Shown here: positions 1 to 64,000 of the stretch, piece by piece
Layout of the letters: every line of letters begins with the position of its first letter
Numbering within the stretch: the stretch's first letter is position 1
Origin: Ramazzottius varieornatus
Lineage: Eukaryota; Animalia; Tardigrada
Reading direction: 5' to 3'
DNA: 64,000 bases
NCBI GenBank assembly: GCA_001949185.1
Contig: BDGG01000012.1
Coordinates: 116,973-180,972 of the forward strand
Notes under the pieces: model-generated
Databases searched by the model: none
What the model saw: only the letters and a program-made list of their open reading frames with translations
What the model was told of the DNA's origin: nothing
Program-made: the position numbers and the translations under genes

Positions 1-222
1 GCGGCAGTGTAAACCAGACTGTGTCATCATGTCCACTGATGTAAAGCTTCTCTCAGATCGACAATCACTCAATCAATGGTTTCCCTCAACCCGTGTTCAA
101 TTAACACGGCTTTTAATCAGTTAATGGCGATTTGAACGGATATTTCGGTTTTATACTCGCGTGTAATTCCAAGTGTAATTACACTTTTACAGTTGTATTT
201 TACACTACAACTTTCCGAAGAT

Positions 223-280
223 TGTAATGTAATGTAAAAGTGTAAATGTAATGTAAAATGTAATGTAATGTAAAGTGTAA
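223..280. repeat. Degenerate TGTAA/TGTAAA microsatellite
   Basis: tgtaatgtaatgtaaaagtgtaaatgtaatgtaaaatgtaatgtaatgtaaagtgtaa. Confidence 0.8.
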
Positions 281-633
281 TGCTCATCATTAGTATATTC
301 AGAGAGGAAATGCTGCATGTGTTCTGGGAACCATTCCGTTCTCTCGTGGTCTGGAAGAAATCTTTCACATTTTGAATACCCGGAACGAGGAAGTCTAGAT
401 TTTTCGAAAATTGACAACGAAAACCAATAAAGTATACAGTCCACTCGCTCGAGAGTCGAGATGTGTACATTGTTCTTCGATTTCTATTTGGCACCAGTCA
501 AAAATTTAACGTACAGCTTACCAAAAACGGAAGAAAGTGACGTACACAGCCACAAACAATCAATCCGAATGGAAATCAACCATTTGTCTTCCACCATGTG
601 CATCCGCTGTGTGTCTGAACAAATATTCAAATA

Positions 634-848
634 CTGTATTGCCTCTAAGGTTTCGCGCANTCACGTGACAAATCANTGAATTACACCCGGGCACTGATTG
701 TTTGATTGTGGCACATTGCTGCGCTTGATTGGCCAGGAATTGATTGGCTAGCGCTTCTGTTGATTGATGGCAGTGAAGTTTTTTATCCCCGCCACGCAAT
801 GTTTATTGGCTTGTCACGCGACTGCGCGAAACCTTAGAGGTAATACAG
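634..848. mobile_element. TA-flanked MITE with ~40-bp TIRs
   Basis: 631-671 atactgtattgcctctaaggtttcgcgca-n-tcacgtgacaa is the reverse complement of 811-851 ttgtcacgcgactgcgcgaaaccttagaggtaatacagtat (2 mismatches); TA on both sides. Confidence 0.75.
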
Positions 849-2774
849 TATGTTTATGGCGACGCTCTTGTGTTTGCTGTGATTTCAACATTTTGAAATC
901 GAACAGCGGTGAGCCGGTGAATACATCTCGAGCGAGTGGACTGTAGTCGCTAGTCACTGTACAACCGCTTTTTACTTTATCGCGAGCAGTTCGCAGGAGG
1001 TTGTTTCCTTGATTGATTATACTAGGCGCACAGTACAGTACTTTGATTTTGTTTTTGTTTTCATGAGTCCTTTTCAAAATTTTCGTCTTTCTCTCAGATC
1101 CAGCCATCCGGGAGTACAGAACCCTTCCCGTCAGCTTCAGGATTACCGGATTTGTTGGGCGACAGAGCGAGGTAAGTCCTGAGGTCGCAAAACAGCATGG
1201 CCTTTTTCTACGGATAAGCGAAACCTTGTGACTTGGGAGTTGGGACGAAATTCAGTGTCTTTGCATCTCCGCGAAAGGCAGCGGTCTGTCTACAGTCGGA
1301 CGTTTGGTCAACGATGCATATTTATTACTTGGCAAACGACAACTTCAGGAAGGAGCATCGTCGCTGAGAGAACTCTACTCAACTGCCACGGAGACCATTA
1401 AGCTCAAAGCTGAGAACAACATATCGGACTGCCGCACGCTCGAAGAGTCGATTTCGTTCTACCTTCCGCTGTAAGTCAAGACGATGACATTGCTTCTCCA
1501 AATTATCTGGACGTAGACGGCCTGTGAACCCTCTATGCGTATGATGTACGGGGCCTTCCTAAACGGGCACGACTGAGTTTTGCCATGTGAGTCGCATGGC
1601 AATGATGGCATCATAAGGTGAAATGACGCCCACAGACTGATACCGTTTCCTACTTCCGGTCGAAAAGCGTTCATCCATGATCCACGGGACCATGACTCAG
1701 TGTACGACGTCTGATAACATGTTTTATTGCAGACTTAATCACCGAGGTTCTTTCCCGAGTTTCATGTGAATTCTAAGTACGGTAAATATGAGTTCAGCGC
1801 GTTATCGGCCGTATTGTTTCACCACTTCGGGCTTTTGAATTCAGGCTGACATCACCACCACAACGTGGAAGGTTCGCATTCTATAGTATCTTCTCCTGCC
1901 TTATCAGTCTGTTCTTGCCTTGTAGGCGAAGCCTTTCATTATCAGCTCTACTCCTGTGTTTCACGTGGACCTGCCCCGCCTCGCGAACGAAAGGTGCGAT
2001 CCCGGGCGAGGCACATCCTGCAGGACTCCTCAGCCAGAGCAAAAGAAGAACTGGAGTCCCTTCTGTGGCACATAGGCATTAGGCACAAATCATGAAAATG
2101 TTGCGGCCGGTTTCTCACTTGCTGTTTATCGTAACTTTGCTTTACGGCACATTTCACGGTCCAGTTCGCTTGCTTGGCCAGCATCGTCAACGGTGCGTTC
2201 GCTTTATGACAGGTGTGTACGGACCAAACAGTGAGGAGCTCCGTTGGAGTACTCGGACCGTGCTCTTGCTCACGTTGTAGATTCCATTCGGCCATGACAG
2301 AGTTATACTTATGATTTGGTGCTTGCGCTAGGGTAACATTGCTGTTGACATTGCGCACCGTAGTCTGAGGTACTGTACTCGTCACCGCTTCCACAAGGAA
2401 GAATGTGGAAAGCTATCGCTGTCAAGGTGCACTTTGCCACCATTTAGATACCGCTCTTGTTTACCTTCGTATATATTTAGCATCTTTGTGCGTTTACAAG
2501 CATTAGGTTCAAGCCATAGGCTCTAAACTTTTAGCTCAGTTGAAAGTTGTCGACGGTTCGGTAAACGGCTGATAGCTTAGCTGGGGAATTTTTATCATTT
2601 TTCATTTATAGGTAAGAAAAGCGCCGGCAAGTGCTAACGCCGCAGAGTTATCTCACCCGGATATCCTTGGACAGCAGACGTGTGGAAGTGACTTACATCA
2701 CCTGTTGGGCACGACTTCCTTATTGGTGTACCGATTTCTTCCTTGGCCTTCTGCGACCTTAACCAGCTTCCACC

Positions 2775-4545
2775 ATGGGCCTGAATTGTGGAGCCAAGTT
2801 TGCCAAGTATGATACAGCTTCCGACACCGGAGGGGGAAACTCGGCAAACGAACTTGACAGGATCGATTTCCTAACGGACAAAGCGATTTTGTTTGGAGTT
2901 TGTTTGCCGATCTCCCAGATGTTCCGCGCAATCTAGGCTGATAAGCTTACCTAATGCTTTTTCTACTGTAGGTATGTCCTTTTCCTCTTCAACTTCATAT
3001 TCTTCCTGGGTGGAGCAGCGGTTCTCGGCGTCGGTATCTGGGTTGTGGTAAGTTCGGCTCATTTTCTTTGTGATATCGATCTTGACAAGCAAGGCACCGA
3101 TATTGACATTTTGCAAAAAATTCAACAGGTGGATTCAGGAAGTTACATGAACTTCCTGTCAATAGTTGACGCCAGCGGACAATCCACCACAGTGGCCAGT
3201 AATATTCTGACAGACAACGTAGCCTACGTCAAAACATTAGGCTATGTGGCCATCGGCATTGGCTCTTTCGTTTTCTTGGTTGGGTTCATGGGATGCTGTG
3301 GTGCCTGCAAAGAATGGAGGCCTCTGCTTATCGGCGTAAGTTCCAAGTTCGCTCCACCCCAAATTCATTGAGGCCAAGTCAGCAATTAATCAATGCATTC
3401 TTATCACCGTGCGAGTACAGTAAATAATGATACCGGGAAAGAGGGACCGTATAGTCATGGCTGAGGTTTATATGGCTTATCTAATGCAAAGTCTGACGCC
3501 TTCATTGGACTATCGTAATACCCAATTTACTGTTTGCTCATTCGTCGGAACGGATTTATGAGTTTCGTGTTTGCAGTACGCCATATGTTTAATCATCATC
3601 ATATGCGCGCAAATTGGACTGGGTATCGCCTTCGGAGTGTACAAGCAGCCGGTCCAGGACCAGATCATCAGAGAACTGAGGGTCTGGAATAAGGACTACA
3701 GTGGTGTAGACACCCAGTCAGACAACGGTAAACTGATCATTACTGGTCAGACTAAGAGAGCAGCATTCGGCAATATGTGGACCCAGAATGAAACTTTGGC
3801 TACCAATGGTCTGAACTCCCTGCAGATGTGGGTACGTATCTCGAACATGGACCGTAGCTTTCGAGGTTGAAGTGATGCTCATTTTGCTGATTTCAGCTCG
3901 GGTGCTGCGGAATTGAAGAAGGATCCAACGGCCAACCAAACTTCGCGGGTACCCAGTACGAGTTGCGAGATAGAAATTTTGTCAAACCTTCGACGATGCA
4001 GCCAAAGATACCCGTCTTTTGCTGCAAAATGGAAGATCCCCTGCAGTTGAAACTAGGCAAATACAATACTTGTTTCACCACCCCCGATGATTTCAACTCC
4101 AACAAGAACATTGTAAGTATTAGGCTACGGTTTTTTCGGCAAACAGACTCGGCCAGATCGGCTTCCCAAGTGGCGCACGATATCAGCCAAAATCAATGCA
4201 ACGTGCGCCGCTTGGAAAACGATCTGATCGAGTGTGTTTGCCGAGCTCCCCATTGTCCTTCCATGCACGGAGAAACCCCCGATACAAGAAAAGCAGTAAA
4301 GTCCAGAAGAACACCACGCATTTGCTCTCTTTCAGGGTTGTGTGAGACGAGTGGAGGACTTCGTCAATGGTAACATGCCTCTTGTGATCGGAGTTATGGT
4401 CGGCGTGGGCCTGGTCGAGGTACTCACTCCTCTGATTTTGGCTAAGATCAGCGCATAAAGTTGATATCTGTTATTCTTTTTTTAGCTTATTGGAGTCGTA
4501 ATGGCTTTCTGTTTATGCGGAGCCATCAGCGATAAGCGACATTAG
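2775..4545 (+). CDS. Tetraspanin (multi-exon)
   Basis: Spliced MGLNCGAKFAK|YVLFLFNFIFFLGGAAVLGVGIWVV; GFMGCCGACKE; EC2 with CCG and PVFCC; 4 TM segments; GT-AG introns; TAG at 4543-4545. Confidence 0.9.
2834..2916. mobile_element. Palindromic family A, internally deleted copy (tetraspanin 1 intron)
   Basis: gggaaactcggcaaacgaact...agtttgtttgccgatctccc; outer arms only. Confidence 0.65.
4136..4250. mobile_element. Palindromic family A (tetraspanin 1 intron)
   Basis: tcggcaaacagactcggccagatcggcttcccaagtggcgcacg...cgtgcgccgcttggaaaacgatctgatcgagtgtgtttgccga. Confidence 0.8.
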
Positions 4546-5299
4546 TCGGAGAGACCAAAAGTTTCTAGGGTTCCCGCCAGATGAAGAATTGTCTTCGAAC
4601 GCACCAAATCTTTCCTTTCCGTAAGCAAGCTACATGTTCTTGTATTTTGATCCAGTTTTTGTAAACCAGTGAGGTATATGCATCGCATGCTGTGAAAATT
4701 TCAAACAAAATTTTAATTTTTGAAAACCCTTCCTGTTCTTTCTCGGGATCTAAACGGTCCATCTGTTCAACTAGGACATTTGAGTTTGCACTGGGATAAA
4801 CGTGTGGCTTCTTCTCCTTCTATCCCATCCTGTTACCCACAGTTGAAAGATTTTCTACAATCGGAAAACCCGTTTTTCACGCAATAAAGTGACCCAGTTT
4901 GTCTCTAGTGGAATGTTGAAACTGCATATTTATAGGTGGCACTCGCGATACAGTATTTCGAGCACTGTTAGAGCGAGGTCCTCGGGCGATATGGGAAGCT
5001 CCGTAATACTTGTCGAATGAGTAATTTGACTTCCGGCTACATGGTTTTCAAGTCCCGCGGGCTTCTTTTAGTTCTTGCCCATAGCTCATATCGCAACACG
5101 AGAAAAGACGCAGGCTGGAAATGCTGTTACTGTACGATAGATATTTCTGTTCCCTGATCCTTACCACCAGACTTCGTTGTGGGCTCTTTCGCGATCTGGA
5201 AATTAATTCATGAGTTTTTGAGCACCAAACCACAGCAAGCTGCCCGGAAGGTTTCTTCCATTCACACCGGTGTCGACGTCCGTGCTGAAAACTCGCCGG

Positions 5300-6967
5300 A
5301 TGATGGCACGGGACATGGGTGGTCCCCGCTGTGCGAAGTACGTATCCCATCTTGACTCTGCATGCTCGAACCGGTCTCAATTACACCTTTATACTCCCTA
5401 GGTATTCGCTGTACGGGATCAACATCGTAATTATCATTCTGGCCTGCGTCACGTTGGGAGTGGGTATCTGGATTAGCGTAAGTGGATCTCTCCGATGGTG
5501 GATGCACAGAATTTCTGGTCAGGCATATGATACTAGATCTGTGGGTAGCAAACATAACACCGTCTTCCCTGATTTCTCACCGTTATCTGGGAAATCGAAG
5601 TTGCCGTTATCGCCTTTCTAGTCGGAAGTGTCCCACTTGGTGAGCTCCCTGAATCCATCGGTCAACGTCGATCCATCGGGTCGGGCCTACGTCGATGTGA
5701 CGAACAAGATCAACGATGGTGTGGGACAAGTGCAAACGGTGGCCAACCTGTTGATCACTTCTGGGGTCTTCGCTATTCTAATCGGGGTTCTGGGAATATG
5801 GGCGGCGTATCGGGAGTCGAGAGCTTTGCTAATTACGGTAACAGTTGTCTAATACATTGAACCGTAGAAAAGAGTCGCTGAGGTCCTTCTTAGCTTCACT
5901 TCCCTTGAACAGCGAGGGCGTCGGTACAGTACTCGCATCTCCCTCCATGATTTCTGGCGGCTTAAGCAGCCATGCTACTGATCGAAAACGATGGGCGGAT
6001 AACTTTTTCCAATAATTCTATTTTCTGTTCCAGTATGCGGTTATTTTAATCATCATCGTTTTGCTGGAAATCGGCGCCGGTATCGCTTGGGCCGTTGACA
6101 GGCCGAAGCTCCTCACCAACATCGCCAATGGGTACGAGAACGCAATTGACTCCTATGACTACGTGATGACCACTCGGGACGTCAACAACCGCGTCATAGT
6201 TACTCCGTATCAAACGTACAACAACAACACGGTCCAACCTACCATCTTCATCAATCTCATCCAGACCTGGGTACGAAAATACCATTTGGGAGCTCGGCAA
6301 AGAAGTCGACAAGCTTGTTTCCAAGTGGCGTAAATTCTCATTATCATTGGGCAAGAGCGTGCGCCATCTGGAGAAACGGTCTTGTTAAGTTTGTTTGACA
6401 AAATTTCACTTTTCACGTCTGCAGCCTCGAGCCGGCGGACATCTTTTAGGTGACTCAACGAATAATTTTTTCATTGAAGGTTGGCTGTTGTGGTGGAAGG
6501 TCTGGCTACACGGACTTTCAGAACTCTCCGTACTGGGCGAAGAGCGGTGGAGTACCTCCGGTGTATTGCTGTAAGATGCAGAATACTCGGACGTTGGAAC
6601 TAAAAGACCCGGGCTGTATAAACGTCCGCACGCTGGACAACTCATGGATGGAACAGGTAAGGCCAGCAACAATCTAGAGTGGAAGATTTTTCCGGTTCGA
6701 GCTCGGTACTCAGCTCGTTAACTTCCTTTTCTGCTTTTAGGGTTGCGCACCGAGACTTCGTGCCATGGTCAACCGTAACACACCCACTATCATCGGCGTC
6801 GCCGTCGGAATCGCCATTGTTGATGTAAGTTGTTGGGACTGCCTTGTTCAAAAAATTTAGAATGTGTTTCGTGTTGTAATCACAACCTTCTGCTCTCACA
6901 GCTTTTGGGAATCGGATTCGCATTCTACCAGTATCGTCTCATCTCAGAAGGCTATCGGGCGTTCTAA
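5300..6967 (+). CDS. Tetraspanin (multi-exon), tandem paralog
   Basis: MMARDMGGPRCAK|YSLYGINIVIIILACVTLGVGIWIS; GCCGG and PPVYCCK in EC2; exon layout mirrors the upstream copy; ends YRAF-stop. Confidence 0.88.
6288..6407. mobile_element. Palindromic family A (tetraspanin 2 intron)
   Basis: gggagctcggcaa...ccaagtggcgta...cgtgcgccatctgg. Confidence 0.7.
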
Positions 6968-7020
6968 ACATCCAGCAACCTTTCTTTGAACCTCTGACAA
7001 GGAAGTGGTTTATGGATTTC

Positions 7021-7926
7021 CTAGTCGAACAGTACAATAAGTTGGTTCATCGAGACAGTCATCTTTGAAACAGGACACCGAGCCTTTTCTTCCACAAACT
7101 TGACAATACAGTCATAACAATAAACTATTCCAGAAGGTTGTACCGCCGTTGGTTTCTCAAACTCTTCTCTGCATATCGGACAGTGTCCAATAGATGTGGA
7201 GAGCTTGATCGGCGGAAGTTTCGGCCTGTCCAGCGGAGGCTTCAGTAGTGCTTTGATGTCTTCTGACGAGGAAGCCCACAGCTGTGTTGCAAGACTCCCC
7301 GCTGCCATGGCGCGGAACGCACTGCGAAACAACAGATCGACAACCTTGATACAAAGCCCTTCCTTCCTCAAGAGCTGCTTGGAATGTTCGACATCTGTTT
7401 GTGTACGGCGTTGCAAATGTACGCCGATTACTTCCTGTTGCGGCGAGCAGTGTGCACTGCGGCTGGCGAGAAACCGGACAATGGAACGCAATGTCAGCAA
7501 TGAGGTGAAGTACCTCAAACAAGTCTGTAACCTGAGCATTATTTTCTGATTCCATTTTTCTCTTGAAAGTTGGCTTAAGATATCTTTAAGCTTCCGGAGA
7601 ACGTAAGGCAAGGCGGTGAGCTGAACTAACGAGCGAAGCAGGAAGGTTCGACGAGAAACTTTTTCGTCATACCGGCGCACTAGACCGTAGTTCCGTTCCG
7701 TCCAACCCGCCGAATGGTGACAGAGGTTATAGCCGTGTAGTACCAAATCAATCAACAGGAAAAATTCATCTGAGAACTGGCTCAGCTTGATGGACAACGG
7801 GAACGAGTACAGAGAAACGACTTCGAAAAGATGTTCCAGGGCGGAATGTAATAGCTTTTCCAGGTTTTCGGTTGCAAGGATGGTGGTCAGATGAGAAGCT
7901 TTCGTCGTGATTGCTTCGAGATCCAT
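7021..7926 (-). CDS. PEX12: Peroxisome biogenesis RING peroxin PEX12 (single exon)
   Basis: Pex2/Pex12 N-terminal motif (ERNYGLVR); LPY; C-terminal degenerate RING CPIC...SGIVYCYDCI...CPVS. Confidence 0.85.
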   Translation of the reverse strand: MDLEAITTKASHLTTILATENLEKLLHSALEHLFEVVSLYSFPLSIKLSQFSDEFFLLIDLVLHGYNLCHHSAGWTERNYGLVRRYDEKVSRRTFLLRSLVQLTALPYVLRKLKDILSQLSREKWNQKIMLRLQTCLRYFTSLLTLRSIVRFLASRSAHCSPQQEVIGVHLQRRTQTDVEHSKQLLRKEGLCIKVVDLLFRSAFRAMAAGSLATQLWASSSEDIKALLKPPLDRPKLPPIKLSTSIGHCPICREEFEKPTAVQPSGIVYCYDCIVKFVEEKARCPVSKMTVSMNQLIVLFD

Positions 7927-8261
7927 CAGCACTATTCAGCAGTAGGGAATGGAAATAAGCAGGTGGGCGTTTCCTCGTGTTTTGCGGAACGGATCGATAC
8001 AGTGACACTCTACAGACACGTGCCAGTAGATCTACAACATCACACCACGTGGCTAGGCGAGGAGTCAATAAAGTTTGCATTTCGTTTGCCAGACAAACCT
8101 CTTTCCAAGGTTGGCCTGACCTGGTTATCGATCCAAACTTGAGCTGCCTCACGCGATCACTTCTTCAGCATGCCGTCGGAGACAACCTTGGCCAGATTTC
8201 CGCATCTTGAAATAGCGTTCGGAACTATCACCAACATTACCAGGAGTTTGGAAAAGGAGCT

Positions 8262-10562
8262 ATGGACTTGATGGATTACCCTCCTTGGAATGCTGCAATA
8301 AACCACGGTAAGTGAGCGAAGTTTTGACAACTGGAAAAAATACCAGTCTTTTGTTTGATTGATTTTATTGATTTTATACGCCTTGCCATGCGAACTGACA
8401 GCTGCAGCCGCTAGTAAAGTCCTACTTGGTTTGATTGCTTTACTGTTGGCAATAGGCATTTTTCATGCGTGCAGTCTTGCGTTTTGGTGGGGCAATCATG
8501 TTATTCGTGGACTGACATCAGTGCCCCGACTGTCATTCTATCGATTATTATTGATTTTCTAATTTCTCCTGAGTTAATTTGAACTACTATTAACTATTTT
8601 CTTTATAAATGATTTGCCACTTTTGCAGCTGCAGCCTGCAGGTGCACTTTCCTCGCGTATATTCCCTACGTGTTTAAGGTTGCTTGGTTCCATCTTTGCA
8701 GATCCGCTCCTCTCTCAGTACAGTCAAGGAAGCCCTCTGGCTGGCATGGATTCTCCGGGAATGGACTTGACAAGTCAGTCGTCCTCCTATCTCGACCCAG
8801 ACTGCGATATGCCGGATGGTTTCAAAGAAGAATCTGATCTCAACCTGGACATGGCTCACTCCGACTACCTCGATATTGCCCAGACCCTAAAGGGCAACCT
8901 CACCAACGGCGACAAGAGCTCTGCGAACAAGGGCAAGAAGAAGGGAACGAAAGGTGTCAAAGACGCCTCCTTTACAGAAGCCTCCCGTCGAAATTTCCCC
9001 ATCAACGCTGATGAGTCAAGTAAAAAATGGGTCTTGATAGAAACCGATCAAGAAACGCTCTTCGGTAGTAGTTTCAAGAAAAAAGTCTGGATAAGAGAAG
9101 ACTGGCCCGAGCAGAAGAAACAAGAGCGCCTTCGTGGCTTCGTTTGGACGGAAGAGTTATTCCAGCAAGCTGCGCGCGGTGACTTCGACGACATGAGCCG
9201 CTCTGCAGCTACAGGAGGTGGTGAGACCGGTGAAGGCATCAAGAAGAAGAAGAAAAAGAAGAAGCGAACGACGCCTGATCCACCGGAAATTCTCCAAGCC
9301 ATGAGCGATCTTCAGGCCTACGGGAAAACTCTGGAAGACGGCTCGGCTGTTTGCACGTTCCCTGGGTGTAACAAGCAATTCGCCAACATCTCCTCTTTCC
9401 GGAAGCATCGCAAATCGCATGCGCCCAAGTGCCATACGTGTGAAGTGTGCGGAAGAAGCTTCACGGAGAACAGTAAACTGCGAAGACATTATGTCGTCCA
9501 TACAGGCGAGAAGCCTTTCCAGGTGCCTTCGGATAATAACTCCCTCAATTCAGAATCTGTGGACTGATGGAACTGCTTTGGTTATCTTTTTATTGATGTT
9601 GGTGTTGGTTTTGTTTATGAATCTAATACGATCTCGTTTTGTATCTTTTTAGTGTAACTTTGAAGGCTGCGGCAAACGGTTCTCTCTCGATCACAACCTC
9701 CGCACCCAGTGAGTCTTCTTTCTGTTTTACAAAGCTTTTATCTTTCTTTTTGTTGCTTCGTTGTTCTTCAGTTCGCTTACCGTAAAAGTAATGTCTGCTT
9801 CAAATTAAACCATTGCTACAAGTATTCGCATTCGTGACGTGAAGGCTCAAATTGCACCGCACTTCCGCTTCCAAATTTTGCACAGTCCGCCAGACGGTCG
9901 CGCATGGCGCCACACCATCGTGTGGGAATACATTGGTTATCCACGTGACAGCCAGCCAGAAATGGTGACGTTACGCGCGGACTTCACTGTGAGTCAATGG
10001 AAAACTGGGAGGGCGACGGTCGATCTCGGCCTGGTTATCTGGTCCAGTAGCTCAGTGTTGTTTGTTATTGGCCGGGAACGTGCGCCACTTGGAATAACGA
10101 TCATTCTGAGTGGGTACCGGCCTCTGGATTCACCTTCGAGTTCGAAACTGGCTGTCACTGGCACTGTCAATTTTGTGATACGGAAAAGCGAGAATCTGCA
10201 GAATTAATTTGAAAATGCTTGTCTTTTACAGTGCGCGGATTCACGCTGGCGTTCGTCCCTACGCATGTCCCTTCGATGGATGCAGCAAAGCTTTCACGCA
10301 ATCCACCAACTTGAAGACTCACTTAATGACACATGGACGTAATTCAGACAGCCGACCCATGTCATCGGCGTCTGCGGAGCGGGACACATTCATGATGAAG
10401 GAAGAACCCGACGAGGATAGCAACTCGGCCCTGGACATGTCCGAGACACGTCGCGAAAGAAGCGACGTGCACCAGCTGGATTATGAAGGTGGGTCGACTT
10501 CTGAAGAGCAAGAACAAGATGAACGTGATGGCGACGCGGAACCAGAAGGCGAGGATTTCTAG
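8262..10562 (+). CDS. YY1: YY1/pleiohomeotic-like C2H2 zinc-finger transcription factor
   Basis: Four spliced fingers including TGEKPFQ|CNFEGCGKRFSLDHNLRTH|ARIH and RPYACPFDGCSKAFTQSTNLKTHLMTH; REPO-like KKWVLIETDQETLFGSSFKKKVW. Confidence 0.8.
10009..10125. mobile_element. Palindromic family A, degenerate (YY1 intron)
   Basis: gttattggccgggaacgtgcgccacttggaataacgatc. Confidence 0.55.
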
Positions 10563-11444
10563 TTTTCCCTGTTGCGCTGCTTCGTATGTCTTATAGTGTT
10601 CAGAAATTTCTTTCTTCTCGCTCAGAAAATCATTCGGCTTTAAAAGCAATTTGAGTGCTGCTTGTGGTGACTTATTTATACGTGCGATATTTTGCGAGCT
10701 GTTTGGAAGCCAAGAAAGTTGACAATAATTTGGTTCGATTTTCTTTGGCTCCTTGCACACATGAAGTTCCTCGTAGTCGAACAGGATTGATGGATCCTTT
10801 AATAGATCTTCAATGCTTCAGTAAAACAAAGGTACAGTAACCGAATTGGAAGAGTTTTGACTTGGCAGAAGGGCCTGCAGCCGCCTGCTCTTGAACAAGT
10901 ACAGAAAGAATCCATTGGTCATGGTATTGAATACAGGAAACTCCGAACTTTCAGTTGAAAGCCTGAAGCTGACCGCTGGTTTGCGAGAAAGAAAGCAGTG
11001 TAGCTTTGCGGTCTGAAACCAATCGAGCAAATGCTTATACCTTCTGCTGGTGTTACTCACTTTTCCTGCATTGGTCACCAGGACACTGCACTTGACACGT
11101 TGGCCACATTCCGGGGAAATGCAATCCTTACACGTGTACGACAACATTAACCGTCAAAAATGGGCGTAACAGTCTACCTGAGCTTGCTCACGACTCAGCC
11201 AATGAGAATTAGGTTATGCTTCATACGCAAATTTCATTGGCTCTAGCCATCTGACTTCATACACCCATTTCTAACGGTTTATTTGGTCGTACACTTGTAT
11301 CAAATGTGCTGATCTTAGTTTCCAAACGACGAAGTCCGGTTTTGCATCTTTTGAAGGTTTAAGACGTTAGCTATCGAGTGGAACTCTGACTCTTGGTTTG
11401 AGGTATCGGAGGACGATCATCGAGCGACGCGAAGCTTTTGCAGG

Positions 11445-13677
11445 ATGTTTGCTGGTCAAGGCACGCAAGGATTCAGCGCCACCGGAAGTAGCAGCTGGGA
11501 TCAAGAATCTCAAGATCGTCAGCATTCTACATCCCAACAAGCCATGAATACTTCAGGACAACAAAGCTCCAGTGCTGGTAGTCATAAGTATGCCAAAGAT
11601 GAAAGGATCATTATCAAAGTCCGCTTGGGAAACGATGTGCGAAGACTGCCTCTCTTGAACGAAGACTTGAACTACGTAAATTGCCTATAATCTTTGCTCC
11701 TGAAATGTGTAGTCTTCTGAAGCCACTTGGGTTTTGCAGGATGAGTTACTTATCATGATGCAGAGAGTCTTCAAGGGCAAGATCAACAGCTCTGACCAAG
11801 TTATCGTCAAGTACAAAGACGAAGGTAAGAACAATACTAGTATCTCCAGCTTCTTCCTCGTAGCAATGCCTTCCAAAGTTTGATGCTTTTCTTTGCCGTA
11901 GATGGGGATATGATCACCATAGCTGATGATGCAGACTTGACGTTCGCTCTGCTGCAGACGGATAAAGTACTGAAGACCCAGTTATTTTGTGAGTGTTGTC
12001 TGCTTTCGATAATCGTCACGAAGTTGACCATCTTTGCCACAGTTCAATATTAAGTGTGGAATTTGTCTTTACCATTTTGTTCATTTTCTGCGTAGTGAAT
12101 GGTGCGGGTGATACCGATGGGGTTCACCATACAGGCGATGCGTCCTCTCATGGATGGCAGGATGCTTTCCATCAACTGCAGGAGAAACTGACGGCTTTAC
12201 CATCTACCATCAACGATGGGATCCATTCCGTCGTGGAGAAAGTCATGCGCGAAACGCAGTCTGCTTCTGGCGGAACTGACTCACTCGCTTTGACACAAGG
12301 AACTGACAACAAGCAAAAAGCTACTACGCATGCCAAAGATCACAGTAGCGCCAAAGCTCCGGGAAGCGCTCTCCTGGAGAATGGAGGCTTCGAAGAGCTG
12401 AGCTTGAAAGGTAGGATGAGTAAAAAGCAGATGGACATGTGCGTCGTGGGCCTACGTACTTCAGCCTCGTAGTGTTTGTTAGGTACACTGTGTGCAGGTG
12501 AATGGTAACGGTGTATTTTTGTTGCTGGCACCTGAAACAGTGACCTGCTTGTCTTTTGGCCACTCTTTTACCTCAAAATTATGTTACAGGTAGTTCAGAT
12601 GGTCGTCGTGATTCGGAGATGTCAGGATCAACCGCCAGCCAGCACGGACATGCGGGCTCTCAAGCCCATACGCCGTTCGTGCAAAATCAGCATCTGCAGC
12701 AGAACGGCCTTGCTGGACAAGATCTTCACGGACTGACCAAGCCCACCTCCCAGCAGTCGCAACACGCCTATCAGTTACCATCTGCGCAGATGGCCAGTCA
12801 TTTCGGACAACAGGGAACACCCCAGCAGCACCAACAGCAAACCCAACCGTCGCATTTGCACCAGCAACAACAACAACAAACTCAAGCAAACCTAGGTCTT
12901 CATGCTCCGCAGCAGCCCCTGCAGCACCAACAAGCACCACAACCAGGCCAGTATGGACAAGCTGGCCAGCATCCGGTACAGCAGGGCGCCTTTCCAGGTG
13001 TGTAGAATGATGTTTTTCCTAAGTGGCGCACGCGCTAAGCTAATAACAGTGGAAGCGTGCGCGAAGGGAAAACGATCTGGGCGAGTATGGTGTCGAGCCC
13101 TCTACTAAGTCTTGTATCATAACGTTCCCTTATTTCAGGGCACCCTGGTCAAGCCGCGCAACAGCAGCAGCCAGGTCTCGGTGCTGCCGGCTTGAAGGCG
13201 CAGTACTCGTTCCCACCGACACCAGCCGGCTCGTCTCTTCCCGGCTCCACGTCATCTACCGGACTGCAGCAGCAGTTCATGGTCCAGCAACAGCAGCAGT
13301 ACCCAGGTGGTGCTCCCCCACCTCGTACAGCTACACCCGGACAGCAGCAACCAGGATCCACACAGATGGGTGCAGCCTCTACACCATCTGTGGGACCTCC
13401 GCCACCTTCAGCTATGGGTAGCCAGTTCGCGGCGCCTGGTGCTAACCCCTATGCCCGACTTCCGGGAGCTGCTGGGGCTCCGGGTGGACATATGATGGGG
13501 CAGAGCGCGTTCGGCTTGCAGAGCCCGGGCAGCGTTGTGGGACAGCCACCTCAACAGCAGCCACAACAGCAACAAGCCGGTGCTAGTCAGGTCTATCCGG
13601 GTATATACCAGCAGCCTGGACAGGCGCAGATGGGTCAGCAGGCACAGGGCTATGCGTATGGAGGACCGCCAAGATAA
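11445..13677 (+). CDS. TFG: TRK-fused gene protein (PB1 domain + Q/P-rich tail)
   Basis: [23 protein letters not shown]|[11 protein letters not shown]...KYKDE|[16 protein letters not shown]; Q/P-rich tail with NPYAR motif. Confidence 0.9.
13010..13100. mobile_element. Palindromic family A (TFG intron)
   Basis: aagtggcgcacgcgctaagctaataac...cgtgcgcgaagggaaaacgatctgggcgagt. Confidence 0.7.
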
Positions 13678-14532
13678 ACTGTAATGGCATTCTTTGTCTA
13701 ACTGTAACAAGTTATTAGTAAAAGTTTCCGAGTTTGGTTTCGTTTCGAATATTACTCAGTTATGACTGCAAGTTGTAGTTCAAGACGGCACCTGGTTGTT
13801 CGCGTTTTAGATGATCATTTCTCTGATTGTTTTTTTCAGTCTTCTTTCATTCTAATTCTACCGCTGAATAGCGACGACATTCGCGCTTTATATCTCCGTA
13901 TTTCTGGGCTCTGGAGCACGCTATCGCTATGGATTAGTGTTGCATTGAATTAGCTTCGCTTCGGGTTACTTGTTGAGCTTTGACCAGGTCCTCTCCATTA
14001 TGTAGGTGAGCGTTTTCGTGGTACAAACATGAACGGAAGACTATCAATCTTGGCGGAGCCGGAAGTGTAGTTTGAATTTTAAGGCTTAAGAATGCACGAG
14101 GAGAGAAAGTTTATGCCATTCTTCGTTCTTCCAAAACGAATCGGTTAACGCTACTCCAAACATGTCCTGAGCCCTTGCTGGCATCACTCACCCCCCGCCC
14201 CCAGTTTCCCGTAGCAGTAGGAACTAGGAAGCCAGCATAGGAGCTGCCATCGATATGACATGACATGACATCAGATCATGTTACATATTGATATCATTAT
14301 TCACAGACAATACTAATCGGCTTCGGGTTCGGCGTTCGATTGATTAGCTCGGCTCTTCTTGATTCGGTATCATCAGGTTTATCGTCCGATTCGTCCCCCG
14401 ATTCACTTTTGAACTCCTGTTTCCGTCACGTCGACTCTGACACTCCGTTGTTCTAGTTTCTCTTAGTGACTCGATGTGAGATCCTCGAGCTTGGAACAAG
14501 AAAGAAGTCGGTGCTGTTGACGGTCTCGAAAG

Positions 14533-15632
14533 ATGGCGGCTCGGACGCACTGGATTCTCCGTCATGTGGAATGCGCTACGAGACGGCACCTGTCCACTTC
14601 ACCGACGGTATCCATCAGCCTACCCAGCATGTTCCGACCCAAGAGGGATATTCCAGCTTCCACAGAACCTCTTAACCCATCAGACTTCAATCTTGCAAGA
14701 TCGGAAGTGCAAGGTTCATCTTTCCTTGGCACGCACGACAAAGCAGCGCTTCAGAAAATAATCGATAAAGGGTGAAAATTATCACAAATCCGTTTTCTCG
14801 AATAATCACTCTCGTTGTTTCCTGATGGCTTTCGCATCTTAAACTCATTCTTCCCGATGTTCTTTTCAGGCTAGGTAAGATTGCCATCCCATATAACCCT
14901 CCTGCCGACGTTACCGAAAGGATACGAGGAGTGTTTGAAGAGGCATTCGGAGCTCTCAAAGTGGAGCAACCTTTGCAGCTTCGGTTCCCAAATCGCGCTT
15001 CGAAATTTCACGTAAGATCTTTGGGAAATTTTTTCAGCAATGTTTCCCGAGTCTACTAGATATAGAAGGAAATCTTGGTAATTCACGAGATCAGTTGAGA
15101 CCTCCGTAAACAAACTGGACAAGATCGCTTTTGCAAGTGGCGCACGCTGCAGCCGATAACTCTGAAAACGTGCGCTACCTGGGCAAAACGATCTTGTCGT
15201 GTTTGTTTACTAGGCGGAATAACTAACTCTCCATATTTTTTTCTTATGTTGCAGTTTTTGGCTTCTTGTGAAAGAGTTTTCAACTACACTATCCCGAACT
15301 CCCATCTCTACGAAATCCGGACGGTCGAAGACGTTGTCAGGTTTTACCAAACGCCGGTGGCTGGCACGAACGGCTTGACGCAGTTCCAGCAGGTGCCCGA
15401 CCTTCCACCAAACCTGCATATTCGGTACGACTATTACGATGAAGACGAGGACCCAATCTACAACGGAGTGACTGCCGATCCTCACGTAGACAAGATTCCC
15501 ATGGGCCTGAGAGAAAAGAAGCTGTACAAACCGGTGAAAGCTGAGAGAGACTGGCCCAAATCCTTCGACGTTCATCGGATCAAACGCGGGCACTGGCCAA
15601 ATCCTGCTCATGACCAACACTTCCCCGATTAG
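14533..15632 (+). CDS. MRPL50: Mitochondrial ribosomal protein L50 (mL50)
   Basis: Mitochondrial-type N-terminus; IPNSHLYEIRTVEDVVRFYQTPV and DLPPNLHI motifs; 3 exons. Confidence 0.75.
15100..15212. mobile_element. Palindromic family A (MRPL50 intron)
   Basis: aaacaaactggacaagatcgcttttgcaagtggcgcacg...cgtgcgctacctgggcaaaacgatcttgtcgtgtttgttt. Confidence 0.8.
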
Positions 15633-15906
15633 AGTGTAGAAACTTTCGTTCATTACGGTGTCAGTGTTACTTTGTATGCTATGCGACATCGTCGAATTTG
15701 ATTATGTTTTAGTCGGACTAGAAGAAATCTCTTGTACAACGCCGTGGCTTTCATTGATCTTGAGGGACCGATCATAAAGCCATCATTGGAGATTCTTTTT
15801 TGTCCTTGAGTTGCTTATAGAGTGAGAAAAGGAATCAGATGGATAGAACTTCACCGAGGAAGTATACTTTGAAGAACTGCAGATTTTCGGTAGAAAACGC
15901 AAAAAT

Positions 15907-15978
15907 GGGGGCAACCGGGAATTGAACCCGGGACCACCCGCACCCTAAGCGGATATCATACCCCTAGACTATTGCCCC
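15907..15978 (-). tRNA. tRNA-Pro (anticodon AGG)
   Basis: GGGGCAATAGTCTAGGGGTATGATATCCGCTT-AGG-GTGCGGGTGGTCCCGGGTTCAATTCCCGGTTGCCCCC; cloverleaf, A/B boxes, T5 terminator at 15901-15905. Confidence 0.93.
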
Positions 15979-16784
15979 ATCACATCAATCGAGCAACTCA
16001 TTTCGCTGCTCAGTGATCCGGCTTCCGGTTCCCGCATGCCGGAGACGGAAGCGCACTTCAGGAAATACAGTCCTACCTGTGAGATGTGACAATCGCTTCT
16101 TCTGCAACCGAACAGCGTTTCTGCACGGGACTGCTGGCCATGCACTGCACAGCACGATCAGCTGATCGAAGTCCGGTTGTCTTTTAACTTGATCAAATAA
16201 TCAAACGTGTGTCTGATCGGCTGATCGCTCTCATGCGAACAGCATGGGGAGCAAATGCATGCACACATGAACCGTCCGGAACTGATTTCGGGCGTTTGCA
16301 CTGTCACATCTCACAGGAAGGACTGTACCGGTACCTGAAATCCGTAGTGACCGGCGCTCAGTGGCTGCTACCGTTCTCAATGAAGTTAACAACAAGCATT
16401 CATGAATACAAAATCAAAGCACTGTGCGACATCGCAAGTTAAAACGATCTGTATTTTACGGTGGTTTTCCACAGATCCGACCACAGAAGTCGCGCACCTC
16501 CAACTTTTCCTGCGACCAATGCTAAGCACAATCAGCACATGCAAATGATCCAGAGTATGACCGGCATAGTCGATGACAGTTTAGCATCATTACTTATGGT
16601 CACAAATGAGAAACTCTAAGGAGATACCCAAGAGTCGCCAGGAGGCTTTTACTAGCTGATAAGACAATTTAATACTAAAAGGCACTCTTCTCATCACAAC
16701 TTGTTCTTCTCGCCCTCACGAGCTGAAACAGTGAGTCTTCTTTCCGTCATCGTCCTTTTTCCCTTCACACCTACAGTCACCGGG

Positions 16785-17769
16785 TCATCTAGCATCGAAT
16801 GTAGAAGCAGGTACCTCAACCTCAATGCCATCAAGTTCTTCCGTCATCTCTATTTGACATCCCAGTCGGGACCTGCAATAAAAAAACATCGAGCATCTTT
16901 TCCTGCTGTTATCATATTTTGCTACATATGATACTACGGTAAGAAATACGGATGAAAGCGAAGGAAAGCAGGACAGGCCCCATTTCGGTTCGAAGAGAAA
17001 CAACAACACTACAGCTGCTACGTACGTATCAGTAAGGCCATATGCGAGATCCAGCATGTCCAGCTCTTCATCACAAGCTTTGTTCGGCAACTTATCAAAG
17101 ACATCCTTTTTCAAAACAACATGGCAAGTGGAGCAGGCAAGAGTACCTTCGCAAGCACCTAAAAGACACACACATTTCATAAATCGTACGATCAAATCAC
17201 GCCTTTTTTAGCGCAGTTATACAGGGCAGTCATAGCGGTCAGTTAAAATTACCAAAGCCATCGAAATCGAGTTCATTGTTGATTATCATATCCAGCAGCG
17301 TATCCCCCTTCTTGCCATAAGCCATGTATTCTTTCCCATCTCGAAGAAACTTCACTTTCAAACTGCAAGATAACCGAGTAGATCAGTAATTTAGGAATTA
17401 TAGAGCGGGAACAAGCAAACGATCATCTTGGATCCGCCAATCAAGATTGTCCAAAGTCGGAGATTCTGATCGCTGACTGGTTGTGTACGGATATTCTTTA
17501 ATTCACGCCCCAGTCCATATGATGTCATCTGGCCGCGCCTTACTGATCTACTCTGCCCATTTGAATGTCGCATATATACGCAGATCTTACTCGTTAGCTC
17601 CTGCGACCGTGGGAGCAGCCGATGCAACGCTCACAACCGACCGGACAACGGTCGTTCCTGGGTCCGCAAAGGAAACTCTCTGGACGAGATGGGAGGACTG
17701 TACAGACAGCAATTCATCCGTGGAGAGCCATCGTATTGCAGTGTTGACAGATCGCATTAACCGGAACAT
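16785..17769 (-). CDS. FDX1: Adrenodoxin-type mitochondrial [2Fe-2S] ferredoxin
   Basis: GACEGTLACSTCH, EELDMLDLAYGLTDT|SRLGCQ; mitochondrial targeting exon MFRLMRSVN. Confidence 0.85.
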
Positions 17770-18260
17770 GGAACACGAACATCAGCAGTTGGAGACCAGC
17801 TATCCTCCAAGCCGAAGAACCCTGGACGATACTCCTGTAAACACAAGGCTGACGATGGGAAGGTCCGCAGATTATTCGTAAAACAGTAACCGCACGATTG
17901 TAAATAAAAAAACAAAAAAATGAACAAATGTTAACAATTGCATTACAGACATTGCGAGAAGACGGTGTTCGTTGACTATGAGTCTATAATCTCATTGCAG
18001 AAACATTTAAGANNNNNNNNNNNNNNNNNNNNNNNNNNNNNNNNNNNNNNNNNNNNNNNNNNATTTCCTGATCCTGACCGGACGCCTCGTCGCTGACAAG
18101 TTTCCGCAATCCCTCAATTCTGTAGGCTCACGCGGTGAGTCAAAGCGGAGCTTTCCCATGATGACGTAATGGTGTGGGCATTTTGATTTTTGAGTTTGCG
18201 GATTTAGGCTTTTTCGACTTTCGGTTCTCGTTCCTCTAAATCTAAAAGCTTGCATTGCTG

Positions 18261-19678
18261 ATGTTTATGGCCAGTTTCCTTTTGCTGAAAGGAATTCGCA
18301 AATGTCTCCCACACCTACGCGTACGACGACGAGCGATGGCGTCAGTCAACAGCGGGCGCCGTTACGTTTTGGGCATCGAGACCAGCTGCGACGATACCGG
18401 CGCAGCCATTGTGGACGATTCAGGTAACATTATCTCCGAAGTGTTGTCGTCGCAGCTTCGCATACATCTACGCAATGGAGGAATCATTCCACCGGTTGCG
18501 CGGGATCTGCATAAAGAAAAGATCGAGTCGGTGGTGGAGGAATGCTTAATGAAATCCAAGCTGGACATCTCGCAGCTAGATGCAGTTGCTGTAACTAACC
18601 GGCCGGGAATGCCCATGTCCCTCCTCGTCGGACTGGGATATGCCAAAGTCATCGCGGAGAAGTGGAAGAAGCCGATGATTCCTGTCCATCATATGGAAGC
18701 ACACGCACTGACCATTCGCATGGTGGAAGATGTCCCGTTTCCCTTTATGACAATGCTCATTTCCGGTAAGTTGAAATTCGCAGTAGTTTTTGTAGTAATT
18801 AAGGAGGCGTGTCATTGCTGGTACAACTATGGGAAACTAAGAAGCTTGCTAATCTGGCTATTTTTGTTCCAGGTGGGCACTCGCTAATTGGTTTGGCGGA
18901 GGACATCAACAGTTGGCGTCTCTTCGGCACCACGCTCGACGACGCACCTGGAGAATGCATGGACAAGACTGCTCGCCAGCTTCGTCTCATCAACCTTCCC
19001 CAATACGAATCCATTAGCGGAGGTGCCGCCATCGAGCACTTGGCCCAGTCTGGCGACCGCAATCACTTTGAGTTCCCCGTGGCCATGTCCATGTACCGCG
19101 ACTGCGACACCTCCTTCTCCGGGCTGAAATGGAAGGCCAAGAAGTACATTATGGAGGAAGAGAAGAAGCACGGCACGGGACCTGGTGAAGTCATCCCGAC
19201 AGCTGCACACCTTTGCGCCTCCTTCCAGCACTCAATTGCACGACAACTGTGCAAGAAGCTCGAACGGGCACTCGTCTACGCCAACCAAAAGGAACTTCTA
19301 CCGCCTGACAGGAAGAGGTTTGTGGTGTCAGGTGGTGTGGCCTGTAATGGATACATTCGAGAGATGCTAACCTATATCTGTCATCGTAACGGGTATGAGT
19401 TGCACGCGCCTCCGCCGAAACTTTGCTGTGATAACGGAGTCATGATAGCGTGGAATGGCATGGAAAAACTGAAGCGAGGTCTAGATTTAACGTACGAGTA
19501 TGACAAGGTAGACATGCATCCTGATGAACCGTTTGGCGTGGATGAACGGGCGGAAGTCGCAAAGGCAAACATTCGCACTGGGTACATCAAGTTTCCCCAA
19601 AGCGGCTGGACCAGCAAGCCTTTGAAGAAGAACGAGAACAGTGAAGAAGCAGAGGAAAAGTCCTCCGTGGCAGTCTGA
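18261..19678 (+). CDS. OSGEPL1: Mitochondrial tRNA N6-threonylcarbamoyltransferase (Qri7/OSGEPL1)
   Basis: LGIETSCDDTG, HHMEAH, ISGGH across intron 18766-18873, SGGVACN, CCDNGVMIAW. Confidence 0.93.
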
Positions 19679-19894
19679 ATCCGTGCTGTATTTTTTCACA
19701 GTGTTCTGAATGCATTGCGCTGCCTTTTCCGATTGAAGTTGTCAAGGTGAACGGCGGGCAAATTTAAGCTGAATGTGGCTTGCTTCTTGGTGTTGTTATC
19801 TGTTGCTGATGATGAAACTTGAATTGTAATCTACAGTGAAGAAATATGCGGGAGATGTTATGGTGTGGATTTTGTATGTGAGCGGAAGTAAATA

Positions 19895-22613
19895 ATGACC
19901 AGGACATTTTTGCAACAGAACAAACCTCGTCATCTTCAAAACCATGTTTTACCACCGGTGCAGTCTCTTCCTCTTCGTTCGCTTGCCGCGGAGAATCTCA
20001 GGGTTATTTGGCGATGTGTTGCCGGTACGTTGCTCTTCATACCTTTCTGGTTGGCTTTCGGGTTCGCCCTTGCATTCGGAAATGCCATTGGCACCATCAT
20101 GTCATTTCTCAGCTCGACTAAGATACCTCAGATGGAGTCAGCCGATCTACTCTCGGCGCTCGACGCACTATGGGTGGCTCTACCCGACGTCAAGAACCCC
20201 CAACCAATCGCCTGTATCGTCATGAAGTTGGGCGATGATATCGTCATGAAAGACTTTGTAGATATATTGACGAATCGATTGCTCAACGTCAAGAATCCGA
20301 AAGGTCCTTCGCCCTTCATGTACATGCGTTTCCGGCAGAGACTGTATACCATCGGCTCACGGAATATCTTTGCTTTCTCACCGCGCTTTGATATCGCTAA
20401 TCATATCCATCAGATTCCACCGGATGTGGACGATATGGACGCTTTCATGTCATTCGTCAGTGGGTTACAAGGAACTCCGCTGGAGACGGACAAACCTTTA
20501 TGGGATATGCACGTCCGCACTGACTTCGGCCCCGATAAATCCGGAATATTGGTCTTTAGGTTTCATCAGTGTATCACCGATGGACAATCCATGATCCAAG
20601 CCTTATGTCGGGACATCCTCGACGGGGGAGACCTGATCTACCAGCAAATTCGGCCACGTTTTGGAGGAGTAACCTACGCTTCTCGCTTCTGTCAAGCGGT
20701 TTTTATGTCCGGCTACATATTCTTCACGGACCTCATTTCCGGTGGACCACCGGATTTGAACCTAATCAAGCATCCGGAGATGAAACTCAGCGGCAAGTAC
20801 GATGTCTTTTGGTCGGAGCCGGTCAATTGTAGTGTGATTCAAAGACTGAAGTCTATCACGCGGTGTCACTTCAACGACCTGTTCTTCACGGCGCTTGCGG
20901 CCACCATGAGGACTTATTGCAAGATGCACGGCATCTCCACACCGGCGGATATGACGGCCTGTTTCCCCATTGATCTTCGATCGGCAAAGGCCGAAGGCTT
21001 GAATGATATGTACTTGGGGAATCGGTTTGTCGTGGAGAAAATCCACTTGCCGGTTGGACAGGAAGCGGGCTTACCTATGTTGTGGAGGGTGAGGGATCAG
21101 ACGTATCAAATTCGACGGTCGTACCGGCATGTCGCTACGGACTTCCTTGTTAAGATTCTGGGGAAAGCATTGAGTCAAAAGCTGATGCACTCCATATGGA
21201 ATCGACATTTTAGTGGATGTACGTTACTCGTTAATAGGCAAGTTTCTTGCGTAAGTCTTCGACCAAGGGCAAATTTGGCAGCATTATCAAATCTAGCAGC
21301 AGCATTAGCAGCACTGTACATGTCTTAAAGTGGCGCACGCTACCAGTCAATAAAGTTGAAATCATGGGCCATTCGGCAATTGGACACGATCGCTTTCTCA
21401 AGTGGCATTCCCTTTCAGCCAGTAATGAAGTGAACGTGCGCCATTCGGGAAGACAGTCTTGTATTACGCGCGATAATACACGTTTCGATTGTTATTGAAG
21501 CTCTCAAATTTCAAGCACCCTTCTAGAGAAGCTTCGTGTTGGTCAGTTGACCGAATTGTCACTATATGGGCTTATTCTTTGTCTTGCAGTCTGGCTGGTC
21601 CAGAAGGTATCCTAACCGTGAACAAGTACACCCTGGAAGAGATGCGCATGTGGATACCGCCGCCTCATGAAATGGGCGTACCTCTGGCCATCAACGTCAT
21701 CTCCAACCTTGACCAAGTCCAGTTGGTCGTCGTAGCAGATACCGGTGTCATACAAGACGCCTTCTGGATCGCCATGGACTTCCCACACGAAGTGATGGCA
21801 TTGGGGAACCTCCTCAAGACACGTCGCGTGCCCGAGTCAGGTGGATCGAAGAGTGCGGAAGCCATGTCCGACGAAGACGCCGAACAAGCTGTCACGCAGT
21901 CACTGGGTGTACTCAAAGAACGCCTGATAAAGATTCAGATGAAGGTGAGGAAAATGAGGAAGAACCGAGATGACATAGGCAAGATTCCTGCTTTGTGGAA
22001 AACCTTCGGGTTGGAGCTACCTGCGGAAGGGGAGTCCAGTTCGAGCAGTTCCTTTTCCGGAAGTGACAGCGATTCAGAGTCAGGTTCTGGTGAAACTAGT
22101 AGTGGCGGTACATCTTCAGGCGACACTAGCTCGGCAAGTGGCGAAGAGTCAGGAAAGAGTAAGAGTGAAGGACAAACCGAGAAAAGTTCAGGTGACAAGT
22201 CAGAAAAGTCAGAAGATGGTTCAGGTTCGAAGACGAACTCGGTCAAAGTAGAAACCAAGAAGAAACTAAAACCCGACAAAAAGGAACCGAAAACCGCAAA
22301 TGGTCCGCCGGTACCTCTCGCTAGAGAGGAAGTATCGAAAGAGCCAGCTGGAGAGAGGAGGTTGTCCGGCGCACAAGCAACAGGTGCGAGGTTGATGGAA
22401 CGGCGCATGTCGATAAAGCCGACAATCTTCAGTGCGCCAAGGTCCAGGTCGGCGCTTGACAGTAAAGATCGGTCCGAGAGCGATTTTGACGCCTTAGCTC
22501 AGCGCAATCCTCAGACAAAACCTGGTCAAGTACCGCGAAGGAGGTCTTCACAAGCCGGAAGAACGATACCTTCGACCGTTCCTGCTGTAAATCGTATGAC
22601 CAGACCTCGGTGA
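19895..22613 (+). CDS. Wax ester synthase/DGAT (WS/DGAT)-like acyltransferase with S/E/K-rich tail
   Basis: PLWDMH, FRFHQCITDG (HHxxxDG-like), FNDLF, PIDLR, LGNRF motifs; intron ~21237-21589. Confidence 0.75.
21328..21465. mobile_element. Palindromic family A, dimer (WS/DGAT intron)
   Basis: Two degenerate aagtggc...gccatt units in tandem. Confidence 0.65.
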
Positions 22614-22886
22614 CGGAAGTCATCTCAGAATTCCATACTCCCTTATTTCTCCTTCTGTTTCGTTTTTCAAGCCTATAAGTTTCTTGTTTTCAGATCTTTG
22701 TCCTGGTTGAAATTTTTATTGCTATTGTCATTCTCCAGTATCGAGTGTCTGGTCAAATGAGTTTCAACGATAGCAACTGCCTTTACAACAAAAACTCAGA
22801 GAGAATTCAAAGAGGAAACTACTGTCACAGCTGTTCACGATGACAGCTCCTGGAAACGACAAGCGGGGAAAGACTTGTCAACTCGT

Positions 22887-24427
22887 CTAAACTGGAAGGC
22901 CCAGAACCGGAAATTCGAGTTCATCATTGCCTTCTTTGTGTTCGCCCATGGCTTCCGCTCCCACTTCCTCGTCAGCATCCATAGGCTCGGCTTCTCGTTC
23001 CGCGTTCTGCATGCGATTCAGCAGCTTCTCCACAGCACCAATACTTCCAAACAGCAGCTTGTCCGCTTCAACTTCCCGTTCTTTCTCAGCTTTCCATCTA
23101 TCTTCCCTGAATTTCCTCCTGCTTTTCTTCTGTGTGACATTCATCGTCGCACTGTGACAAGCTGGGCACGAGTCTCCCCACCACATTTCGCCATCGTACT
23201 CTTTTGGCAGTAGAACACAGCAAGCGCTGCGATGTTCATCCTCCCTGGCCGGAAGTTGGTCTCTCGCTTCTGCGCACAACTGGGCTCCCTCCACTTCCTT
23301 CAGCACTCTTTCCACAGCATGAATACACTTGGCCACCGGCTCTTGCCTCATACAGCGGACGCCCTGAACAAAGACTCGTGGCAGCAGGACCACAGAATAC
23401 GAGACAGATTTGAACGGTCGACCGTTATCGTCGACGAGAAGGAACAAAATCTGAGCTTGGTTCGCCACCAAATCATTAACGACCCACAAATCAGAAGGCA
23501 GCTCTACTCTCGACAATTTATCTTGCAAATCTGCAATGTCTTTCAAATTTGCTGGGTGATCGACTGGACAGCCACAGGGAAGGAAGTGCGCCCGTTCGAC
23601 GGTCTCGAGCAGGTCTTCCAGCTCTTTTCGGGACCTCACTTCAGTATTGTCGATAAAGAAGTCTTCTTTCTTAGTGGTAACTCTAGCGTTTAGACTACTG
23701 AGAAACGCCACAGACATGAGAGAGTGGCAAGGATCGTCCGGGTCTACGTACTCAAAAGTTACTTTGTGGGGCTTGAAACCTCGAAGGTCCAGAGCGATCC
23801 ATCTGTCGCTGGGTTTCTTGACGGTAGGGAGACTTGCGTGCAGATCAAGAAAACCATGCCACTCGTCAAAGGAGTTTCGGGTTGGCGAAAGCCGAACCAG
23901 TGTTGGGTCAACGTCTTTATGTAAAACGGGATACTCGATAAGCTTCTTACGAGTTTCTGCAAAGAATAATAATTTCAGTTAAATCGAGGTAAATGTAATC
24001 GAGCATACTGACGCATGACGTCATACATAATGTGCTATAATACTGTGCGTCATTAGTGACAGCGAATCGAAACTATTGACGCCATACAGCACCACTTACC
24101 TCGAATTCTTCTAGGTCTTTTGACTCGCGTTTTCGGACTGGTGTCCGGGACGCTTACGTAGTCGTTCATCAAAGGTCTGATCGTCGGGATGGCATGCTTG
24201 AGAAGTCTTCGTGTCACTGGATTGACGCAGTCTTCCGCAAAGTGTTTGTGGCAAATTGAGAAGGATATAGGAAAACGGATGCTTGGTTGGACACCGCAAA
24301 AATCCTTCCATGCTTGCAACACTCCTGCATTGGCCATTGGGGACGCATGGAGGTTGATGGTTGCAGTACCGTCGTTATCAGTTATACAGCCTCTCACGAA
24401 ACAGCGTCTTCCTTTGCGTCCACTCAT
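22887..24427 (-). CDS. THAP-domain protein (2 exons, ~465 aa)
   Basis: C2CH THAP motif CFVRGC...W...ICHKHF...AIPTI; intron 23957-24099 joins in frame to the 22887-23717 ORF. Confidence 0.8.
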
Positions 24428-24513
24428 TGTCGATAAATTCCAGATACGCACTCCGGAGAACCCTCAAAATTCAAAAAATAAATAGGTGCAGTCGTATTCT
24501 AGCACAATACGAC

Positions 24514-24621
24514 CAGCGATGGCCGGATCATATTTCCTCTTTTGACCGGTTCACAGCAGGCCGTACATGACAAATGGGTAATTTTTGATGTAAGGCTGGG
24601 TAAATCATCTGGCCATCGCTG
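24514..24621. repeat. Short inverted repeat in the divergent promoter
   Basis: cagcgatggccggat (24514) versus atctggccatcgctg (to 24621). Confidence 0.5.
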
Positions 24622-24659
24622 TATTCTGTTCGTGGGCGCCTGGGCGGTGGGCCCCAAAG

Positions 24660-26475
24660 ATGAAAGAACTCTCCGGGTCTCCCCTAGAAATCCAGGGGAT
24701 GGAGTTTGACCTAAAAAGTGAAGATACGATTTGGGAAATTACAGTACTGTAGGAGTGGAGAGAAGAGAGGAGAGAAGTGGAGAGTCTTCTGGATCAGCTA
24801 CAAAAAGTCCCTTCACGTTCTACATGTACGGGAGCCTCTGAACTCGCGGATATAGAAGATCGAGGAAGAAGCAGGCGAAACGTCGCTCCGCGTGATCCTG
24901 AAAGCAGGAGTGCAAGATTCGGTATTCCGGATTCTGGTAAGTGAAACTCTGTGCTTTTGCGATTTACAACGTGCCAAGTTAGAAGGTTCATGTGATAGGG
25001 GAGCTTGGGGCGTGCTAGAAGTTGTGCTGGAGGCCGCGTTCATCTTTCTCAGTTCCTTCTTGGACCCCGGGACTGCTGAGCTTGCTGTAGGACGTCGTCG
25101 TTAGTTTGCAGAGCAGTGTAGAATAACTATCGGAGTGCGCGATATGAATTACATTGGTGGAGGAACCAATCTCTCCTACAAAAATCGGGCGTTTAACTCC
25201 GCGCTGCGTGAATCCCAGCTGCCAGACGCACGACCGTTTGTACCACCAAACCCTAATGATCCGCTTCAAGAAGACTTCACGGACCAGGTGCGTGTGTGCA
25301 TTTTGGCAAACAGCTTTCCATTATTAGGAATGACTACGTTTATTTTCCTCTTCTAATTCTAGTGTCGACTGTGGAGTCCAGAATGTCTTCCAAGGATCAC
25401 GAAAGAAGCTGAAAGTCTAATCGAAGACTCTGCCTGTGCGGGGTACTCGGAAGACCAATCGCTGGCCGTATTATGGGTTAGCAAGTTCAACGTCAGGGTC
25501 GCCCGTGAGCGCCTCAGCAAATTCCGGAGTGTTTATGTTCCCAACTTCTCTCCCGCACAAGTGGAAATGTTCGACGAACTGATGGGTTCGTCCTTCGGCA
25601 AGAAATTTCATTTGTAAGAATGTTCCAAAATATTCAGTCGCCGAGATAAACGAAATTTATCTCCACGATTTCCTTTCTGATATTCCTCAAATGTCAGTGT
25701 TCGCGTTATTTCTTGGAGGTATCGTCAGCATCCCGTGATGGCGAGCCTGACCGTCAAAGAGTTAGTGAACTACTACTATTATCAGAAGCAGCAAAAGAAA
25801 CGACACAACCTCACAGACTACTTCCTGGATCGCTCAGTTACCTCCATGATTAGGCAGCGACTCGTCATAACGGACAAGCTAAAAGATCTTCGATTCTCTG
25901 TGGCCATTCGAGACCCCGAACAGAAGCTCAGATGTATAGGTTGCTATAAACGTCGAGGGAATATGTATAGGTACGATTGAAGTCAGTAGAAATCCCGATA
26001 GCTTACTTCGATGGTCTATGTGACATGTTACGTAATTTTTTTATGTCATATGCTTCTTGTTCGTGTCAGTTAACGTTGTCATGTCATATAACATTACACG
26101 ATGTATCGTTGCAGGGCGCAGAATAACGGTCAAGAAATTCAGCTCTGCGCCGGATGCTTTTCCCACTACCGCACCAACAAGAAACTTGCCAACGCTCCTC
26201 CCGTGGAGAAGATCGAAGTACCCTTCTCAAGTCCGGAAGAGCTGAAGGCACGTGCTGGAGCGACGGATGAGGAAACTTGTACGATCACCGTCAAAGCGCG
26301 ACATACGGGTCTTTGCCGTAAGTACCGTCGGGAAGTCCAAATATTGTCGGAAGCGCGACGAATCGCCCCTTCCGCAGCGGAGGTTAACGCTATCTTGACC
26401 GAAATAGATAATATTTTACAAATGGATCCACCCAGTGTGCCGGCAAATACTCCTTCAGTCATAACTATAGACTGA
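24660..26475 (+). CDS. ELM2-SANT protein with GATA-like zinc finger (MTA/RERE/CoREST-related); 5' exons uncertain
   Basis: LWSP...YSEDQSLAVLW (ELM2); FGKKFH...LTVKELVNYYY (SANT); CIGC...LCAGC finger. Confidence 0.7.
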
Positions 26476-27035
26476 ATGTTTTCTTACCAAAAATTTTTCC
26501 GTTTTCTTGACTGCGGCATTTATCTTCGATTAGTTTCAGTCTCACTGATAGTTTTCCAGATGTTGACGACTACCTCTTCTCTTCTGCGATACGACATACG
26601 CGAATTTACTTTGTCCTTAACTTATTCTCCTCATTTGTAACATGACTGTTTTTTAAGGGACGTAGCTCTTTGCATATACAGTGCCAACCTTTCCAGTACC
26701 GTGGAAGTTCTGTAGCCAGAACTGTTCAAACCATAACAAAATCACGGTCACGGTTGGGGAGTCGAGTCGGCTTCCGACGGCCTTCCGTGCGGGCATGTCA
26801 ACAGATTATCCAGTTTATTCTGCCCTTTCCCAAAAGCATCATTTTCGGATTAGTCGCGGTGGCGTGACTTCAAAAGGATGTGTGAACCTTCAAAAGGATC
26901 TGTTACCGGTATTCGATCGCCTTGGAAAGTGTCCCAACGGCCAGTGAGGTATTCATTCAGTTTACTGTTTGTCGACGGAGACATAGGAATATTGTGGAGT
27001 TTTCTTACCGCTGAGGGGAAGTTGGACATTCGATC

Positions 27036-30000
27036 ATGCAGACTGTGCCGGACGTCACGTTGGTCACCTATGGGTCGATGGTGCCACTCTACCTGGCAGC
27101 TCTAGTTTTCAATCTCCCAGCAATTGAGATTGCCCTGGAAGACATCCGGGTCCGCTATCCTTTACTCCATTTCGACCTGGTAGTTCTGTCTAAGCAGGAC
27201 AACGTTTTGTGCGAAGACCTCGTAGCCAGCACCTACCTGGTGTCTGAGTACTACAACCGGAAGTGGGACCGAGAGAGCATCTTTACCATCCTTTTCAGCT
27301 CAGGTACTTCGTCGGTCCACATGGTCAGTCCTTTCTCACGATTCTCTCTGATTCGCAAACTAAATTTTGATGCTGTAGGATGTAACGAAGTCTACTCGTT
27401 GGCCCATCTGAGTCGAGGTATGAATTGGGCGGCCGGCAAACAAACCATACAAGATTGTCAGCCCAAGTGGCGCACGCCAGCAGCTAATAACAGTAATAAA
27501 GTGCGCCACTTGAGATAATGCAGTTGTACGTTGAAGCCTGTTGTCTGCCAACTTTCCAACTGAGTTTTGCGAGAAGTTCCAGGATACGGCACGTGTATTT
27601 GAAATGTGACGAGGAAAGTTTGTTATCGTTTCAGAGTGGAATACCTTGCTGTTGTCGACCGGAGTGGGTTTCTCCGACCTCCGGGACAAAGCAGCGTTTC
27701 CCACCACCCTACTCTTCAACGGGTCTCCGCAATTCGACGACTTTGCCGAAACGTTCTTGGCCCTGTGTTGGCGGTACTCGTGGACCAGCGCCGTCATCAT
27801 CTACAACGAGACGGACGGCAACCCCTTCTATCGGAAAATGACCGAAGCCATCAAAGCGCGGACGGAAACTGCCACGTCGAACGTCACAGTCTTCACCTTT
27901 CCTCAAAAGTCAAGGAAGTTCGTGAACGCTTCCGAAGAAGTCTTTGCCACAATCCTGCGCACAGCGAGAGCCGAAAGCCGAAGTAAATCTCGCAGCAAGT
28001 CCGAGTTCGAAAAGTACATGTGAGGTCCTCTAACGTCAGTTGCTATTTTTGTAGTTATCATGCTCGCCTTGTATCCCACTTATGTTAGGCAATTTATGGT
28101 AAGAATCCTATTTCGATTACAAGTAACGACAAAGGTTATTCGTCTCTACCCTGCTCACTCCTCAGATCGTGGCACACAGTATGAATATGACCGCTGGAAA
28201 TTTTGTAAGTAGGAAATTCTATCGGGTCGTCTTGGTCCTGGGACAGCCATTTCCGAATTGCTCAATCTTTCTACAGTTTTGCTGCAGTGGAGCTAAAGAG
28301 CGGCTTGAATTTTAGGTGTTCTTCCACTGTCAAGCCATCGAGAGCGTTCGGCGATTCGGTTTTCTGGCCTGGGACAACAACGATGAACACGATCATGTTG
28401 CACGCGAAGCATACCGGACTATATTCCAGCTATCGGGCGGATGCCACATGCGACAGGCGGATTACCGCTCGAAGCAACAGATCGTGAACAGGATCAAGAG
28501 CCGCACCATCCAGAAATATAATATCACCTTCCTGCCCAGAGAGCAGGTAAGCTTCGGTCTTGTCCCTACGGACTCTAATTGCTTCTGGTGGGTCCGAATT
28601 CGCATTCCGATAATTACGATAATTATCATGTGTTTTGCGACACACAGGTCAGCGACTTCGTGCTGTCAGCATACAACGCATTGCTCTTCTACGCCCAAGT
28701 GCTGAACGAAACATCGAGGTTACCTCAGCCTGACTACAGCGGTGAAGTCATCGCGAAGAAGTCCTGGAATCGGACATTCACCCTACCAAGCGGACCTGTC
28801 AGTTCCTGCACCAAGTCATCAGTTGGCAGCTCGGCAAACGAATTCGACAAAATTGCTGTTCCAAGTGGCGCATGTAATCAGTGTTGTTGGCTGACAACGT
28901 GCGTTACTTGGTAAAGCGATCTTGTCGAGTTTGTTCGGCCAAGTCCCAGTTTTCTGATCTTATCGGTGCCTGAACGACCCATTTTAATGGTCCGACAGGT
29001 GTATTTGGATAGTTCTGGAGAAAGACTATGGGACATTTGCGTCCGAGGTTTGCAAAAAAGCAGCTGGGACTTTGAGCCGGTCATGCGGTTCAGTACGCAA
29101 AGGCGGCGTTTGATCGACCACCGAGAGAACACGATTGAATGGCCCGAAGACTACTCTTGGCCTCCACCCAGCTCCCCGAAAACTCTCCTATCAAACAAGG
29201 AAGCGCTGGTATGGAGTAATCAGCTACCCGTTACCACAGCAGTCGTTCTGTTGTGTGTGGCGCTGTTGGTTCTGGGCATGGTCGTATCCACGGTTTGGTA
29301 CGAAGACTTAATAGTTTCAAAATAATACAACGATGCGTAGCCCGTACATAAGTCTTGCTCCCTGTTTCTATCAGGTTTCGAGAAAAGCACGGTCTACCTC
29401 GAGGCGATAGGTGGTGGAAGATACACAGGCACGAGATCGCCACCAAGGACGGAAGCGACGGGTTGTGCGCTTTTGTGGGTATTGTATACGGAGAGCAGAC
29501 ACTGTCATGGAATTTTCCTGGATGACACTCGATGGTGAGGTTATCTCATTGTTGAACCCCGTTTCAGATCCACAGCGAGGCTGAGGAGACGGTTGAATCT
29601 GGCTGGGGCCAGCAATGCTTCTACAAGGATAAGTTAGTGTCTTTGCGTCGCATTTCTACTACAGAAGACTTTCCTCCCAGCCGTTCGGCCCTCCGTCTGT
29701 TATGGCAGGTGCCAGCTGTGTAATGTTCACATCTCCCATCCGGGGTTAGCCCACTGATCAACGCCATTTTTTCTTCTAGATTCAAAGCTTAGACTGTACC
29801 AACCTGACAAAACTGTACGGCCTCTGTCTCGGCCACGATGAGCTCTTCTTTGTCTACGAAAACTGTGAGAAGGGCAACCTGATGAAACTACTGCAAACTT
29901 CCGCCTGTCACAACCCGGAAATCAAGTTGACACTGACGAATGACCTGATTGAAGTATGCCGTTTAACCTGTGCCCCTGTATCCGACATGCAAGAATGCAG

Positions 30001-31609
30001 AGTTCTGCTCTATGGGAAAACCGTGAAGCCATAAAGGCTGACACTGCTTTTCTTTACAGGGATTATACTGCATACATAACTCTATCCTTCTCCGGCACGG
30101 CTTCCTAAGCCCTTACGTGTGCAAGATTAACAAGAGATTTACTTTGAAAATCACCGATTACGGCATTTACGACATCGGTCACACGGTTGGCAGTCAGTGG
30201 GAAGACAAGGATCGTCAGCGGGAAGTCAACATCGACGCTTACGTCGCTCCCGAGTTCAAGACCTTCCCTTACACAACCTACAACCTCATTATCCTGGCTG
30301 AGAACGGCAGTGCCAAGGCCGACATGTACTCTTTCGGTGGCATCCTCGCTGTTCTGTTTGACGAATGCCAGCGACTTGGTGTACCTTATGATTTGGCCGA
30401 TCCATGCTGGTTCGTTCAGCGTCTGATTCCTGCATGTCAAGAACTGGTTCCATCGAGGCGACCGAGCATCGCCCGTATTAGGGAAAAGTTTCAGGAATTT
30501 ATAGGGCCAGATAAACATGACTTTCTAGATAAGATTCTGCAAAGGTTGGAACGGTTCGTCAACGAACTGGAACAAACGATCGCCAGGAAGACAGCCGACG
30601 TCTGCTACCAGAAAAATATTCAAGAGCGACTACTGTCCGCTATGCTTCCACCGTTAGTCAAACGTCTTGAACGTCTGTACTACGAACAATCAGCTATGAG
30701 ACTCGTTGCTGCAGATTCGTCCCCAACTGTCGTGAGCACGCGCTCGGCTTCGAGCCTGTCCCTTTCGACGACCTAACTGTGCTTTCCTGCATTTTCCTGA
30801 CTGGCGTCAACGTGCAGAAAGAGGCTTCTCCGTCCAGCCTTTTCGACGATTTGTACGACATGGAAGTCATGATGGACCGTGTCATGGATTCCCACGATAT
30901 CACCGTTATCGAGACCCATTCCAGTTGCCTGCTCGTACGTCGAAACACCGGCTGACTGTTTTTATTGTTTCATCCGAGCACACCAATTTCTTTTTCTTGA
31001 GATTGCTGGTGGCCTCTCGACGGATGCCTGTACAAATCGTCACGCGGTCCGAGACGTCAGTGACGCTGCGGTCCAAATGAGGGAAGAACTCCAAGGGGCT
31101 AACCCTTCTCTGGCTTTCCATGTCCGCTTCGGGATGGATACTGGTATGAAGGAGTGTGCAAAAACATCCGCTTTCCGTGTTACAATTAATGAATTTGTTG
31201 CAGGACGATGTTTGGGCGCGGTTGTTGGCAAAAAGAGACCTCACTACTGCTTGTGTGTCACAGCATTTTGTATTGTGTTCAAGTTTCCAAAAAAGTCATC
31301 CCGCCGAGTTCTAGAGTCACGGATGTTTCTTGTAGGATAGGCGTCAATGTGGCACACGCAAGATTCCTGGCGGCGCACAGCAAGCCCATGAAGATTCACC
31401 TCAGTTCCGCTACAGCCGCCATGCTGTCATCGCAGACCAAACAGTTCCGTGTTGTGCCCCGACCACGCCGGCCCAACGAAAAGATAGTAAGTAACCCTTG
31501 TTGACCGAAACGAGTCAGCAATATGCATGGACTAAGGGCTTCTTCGCTGCAGGAGCAAACGTACTGGATGGAAGCACATGTGGACCCTGATGAATTTGCC
31601 CCTTACTAA
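27036..31609 (+). CDS. Receptor guanylate cyclase-like protein (ANF ectodomain, TM, kinase-homology domain, degenerate cyclase domain)
   Basis: PAIEIAL ectodomain start; TM AVVLLCVALLVLGMVVSTVW; LKITDYG, YVAPE, ADMYSFG; coiled-coil LLSAMLP; GAVVGKKRPHYC; many short GT-AG introns. Confidence 0.85.
27427..27555. mobile_element. Palindromic family A (rGC intron)
   Basis: ccaagtggcgcacgccagcagctaataac...gtgcgccacttg. Confidence 0.75.
28825..28948. mobile_element. Palindromic family A (rGC intron)
   Basis: gcagctcggcaaacgaattcgacaa...ccaagtggcgca...ttgtcgagtttgttcggcc. Confidence 0.75.
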
Positions 31610-31697
31610 GCTCCCAAGTTTGCTTTGATTTCGCAGGAAGTTAGTTTGTTCGATGTTCATGTAACTGTATTACGCTGCACAGAACCGAGACAAGATG

Positions 31698-33775
31698 TTA
31701 GGGATGAGTAGCTGACCCAAGCTGGAAAGTCTCTTGACTCTCCGTTTTATCAGGTAAACTAACGATAGAAGCTTCACTGGGCTCGGAAATCAAGCTAGGC
31801 GAAATATGTCTAGCCCAGAAAGGTAGCTCAGTCTCAAATTTCCAGCTAGGTCCTTGATACTTCCAGGCATGCAGATCTATGCGTTGGTCTTCGTCCTTGG
31901 GGTCCTCGAACTTGACCCAACATTCTGGGCACTTTGGGTCCACCCATGGGTCGTCGGGTAGCTTGTCCAACTTGAAATGCTTGGTCCGCTGGCATTCTTC
32001 AGGGAAATCAGTAAAGATGTCATTACCTACTGGATCTATCTTGTCTTTCCCAGTGTACAAGGCATTGGCCCCGTACACTGGGTCGTTCACAATCGGGAAA
32101 CCAATATACTGCAACAATAAAAGACACCGTCAACACTGCATTCATGATGCAACGCCATCTCCAATGCTCAGGCCAGAGTGTATCGGAATACTGTTGCCAC
32201 CCAGTTGAATGCTTCCTCGAAACTTCCCACAAATAAAACAGATGGAAGCTCGGCCACAGACTCGATCAGATCATTTTTCAAAGTGGCGCACTTTTCTAGT
32301 GTTTTCGGCTGAGAGCGTGCGCCACTTGGGATCTCAAAAAGATCGCTTTCTGAAAGTGGCGCACGCTTCCAGCCAATAACTTCAGAAACGTACGCGACTT
32401 GGGAGAACGATGTGATCGAGTTTCTTTGCCGAGCGCTCAGATAACTTTTGGTCAAGTTTCTCATTTTACCTGTAAATGGATGCGAATCTGGTGAGTTCGT
32501 CCCGTTAGCGGTTTACATTTCACGATAGAAGTGTTTTTCGCTTCGTCATAGTACAAACTGTGGAACTCGGTAGTGCAAGGCCGTCCAGTGTCCCGCACTT
32601 GGTAGATGCCGGCTCGAGGATTCACACAGTCTATGGGTTCGTTGCAGAGGACCGTCTCCGTCGGGAACCGACCGTGTACTTGAGCCAGGTACTCTTTGCG
32701 AACTACCCGCTCAGTAATCTGGTCGTGGACACTCTGTGCTGCGGAAAGGTTCTTGGCGAAGATCAGCAGACCGGATGTCAACCGATCGAGACGATGCGCC
32801 TACCAGAAAAACATAGTTGAAAATACGAGCACTGTATTCTGGAGAGTAATCGTCATTCGCCAACAAAAACGCTAGTCAAAATTTGGAACTAACGACTCGT
32901 AGGTTCCTTCTTCCGAACTCTGAAGCTAAGATGTATATGACGGAGTTCATGCGGAATCTTCCGCAAGGATGACAAGGAATGGAAGCGGGTTTGTCGATGA
33001 CTAGCATATCATCGGTCTCCGCCACGATTCTAAAACACGACGGGAAGACTATAAAAACTAGGAAACGTGAATTTTTTTTTTCTTACTTAAGAGGTCGAGC
33101 TGTAACGGGACATTCATGCCGGTGGGTGTAATTGGCGATGTAGTCGTTGTCTGGAAAAAGAAAAGAATCACTGCGGTCAGTGAAGACACCGATAGAGTAT
33201 TATTTACTTTTGATTTTGTGGGTGAGTTGCGTTCGAATTCCGTTCACGAAGATGTTGACAGAGTCAGCGCTGATCCTGGCTTCCGTAACGTCTTTGTTGA
33301 CAGCAAAGAACTCATCGCGGAAGATATCCTCAAGCGTTCGACCAAGCCACCTGCCTTTGGCGTACGTCGTCCATGTGAAGTAATATGGCGTCACTTTGCG
33401 CAGACCATTCTCAAAGTAGTACTCGGCGTCAGGAGGTATAATCAGCTCTGTCACCTCCTCCGAAGTAGCTTGTCTCTTTCTACGGAAGGGAACCGTGAGG
33501 TCGGGACCGAGAGGACGCTTGCGACTTGTTATGGACGATGAAGCCGGTGTGGCGTCTTCGGCTGAACTTGAAGGCTTGTCGATCCCAGGTTCGGGACACG
33601 CCGCTACGTCAGGAAGCACGATAGGTTCCGTGACTGGCTCGGGTATGGTCACTGGAAGCGGAGAAGCCGAGGTGGCCATCGAAGACAGGTGACGGGGAAC
33701 GGAAGTCAGTCGGGTAACGGAATGACGGGAAAGATGGAGCAGCTGTTTAGAGAAGGCGAGCGCCCTGCAAAACAT
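31698..33775 (-). CDS. RPUSD2: RluA-family RNA pseudouridine synthase
   Basis: GLRKVTPYYF, KGRW, HRLDRLTSG catalytic motif, TGRTHQIRIHLQ, PIVNDPVY. Confidence 0.9.
32243..32438. mobile_element. Palindromic family A, dimer (RPUSD2 intron)
   Basis: Two aagtggcgcac...cactt/gactt hairpins within one pair of outer arms. Confidence 0.8.
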
Positions 33776-34055
33776 CGAGAACAAGCACGATTTTTCCAGC
33801 TCAAGGATTAAAGCCGCACTTCCGAACTAGTGATCCGCTGTCAGGGAAAACATGATCCACATGAGCACTGAGAAGAAAGCAGGAGGAAACCATTATTCAT
33901 CCGAACTTGCGAAGAGTAAAGACTCGACCGGAAATGACATGGTGTGTTATACATTTCGTAATATCATTACTAATATGTTCAGCACGTAATATGACCTTGC
34001 ACGGTAAATTCCAGCTTTGATTGATTGATTCTAACACTCTGATTAGCACGATGGC

Positions 34056-34352
34056 CACTGTAGTGCTACTGAACCGCGCGTTGCCGGGACCAGAAACGCA
34101 CAATCAAGCTCTTGATTGTGTACGTCAAAGGCGATAGTAGGCTGGGACCAGTGCTTAGCCAGTTGCACCAGGGAATCCATTCAAAGACGTGCGAGACAAA
34201 AAGGCAAGCACTGCAAGACTCGATTCTGAATACTCCTTTATCCAGTGCCAGCGCCTTGTCGTGTGGGACAGCCTGTACCACGACAAAGCGAATTTTATGG
34301 TAACCTGGTCTCAGATGGACGCGCGGTTCAGGCGTTCAGCAGCACTACAGTG
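34056..34352. mobile_element. Putative MITE with imperfect TIRs in the divergent promoter
   Basis: cactgtagtgctactgaaccgcgcgt versus acgcgcggttca[8-nt insertion]gcagcactacagtg. Confidence 0.55.
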
Positions 34353-34461
34353 ACGATGGCTGTAAAATTTTTCCCGTTTTGCAAGGCAAAGCAAGCGTCC
34401 AGCAGTCCAACTGTCCAAGAGATCCCCGTATCTTAGTCTTACTTGCAGTTCACTGGAAACT

Positions 34462-36368
34462 ATGAACGGAAACAGGCAGTTGTCTTTCGCGGCGGCGCTA
34501 GCCGATATTTGCATTCGGGACGAGCTGGAGCCCGAATATGAGCTGATCAAAGTGGAAGGACCATGCCACGATCCCGTCTTCGTCATGAGAGGACGTGTGG
34601 GCGAATACTCCGCCGAAGGCAGAGGACAAAAAAAGCAGACAGCAAAGCAAGAAGCTGCCAAACAGATCTTGCTGCAGATGGGAGAGCTGAAGCTGGAAGA
34701 CTTGAAACAGCTGGAGAAAACTGAGACGTACGAGACAGCCAAAGTCATCGGGAATATCGTCGATGAGTCTTTCAACTCGTTTCGCCATGGTACAGGATTC
34801 ACACCGTACGTTGATTTCTCTGACAAACTAGTACCTGAACTCACTATCATGATGTTTCAGAATTGACGAGGACAAAGAGAAGAAGAAGTGCGGATACACA
34901 CCAATTCCTGAAGCAAATTCAGTCAATCCACTGGGAGAGTAAGTGCCACTTCCTTTCGCGCAGTGATATCATAAGTTATTGCTTATTGGTCCAGCAAATC
35001 TTTCATAATGCGCGAGTTTGTCGGGGTCGTTTCTCCTGAATCAGCTGACACCCGTTGTCTTGCATGAACCTGCATACTGCGGTACGATCAAAATTCCACG
35101 TCCCGTACGCGAGAGGATGTTACGGGCATCCGTGTGCCATTCTTCTTCGACGACTTTTCGGTTCAAATAAATTTTCGAGTATGGCTTGTGTGGAGGTAAT
35201 CCTGGGCTTAAGTTGATCTTTTTTCCCCAGCTTGATTGAGATGAGCCTAATCATGGGTTGGCCTCATCCTCGTGTCCTGGATGAACAACGAACCGGTCCC
35301 GCTCACGATCCTCGCTTCACAGTCTCCTGCATCTTCCACAAGTTCAAGACCTTCGCCACTTCCCGGTCCAAGAAGGACGCCAAACGTTTGGCGGCGGCTG
35401 ACATGCACGAGAAGATGCGATACCAGTCTGACATCATGTACAAGTACTCACTGCGAACCGGGAAACCTTTGGTATCATTTTCAACTTACATTTTCCCTCC
35501 CAACAATCTACAAACATCCTACTTTTTCTTGCAGGACGTTTCTGCAATCCACACTGATGACGCCGATTCGTTAGCCGATTCTCGTGCCGCCTTTGCTTGT
35601 CCCGCAGACTTTTGCTACAGTGGAGTACCCAGCGTCCTCCGAGTTGCTCAGTCGCACACCATCGACCTGTTGCTCAGAGAGATCAAGAACATTGAGGAGA
35701 TTGCTACTCCAGAAAGTGTTCTACGTAACGTCACTTCCGAATGCAGCTTCCAGTTCTGGTTCGAAACCCTGTGCGAAGATATGATATGGAGACCTGTCGA
35801 AGACGGTACATCTGTTGTTCCCCCACCCAAGCCTTTCTCCATGCCCTTCCACTCGGATTCCACTTCTCCGAACGAGCTCACCGACGACGAAGACCTCCAC
35901 GAAGAGTCTTCAGGTGAGAAATTTATTTTCATCGTTTACCAATCTTCGATCGGGAAGTCGGCAAATGGACGGACATAATCGTTACCTCATGCGGCGCACA
36001 CTTGCATGCAATGACGACGAGAACGTGGGCCACTTACGAAATCGGCAAGATCAGTTTCATCAGTGGCGCACCCATGCAGCCACCAGCGCCGGAAATGTGC
36101 GCCACTTGACGTGATGATCGTTGAAGTCTAGTTTGCCGGTCTCCCAAATCCTTACGCTTTATTTCGCTTCACAGACTCCGCTACCGTTCCTGCTCCTTCA
36201 ACCCTAGCTCCTGCCCACGATATTTTCTCCTCCATGTGTGTGGTCAAGTTTCCGATCAAGACGCCTGTTCAAGTTCTGGGCTACGGCATCACTGTGGAAG
36301 ACGCACGCCACGCTGCCGCCAGCAACGCTTTGAGATACACTTACCTGATGCTACGTAAAGACTTCTAA
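34462..36368 (+). CDS. Triple dsRBD protein, Loquacious/TRBP/PACT-like
   Basis: EGPCHDPVF...KKQTAKQEAA; GPAHDPRF...SKKDAKRLAA; third domain VLGYGITVEDARHAAASNALRY. Confidence 0.8.
35951..36145. mobile_element. Palindromic family A, dimer (dsRBD gene intron)
   Basis: gggaagtcggcaaa...agtggcgcac...gtgcgccactt...tttgccggtctccc. Confidence 0.7.
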
Positions 36369-36714
36369 CGCAACCAGCTGTCTTATTCATTTCTCTTTAC
36401 CAATCTTCGGCCCGTCTTGTTCCTCTTGCGACTGTTATTCAGTGTTTTATCTTTTATCGTGAAGCAGTTTTGGCATATAACATAGCTAGCGAGTTCAAGA
36501 CTCTAATCTCCATTTTCGTTTCAGACTTGGTACTTCTTTTCGTAACCAACAAAAAGAAACTCTAAAATTCTGAACAGAAATTCAGAGGGGATAAAACATG
36601 CTCGGATCAGCCTGTCTTCTCGATGTCCAGCAGACTCTAGCCTAGAAGAAAAAAAGCGAATGTCAGTCACAAGTCACACCAGCCCTTCGGAAGATGCAGA
36701 GAGAGTTTACAAAA

Positions 36715-36772
36715 TCAGACTGACTTATCTAGTCGTCATTATTTTTCACGATAGCGATTCTGAAAACATCCT
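36715..36772 (-). ncRNA. Box C/D snoRNA, 28S guide (yeast snR50/Gm867-like site)
   Basis: C AGGATGT, D' GTGA, C' TGACGA, D CTGA; guide tcagaatcgcta complementary to 28S UAGCGAUUCUGA. Confidence 0.65.
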
Positions 36773-36930
36773 TTGCCACAAACTGAACACTCAAATCCAC
36801 AAAACCAACTCACCTTTCGAAAGAACCTCCACATTCAAAAAGAGCTGAAGCAAGTATCCCTCTGCAAAAATGGAAGACAAGTCACATCAGTCCCTCTCGA
36901 CAAGGTAACCGTAACTTGATGCAAGTCTTC

Positions 36931-36988
36931 TCAGAAAACAACTACGTAATCACAACACTCATTTGAGGGAAAATTACTCTTTCATCAC
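36931..36988 (-). ncRNA. Box C/D snoRNA, probable 28S guide
   Basis: C GTGATGA, D' ATGA, C' GTGATTA, D CTGA; guide aattttccctca pairs with 28S UGAGGGAAAGUU (1 G-U). Confidence 0.7.
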
Positions 36989-37157
36989 CGGAGCCACACA
37001 CTTGAACACCGAGCTGGAACCCGACTCACCCAGATTTCGAAGAAGACTCCAAAGTCTCTCACTTCTGCTCCAGTCCGTACCTGCAAAAACACAAACGACT
37101 TGTGGAGTCTGTCACGAGCGCATCGTCGACAAAGTATTCAAAACTTCGAAGTTAAAA

Positions 37158-37232
37158 TCAGCAAGATTTCTCCACACGAGGTGTGAGCAAATGGGTACTA
37201 GCTCTTAAGAAGGATCTATTGGAAAACATCAT
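37158..37232 (-). ncRNA. Box C/D snoRNA, U62/snR41-like (18S Am590/Am541 site)
   Basis: C ATGATGT, D CTGA; 13-nt guide tccaatagatcct complementary to 18S AGGAUCUAUUGGA, followed by a degenerate D' (CTTA). Confidence 0.78.
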
Positions 37233-37395
37233 CGAACTTCACCAAAGTCTTTCGGTCTAGTTCCTTAAAACCTCACCTTACTCCACCGATCGACTCCAGC
37301 CAGCTCCTCCACTACACAACCTGCGAAAAGACAAACACCCGTTAGCAAGAGCCTCGCGAAAGCCGCAACTTGTCTACTAAGAGTGTCGGGATGCA

Positions 37396-37458
37396 TCAGC
37401 GAGCTGGATTTGTGTCGTCAGGTACTCAGACTAACAGGGAAACTAGTTTACTCATCAC
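37396..37458 (-). ncRNA. Box C/D snoRNA, double 28S guide (copy b)
   Basis: C GTGATGA, D' CTGA, C' TGACGA, D CTGA; guides ttccctgttagt and aatccagctc target 28S ACUAAUAGGGAA and GAGCUGGGUU. Confidence 0.85.
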
Positions 37459-37651
37459 TCACACCGATATTCGAAGAGCCTTCCCCCAAATCCCCACTGC
37501 AAGTCGAACTTACCTCAGCTACTCAACGCTAAACGGAGGAATCGCCAGCCCCAAGTAACTTCTGCAAAAACACAATCCAAATTACAGAAGACTACTACCT
37601 AAAGCCAACTCTTGCGGTATTGCGGTACTATTCTCCATCGGTATCGGTCTG

Positions 37652-37716
37652 TCAGCGAGCTGGATTTGTGTCGTCAAGTGTTCTCAGACTAATAGGGAAA
37701 CTGTTTTGCTCATCAC
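37652..37716 (-). ncRNA. Box C/D snoRNA, double 28S guide (copy a; D guide snR69/Cm2948-like)
   Basis: Paralog of 37396-37458; D' guide ttccctattagt perfectly complementary to 28S ACUAAUAGGGAA. Confidence 0.87.
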
Positions 37717-37881
37717 TCACACCTGCATTCTCAAAGAACTCTACACACGAAGCCAGCCTCACCTTGATCTTCCATCGCCTCAAGGATGCCGTTGCCCTCC
37801 AAAGCAATATCTGCAAAGACACATAGAACAGTAGTAACCAAAAATCACCACCGGTGAGATTCCTCAGAGAATCACAATGTT

Positions 37882-37943
37882 TCAGATTAGGTAAGGAAGA
37901 GTGTCGCCACATTTCATCTGAACTAGAAGCAATCATTCATCAT
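37882..37943 (-). ncRNA. Box C/D snoRNA, 28S guide
   Basis: C ATGATGA, D' ATGA, D CTGA; D guide ttccttaccta pairs with 28S UAGGUAAGGGA (1 G-U). Confidence 0.75.
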
Positions 37944-38107
37944 ACCAGCACAGAGAACCCCGAGTTCCTCAATATGAAACTCACCTTACATCCAAAGGCC
38001 CATCGATCGCGACGCTATCAAGGTTGCCACACCCAAAGTCTGAAAACACAATACCATGTTTAAGTTATCCACAACGACATTTCGAGAAAAAAGTTCCTCC
38101 AGTCAAG

Positions 38108-38164
38108 TCAGACCCAAAGGTTGTAATCACACTTCAGAACGAGTAGGAGAAAGTTTGTCATCCT
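38108..38164 (-). ncRNA. Box C/D snoRNA, 28S guide
   Basis: C AGGATGA, D' CTGA, C' GTGATTA, D CTGA; guide ctcctactcgt complementary to 28S ACGAGUAGGAG. Confidence 0.78.
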
Positions 38165-38321
38165 ATTTCATCAAGGAAACAACGGCGCGTTAAAACAGTC
38201 TGACACCTACCTCCACTTTCCGCCCAGGCTCTCCATTCAACCACTTCCAACCTGCAACAGGCGACCGAAAGCCGATTTTCAATTACCAAACCAATTCGCT
38301 CTATGGCGGATATCAGACGAG

Positions 38322-38381
38322 TCAGAGAGAGAGCGAAACATGATATCAACAATGAATTCAGTCGGAAGCCTCAATCATCAT
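38322..38381 (-). ncRNA. Box C/D snoRNA, target not assigned
   Basis: C ATGATGA, D' CTGA, D CTGA, 70 nt from the 3' splice site. Confidence 0.65.
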
Positions 38382-38495
38382 CCCCGTCAACCTCCAAACT
38401 ATCTTCGATTTTTACCTGTCCAGAGATCCTCTAGACAGTTCTCTCATAGTTTTGAGCTTTTCGAAATTCCGTCTGGCACTCCTACAAGAAAAGAA

Positions 38496-38641
38496 CCTTC
38501 GCTTGACTATATCAGCGCGTATTGAGGCAGACATGATCAGAAACGATCCATCCTACCACACCCGATCGTTCTGACTAGACTTTACTCTGCTTCCCGCGAC
38601 GACCTCGGGCCACAACAGGACCATTGGTGCTTAAGGGAAGC
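38496..38641 (-). ncRNA. Possible H/ACA-type intronic RNA
   Basis: Hairpin gcttccc/gggaagc (38589-38641), then H box AGAGTA, then hairpin tcagaacgatc/gatcgtttctga; ACA box not clear. Confidence 0.35.
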
Positions 38642-38788
38642 CTTCGTTGCTCAAACACCCAACAGATACACCAGCTCCGTCAACCTACCATTCAACACAG
38701 GACGCGGTCCACATCCCAGCTCTAGAAGCAACCAAATTGTAAAACACTACCGCACACAACTCTGGATTTCTCTTCAAACGGCAAAAAG

Positions 38789-38856
38789 TCAGACAATTTC
38801 ATCCGAGTCCTTTTATCCACATATCTTCAGCCTGGGGCGGAACATTTCAACATCAT
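38789..38856 (-). ncRNA. Box C/D snoRNA, U31/snR67-like (28S P-loop Gm)
   Basis: C ATGATGT, D' CTGA, D CTGA; guide atgttccgccccag versus 28S CUGGGGCGGUACAU; D'+5 falls on the second G. Confidence 0.85.
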
Positions 38857-39014
38857 TCAACCTTCTAGCTCATCTTCACTGAATATTCTCTCAAACCTGC
38901 CTTCAATTTCTTCGCCTTCATCCAAGACCTTCTTTCCAAATCGATACTGCAAATACAGAAAAGATTCAGTCATGATTACAAACAGTGCCTGTTCACGCAT
39001 GATTCAAATCAGAC

Positions 39015-39084
39015 TCAGATGGAATTATTCCAACGACACTCATCAACATTAGTCAGTTCGCCCGTCGCAGGGTATCGTCATCGA
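39015..39084 (-). ncRNA. Box C/D snoRNA, U43/snR70-like (18S Cm1703/Cm1639 site)
   Basis: C TCGATGA, D' CTGA, C' TGATGA, D CTGA; guide gcgacgggcg complementary to 18S CGCCCGUCGC. Confidence 0.83.
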
Positions 39085-39246
39085 AAGATCTCAAGTGAAC
39101 AATTACAACACAAATCTTAAGCTGACCTTCTCTAAAAGCCCGTCGTAATGTGACCGCAAGTGTCCATCTCGAACCTGAAAGATAACAGCCAGTCAACCAC
39201 ATACAACAGACGCTCTCACGCTCATTACCGTATGTCAGCTGTCTTG

Positions 39247-39315
39247 TCAGAAACACGGACCAACGTGTAATGTTTGGTCAACAAGGAAGATTTAGTATTG
39301 CAGGAAGATCATCAT
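39247..39315 (-). ncRNA. Box C/D snoRNA, U18-like (28S Am)
   Basis: C ATGATGA, D CTGA; 13-nt guide ttggtccgtgttt complementary to 28S AAACACGGACCAA. Confidence 0.88.
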
Positions 39316-39493
39316 TCATAGACCTCATCAAAGAATTTCAAACAACGACAGTGCTGACTTGACTTACCATCAGGCAAAACGAGGATCGTTTCCGGCAACT
39401 TAAGCCCATCCGTTTCCTGCAAAAGACCCAACCCCATGTCTCAGAAACGCAGCAGTCCAAAGTCACTTTGACAGAAAAGCGTTCGTACGAAAA

Positions 39494-39554
39494 TCAGAAA
39501 ACCAGTATCGGCAGCAATTATACGATTGAAAAGCACTTATGAGTTGATCATCCC
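39494..39554 (-). ncRNA. Box C/D snoRNA, 28S guide in the U26/U81 target region
   Basis: C GGGATGA, D CTGA; guide aagtgcttttcaa versus 28S UUGAAAAG(C/A)ACUU; D' degenerate. Confidence 0.6.
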
Positions 39555-39735
39555 TCTTCCATTCCCCAGAAAAAAAACCGGCATAGACTACAACTTGGCT
39601 TACGTTCAAGTCTTGCTCGTCAACCCCAGTCCATCGAACGAAGGCCGAGACCGTTCCTTTCTGAAACCAAGGAGCTCTTGTCATTGTCAAAACCTGTCGC
39701 ATAACTGCTAGTTTTCCGAAATGTTTCCACTGGCA

Positions 39736-39811
39736 TCAGAAATTTATCAAGTTATGTAATCAGTTTCGTCTCATACGGGGAAAGAAGACAAAAATATTGG
39801 TTTCTCATCCG
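39736..39811 (-). ncRNA. Box C/D snoRNA, snR190/SNORD12-like (28S)
   Basis: C CGGATGA, D' ATGA, C' TGATTA, D CTGA; 14-nt guide gtcttctttccccg complementary to 28S CGGGGAAAGAAGAC. Confidence 0.85.
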
Positions 39812-39979
39812 TCACCTCCCAGGAAAGGGTCAACACAAGCCATCACACTCACCTGCACGCTCCTGTTTCTCGTCTCAGCCCACCACACGCGCTTCCTAGA
39901 CTTCATGCAAAACAGCCAAAAATCAAGCCAGATCACGACAAAAATCCCACGAAATGCTTCAGAAGATTCTCACAAAGCT

Positions 39980-40049
39980 TCAGACAAAACAGAACAGACA
40001 ACTGTTGTTAACAGCAGCAATGGTCAGTCGGGGACATTCTTGTCATCCT
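39980..40049 (-). ncRNA. Box C/D snoRNA, probable 18S guide
   Basis: C AGGATGA, D' CTGA, D CTGA; guide gaatgtccccg pairs with 18S CGGGGGCAUUC (1 G-U). Confidence 0.68.
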
Positions 40050-40215
40050 TGAAACCGCCAAACCTTCACCAAACCAAGCTCAAGAAAAGCTCACCTTTGT
40101 CTGCCGCAGAGGACGAGTTATCGTAGTCATTCGTCACCCCTTAAAAAGAACAAGAAGACTTCAGCAATAATTACTGGGTGCGAAGACGTCGGAAAATCAT
40201 GGAAAATCTAATGAG

Positions 40216-40267
40216 TCAGGCTGGTAGTGTCAACAATGATTTCTGAAGCAGAACTGTTTTTCATCCC
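40216..40267 (-). ncRNA. Candidate box C/D snoRNA, boundaries and target uncertain
   Basis: C GGGATGA and CTGA 76 nt from the 3' splice site; an alternative D box lies at 40161; a palindromic element sits just upstream. Confidence 0.45.
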
Positions 40268-40290
40268 GTCAGGAAGATTTAGTATAAACA

Positions 40291-40410
40291 GGATGCCGGT
40301 AAACGATGTCCCGCGAAGGTTTTTCTAGTGGCGTACGCTTACTTTGCTAATGCCCGAGAGCGTGCGTCACTTGGGAAAACGATCTGTGCGAATTCATTTG
40401 CCGACGTCCC
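40291..40410. mobile_element. Palindromic family A (snoRNA host gene intron)
   Basis: agtggcgtacgct...agcgtgcgtcacttgggaaaacgatctg...tttgccgacgtccc. Confidence 0.7.
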
Positions 40411-40549
40411 AGATGTACAAAAATTTCCCACAATTTACCTCGTCATGCTTTGCCTCCAAGAAACCATGGTCCACTTCTGTAAAAGAGACCAGAAAGTAGC
40501 CGCAAGAAAAAGCGAGAATTTTGTCGCTAACTGTTTGTAAATTTTCGAG

Positions 40550-40608
40550 TCAGCGTTGGTGAAGTAAGCATCAAATCGATCAGTCCATCTAGTAGCTTTT
40601 TACATCAT
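40550..40608 (-). ncRNA. Box C/D snoRNA, 28S guide
   Basis: C ATGATGT, D' CTGA, C' TGATGC, D CTGA; 13-nt guide agctactagatgg complementary to 28S CCAUCUAGUAGCU. Confidence 0.83.
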
Positions 40609-40799
40609 CCAAAATTCTTGTAATCATCTCTCTGCTCTAGGCGAAATGCAGTGAACTTACCGTGGATTACTGGAGCTTCGCAAATTTGTTGGAACTTCAC
40701 CAGAATCCGCCTGCCATAATTCGGAAATAAATTAATATCACGAACTAAACTTAGCGATGTCTGTCTACACTGGAAATTGAATTAACCGAGGGATCGCCA

Positions 40800-40866
40800 T
40801 CAGATGAAGAAATGAGACGTCACAACAAATCAGACATATGCTTGTCAAAGATTTTCTGATCATCAC
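40800..40866 (-). ncRNA. Box C/D snoRNA, U27/snR74-like (18S Am27/28) with a second U36-like 28S guide
   Basis: C GTGATGA, D' CTGA, D CTGA; guide gacaagcatatg versus 18S CAUAUGCUUGUC; D guide atttcttca versus 28S UGAAGAAAU. Confidence 0.88.
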
Positions 40867-41058
40867 GGAAGAGCGTTCCTTCGTTCAAGAACAAGCTTCT
40901 GAAACAAAGCGAGACTTACTGCGGACGGTGCCCTAGTTGAAACTTGGAGAGGAAGTGGGATACGTCATCCTGCGCAACCAAGCCGCTCCTGAAAATAATC
41001 GATTCAGTTCTGTTTCTGATCCAGCAAAATCAAGAAACTTTTTTCTAGGATGGTCTTT

Positions 41059-41114
41059 TCAGTCAAGCTTGTCGTCACTTTCTATCGGACAATGTGATTT
41101 CATTTGAGCATCAT
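41059..41114 (-). ncRNA. Box C/D snoRNA, 28S guide
   Basis: C ATGATGC, D' CCGA, C' GTGACGA, D CTGA; guide gaaatcacattg complementary to 28S CAAUGUGAUUUC. Confidence 0.8.
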
Positions 41115-41289
41115 TAAAAAGCAACCGAACAAAAAGTCCAGCCGAATAACTGCATGATTCTTACGTATGCGGTTTGCTCTGTCAATATTCATCTCTCGCG
41201 GCTATCCAGACCTAGAAATCAACATAAGTAAGAGCTTTACAGAATTGAAGGTCACATTGAGAGCTGCCGAAAGGGTTCTGGAGAGTGGT

Positions 41290-41354
41290 TCAGTGAAACT
41301 AATCATCAAGAAGGCAGAAAACTGACTGTCAGACGAACGAGACAAACTCATCAA
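41290..41354 (-). ncRNA. Box C/D snoRNA, 18S Am1383-type guide (U30-like)
   Basis: C TTGATGA, D' CTGA, C' TTGATGA, D CTGA; guide gtctcgttcgt versus 18S ACGAACGAGAC; external stem gggttctggagag/ctctcaagaaccc. Confidence 0.85.
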
Positions 41355-41579
41355 CACCGGCAACCTCTCAAGAACCCGGTCGCTAATTCTAGTCTAGCAT
41401 ACAACAGATTTCCCTTACCAATTTCCGGCGAGGTCGTATTGTATCTCCTGCAAAGCCTCCAGCTGGACCTGAGAAGTGAAAGGCACAGTTACTCGTACAT
41501 AAAGTAAAAATGGGGCCGGTTGCGCAACCGTCTTTCTCAAGCGAAATGTCGGTTAGGAGGATCACGAATCCGGCAGCAA

Positions 41580-41639
41580 TCAGATTGAGATTAGTTTGTC
41601 CTCAATGTTTCTTTGGAACAGGTCTGTGTTGATCATCAT
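41580..41639 (-). ncRNA. Box C/D snoRNA, U25/snR56-like (18S Gm1490/Gm1428 site)
   Basis: C ATGATGA, D CTGA; guide cacagacctgtt versus 18S AACAGGUCUGUG; perfect 10-bp external stem atccggcagc/gctgccggat. Confidence 0.88.
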
Positions 41640-41830
41640 GCGCTGCCGGATCTCTCCTCGACGACGAAAGCAATCTCGTATGTCGCAGCTTACCTTCGTC
41701 AGGCTGTCGTCGTGATGCAGCATTCCTTTCTCCGTTTCCTGCGCTTCTCGTCAAGCTGGGACGTGGAGAACAACCTGAAATAGACAGCATGTACGCGTAC
41801 TACGCGTATGTTCTCAAGCGAGACCACAAG

Positions 41831-41842
41831 TTTTGAAGAGCC
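41831..41842 (-). promoter_or_regulatory. TCT/5'TOP-like initiator of the snoRNA host gene
   Basis: ggCTCTTCaaaa, similar to gaCTTTTCaaaa (48616-48621, RpL26) and ttCTCTTCgaag (51207-51212, RpL23A). Confidence 0.5.
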
Positions 41843-42297
41843 AAAGTCTGCGGAGAAGAAAACTGGAAAACTGGAAAACTGGAAATGCCGATTTGGCTCA
41901 CTTGGGCCGGGACGACTGGAAAATTTTTCAGCCGTTCGGCCGTTCCGATTTCAGTTTCAAATCTCAAGAATACGGAACAATAAGAACGTTCAGAACAGTC
42001 AGCTGAGTAAGAGAAAGCGCATGATGCTTTGATTGCCCAGTCTGTTGATTGACTGGAACTGAAATTTTGATCTGGCGTTTCCTGAGCTGTTCATTTTTTG
42101 AGTTTTAAATTTTCCATAATTTTTGTCTTCCCCCAAAAACCATCCTTCCTGCGCCGTTACTCGCTCGACTCCAGATATTATTGGTTAAGTGGTGCATTTG
42201 AGCAACAGCCGTGACAGGTTGCGTGCGTAGCAGGGTTCGCTCTTCGTATTTTGCAGGTTGAGTGTTTGCGATCGGAGCTACCATCTGATTCCTCAGC

Positions 42298-43130
42298 ATG
42301 ACCACCAACTACCTAACCACCCGTGCCATCTCCCATCGCGAGCAAGTCTGCGCACTGTACAAGAAAGCCGTCCGTACCATGGAAGCTTATTGGGTTATAC
42401 GGTAAGTCAATGTCCAGCCGCAATATAGCTGCTTACTGGGAGCAGCAAAGTCAACGTGATATTCTCGTTGTTTTGCTGCAGACATACGAATTTCCTTCGT
42501 GATTCCGAGTGTTGCAGAGCTAAAACGGTTTGTGCTTGCAGGGCGGATGTGCGGTATCAAGCGGTCATGATGCGACATCGCTTCGACCAGAACAAGGACA
42601 TCAAAGATATGCGAATTGCTGTGAAGCTGCTGAGAGACGGAGAGGAAGAGCTCTTCATGAACCAGCATCCCATACCGTTTCAATGTCAGAAAATTCCATC
42701 TTCTTACGCTTTTTTCTGAAGCTGAGATGTTCCTTTAAAGCGCGAAACTTGCTGCTTTATTCCAGACCAATATTCTCCCGGTGGTTCGGCTTACGGCCGA
42801 GTGCCCTACAAACCAGACTGGGTACGATTATTTCCCAAAAAATTCCATTTCCGCCCTTAAATCTGAAAGCTTCATTTGGATTATGATTGTATTCTAACGT
42901 TTTAGCTGGTGGACAGCTGGCATCCACTCGAGAAGGCTTCCTATCCCAAATACTTTGCTCAAAGAGAAAAGAGGAAGGATGAATGGGTCAAGTACTGGGA
43001 GGATCATTACAACAAGGGCCAGAAGTTCGACGATCATGAACCTGAGTGGCATGGGAACTGGGATGAGAAACTTCCTGGTGAGAAAGTCGGATTAGATCCC
43101 CACAAGAAAGTCAAACCGCATCATCATTAA
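42298..43130 (+). CDS. NDUFB9: NADH dehydrogenase 1 beta subcomplex subunit 9 (LYR family)
   Basis: SHREQVCALYKKAVR, MRHRFDQNKDIKD, QHPIPF, WHPLEKASYPKYFAQREKRK. Confidence 0.92.
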
Positions 43131-43463
43131 TCCAAACGACATCTACCAACTGTGTATAAATCAGCAAGTATGTCTTATCACTGTGATTAGTCTAGTTTAA
43201 TCGCATGTTTTCAAAGCGGAATTGGCTGTGAAAAGACGGAAATTTATTCTTTAATATTATAGCCAAGCTTGAAGTTTGCTGTGTACTTTGCCGTTGAAGA
43301 ACATAAACTTCCAACTGATGAGTTTCGTTCGGACAAGTAATAGGAGCCTTTTCGGATTCGACGCTTCACACGAAGGTCGATGGATGTCGAGTACTGTAAC
43401 ACATTCTCGGACAGTTTTCTATCATATCACAGAAAGATTACGGTGAACTGCAACTGCTTGATC

Positions 43464-44878
43464 TTATTCCGAATCTGAACTGCTGCCATATCCCGACATC
43501 GCAGTCGGGGTTATCCGGGGGCCCGGCTGTTTGCTGTCGGGCTCTGCTTGAGTCGGACCGCTGCCGTCTTTGGCGAGAACCTCGGGGCTAGTGGTTTCCT
43601 CATCGGTCGAACTCGGTCTGACAATAGCATCCATGGGTCAGCAACAACACGCACCCATAAATGAAAACTACTGTAGCTGCTTCCAACATAATCGTTACTG
43701 TACGAGTACCTCTTGAGGCGAACTGCCGAAGCTAAAAGTTCCTTCTGCGACTTCTTCTTAGGAAGGTCCGCTGTCACGGAAGTGCTCGGAGGATCCTTTC
43801 TTTTGCCGGCTACTGATGAACTCGCTACGGAAGAGCCAGAGGGTATCGAACTGGACTGAAGGATCGCTGCTTTCTCCTATCGGGAAGGAAAGAAACTTGC
43901 GAACAATTCAACTTTGAACGTACAGGTTCCCATTCGGCTTTTGACTTTATATGATACCTTAAATTCCCGCAAAGCTGCCTTTTCTTCCGCTATTTTATCG
44001 CGCTCCATCTTCGTGTAGATGTCGTCTAACTAGCATACAGACATATCATTGTAATTAAAGTTCTAAACGTCCCATGAACTTAAAGTTTGTCCCACCTGAT
44101 CAAGGAACTCCACTTCGTCGTGTTCAAGGCCGCGCACGAAGTTTTCTGCAAAACAAAAGCTTATGCATGGCAGTTTATCACGGTGAGGTACGATTCAGCG
44201 GATCGAAGTGGCTCACTTACTCATTTTCTTCGCTTCGTCCTTCTCTTCCTGCTCCAGTGCCTTCTTTGCCTGCAAGCGATCGTATAAAGTCCTGTTGTCG
44301 ACGGGTACTTCTGGCGCTTCTGCAAAGGGAGCGGGCTTAGAGTCTTAGACTAACGTACTTTACAAGGGTCACAGAAACCTGATATTGCTTTCATATTATT
44401 TTCGAAAAGCACGCTACCGGATATGGGAGCTTTGGTCTTTAGTCTTTACGCATTATTACCACTGCCGAAGTATTGTTGNNNNNNNNNNNNNNNNNNNNNN
44501 NNNNNNNNNNNNNNNNNNNNNNNNNNNNTATCACATAAAATATCACTGAAGAAAGCGAAATGGCGTAGAAACACTTGTTGCAAGTGTACGAGGTAAACAG
44601 CTGGTTGCACCGGAAGTACCAATCAAGCCCTTTGATTGTACCGCCTTACGATCCCGCCCGGATTATCGATTGATTGATTTGCCACTTTTACAACAATACT
44701 TCGGCAATGGTATATCACGGGCGAACCGTTTGAAGCATTCAACAAACTTACCTAAAGGCTCGTCTGGTTTTCGCACTTTCTCCCATTCTTGCTGTCGTAC
44801 CTTGCGCTTCTCCTCAATTTCGGTTTCGGTGACAAATGACTTGAATTGTTCTTTAGGGACACTACCGCCGAAACTCAT
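43464..44878 (-). CDS. PSME3IP1: PSME3-interacting protein (FAM192A/NIP30)
   Basis: FVTETEIEEKRKVRQQEWEKVRKPDEP; RTLYDRL; KNFVRGLEHDEVEFL; C-terminal GYGSSSDSE. Confidence 0.88.
44459..44710. mobile_element. TA-flanked MITE family B, copy 1 (intronic, contains an N gap)
   Basis: TA-ccactgccgaagtattgt...acaatacttcggcaatgg-TA; right arm nearly identical to 45781-45858. Confidence 0.8.
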
Positions 44879-45549
44879 TGTGGAAGATTACACGAAAGTG
44901 AGAAAGCCTGGATGTGCCGATGTATCGTGATTATTGTCCTCCAGAACTGCAAAAGTCATCATACAAGAAGCTGTCACAGTCAAATCCATAATATCATCAG
45001 AAAGACGGTTCATAAAGTTTTGTCCACAACAGGCAATCTTGTCCGAAGGCGTCACAACGCTCACTCAGCTCTGAGACACCTCTATAGGGAAAATAAATAG
45101 CCGGAAGTTCGAAACGCTCAGAATACCGCAATCGGTCGTTAGTCTCGCTGCAGTCTAACGCTACTCGACTAGTATTTCGACGCTACTGGATACTAGCTCC
45201 CATTCAAGTTACGCGCTTTCTTATCCGTCTATAGGACGATCTGAAAATGGGATTTCTTATACCCGTGGTATGGGCGTCAAAACCTTCATTGAGAAGCAAT
45301 TCATCCACCTACGGGCTTTAGATTTTCCAAGGCTCTAGCACTGGATCCCAGATACCGTCCTTGAATCGTACAGCTTGCCCGTCAGTTGGGATACTCCAGA
45401 ACCCACAATGAGACCAGGGGGAGTAAGACGCAAGTACGATGAAGAGTCTTCCTGAAGACAAACCGTTCCAACTTCAATCTGAAAGAGTCTAGAGTCTCAA
45501 CGAGATCCACAAAATAAATTCCGAAAAGGAAATCGACAGTAGTACAGTA

Positions 45550-45858
45550 CCATTGCCGAAGTATTGTGGTAAAAGTGGCAAATCAATCAATCGACAATCC
45601 GGGCGGGATCGNNNNNNNNNNNNNNNNNNNNNNNNNNNNNNNNNNNNNNNNNNNNNNNNNNGTACAATGGAAAAGCGGATTGAAGATCTTTTGCTCAATA
45701 ACGGTTTGCGAACCAAGTGGTGATTCTGAGATAACTGGATGTTGGGCTGTAATTTCCAGTAAAGTACTAATCAAGACCTCTGATTGTACCGCCTTACGAC
45801 CCCGCCCGGATTGTCGATTGATTGATTTGCCACTTTTACAACAATACTTCGGCAATGG
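45550..45858. mobile_element. TA-flanked MITE family B, copy 2 (TIR >60 bp, contains an N gap)
   Basis: ccattgccgaagtattgtggtaaaagtggcaaatcaatcaatcgacaatccgggcggg is inverted at ~45800-45858. Confidence 0.85.
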
Positions 45859-46154
45859 TACAGCGATGGACGGGTGATTTACTCAGCCTGATGTCGAAAA
45901 TTACGAAATTGGCAGTTATAACCTGCCCAGAACATGTTCAACGGGCGGTTTTGTCATCATTGCGCAACTTCTACCTCTGCTGAACAGAAGACCCGATGTT
46001 CGAACAACATTGAGAACGGTATTTTTCATATAACAAACTTTGATCGAGTGATTACCGTTCCTAAGTTGGACTGCACTTAATGTTGCGAAGCCGTTCTGTG
46101 TTTTGATTAATTCACTGAGCATATCACCCGTCCGTCGCTGGTACAGTACAAGTA

Positions 46155-46318
46155 CACTTGCCTGGCCTAAATGTGGGGATGGACAAAAATATGGGGAACG
46201 GAGCGGAAGCGACACGGGCCAGCTGTGGTTGACCAATCAATCGAAACAATCGAAGCACAGTCGCTTTCGCTCCGTTACCCACACTTTTGTCCATCCCCAC
46301 ATTTAGGCCAGGCGCGTG
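46155..46318. mobile_element. TA-flanked MITE family C (~58-bp TIRs)
   Basis: gcctggcctaaatgtggggatggacaaaa...ttttgtccatccccacatttaggccaggc; TA at both ends. Confidence 0.8.
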
Positions 46319-46800
46319 TACTGTACCCATCGGTGGCTGCGCCACAGAATCTTCAGCTGTGTTATTTTAATCATTATAATAGGAAATCGATTTTAATAAT
46401 TAAAATCGTTTTAATTGTGCGGGCTGGTCTTTGTTTGATTGATTGATTCACAATAGGAAATCGAATTTTAATTTTAATAATTGAAATTCGTCAGCGATAA
46501 TTCATGTTACTTACAGTCAGCCGATCACGTAGACTTAACATTAGCACGTGACTTTTAATGATTTTAATTGCATAGTAAAATAACACTGATCTTCGGACCA
46601 GCACCTGGCTGTAGGAAGTGACTGCGCTAGGTGGCCACTCAACTGCTTGGCGCTGCCGAGCGTGCTGCGGTCTTGTGATTTCGAGAAAGTGATCAAATCA
46701 ACGGCTGGCACAGGAGGCCACTTTCCCAGCTGACACTGCTTACGGCTAGGGGCTGGTCTGAAGATTCTATTGCGCGGCCACCCATGACTGTACCAGACTA

Positions 46801-47045
46801 CAGTCCGGTCGATCAAAATCTGGTACCTATTTCTAGGATTTTGTTTTGAAGTCTACTATACATTCGCCATGCAGTACGACAAGCCAAGGCCGAAATTATA
46901 TCACACATAAATTACACCGCAGCTTTACTGGTGTGATCAAGTAATCAACCGGCTGTGTCGGTATGGCTCGCAGTATCGTTAGTTTGCACGATTTCTTTAT
47001 TTTAAAATCGCAAAATCAGGTACCAGATTTCGAGCGACCGGACTG
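46801..47045. mobile_element. Tc1/mariner-type MITE family D
   Basis: TA-cagtccggtcgatcaaaatctggtacct...aggtaccagatttcgagcgaccggactg-TA. Confidence 0.8.
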
Positions 47046-47606
47046 TACCAGAGTCAGAGTCTGACGGAGCGCAAGTTGGATCAACAATCAATCGTTTGTG
47101 GGGTGTCTTCCCAAGAGAAGTCATAATAATGATCTTTGGAAATTAACGCATGACATCATGGAAAACCAGACGAGGTTCACGAAATGGGCTGATCGAATCT
47201 GGTACTACGACGTCATGCGTGAAATGCACGAATGATAGGAAGAATGAAGTTGGCACGTTCCTGCTGTCATCACCGATTCCATGTTTGATTTTTCGACACG
47301 CTTCGGCTCCCGATTCCACCTGCCTGGAACTTAAAACGCCAATTTCAGCGAAACTTTTTCGTCGCTCATATAGGTTCCATGATAAGCAGAACAGGACCAG
47401 TATAACTGTGCGCCTCAGAAGTTCCACCAACTTTCTCACAAAAGCCATCTTCCTTGTCGAGTTTCATCGATTTATGATCTGAACGACAACGTTTCGGAAC
47501 GTCGAAGAAAACGGAGGAAGTTATCACTACACGCATGTAGTACACGATCTTAGAACAGCATTATCGTACAGAGTGAGAATGGTTAGCAAATAAAACGAAT
47601 AAGCAT

Positions 47607-48331
47607 TTACGCAGAAGCTTTCTCGGTGGTTTCGACTTCTTCAGTGTATTTGCCTTTGAGGCCATCTTTCCTTTCTCGTCTTGCCCTGGCGCGACGTTCG
47701 ATCGATCTTTTTCGGTCGTTATCAAGCTTTGGTTTGACGATGACCACCTACAAACGAAGCAGCTCAATCAAAGAATGATCATAAAACGATCACGGCAGGC
47801 AACAGCAAAACTGGGTCGGCAAACGAACCCCACAAAATCGTTTCCCAAGTGGCGCACACTTTCAGCCAGCAACACGGAAAAAGTGCGCCAGTTGGAGAAC
47901 CAAACTCGACCAGACTGATTTTCCAAGTGACACACACTTCCAGCCAATATTTCCCGAAACGAGCGCCCTTTAGGAAAGCAATCTGGTCGAGTCTGTTTGC
48001 CGAGCTCTCAACTGTTACCTACATTGGAAGGATGAACACCAACGGGAACAGTGGCACCGTTTGCCTTCTCGCGGGTTATTCTTTCAATGTGTATTACAAA
48101 CTTCTTTCGGTAGACGGCGATGACTTTCCCAACTTGCTGTCCCTTGTAATGTCCACGGACGATCTGAACTTCGTCATCTTTGCGGATGGCCAGCGATCGT
48201 ACACCGTGTTTGCCTCGTTGATCCTTTGATAGAGGAGCGCTCATCAGCTTGCGGCGAACATGAGAAGGAGAATTGTAGTATCGCTTCCTGTTCTTGCGAC
48301 GCGAGCTGGTGACGAAAGGATTCAGCTTCAT
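47607..48331 (-). CDS. RPL26: 60S ribosomal protein L26 (uL24)
   Basis: [35 protein letters not shown]...VGVHPSN|[13 protein letters not shown]. Confidence 0.97.
47813..48009. mobile_element. Palindromic family A, dimer (RPL26 intron)
   Basis: tcggcaaacgaac...cccaagtggcgcac...gtgcgccagttgg...ggtcgagtctgtttgccgagctc. Confidence 0.8.
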
Positions 48332-48920
48332 GGTACCTACAACAGACAGACAGCTTGAGCCCAGAAACTCTTCCCCATCTTGATTCAGAATTCTCCCACC
48401 CGAGATCGGTGACAACAAAACAGCTGTATTGAAGCTAAGCCGGGGAAACATACGTCCACATCACACCTCTCGCCCATTCTTCCGGTGGGTTACTTCACAG
48501 ACAGTCTCTTACCTTAGGATCCTGTACGACAGCCCACAAGGATGCAACAGATTCTGCTAGGAAGTGTCGACGGAATCTTCTCGGATCAGGAGTTCGCGAA
48601 CGTCACGAAAATTTTGAAAAGTCGGCATGTGGAAATCGCCGACAGGCCCTTGTCACCCGAACACCCTCGGGGTAACTTTTTGAGTACCGTTTAAGTCTAA
48701 TAAAAGGTCACAAAAAGGGCACCGGAACACAAGTTGGGCGGGCACGGCCTTCTAGAGTTCTACAACTTGCAAATGCAGGCTGCTGGCTGCAGCTCAAGTA
48801 CTGTCAAGTGCCCACCTGAGCAGTGCGCCACTGCGTCTGCGCCTCCCATTGCTAGGGGTGGTGTCCTATGCAGCCAACGTTTATGGTCCATCACTCTATT
48901 GACACTGGAATCTCTGGATT

Positions 48921-49826
48921 ATGGCTGAGAGTAGGCTTCTCAAACTCGGTACCATATTTTCAAGGTAGGTTTCTCCCATGGTTGTTGCCAGCATTGTATG
49001 GAATGTACTGTATGAACATCCTGCTGAATATTGGTTCTGGTCCCACAGGGTAAATGGACTGATCCGCGGTGGCCGAATGAAATTCGAAGATAGACCTCTC
49101 TGGTACGATGTCTACGAAGCTTTTCCTCCGAAGCTTCCACCAGTTTTTGACAGAGCACCCGTCATGAAAGAGATAAATGATATTATGTATCCCGAAGACA
49201 TCATACGAGCGTAAGTTCACCTGTATCGGTTCTTTCCTCGGATATCTCGCTTAGGTTTGTCAACCGGAAATGGCACAACCGTGACGTCACAGGGTTCTCG
49301 CGAATGTAGCCTCTGTTCCTTGTTTTTACACTCGACTCTGGACGTCATATGCCTTTGGTTTCGGTCAGGACGGTTTCAGTGGACGTTGATTGTTTTCCAG
49401 AGAGTTCTTCAAACGATACACTTCTCCCGGAGTGATGAACCTCGTCTCGCCCGCCGGGCATACTCTTTCTCAACGGTTTGTCCTATATTTTTTCAGTGAT
49501 ATGTTGAGCTCTTCGAGTTTTTGGGCAGTGGGACTTTCTGCGAAATGTTCGCGTCTGTTGATATTCGGTTGACTTCCAGGTTCGTGGAAACCTACTTCGA
49601 AGTCGCCAAAGACGCCAACGTACCTCGAGACCAGCTTTTCGAAAGGACTGCTTCAAGGATGCAGGCACAAGGAACCGTGTTACAGTCCATTGCGCAGCTG
49701 AAAGAGAAGTCTGCAAGGATAGCAGAAGCTGCCAATGCGAGTGCCGGAGCCAGCTTATCCGGTAGAGGAATGGCAGGAGCTGACGAGCGGATACAGGATT
49801 TCGTACCACAAAGTCCGCTAAGATGA
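48921..49826 (+). CDS. MRPS23: Mitochondrial ribosomal protein S23 (mS23)
   Basis: MAESRLLKLGTIFSR|VNGLIRGG...RPLWYDVYEAFPP, IMYPEDIIRA, SQRFV. Confidence 0.9.
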
Positions 49827-50032
49827 CGGTTTGGTGTTCTTCGTGTTTCTTCGAGTTGACGTGACTGACATCATTTTTTTCTGCGGGTTTGAGTGAAATT
49901 TACTTCGAAAGAAAAAGCGACACAGTCGTATCCTCGATTGTAATCCTTTACTACAGTGGATGTTGTACGTGAGAAAGAACTACAAGACTGACAGCGTACG
50001 GTTCTACCGAATAAAACGGAAGATTTCGCTGT

Positions 50033-51118
50033 TTAGATAATTCCGATTTTATTAGCAACATCTAGCGCGTCGTAGTCTGGGAGAAGTCTGACGTATGCCT
50101 TCTTGAATCCATCGGGCCTGCAGGACAGATTACCGTCAATAATACCTTATATTCTAAGCGAAGGTATACTCCTGATAAGATGACAGGCTTGGAGTAAAGG
50201 AGAACTTACCGGACGAGGGTATTCACTTTCGCTACTTGGACATCATACATCGATTCGACGGCCTGTTTGACTTGAGGCTTCGATGCTTTTAGGTGTACCA
50301 AAAAGACCAAGGTATTGTGTTCTTCTATCTTCTTCATGGCCGATTCAGTTGTGATGGGATGATCGATGATGGCGAACTTATCCATCCTGCAAGCACACAA
50401 CACATCAAAATCTGTTCAATCAAGGACGTAATCAACTCCAACGAAACATCGTCTGCGTTACTTCACTGAGTGCACTCTTAGTCCATCTTCAATTCTTCAT
50501 TGCACTTCACAACCAAAATTATGCGGAACATACATCGGTAGAAAACTTATCCACCTACCTGGGTCGCCTTGGAACACTGATCCTTGGGAACTTAGGCTTT
50601 CTGGTTTGTTTGAGAGTCTTGGGCATACGGAAGGTAATGTTCGTTCGGATCTTTCGTCGACGGGTGGTGATCGTTCCCTTCCTCACAGCCTGCTTGACTT
50701 TTAGAGCCTTGTCCTTAGCCTGAGCACTAGCAGACACTGTCTTTCCCTTTGCTCCACCAGCGGTGCGGGCAGTAGTCTTTCCCTTTCCGGCAGCTGGTCC
50801 AGTTTTTCCAGCAGTCTTGACTGCTCCGCCAGCTCCAGCAGCAACACCACCACCAGACTTGGCTACCTTGGGGCCAGTGGCTTGTGTCTTAGCCTTCTTC
50901 ACTCCTGCAACCTTCTTCTCACCAGAAGGAGTCTTTCCGTCTTCAGCTGGCTTGGCTAGAAGCAGTCAAGCAACGATTGTATCATCATGCTCATTCAAGA
51001 AACGCCAAGCAAATGAATCAATTCAGATTCCACAGCAAAAGGCGGAATTTTAGCCGACAACAGGATTCGACTTACCAGCACCGGTCTTTCTCCTCTTGGG
51101 GTAAGTTCGTTTGGCCAT
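50033..51118 (-). CDS. RPL23A: 60S ribosomal protein L23a (uL23) with K/A-rich N-terminal extension
   Basis: [24 protein letters not shown]|[27 protein letters not shown]. Confidence 0.95.
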
Positions 51119-51904
51119 TTTTCCGGTGATCTAACGGCAGGATTATCAAAAACGAAGAAAAGATGAGGAATGACTTCTTCCAACAATAATCCGTATCCGG
51201 TCCTTCGAAGAGAAAATCCACGAGTTCTCCAATGAAATCAAGAGGGAACCGATGGAACAAACTGTAAATTTTCTGTCGAACCAAACGAACTGGCTAGACT
51301 GTAACCGGGCGAAGCGGTGGAACAAACAGATTGCAGCATCGCCTCACTTGCGTCACATGGGTATTGAAGTACCGCACGGTCAGCACCGGAAGGGGAATAA
51401 GTTTCTGGACTGAGTAACAGGCTTACAGATTCTGTTACCGTAGTTCTGCAGGTTGAAGAGATTCTTTCTGTTTGCAGGTTCAGACTAGGGATCCAGCTGT
51501 CCCGGTCGCTCGTTCGGCTAGCAAATGGAAGCTGTTCTTATGGAATCGAGCCCCAGTGGACTGCGTCGCCACCGCGAAGTACCCCGCCTCACCCGGGAAC
51601 CACTGATCAAAGTCCGTGTTGCTGTAAAGAACCGCCGTCAGACTGCCTGATCCATGGTACGATTAAACTTCAAAGCGAACCGTTATCCAATATCTGGTCG
51701 TTTTGTTGTCATGTGCCTTTTCGGAGAAGAGAATACTAAAGCGTAGCTAAATTTGAATCAATTGTCTGAGATCCACGATTATCTCAATTCCGCTACGGAA
51801 ACTTCCGCGACCTCTCTGACATCCGGAGCTCCCGAGTTACCATGTTTTGTTGTAGAAGTATCGCTCCGGCACCTTACGAAGTGTTTTCGTCAGTCCCGAT
51901 ATCG

Positions 51905-53103
51905 ATGCTTCGGATTCCTTTTCTATGCACAGTTATCATAGCCTTCGTCCGAAGTCAACAGGTATTACTTATTTTTCTTATACATACTTTTAAGCGATCA
52001 ACACCCGAAGTTCCCAAATGCAGATTCCGCAACACCTGTTGAACGAACTAGCCAGCATAAGTGACATTAACCAAGTATTCCGTCGTTACGGAGCCCCCTT
52101 GAACGGACCAGAGCCGGAAGTGCAGCCTATGACTATCTGCGTGGGACCTGTTGATAAATGCAAGAAGACAAGCTCGTCTCGCATGGCTTCCGGCCCCTGG
52201 ATGTCCAATAGTGGTAGGACTGATCTATCCAAGATTCTGATAATTTAACTGGGAACCTTTCAGCATCTTCGGACAACTTGATTGTTTTGCACATTGCACA
52301 GAGTTGAAACCGCAAGTCTCGTACCTTCAAGCTGCTCCAACCACCCAAGAAAGCGGACCGCCGCTCGCTCTCAATGCTGGATGTTCTCCTACGGAAAGTA
52401 CGTGCAGTACACTAGTTGGACAGATTCCGTCCGTAAATTTATTACTGGTTTCAAGATCCGAAAGTTAGTCTTTTCCACCTGCAGCCGTCATCGAAATGCC
52501 CAAAACGGATTCGTCCGTTGTCGTGTATCCTCCGGGAACCAAAGTCAAGAGATGTTCCGGAGTCTGCGGCCATTCCAACCTTCTGTGTAAGCCGACGAAA
52601 ACAACGAAGCTGATACGGAAGGTGCGATTTGACTGAAGAGCCTTTCTCCAAGATCCAAGGCATGTGGAGGATTAATGATATAGATTTCCTTAGGGTTTGG
52701 TTTTAAAGTACGAGAACGGGAATCTCGTGCCGGTGGAGTACCAGAACTTCTCGCTGGAAGAGCACACTGCTTGCAGCTGTGATTGCCTGGAGAAGCCCGC
52801 TGATTGCCTTAGTCTCATCCAGACATACGACAGTAACAACTGCAAATGTACATGCAAGAACCAAAGCATGGCGAACTCGTGTGGACTTCACCAAATGTGG
52901 GACGCGAAGGAATGTCGCTGCAAATGTCCGAGCCATTGCGGTACTCGGTCTTGCCCGTTCGGAATGGTCTTCGACGACAGCTATTGCTCGTAAGGGATTT
53001 GTGTAATCCTCTTTCTTATATTGTAACATTCGCGATCTTTCTTTCTTGCAGGTGCATAGGGGCGATGGCTTCCCGAAGTGCTAAACCCCGGAAAACATTT
53101 TAG
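51905..53103 (+). CDS. PDGF/VEGF-related factor (PVF) with C-terminal cysteine-rich repeats
   Basis: Signal peptide MLRIPFLCTVIIAF; PSCSNHP...CWMFS...CRVSS; EEHTACSCDC; CxCxC repeats. Confidence 0.82.
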
Positions 53104-53794
53104 CCTCAACCGTTGCGTCAGGGGCCCTGGAGTTTCTGCACGAGTACTACTACTACCACAGTTGACAGTTCCCAATTACAACCTAAATGATGTTTTTAGT
53201 ATCTCATTTAGGAATATCTCACCTCGTCAGCAAGAAAAAATTGGATGCGTCCGTAACTTCTAAAGAGCGTTTGAAATTTGAATGGCTTCCTGTTGATGCC
53301 GTATTACGTATTTTATGCATGCAAATTTAACTTGCGATTGATAAAGTACCTTTCCATTTCAAGTCTTCGCTGTCTCCCTCGCTCTACAGTAAGAAATATT
53401 CCTAGAATCATAATCGAAACAAAATCGAGAATTTACAATAAAAACGAACAAAGTTCAACGCGGAAGCTGACAGATAGCAGTTTGAGTTTGACTTCGAGAA
53501 ACTCGAAAAAAGAATCCGGTGTTGAGGGCGTGACCAGTGGAGCTGGTACGTACGAGGCATAGGTCGCCCACAGCATAGGTTGATTAAGCGACTTGATAAG
53601 AGCGTTTTGCATCAGCTGATAAAAAGCTAACAAAGTCCATTCTGCTCGATCGCTCGTTTCCGCCGCAGAGGAAGACCGGAAATGGAGCTCTGTGCTCTGC
53701 AACACGCAGTCAGTTTAACATACTTCCACGAGGTGTTAGTTTTAGGTCGCTCGTGTTGGCAGGCGGATCTCCTGCAACTGCGGAGCCTCACACC

Positions 53795-55685
<1,891 letters not shown>

Positions 55686-55971
55686 CATTCGCAAGTACGT
55701 TGACGAGAAGTTGCTCTTCGGTTGATAGAATATGCTTCGTGACATAGAACTGATTCTACTTGAAGTTCCTAATGGTTCTGGTTTTATTCGTATTTTGGTG
55801 TGACCACTTTTCCGAGACTTTCCAAATTTTATCTCTTATAGAATCGTTTTATATGTTAATTTGGCTCTGCTTTCGATTTCTCGACAGACGAAACCATGAC
55901 AAGACTCTGAAGGGTCCGTTAAAGCATAAAAAAGTCCACCGCGATAACCATGAGATTGTTCCGGAGCGGAT

Positions 55972-56095
55972 GGGGGAGCACGACCAACAAACTCGACGAG
56001 ATCGTTTTTTCAAGTGGCATACGCTTCCTGCCAATATTACCGAAAACGTACGGCACTTGGGAACACGATCAGGTCCAGTTTGCTTGCCGGACTGC
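55972..56095. mobile_element. Palindromic family A (3' of ACAT2)
   Basis: caaactcgacgagatcgttttttcaagtggcatacg...cacttgggaacacgatc. Confidence 0.7.
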
Positions 56096-57906
56096 TATTT
56101 ATATCATCGAATTGTGTAAGCAGTTGGTAAAGTATTGGGAGTCGTGAGAAAAAAATTTAGATGGATGGAGGACAAAAGGGTGTTAAACAAGTATTAGGCG
56201 ATTTTCAAGTTGAACAGTCCGGTCTTTTGATCGACTGGGGCCTCAGATCCGTGGCAAGTGGCGGTTGACCACACGCGATCGATGAGAGGCTTGAGGCTGC
56301 AAATTCGAGAGTGATTCTCAAGATCGTAAAATGATCCTTGCTACTCTCGGTGGTAGATATGACAAATCGCATCGGAAATAATACCAACTGCAGCGTCGAA
56401 TCTTTTAATATCTGTGAAGTATTCGCTTCCGGCGCTGTTGAACAGATTGTGGTAAGGTCTACCCTATTTCCAAATTCCGCTTTGCGCTGACACGATTAAA
56501 ACCTTAATGTTGTTTCACATGACAGGAAATGTCTTCTGGTACAACAGAACGGTCTGACCAATGACCACAGATGGAATGTAGGGATGGTCTGTCAATATTG
56601 AATGTTGTCGGAAAGGAATAGACAGCTGTGAAGAGGCGGCTATGGGCAAAAGCTGTGCCGGAACAATTGCGCTGCTTCATAAGCTACTGTTTATCATAAC
56701 TTACAATGAGCACAAATGTCCGTGTTTATGGGAAGAAGCGTCTCGAGCATGACTGCTTCAGTGGTCAATGCAGAAGACAGCAGAAGTTTGATTTCTGCTT
56801 GATTGCTTCCTGCATCGGTTGTACAAGCAAGCTCGCAAGTCAGACACTAGGGCGTAAGTCGGGCACCCACAATAAGCCTGGTATTTGCTACTGGGCTTCG
56901 GGGCGGCCGACTTACTGCCATGTGTCCGACTTGACTGCCTTCTCGTACAGTACGCTTGAAAGTTTAGCTCGAAGTTCGGGGAGACCAAAGGTGTGGCAAA
57001 TTCATTCATTCTTGCGCCCACTCCTTCCTGATCTTCTTCTTCTGTTCACATCAGTCGTCTTCATCAGCTCGCTTGATCACAACGAGTAACTCAGTATCGC
57101 TTTTGGCGTAAAGTGATAATTTCGTCGCGGATATTTATTTGATAGCTTTTTCCTTTTCGGTAAAATTTGCCACTTTCGGTCCTTTGTAGGGTCTAACGCG
57201 ATTTTGTCGTGGGTTAATTGTTCTTTTGTGCGCGTGTCGTGTCATGACGGATCTTGCATGATACACGTCGCATTTGATTTTGCCCATATTGCGCTTGTCA
57301 GCTCGCGCCACTGATGACAGAAATCCTGCTGCGCAATTTACCGTGTCACTGGGTTCTTCAAGCTGTCAGTGAGGTACGTGCATACTTCTGACCACATCGG
57401 TCTCGTAAATCATGGTCTGACTAACCGAAGAACCAACAGAAATACTCGCGGCACCGTTTGCGCAATTTTCTACTTTTGTGAGGGTCAAACCAGAAAAAAC
57501 AGCGGCGCTCGGGAATGACTTGTTCTTGCTATTGCATGACGGTAAACCAATGGTCCCCGGTTCGACTGTTCGAGATCCGATGGAGCTGACTTTTCGCTGC
57601 TTCTTTCCGTTTCCATTTCTGGTCCCGTTTCCGTTGTCTCTATAGACTGAATGGTTTTTCTCCGAGTATCTATTTCTTTTGGACTGTCCGATAATTAAAA
57701 AACTCTCATCTTTTAGGTTTGTTCTTCACGTCGTTCCCACTGGGGCACGCCCCTCTTAACCTGGCATTGTTATTATCGGCTCAACGCGGCATATTCATCT
57801 CAGTTGGCGACACATACCAATCACGATAACTCATTGGTGTCAGAAACGAAGCAGATATTTATTCATAAGATTTATGCTTATAAGTTGGTATAGTCACAAA
57901 GAGTAA

Positions 57907-60900
57907 ATGCTGCCGTCCGCGGGAATATTACGACGAGGAACAGCCAGTCCGCTGCGACCACTCGAACCCCCACCCTATCCGGGCCGTAGCGTCATCGTTA
58001 ACTACGACCTCGACGATCCTCTCCATTGGAAGAACAAGATGGACAAACTGAAGGTAAGCCTGGTTTCGAAATGGATTCTGGAAAGAAAATTACGGAACCT
58101 AGGCCAACAACCTGGACGAAATCGTTTTCCAAGTGGCGCACGCTACCAGCCAGCGACGGTGAAAATGTGCGCCACTTGGGAAAACTTCAAGCATGTTTGT
58201 CGAGCTCAGTTTGGTGGTGGATTAAATCAGAATTTGAATGAGTTTGGAGATTGGTTTATGGGTTTATATTTAAAGGTGGCGCCCTCGCAGCGTCCGAAAG
58301 CACAACAACAAGGAAGGTTAGGACAACAACAGATTCGGCCAAAGAGTCCATCTGTCGCTGTTAGCGTGCATAATGAGGGAACCCCGCCGTCACCTGCGCC
58401 GCGGCCATCACCTGTTGCAGCCGGAGCCATCGTCACATTGTCCATGCTCAAGCAAAGGGAGCTAGATAAACGTCGTGGCAAATTAGCAACTTCCGTACTA
58501 CCTGCAACCATGAATGGCGAACAAGGTAATCAGCAGCAGACGGACACCGGTCGTTCAATGGACGATTATAACAGCGATACGGATGATAGCGAGGAGGAGC
58601 ACGTGGATAGTGCCGAAGAGTCCTTGGCACTTAAGCTGCGGAAACTGATCGGAAAGGTAAGCATAATTATTATACCTCCACAAGATTATCACCTGCCTTC
58701 CATCATCCATCGAGTTTTTTCGTCCATTTATTCGTTCAGCTGGGTGCAGTAAAAGAAAGCGAAAATTCTTCCTTTTGTTCTCTGACTCAGTACATTAATT
58801 TTGGCTGTTGGGCGTTCGGGAATGAACTCGATAAGATTGATTTTCCAAATGGCGCACTCAGCCAATAACATTAGCATTCAGCCAATAACAATAGCATTCA
58901 GCCAATAACGCTGCAAAAGTGCGCCACTTGGCAAGTTGATGCTACAAAAGTTTCTTGGAAAGATATCATTCCGATCCAATTGTTTACACCAATCTTCGTC
59001 CCAGATTGAGCTTCGGAGTTCGGACTTGCCGAGTTTTTTGTCAATGAATAAATTTGGATTAGAAAGCTGTCAAGTGGTACTTGATTTTGACCGGTTTTGC
59101 GGAAAATCGAACAGCCTAATAAAAACGGAGATCCGTTTATAATTGAGCATTTGTGATGATTAATTTCATCGATACTGATCTTGTTTCTCGATCGCATTCT
59201 ACGCTTCTTGATTGACAACCCGACCATTGTCCATTTGAAGGAAAAGCTAAATTTGGACGATATGAAAGAAGAAGACCAGACATCGGCGGAAGCTGTCTAC
59301 AATAAATCAGGCGAATTAGGCGATAACGCACATCAAACTTCATCAAGCACAGCACATCACGGAGAAGAAGTCTCGCTGAATCCATCTGGACCACCTCCGT
59401 CTGCCGAGAGGTCTGAACCATCACCTTCCGGCTCTCCTATGGCGCCGCCAAAGCCTCCTCGCACCATCGAACGGAAAGCCGGTAAACCCGTCGTAGATGA
59501 CAGCAGTAAATTCCACGTTTATGGCTTACCCTCGTTACCTCCACGACCTTCATCCGGACGCCGTAATGCCGACATCCCGTCGACGTCGGTCTCTTCATCC
59601 AGAGGAAGCAGAGCGCGACACTCCATTGCCTTTGCAGCTGCTTCGCCCGCTCAACCAAGTAAGCCACCTTCCTCCGTAATACATAGTACAAGTGAAGAAG
59701 CGGTTCATGGTTAGGCGTACGGTACACACTATGGTCTCACCTCAATAGAAACCCGGTATCTTTATCTGATTACTGATCGTTTCTTATTGGAAATTCTATT
59801 AAATTTGGGACGGATCGCAATCTACGGAGTGACATATCAAGGTTTTCTTGCTTATTTCAGCCGTATCACCCAGAAGCGGTCAAGCGCGTAATCTTATGCC
59901 CCGAAGTGGTCATTACACATCAGTTAACACACCGCCTGTCCCGCCAGATTCTCCTGAGAATTCCCATAGCAGCTGCGCCTCCAGCTCTCCGACTGATCAT
60001 GCCACAATCGAAAGGCATTTCTGGGAAAGTTCGCCCGTTGTGGAGAAAAGCCAACGGCGAAACGCGTGGCTTTTTCCACAGCGTCAGTATGGTCAACAAC
60101 ATTACGGAGGTGGACATGGACATGGTCAAGAGGCCATCAGCGATGGCGAGGGAGACTCAACTGGAGCTGAACAACGAACATGCTCTTCGGATGAGGGCTT
60201 TTGTGGGAATATCGATGACGAAAGAAATAGCGATGATTTCACCAGGAAACAGGTTCTGCTAATGTGCGACATGCAGATGCAATTGCTGAAATCACTGCAT
60301 AACAAGGAAAAAAGGCAGCGACAACCCGCTTTCCACATGAACGACTATTCCCAGCGGCGAAGTCGGAGTAGCAGGTAAACTAGTTCGTCACCCAGGAAAA
60401 GGCGTACTGCTCAAGCAAAACCTCCGCCTAACAAACTTGGGAGGCTGGCAGTCGAAATGTATTGATAGGAGCCCCTTATCTGAAGTGACGCACGTTCTGG
60501 GTGTTGTGAGCTAGAAGTGTGCGCCACTTGGGATAACGACCTCATCCAGTTTGTTACCCAAGTGGCGCACGTTGTCATTACTGGCTGGAAGCGTGCGTCT
60601 TTCGAGCTAACAAGTTTTGTGCGTTTCGTTTGATGACCTTCCATAATGTCGTCGTGATTGGTTCACCTCATTTTCATTCTGCAGTCATTCTGAGGCGGAA
60701 ATGCAAATGCGTTGCGAAATGCTCGAAGGCCACATTGCATCGCTCTCCCAGAACATTGCGCAACTGACGGAGGAATTACAATATCAGCAAGCGACTATGC
60801 GGTACCACCAGAAGGACCCGGCTCCTAGGGTAAGGTTTGTGGAGGATGTGGAAAGCGAAAGGGCGGTACCCTCTATTGATCCCTACTCGGACTTCTTTCC

Positions 60901-61382
60901 GAAGTCCCCAAGGATGAAGCCTTGCCGGGTACCGAGGTCGCCATCGGTACCTGAAGTTGACTTGCGCAGTAACTATGAACCGGAGCAGAAGATGTTTTCC
61001 AAACCCGAGCGCATCACCAAACTAACGAAGTAAGATGGAAAGTTGACGGAAGCATCGGAAGCATTTGAAACTGGCTCTTGTTCCTGGATGGGTCAGCTTT
61101 CTTTTTCAGGTTTTTCGGGACCGAGCCTCCGCTAGTACCACTGTTCTTGAAGAGGCTCGGCTACGAGGTAAGTTTGAATTCACTTCGCGTAAAGGATAGC
61201 AGCACTGAATAGCGGTGAGTTTTTATTTACAGAAATACGCACGGTTATTCGAGTTGGAAAAGATTGGGATGAACGAGTTGCCGTATATGACGGAGGACCG
61301 TCTGGCTCGCCTGGGTATCCCAATGGGTCCTCGCATTCGAATCATCCGCGAAGCTCAGAAAGCCATGAACGTCGAGCTCTAG
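57907..61382 (+). CDS. Low-complexity protein with C-terminal SAM domain
   Basis: Spliced C-terminus LFLKRLGYE|KYARLFELEKIGMNELPYMTEDRLARLGIPMGPRIRIIREAQ; upstream P/S-rich and coiled-coil exons. Confidence 0.75.
58092..58208. mobile_element. Palindromic family A (SAM gene intron)
   Basis: gttttccaagtggcgcac...gtgcgccacttgggaaaac. Confidence 0.8.
58810..58960. mobile_element. Palindromic family A with triplicated loop (SAM gene intron)
   Basis: ccaaatggcgcact, then three tcagccaataac units at 20-bp period, then agtgcgccacttgg. Confidence 0.78.
60483..60620. mobile_element. Palindromic family A, dimer (SAM gene intron)
   Basis: aagtgacgcac...gtgcgccacttggg...cccaagtggcgcacg...cgtgcgtc. Confidence 0.72.
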
Positions 61383-61897
61383 ATTTAATAATCGCGACAC
61401 TATAGCTGTTATTAGGCATGTTGTCTAGGTTCGTAGTCTATGTGCGGAGTGTAAAGGAAGCGGAACTAATTTTCCTCGAGGAGTTTTGATAGATGCATTG
61501 TCCAGCCTCTTCTCCAGCCTCCTTCAGATCTTTGTTGTACTAATCTGCTCTTGTTACTGTGACGTCGTGTAATCGTGAATTTACTTTGTTGCAGTCTTGC
61601 CAGTGAGAAGGCTCCGAAAAATTTTGCGTGCAGATTGCATTATACCTCGTTTTCGACAAAAGCTTGCTGTTTGGCACTGTCTCTGTTCTCCTGTACAGCA
61701 CCGATCGTCCCGATTTCCGGCGTATCCATCTTTAAGTAACAGCCTAGATTCACCGGACACACCTTTTGATACTGAGTTTGATATTACGGCGCAGAACGCG
61801 AAAATTTAATGAATCCGCCGAAAGTCCCTGATAAGCCGTCTGTACATCACCCAATTCAAGATGGAGCTTCCTCATTCGGTATGGCCAGTTTACATAT

Positions 61898-63253
61898 ATG
61901 GAGGTGTTACTCGAGGTATTTTGCGAGCTGGAAGTTAGTCATAAGCAGCAGTTACGCCGGTCAGTACGCCGCAAAATTCTTCTTGTTCGCAACTGTTTAT
62001 GGCAATTATGTACTCTGTAATTTCTCTGACCTGAACAGGGTATCCAAGGTATGGCAGACGGTGCTCGCCCGCCCTTACCTGCAGAAGGCTGTCCGCCTGC
62101 ATCTTTCAGTTACCGCAGCTCTTTGTTTTCGGTATCCTGCTTCCACCTTCCAAAGGTCCAATTACTACTTTGACGAAGCGAAAGCACTTTCGGAAGCTTT
62201 CACTCGTTTCTGCTACATGCTTAAAAAACTGCGCAGATATTTCTCGAAGCACACCAAAGTACTAGAATTGAGATGGACAGAGTCCCCCACTGACCACCGT
62301 CATCTCGGCTGTGACTTCCTGGATTCAACGTATGTCTGCTTCTCGACATATCCCAAAGCCAGGTGACTCACTTGCTGCTGGATAACTATCACATCAAAGA
62401 CGGGCTTGACTTGACTTCCGTTGTTGAACGGCACCAGTAGAAAAATCAAGCTCACCCAACAAATTTGTCAGAGTCAGTTCATCTCCTCGGTTTCTGGTTG
62501 TAGGACACATTCCATCTCCAGCATTGCCTTTCGAAGATGTCGTTTCGACCTATTCGGGCCGATCTTCAATCCTCGGCACAATGTCCTATGTCAAGGCAAC
62601 GATTGCGAGTTTCTGCCACATCTGCAGCCCGTCCCAACGAAACAGCGAGTCGCCGAAGGGGTCCTGCTGGGTTCACAGACGACGTTTTTGCCTTGAGTTT
62701 AAAGCTCTGTTGCTGCTGTCTTCGTGGCATAATCTGAGCAGAAACAGAGCATCCTGCTCACTTGAAGCTGGAAAAAATGAGAGAACTTTTGGATTTTGAA
62801 GAACCGTTTTCGGATACAGCAGGAACCGCGATCCGGCTAGGGCGGGAGCCGCTGGACTCCCCTCTAAAGATCTGAGTTCCGATTTCACTTCATGTTTTAC
62901 GGTCAGGCGGTATTGATAAGGAGGACGTGGAGAGGTTCAAGCTGGCGATTGACCAAAGCTTTGGACCGATACCATATGATGCCATCGCGGCACTTCCGGC
63001 GGAGGTACTCAGACTTTCGGGCTACGAGAAGCTGCGGTGGAAAGTGGAATTGACAAGGTAATAAGTATTCTTCCGGTTGAAAATTAATTTCAATCTGCGT
63101 TTCTGGACTTTGGTGAGGCCACGGTGTTGCAGGTGTGAAAACCGTTACTCGCCGTCGAACCCGGAAGACATCGACTTGGAAACTGTAAACTGGAGTCGAC
63201 TGCGACCTTCTACCTTGCCTTTCTTTCTCTGCTTCAGGGAAGCTCTCATCTAG
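61898..63253 (+). CDS. F-box-like protein (multi-exon; start uncertain)
   Basis: Spliced MEVLLEVFCELEVSHKQQLRR|VSKVWQTVL resembles an F-box; downstream in-frame exons end ...FREALI-stop. Confidence 0.55.
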
Positions 63254-63370
63254 CTGCTGTTTCGCCCTCAATAACTTAAGGTAGCTAGATTAGGAACATT
63301 TGCATTCGAATTATTACAAGCTTGCAATAAATCAAATCCTAATTGTTGGTTAGTCCGTCGATGACCGTCG

Positions 63371-64000
63371 TTATGGAATACTGTGACTGTACGAGGTACT
63401 CTGGAACTCATCCATACAACTGTACATTCCGAAAATGTCATCTGAGCTCTCCAGAACCTTTCTTGGCAAGACCCTGAAAAAACCAATGGGTCTTCATGAG
63501 CAACGACTGTGTGTGCACTTCAGTTACCTTTCAATACCGTGCGAATGACTGCAATCTACATGTGTAGAGAGCACTGGTACCTGTAAACAGGAAGGAGGAA
63601 CCGCATTACGGCCGGCAGGATTAAATGCCGCTCCTTCAGCTGCATCGAGCGAACAATCCGTTCCGCTAAGTAATCCGGCTCCACGACGGGTATCAGTCGA
63701 GGAAACCGACTCTTCGCTCCCTGGAACAAGCCAGTATGCACCAAGTACGGGCAAACTAACGTTGTACACACTCCCGGCTTCCCGCTGGCCAGAATTTCCA
63801 GCGTTAGCGTCTCATGGAATGAGTTCATCGCGGCTTTCGATCCACAATAGTCGCCCATCTTGCATATACCGGCGTAACCAGCGACGCTGGATATCGTCAC
63901 GATGTGCCCAGAGTTTTGGTTCAGCATATGCGGAAGGAAAGCTTTCACCGTCTGCAACGAAACGTCATGTCAAAATAATTAAGAAGAGTGTTCGCAGAAA
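63371..64000 (-). CDS. Short-chain dehydrogenase SDR16C family (RDH10/SDR16C5-like), 3' part only
   Basis: KAFLPHML...GHIVTISSVAG...DYCGSK...TLVCPYLVHTGLF. Confidence 0.88.

Follow-up and report, generated by a model that had tools for sequence, protein, structure and literature searches.

Known host genes and the tardigrade locus

Non-coding snoRNA host genes are a familiar gene type in flies, vertebrates, and fungi. In Drosophila melanogaster, the Uhg genes (Uhg1-5, 7, and 8) have no recognizable ORF and are dedicated to snoRNAs, with one snoRNA per intron and up to 16 introns per gene; Uhg1 carries 16 snoRNAs (PMC4430873). The Ramazzottius varieornatus locus investigated here belongs, like these hosts, to the Ecdysozoa (moulting animals), whereas it differs from them by (i) having 21 snoRNA-bearing introns and no empty intron and by (ii) mixing one H/ACA snoRNA among its C/D snoRNAs. 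The Drosophila Uhg genes are known to be under Myc/E-box control; CACGTG was not found within ~600 nt upstream of the tardigrade host gene. In Neurospora crassa, snoRNA gene clusters I-V are UHG-like hosts with ORFs of only 159-267 bp, and their intronic C/D snoRNAs lie at splice-site distances like those of the tardigrade locus (PMC2780460). The fungal clusters, however, are far smaller than the tardigrade locus and are documented to undergo alternative splicing.

Human and mouse SNHG1 (UHG; U22 and U25-U31) resembles our model of the locus in being non-coding and in carrying C/D snoRNAs in consecutive introns, but it holds 8 snoRNAs compared with 21 in the tardigrade locus. The likeness extends to tardigrade guides that match the Rfam consensus of SNORD27 and SNORD31, while the likeness to U25 consists of a guide matching the Rfam consensus of its equivalents snR56 (yeast) and DdR1 (Dictyostelium). 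The predicted targets of the intron 2 and intron 14 snoRNAs correspond to those of U30 and U26, respectively; most other counterparts (U18, U38, U62, etc.) have different hosts in human, mostly protein-coding ones. Human and mouse GAS5, with 10 C/D snoRNAs, likewise combines short exons that lack a conserved ORF with functional RNAs in its introns. GAS5 has a small upstream ORF followed by stops, which is the layout of a nonsense-mediated decay target. The tardigrade locus is predicted from its sequence to share this small upstream ORF and the stops, whereas its snoRNA content is not that of GAS5.

A preliminary description had assigned the locus to the UHG/SNHG1/GAS5 architecture, and our analysis agrees in every sequence-level feature that it tested: each intron carries one snoRNA, the guides are complementary to R. 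varieornatus rRNA, the distance to the 3' splice site is fixed, two exons have stops in all frames, and the exons are not conserved in a paralogous host that has conserved snoRNAs. We conclude that the locus is very probably a host gene of the UHG/SNHG/GAS5/Uhg type, dedicated to snoRNAs and most likely without a protein product, and we infer that it yields a single spliced transcript and is non-coding. That it carries more snoRNAs than SNHG1 or GAS5, as had been stated, is borne out, but its novelty was overrated, given the known Drosophila and fungal UHG-like hosts; it is a large new member of the UHG-type hosts, apparently undescribed in tardigrades.

Exon-intron structure and a paralogous host

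From the minus-strand sequence, we modeled 22 short exons separated by 21 GT-AG introns between 36.5 and 41.85 kb of the window (the whole 64-kb stretch of R. varieornatus DNA that was analyzed), giving a host gene at 36480-41850 with both ends approximate and one snoRNA per intron. The stretch of genome in which it sits has an empty look. The predicted exon 1 (41694-41850, 5' end approximate) is followed by exons 2 (41419-41468, 50 nt), 3 (41165-41211, 47 nt), 4 (40920-40988, 69 nt), 5 (40661-40710, 50 nt), 6 (40439-40476, 38 nt), 7 (40095-40139, 45 nt), 8 (39853-39895, 43 nt), 9 (39604-39660, 57 nt), 10 (39368-39416, 49 nt), 11 (39127-39174, 48 nt), 12 (38897-38946, 50 nt), 13 (38689-38721, 33 nt), 14 (38416-38481, 66 nt), 15 (38211-38251, 41 nt), 16 (37985-38039, 55 nt), 17 (37763-37810, 48 nt), 18 (37514-37561, 48 nt), 19 (37277-37320, 44 nt), 20 (37030-37080, 51 nt), and 21 (36814-36861, 48 nt), and by the predicted last exon, 22 (36480-36641, 3' end approximate), in which a canonical AATAAA signal was not found. 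Internal exons thus measure 33-69 nt, exactly the range given in the preliminary description, and its 21 canonical minus-strand introns are likewise recovered in our rebuilt model. The donor is GT in all 21 introns, mostly as GTRAG, and the acceptor consists of a pyrimidine tract and YAG.

Introns are 164-225 nt long, with the exception of intron 6 (299 nt), which owes its length to the insertion of a dispersed repeat (MITE; 40291-40416) in its 5' half. This element, which has ~45 matches genome-wide at 73-92% identity, has the arms GTGACGCA and TACGCCAC, 27 nt apart. The transposon lies 5' of the snoRNA and has left the D box 76 nt away from the 3' splice site.

A second host (locus L005, on another contig, C1) has six snoRNAs in common with the gene, in the same order and at 78-93% identity. 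This similarity breaks off abruptly where the snoRNAs end, and no exon similarity between the two hosts was found, either as DNA or as peptide. The retention of snoRNAs but not of exons therefore indicates selection on the intron contents.

The even spacing of the snoRNAs would also be compatible with a tandem array, that is, with an unspliced polycistronic cluster processed by endo- and exonucleases as in plants or yeast, where our exons would be spacers. We regard such a cluster as quite improbable, since (i) in every one of the 21 intervals, a good donor is followed by a polypyrimidine-YAG acceptor; (ii) exons and introns differ in composition (24% versus 33% T); (iii) the donor and acceptor layout is repeated in L005; and (iv) the interval between the end of the D box and the 3' splice site has a median of 74 nt and falls within 67-90 nt for 19 of the 20 C/D snoRNAs, a constraint that makes sense only for splicing-coupled processing. 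The 5' splice site precedes the C box by a median of 46 nt, and the splice-site distances reported for intronic snoRNAs of other species match those of the R. varieornatus locus (PMC2780460).

Box C/D snoRNAs and their pairing with rRNA

With a C box defined by an intact GAUG core and at most two mismatches to RUGAUGA, and followed by a CUGA D box, one box C/D snoRNA was found in each of 20 of the 21 introns (C-to-D span, 52-76 nt); the 20 introns and the spacing of ~50-75 nt noted earlier are thereby reproduced. There are 13 copies of TGATGA on the minus strand of the locus and none on its plus strand, versus an expectation of 1.9 derived from the remainder of the window; composite C...D loci number 16 and 0, respectively (0.7 expected). 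The box pattern is thus far beyond chance. The terminal stems show only a modest gain (mean 5.75 bp versus 4.5 bp in a mismatched control), and a number of C and D' boxes have degenerate sequences (e.g., CGGAUGA, AGGAUGU, CCAA, and CGUA).

Checking the guides against the species' own 18S and 28S rRNA, as the preliminary description had proposed, placed the pairing next to the D or D' boxes. Fifteen of the 20 C/D snoRNAs contain an exact antisense match of at least 11 nt to R. varieornatus rRNA, whereas sense, reversed, and complement-only controls gave such a match in 0-2 of 20; exact antisense matches of at least 12 nt were counted 13 times for the minus strand and never for the plus strand, with ~1.6 expected from background. 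The matches stop 0-2 nt upstream of a CUGA-like D or D' box. When a C box, a D box, and exact rRNA complementarity over at least 11 nt were required together, a scan of both strands of the 64-kb window (128 kb of strand) returned 15 loci, all on the minus strand inside the host gene, and no other. The guides of introns 7, 11, and 16 are close to background strength. Together, the guides would direct ~21 2'-O-methylations, 7 in SSU and 14 in LSU rRNA.

Of 19 weak matches in an Rfam search, also proposed earlier, 17 belong to C/D families, all on the minus strand. No match reached its gathering score, the best being 39.3 bits versus 52. The guides are identical or nearly identical to the consensus of SNORD27, snR56/DdR1, snR61, SNORD62, and SNORD31. 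These low scores and the degenerate boxes are what chance motifs or a decayed relic would leave, namely pseudo-snoRNAs without present function; this we find scarcely credible, as the strand-specific enrichments are 7- to 20-fold above background, and as the L005 paralogs keep their guides while their flanks have decayed.

Individual snoRNAs and predicted targets

The snoRNA of intron 1 (41568-41651), which is U25/snR56-like and has an 11-bp terminal stem, pairs through its D' guide with SSU 1437-1448 (predicted Gm1441); its guide is identical to those of DdR1 (31.3 bits) and snR56 (25.7 bits). In intron 2 (41284-41358; boxes C, D', C', and D), the guide next to D' is complementary to SSU 1330-1340 (predicted Am1334), and in intron 3 (41054-41120; D' box CCGA), a 12-nt guide pairs with LSU 2560-2571 (predicted Um2563). 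The SNORD27/snR74-like snoRNA of intron 4 (40799-40871), whose L005 paralog is 85% identical, pairs with SSU 25-36 (predicted Am28) and matches SNORD27 at 39.3 bits (E = 2.4e-4), short of the gathering score of 52. The 13-nt D' guide of intron 5 (40539-40617), directed at LSU 1163-1175 (predicted Um1166), is kept in the L005 paralog, whereas the D-side sequence is not. Intron 6 holds a snR61/SNORD38-like snoRNA (40212-40270), also with a paralog in L005, that pairs with LSU 1379-1389 (predicted Am1383) and has a guide identical to that of snR61 (25.8 bits).

The D box of the intron 7 snoRNA (39975-40054) is ambiguous (39983 or 39962); its D' guide pairs with SSU 882-892, including one G:U pair (predicted Gm885). 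A 14-nt guide in intron 8 (39733-39815) pairs with LSU 2771-2784 (predicted Gm2774), and both guide regions are conserved in the 87% identical L005 paralog. Intron 9 (39487-39562) likewise has a 14-nt guide, against LSU 373-386; owing to its degenerate D' box, the predicted site near A377 has an uncertainty of 1-2 nt. The U18-like snoRNA of intron 10 (39239-39318; L005 paralog 92.5% identical) pairs through its D guide with LSU 835-847 (predicted Am839), and no target was identified for its second conserved element. A 10-nt guide in intron 11 (39005-39090) pairs with SSU 1654-1663 (predicted Cm1656) in the decoding-center CGCCCGUCGC stretch, and the SNORD31-like snoRNA of intron 12 (38782-38867; SNORD31 19.3 bits, guide matching) pairs with LSU 3017-3030 with one mismatch (predicted Gm3020).

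Beyond intron 13, the 15-nt D guide of intron 14 (38316-38388) pairs with LSU 390-404 (predicted Am394), the 12-nt D' guide of intron 15 (38104-38178) with LSU 1620-1631 (predicted Am1624), and the two weaker guides of intron 16 (37878-37948) with the adjacent LSU sites 2213-2222 and 2225-2235. The snoRNAs of introns 17 (37652-37723) and 18 (37396-37465) are tandem duplicates with 89% identity, the introns resembling each other in their snoRNA parts only; both have the predicted LSU targets Am3335 (D' guide) and Cm3349 (D guide). In intron 19 (37147-37241; SNORD62/snR41-like, D' box CUUA), a 13-nt exact match lies inside a 24-nt duplex with SSU 534-557 (predicted Am543), and the guide equals the consensus of SNORD62 (24.9 bits). 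Intron 20 (36925-36994; D' box AUGA) and intron 21 (36704-36784; degenerate C box AGGAUGU and 9-bp terminal stem) each contain a 12-nt guide, to LSU 364-375 (predicted site near G367) and LSU 1101-1112 (predicted site at 1102-1104), respectively.

An H/ACA-type snoRNA in intron 13

Intron 13 is, as described before, the one intron without a C/D snoRNA, but it carries a snoRNA of the H/ACA type (38505-38641) in the order hairpin, H box AGAGUA, hairpin, AUA, and 3 further nt. Over 136 nt, this snoRNA shares 89% identity with its L005 counterpart, and its 3' box is AUA, compared with ACA in that paralog. Its pocket may target LSU U3324, a tentative and weak assignment.

Coding potential of the exons

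The first ATG, in exon 1, opens a 58-codon ORF that stops in exon 3. Exon 18 is closed in all three frames, as had been reported, and so is exon 3. The longest ORF of the spliced model, 121 aa, starts in exon 10 (at 39409), ends in exon 17, and is not conserved. It could represent a small protein whose gene carries the snoRNAs as passengers, as ribosomal-protein genes do: it is longer than the ORFs in 98.8% of mononucleotide shuffles (P = 0.012) and in 93.6% of exon-order shuffles (P = 0.064). A protein-coding host nevertheless appears unlikely to us, because the ORF begins ~500 nt into the transcript, after the upstream 58-codon ORF; because exons 3 and 18 stop all frames; and because the exons bear no likeness to L005, although the snoRNAs do. 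Further, the base composition of the exons, rich in G and poor in T, in itself reduces stop codons. The exon peptides (10-21 aa) are too short for a family search.

Proposed processing

For the non-coding host gene, we propose that RNA polymerase II makes one minus-strand precursor of ~5.4 kb, and that splicing of the 22 micro-exons would yield an RNA of ~1.25 kb that, lacking a long or conserved ORF, is probably short-lived. The 21 excised introns would, as in other members of the family, be debranched and trimmed by exonucleases to protein-protected cores, namely 20 box C/D snoRNAs and one H/ACA snoRNA. The C/D snoRNAs, whose 10-15-nt guides are complementary to 18S and 28S rRNA, would then pair with these rRNAs, and fibrillarin, directed by them, would methylate the rRNA nucleotide facing guide position 5, counted upstream from the D or D' box; the gene may also supply one pseudouridine guide. 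The payload of the gene would thus be its introns, with the exons there only for splicing. At exon 1, candidate TCT/TOP-like starts are two pyrimidine tracts, one at 41852-41862 and one at 41835-41840.

Exon–intron architecture of the minus-strand locus

From the exon–intron layout read in the sequence, we divided the minus strand of the locus (window 36480–41850, ends approximate) into 22 exons and 21 introns, which are numbered here 5′ to 3′ along the transcript. All of the introns begin with a GT donor, mostly GTAAG or GTGAG, and at their 3′ ends a pyrimidine tract precedes a CAG, TAG, or AAG acceptor. Intron sizes range from 164 to 225 nt, except for intron 6 (299 nt), the internal exons measure 33–69 nt, and on the transcribed strand the introns are T-rich and the exons T-poor and G-rich. 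The hidden snoRNA-host layout that a preliminary description had claimed for this locus was thereby confirmed, both in its 21 GT–AG introns and in its short internal exons. The predicted load is one snoRNA per intron in 21 of 21 consecutive introns, comprising 20 box C/D snoRNAs and one H/ACA snoRNA. Judged on these sequence features, the locus is very probably a non-coding multi-snoRNA host of the UHG/SNHG/GAS5/Uhg type.

Predicted box C/D snoRNAs in 20 introns

Box C/D snoRNAs have a C box (RUGAUGA) toward the 5′ end and, ∼50–90 nt away, a D box (CUGA) toward the 3′ end, and a terminal stem brings the two boxes together; a bona fide member is a stable 60–90-nt RNA that is bound by fibrillarin, NOP56, NOP58, and SNU13, and whose target nucleotide is methylated. 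In the locus, a C box with a preserved GAUG core lies near the 5′ end of all 20 candidates, the D box is an exact CUGA in all 20, and the C-to-D span is 52–76 nt, which bears out the initial reading of both boxes in 20 of the 21 introns. Many of these snoRNAs additionally contain internal D′ and C′ boxes. The signal is confined to one strand, with (i) 13 TGATGA motifs on the minus strand and none on the plus strand (1.9 expected), and (ii) 16 composite C…D loci on the minus strand and none on the plus strand (0.7 expected). Terminal stems of at least 5 bp, assessed in 12-nt flanks, were found in 14 of the 20 snoRNAs versus 46% of mismatched flanks, with mean lengths of 5.75 and 4.5 bp, respectively, which is a modest difference. 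The snoRNAs of introns 16, 17, and 18 have two guides each, directed at neighboring sites. The intron 17 and intron 18 copies arose by duplication and share 89% identity, a likeness that is confined to the snoRNA part.

The placement of the snoRNAs within their introns is also regular. The distance from the end of the D box to the 3′ splice site has a median of 74 nt and falls between 67 and 90 nt in 19 of 20 cases, and the median distance from the 5′ splice site to the start of the C box is 46 nt. Such splice-site distances are reported to matter for intronic snoRNA processing, with 41–60 nt given for the 5′ side (PMC2780460). Intron 6 is longer than the others because of an inserted dispersed repeat (window 40291–40416), which has ∼45 genome-wide matches at 73–92% identity and contains inverted 8-mer arms, GTGACGCA and TACGCCAC, 27 nt apart; these features fit a putative MITE family. 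The insertion lies 5′ of the intron 6 snoRNA, and the distance from the D box to the 3′ splice site is still 76 nt. An additional exon in this intron, considered on account of a GTAAGC donor at 40342, was ruled out, as the stretch is the dispersed repeat.

Guide elements complementary to the animal's own rRNA

A C/D guide is an element of at least 10 nt, antisense to rRNA, whose end lies 1–3 nt before the D or D′ box. We searched for guides with the 18S, 5.8S, and 28S rRNA sequences from the genome's own rDNA unit, using the same snoRNAs against rRNA in the sense, reversed, and complement-only orientations as controls. The minus strand of the locus contains 13 exact antisense matches of at least 12 nt, and the plus strand contains none; the window background predicts ∼1.6. 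Among the snoRNAs, 17 of 20 had an exact antisense match of at least 10 nt, 15 of at least 11 nt, and 12 of at least 12 nt, whereas the orientation controls gave 0–5, 0–2, and 0 of 20, respectively. The proposal that the guides pair with the species' own rRNA was thus upheld at the 11-nt threshold (15 versus 0–2 of 20). Only 0–2 nt separate the end of the rRNA match from the CUGA or CUGA-like box, a geometry that would put the fifth paired nucleotide under fibrillarin. Moreover, when the two strands of the 64-kb window were searched for the combination of a C box, a D box, and an antisense match of at least 11 nt, the 15 loci returned all lay within the host gene.

Together, the guides predict ∼21 methylation sites, 7 in SSU and 14 in LSU rRNA in the animal's own numbering, of which three are uncertain by 1–2 nt because three D′ boxes are uncertain. 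The guides of introns 7, 11, and 16 are weaker and near background strength. In introns 4 and 5, the additional guide on the D side was taken as non-functional, since it scores near background and is not conserved in a paralogous host locus (L005, described below), and a pairing of the intron 10 C-box region with SSU 1805–1820, at the 18S 3′ end, was likewise attributed to chance, since it is not kept in the paralogue. Several snoRNAs converge on domain I of LSU rRNA (364–404; L004, minus strand), where those of introns 20, 9, and 14 target sites 10–27 nt apart. Predicted targets include what we take to be the conserved methylated positions guided by U18, U24/U76, U30, and U26, and another is presumably the U43/snR70 site, the decoding-center C.

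Comparison with Rfam families

At gathering thresholds, an Rfam search found no match in the locus, and the sole match in the window was a tRNA gene elsewhere (15907–15978, minus strand; 55.1 bits). With E-value reporting, 17 of 19 matches were to C/D families, all of those on the minus strand. The highest-scoring match in the locus was SNORD27 in intron 4 (39.3 bits, E 2.4e-4, below the gathering score of 52), and further matches were to snR56 and DdR1 in intron 1 (25.7 and 31.3 bits, respectively), snR61 in intron 6 (25.8 bits), SNORD62 in intron 19 (24.9 bits), and SNORD31 in intron 12 (19.3 bits). The Rfam check suggested in the preliminary description therefore had a mixed outcome: gathering scores were not reached, but in these five introns the guide equals the family consensus. 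Because no score attained the gathering threshold, we name the snoRNAs "X-like" and do not assign them to curated families. Weak matches to SNORD24 (intron 5), SNORD59 (intron 20), SNORD12 (intron 18), and snR51 (intron 3) were set aside, because they disagreed with the predicted targets or had E-values near 1–10.

An H/ACA-type element in intron 13

Intron 13 does lack C/D boxes, as had been noted at the outset, but it is not empty. A genome search followed by local BLAST identified in it a 136-nt block (window 38510–38645) with a counterpart of 89% identity on contig C1. H/ACA snoRNAs consist of a hairpin, a hinge (ANANNA), a second hairpin, and an ACA located 3 nt from the 3′ end, ∼130 nt in total, and their pocket is a bipartite complement to an rRNA uridine, 14–16 nt from the box. 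The intron 13 element is predicted to fold into two hairpins with an H box (AGAGUA) between them; the box after the second hairpin reads AUA in the window copy and ACA in the L005 copy, and the similarity between the copies ends 3 nt beyond it. The predicted fold is a match to the H/ACA layout, by which all 21 introns would carry a snoRNA. A pocket search against rRNA gave no convincing site; the best candidate, LSU U3324, has 4+6 Watson–Crick pairs at a distance of 14 in both copies and scores near chance. No H/ACA family in Rfam matched the element.

A paralogous host with shared snoRNAs

A second multi-snoRNA host with the same exon/intron layout is present on the plus strand of another contig (L005:3500–5700, corresponding to C1:7579000–7581200). 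The snoRNAs of introns 4, 5, 6, 8, 10, and 13 have counterparts there in the same order, at ∼240-nt spacing, and each in a GT–AG intron. Beyond these six, the second host contains further C/D candidates, among them L005:5069–5144 and L005:5331–5392, with weak Rfam matches to ceN109 and snoR442, respectively. Identity between the two sets of snoRNAs is 78–93% and falls to noise a few bases beyond the boxes. Comparing the exons of the two hosts singly, as DNA and as peptide, we found no similarity. As for the guides, the counterparts of introns 4 and 5 retain only the D′ guide, and those of introns 8 and 10 retain both. The conservation of snoRNAs without exon likeness, both between the two hosts and between introns 17 and 18, is direct evidence that the introns bear the selected function; the comparison shows selection acting on introns. 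Two hosts with six snoRNAs in common and no exon sequence in common amount to a natural experiment.

In the U18-like snoRNA of intron 10, a second element (39283–39306, minus strand; L005:4553–4576) is fully conserved between the hosts, with the core CTGCAATACTAAATCTTCC. Neither the rRNA nor, at up to two mismatches, any other part of the genome contains a complement to this element. A 15-nt stretch of the element recurs immediately 5′ of the snoRNA in intron 6 (∼40272–40286).

Coding potential of the spliced RNA

The preliminary description had pointed to an exon with stops in all frames (37514–37561, exon 18), and this proved correct; exon 3 likewise has stop codons in every frame. The joined exon model, ∼1.25 kb with provisional ends, contains 11–20 stops per frame, and its first ATG opens an ORF of 58 codons. 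The longest ORF, of 121 codons, runs from exon 10 to exon 17, and it raises the alternative that the spliced RNA may encode a micropeptide. While this ORF exceeds most shuffles (P = 0.012 for mononucleotide and 0.064 for exon-order shuffles), its start lies ∼500 nt from the 5′ end of the RNA, and the paralogous host does not conserve it. The predicted spliced RNA appears to have no long or conserved ORF.

Relation to known snoRNA host genes

The design of the tardigrade host is the same as that of vertebrate SNHG1 and GAS5, which contain 8 and 10 snoRNAs, respectively. The initial claim that it carries more guides than either therefore stands, at 21 predicted snoRNAs, but the implied novelty is modest, as fly Uhg genes have up to 16. 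Drosophila possesses seven Uhg genes without a recognizable ORF, with up to 16 introns and one snoRNA in each, Uhg1 having 16 (PMC4430873); the 21 loaded introns of the tardigrade gene, which is known from sequence, exceed this number. UHG-like hosts also occur in Neurospora (PMC2780460). The tardigrade gene is a large new representative of an already known kind of gene, and no new mechanism emerges from it.

By Rfam consensus comparison, the tardigrade guides overlap in part with the SNHG1 set, which is suggestive of an old linkage. Descent from an ancestral bilaterian "UHG", in which equivalents of U25, U27, U30, U31, and perhaps U26 have been linked within a single non-coding host since the tardigrade–vertebrate ancestor, nevertheless seems to us an unlikely extension of this overlap. 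Under such descent, the exon sequence would have turned over completely, and the tardigrade host would have reached 21 introns via snoRNA capture and duplication; linkage would then have been maintained by intron content alone for >500 million years.

The literature we searched contained no description of modification-guide snoRNAs in tardigrades or of the genes that host them. The predictions give a function to ∼5.4 kb of seemingly empty tardigrade genome, in the form of 21 putative snoRNA genes and ∼21 testable rRNA methylation sites. In Drosophila rRNA, 61 Nm sites have been mapped (PMC11014333), and the sites predicted here correspond to roughly one-third of that number, from a single transcription unit. 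A single deletion of the host would take out ∼20 guides, with six snoRNAs backed up by the paralogous host, and would offer a handy test of the need for rRNA methylation in an extremotolerant animal.

Promoter region and genomic neighborhood

Pyrimidine tracts at 41852–41862 and 41835–41840 mark a candidate TOP/TCT start region. Directly upstream of a pyrimidine tract, three tandem copies of CCAGTTTT (window 41848–41886, minus strand) likely belong to the promoter or start region, and the ∼600 nt on the upstream side contain no Myc E-box (CACGTG).

On the 3′ side of the host lie an RluA-type pseudouridine synthase-like gene (31698–33784, minus strand), recognized by eye in translated ORFs, and RvY_15400 (34462–35978, plus strand), a gene with a dsRNA-binding domain (Pfam PF00035). 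The protein of the latter neighbor is 90% identical to hypothetical protein RvY_15400 over 92% of the query, with orthologues in Hypsibius exemplaris (BV898_18439) and also in Paramacrobiotus metropolitanus (LOC129593898). The RNA-related nature of both 3′ neighbors is probably a coincidence. On the other side, an ORF on the same strand (48008–48331, minus strand) lies upstream of the host at a distance of ∼6 kb; judged by eye from a KOW-like motif, it resembles the initial coding exon of the gene for ribosomal protein L26. The assembly has a gap at window ∼45610–45660, a run of N that reads as X in the translated ORFs of both strands.
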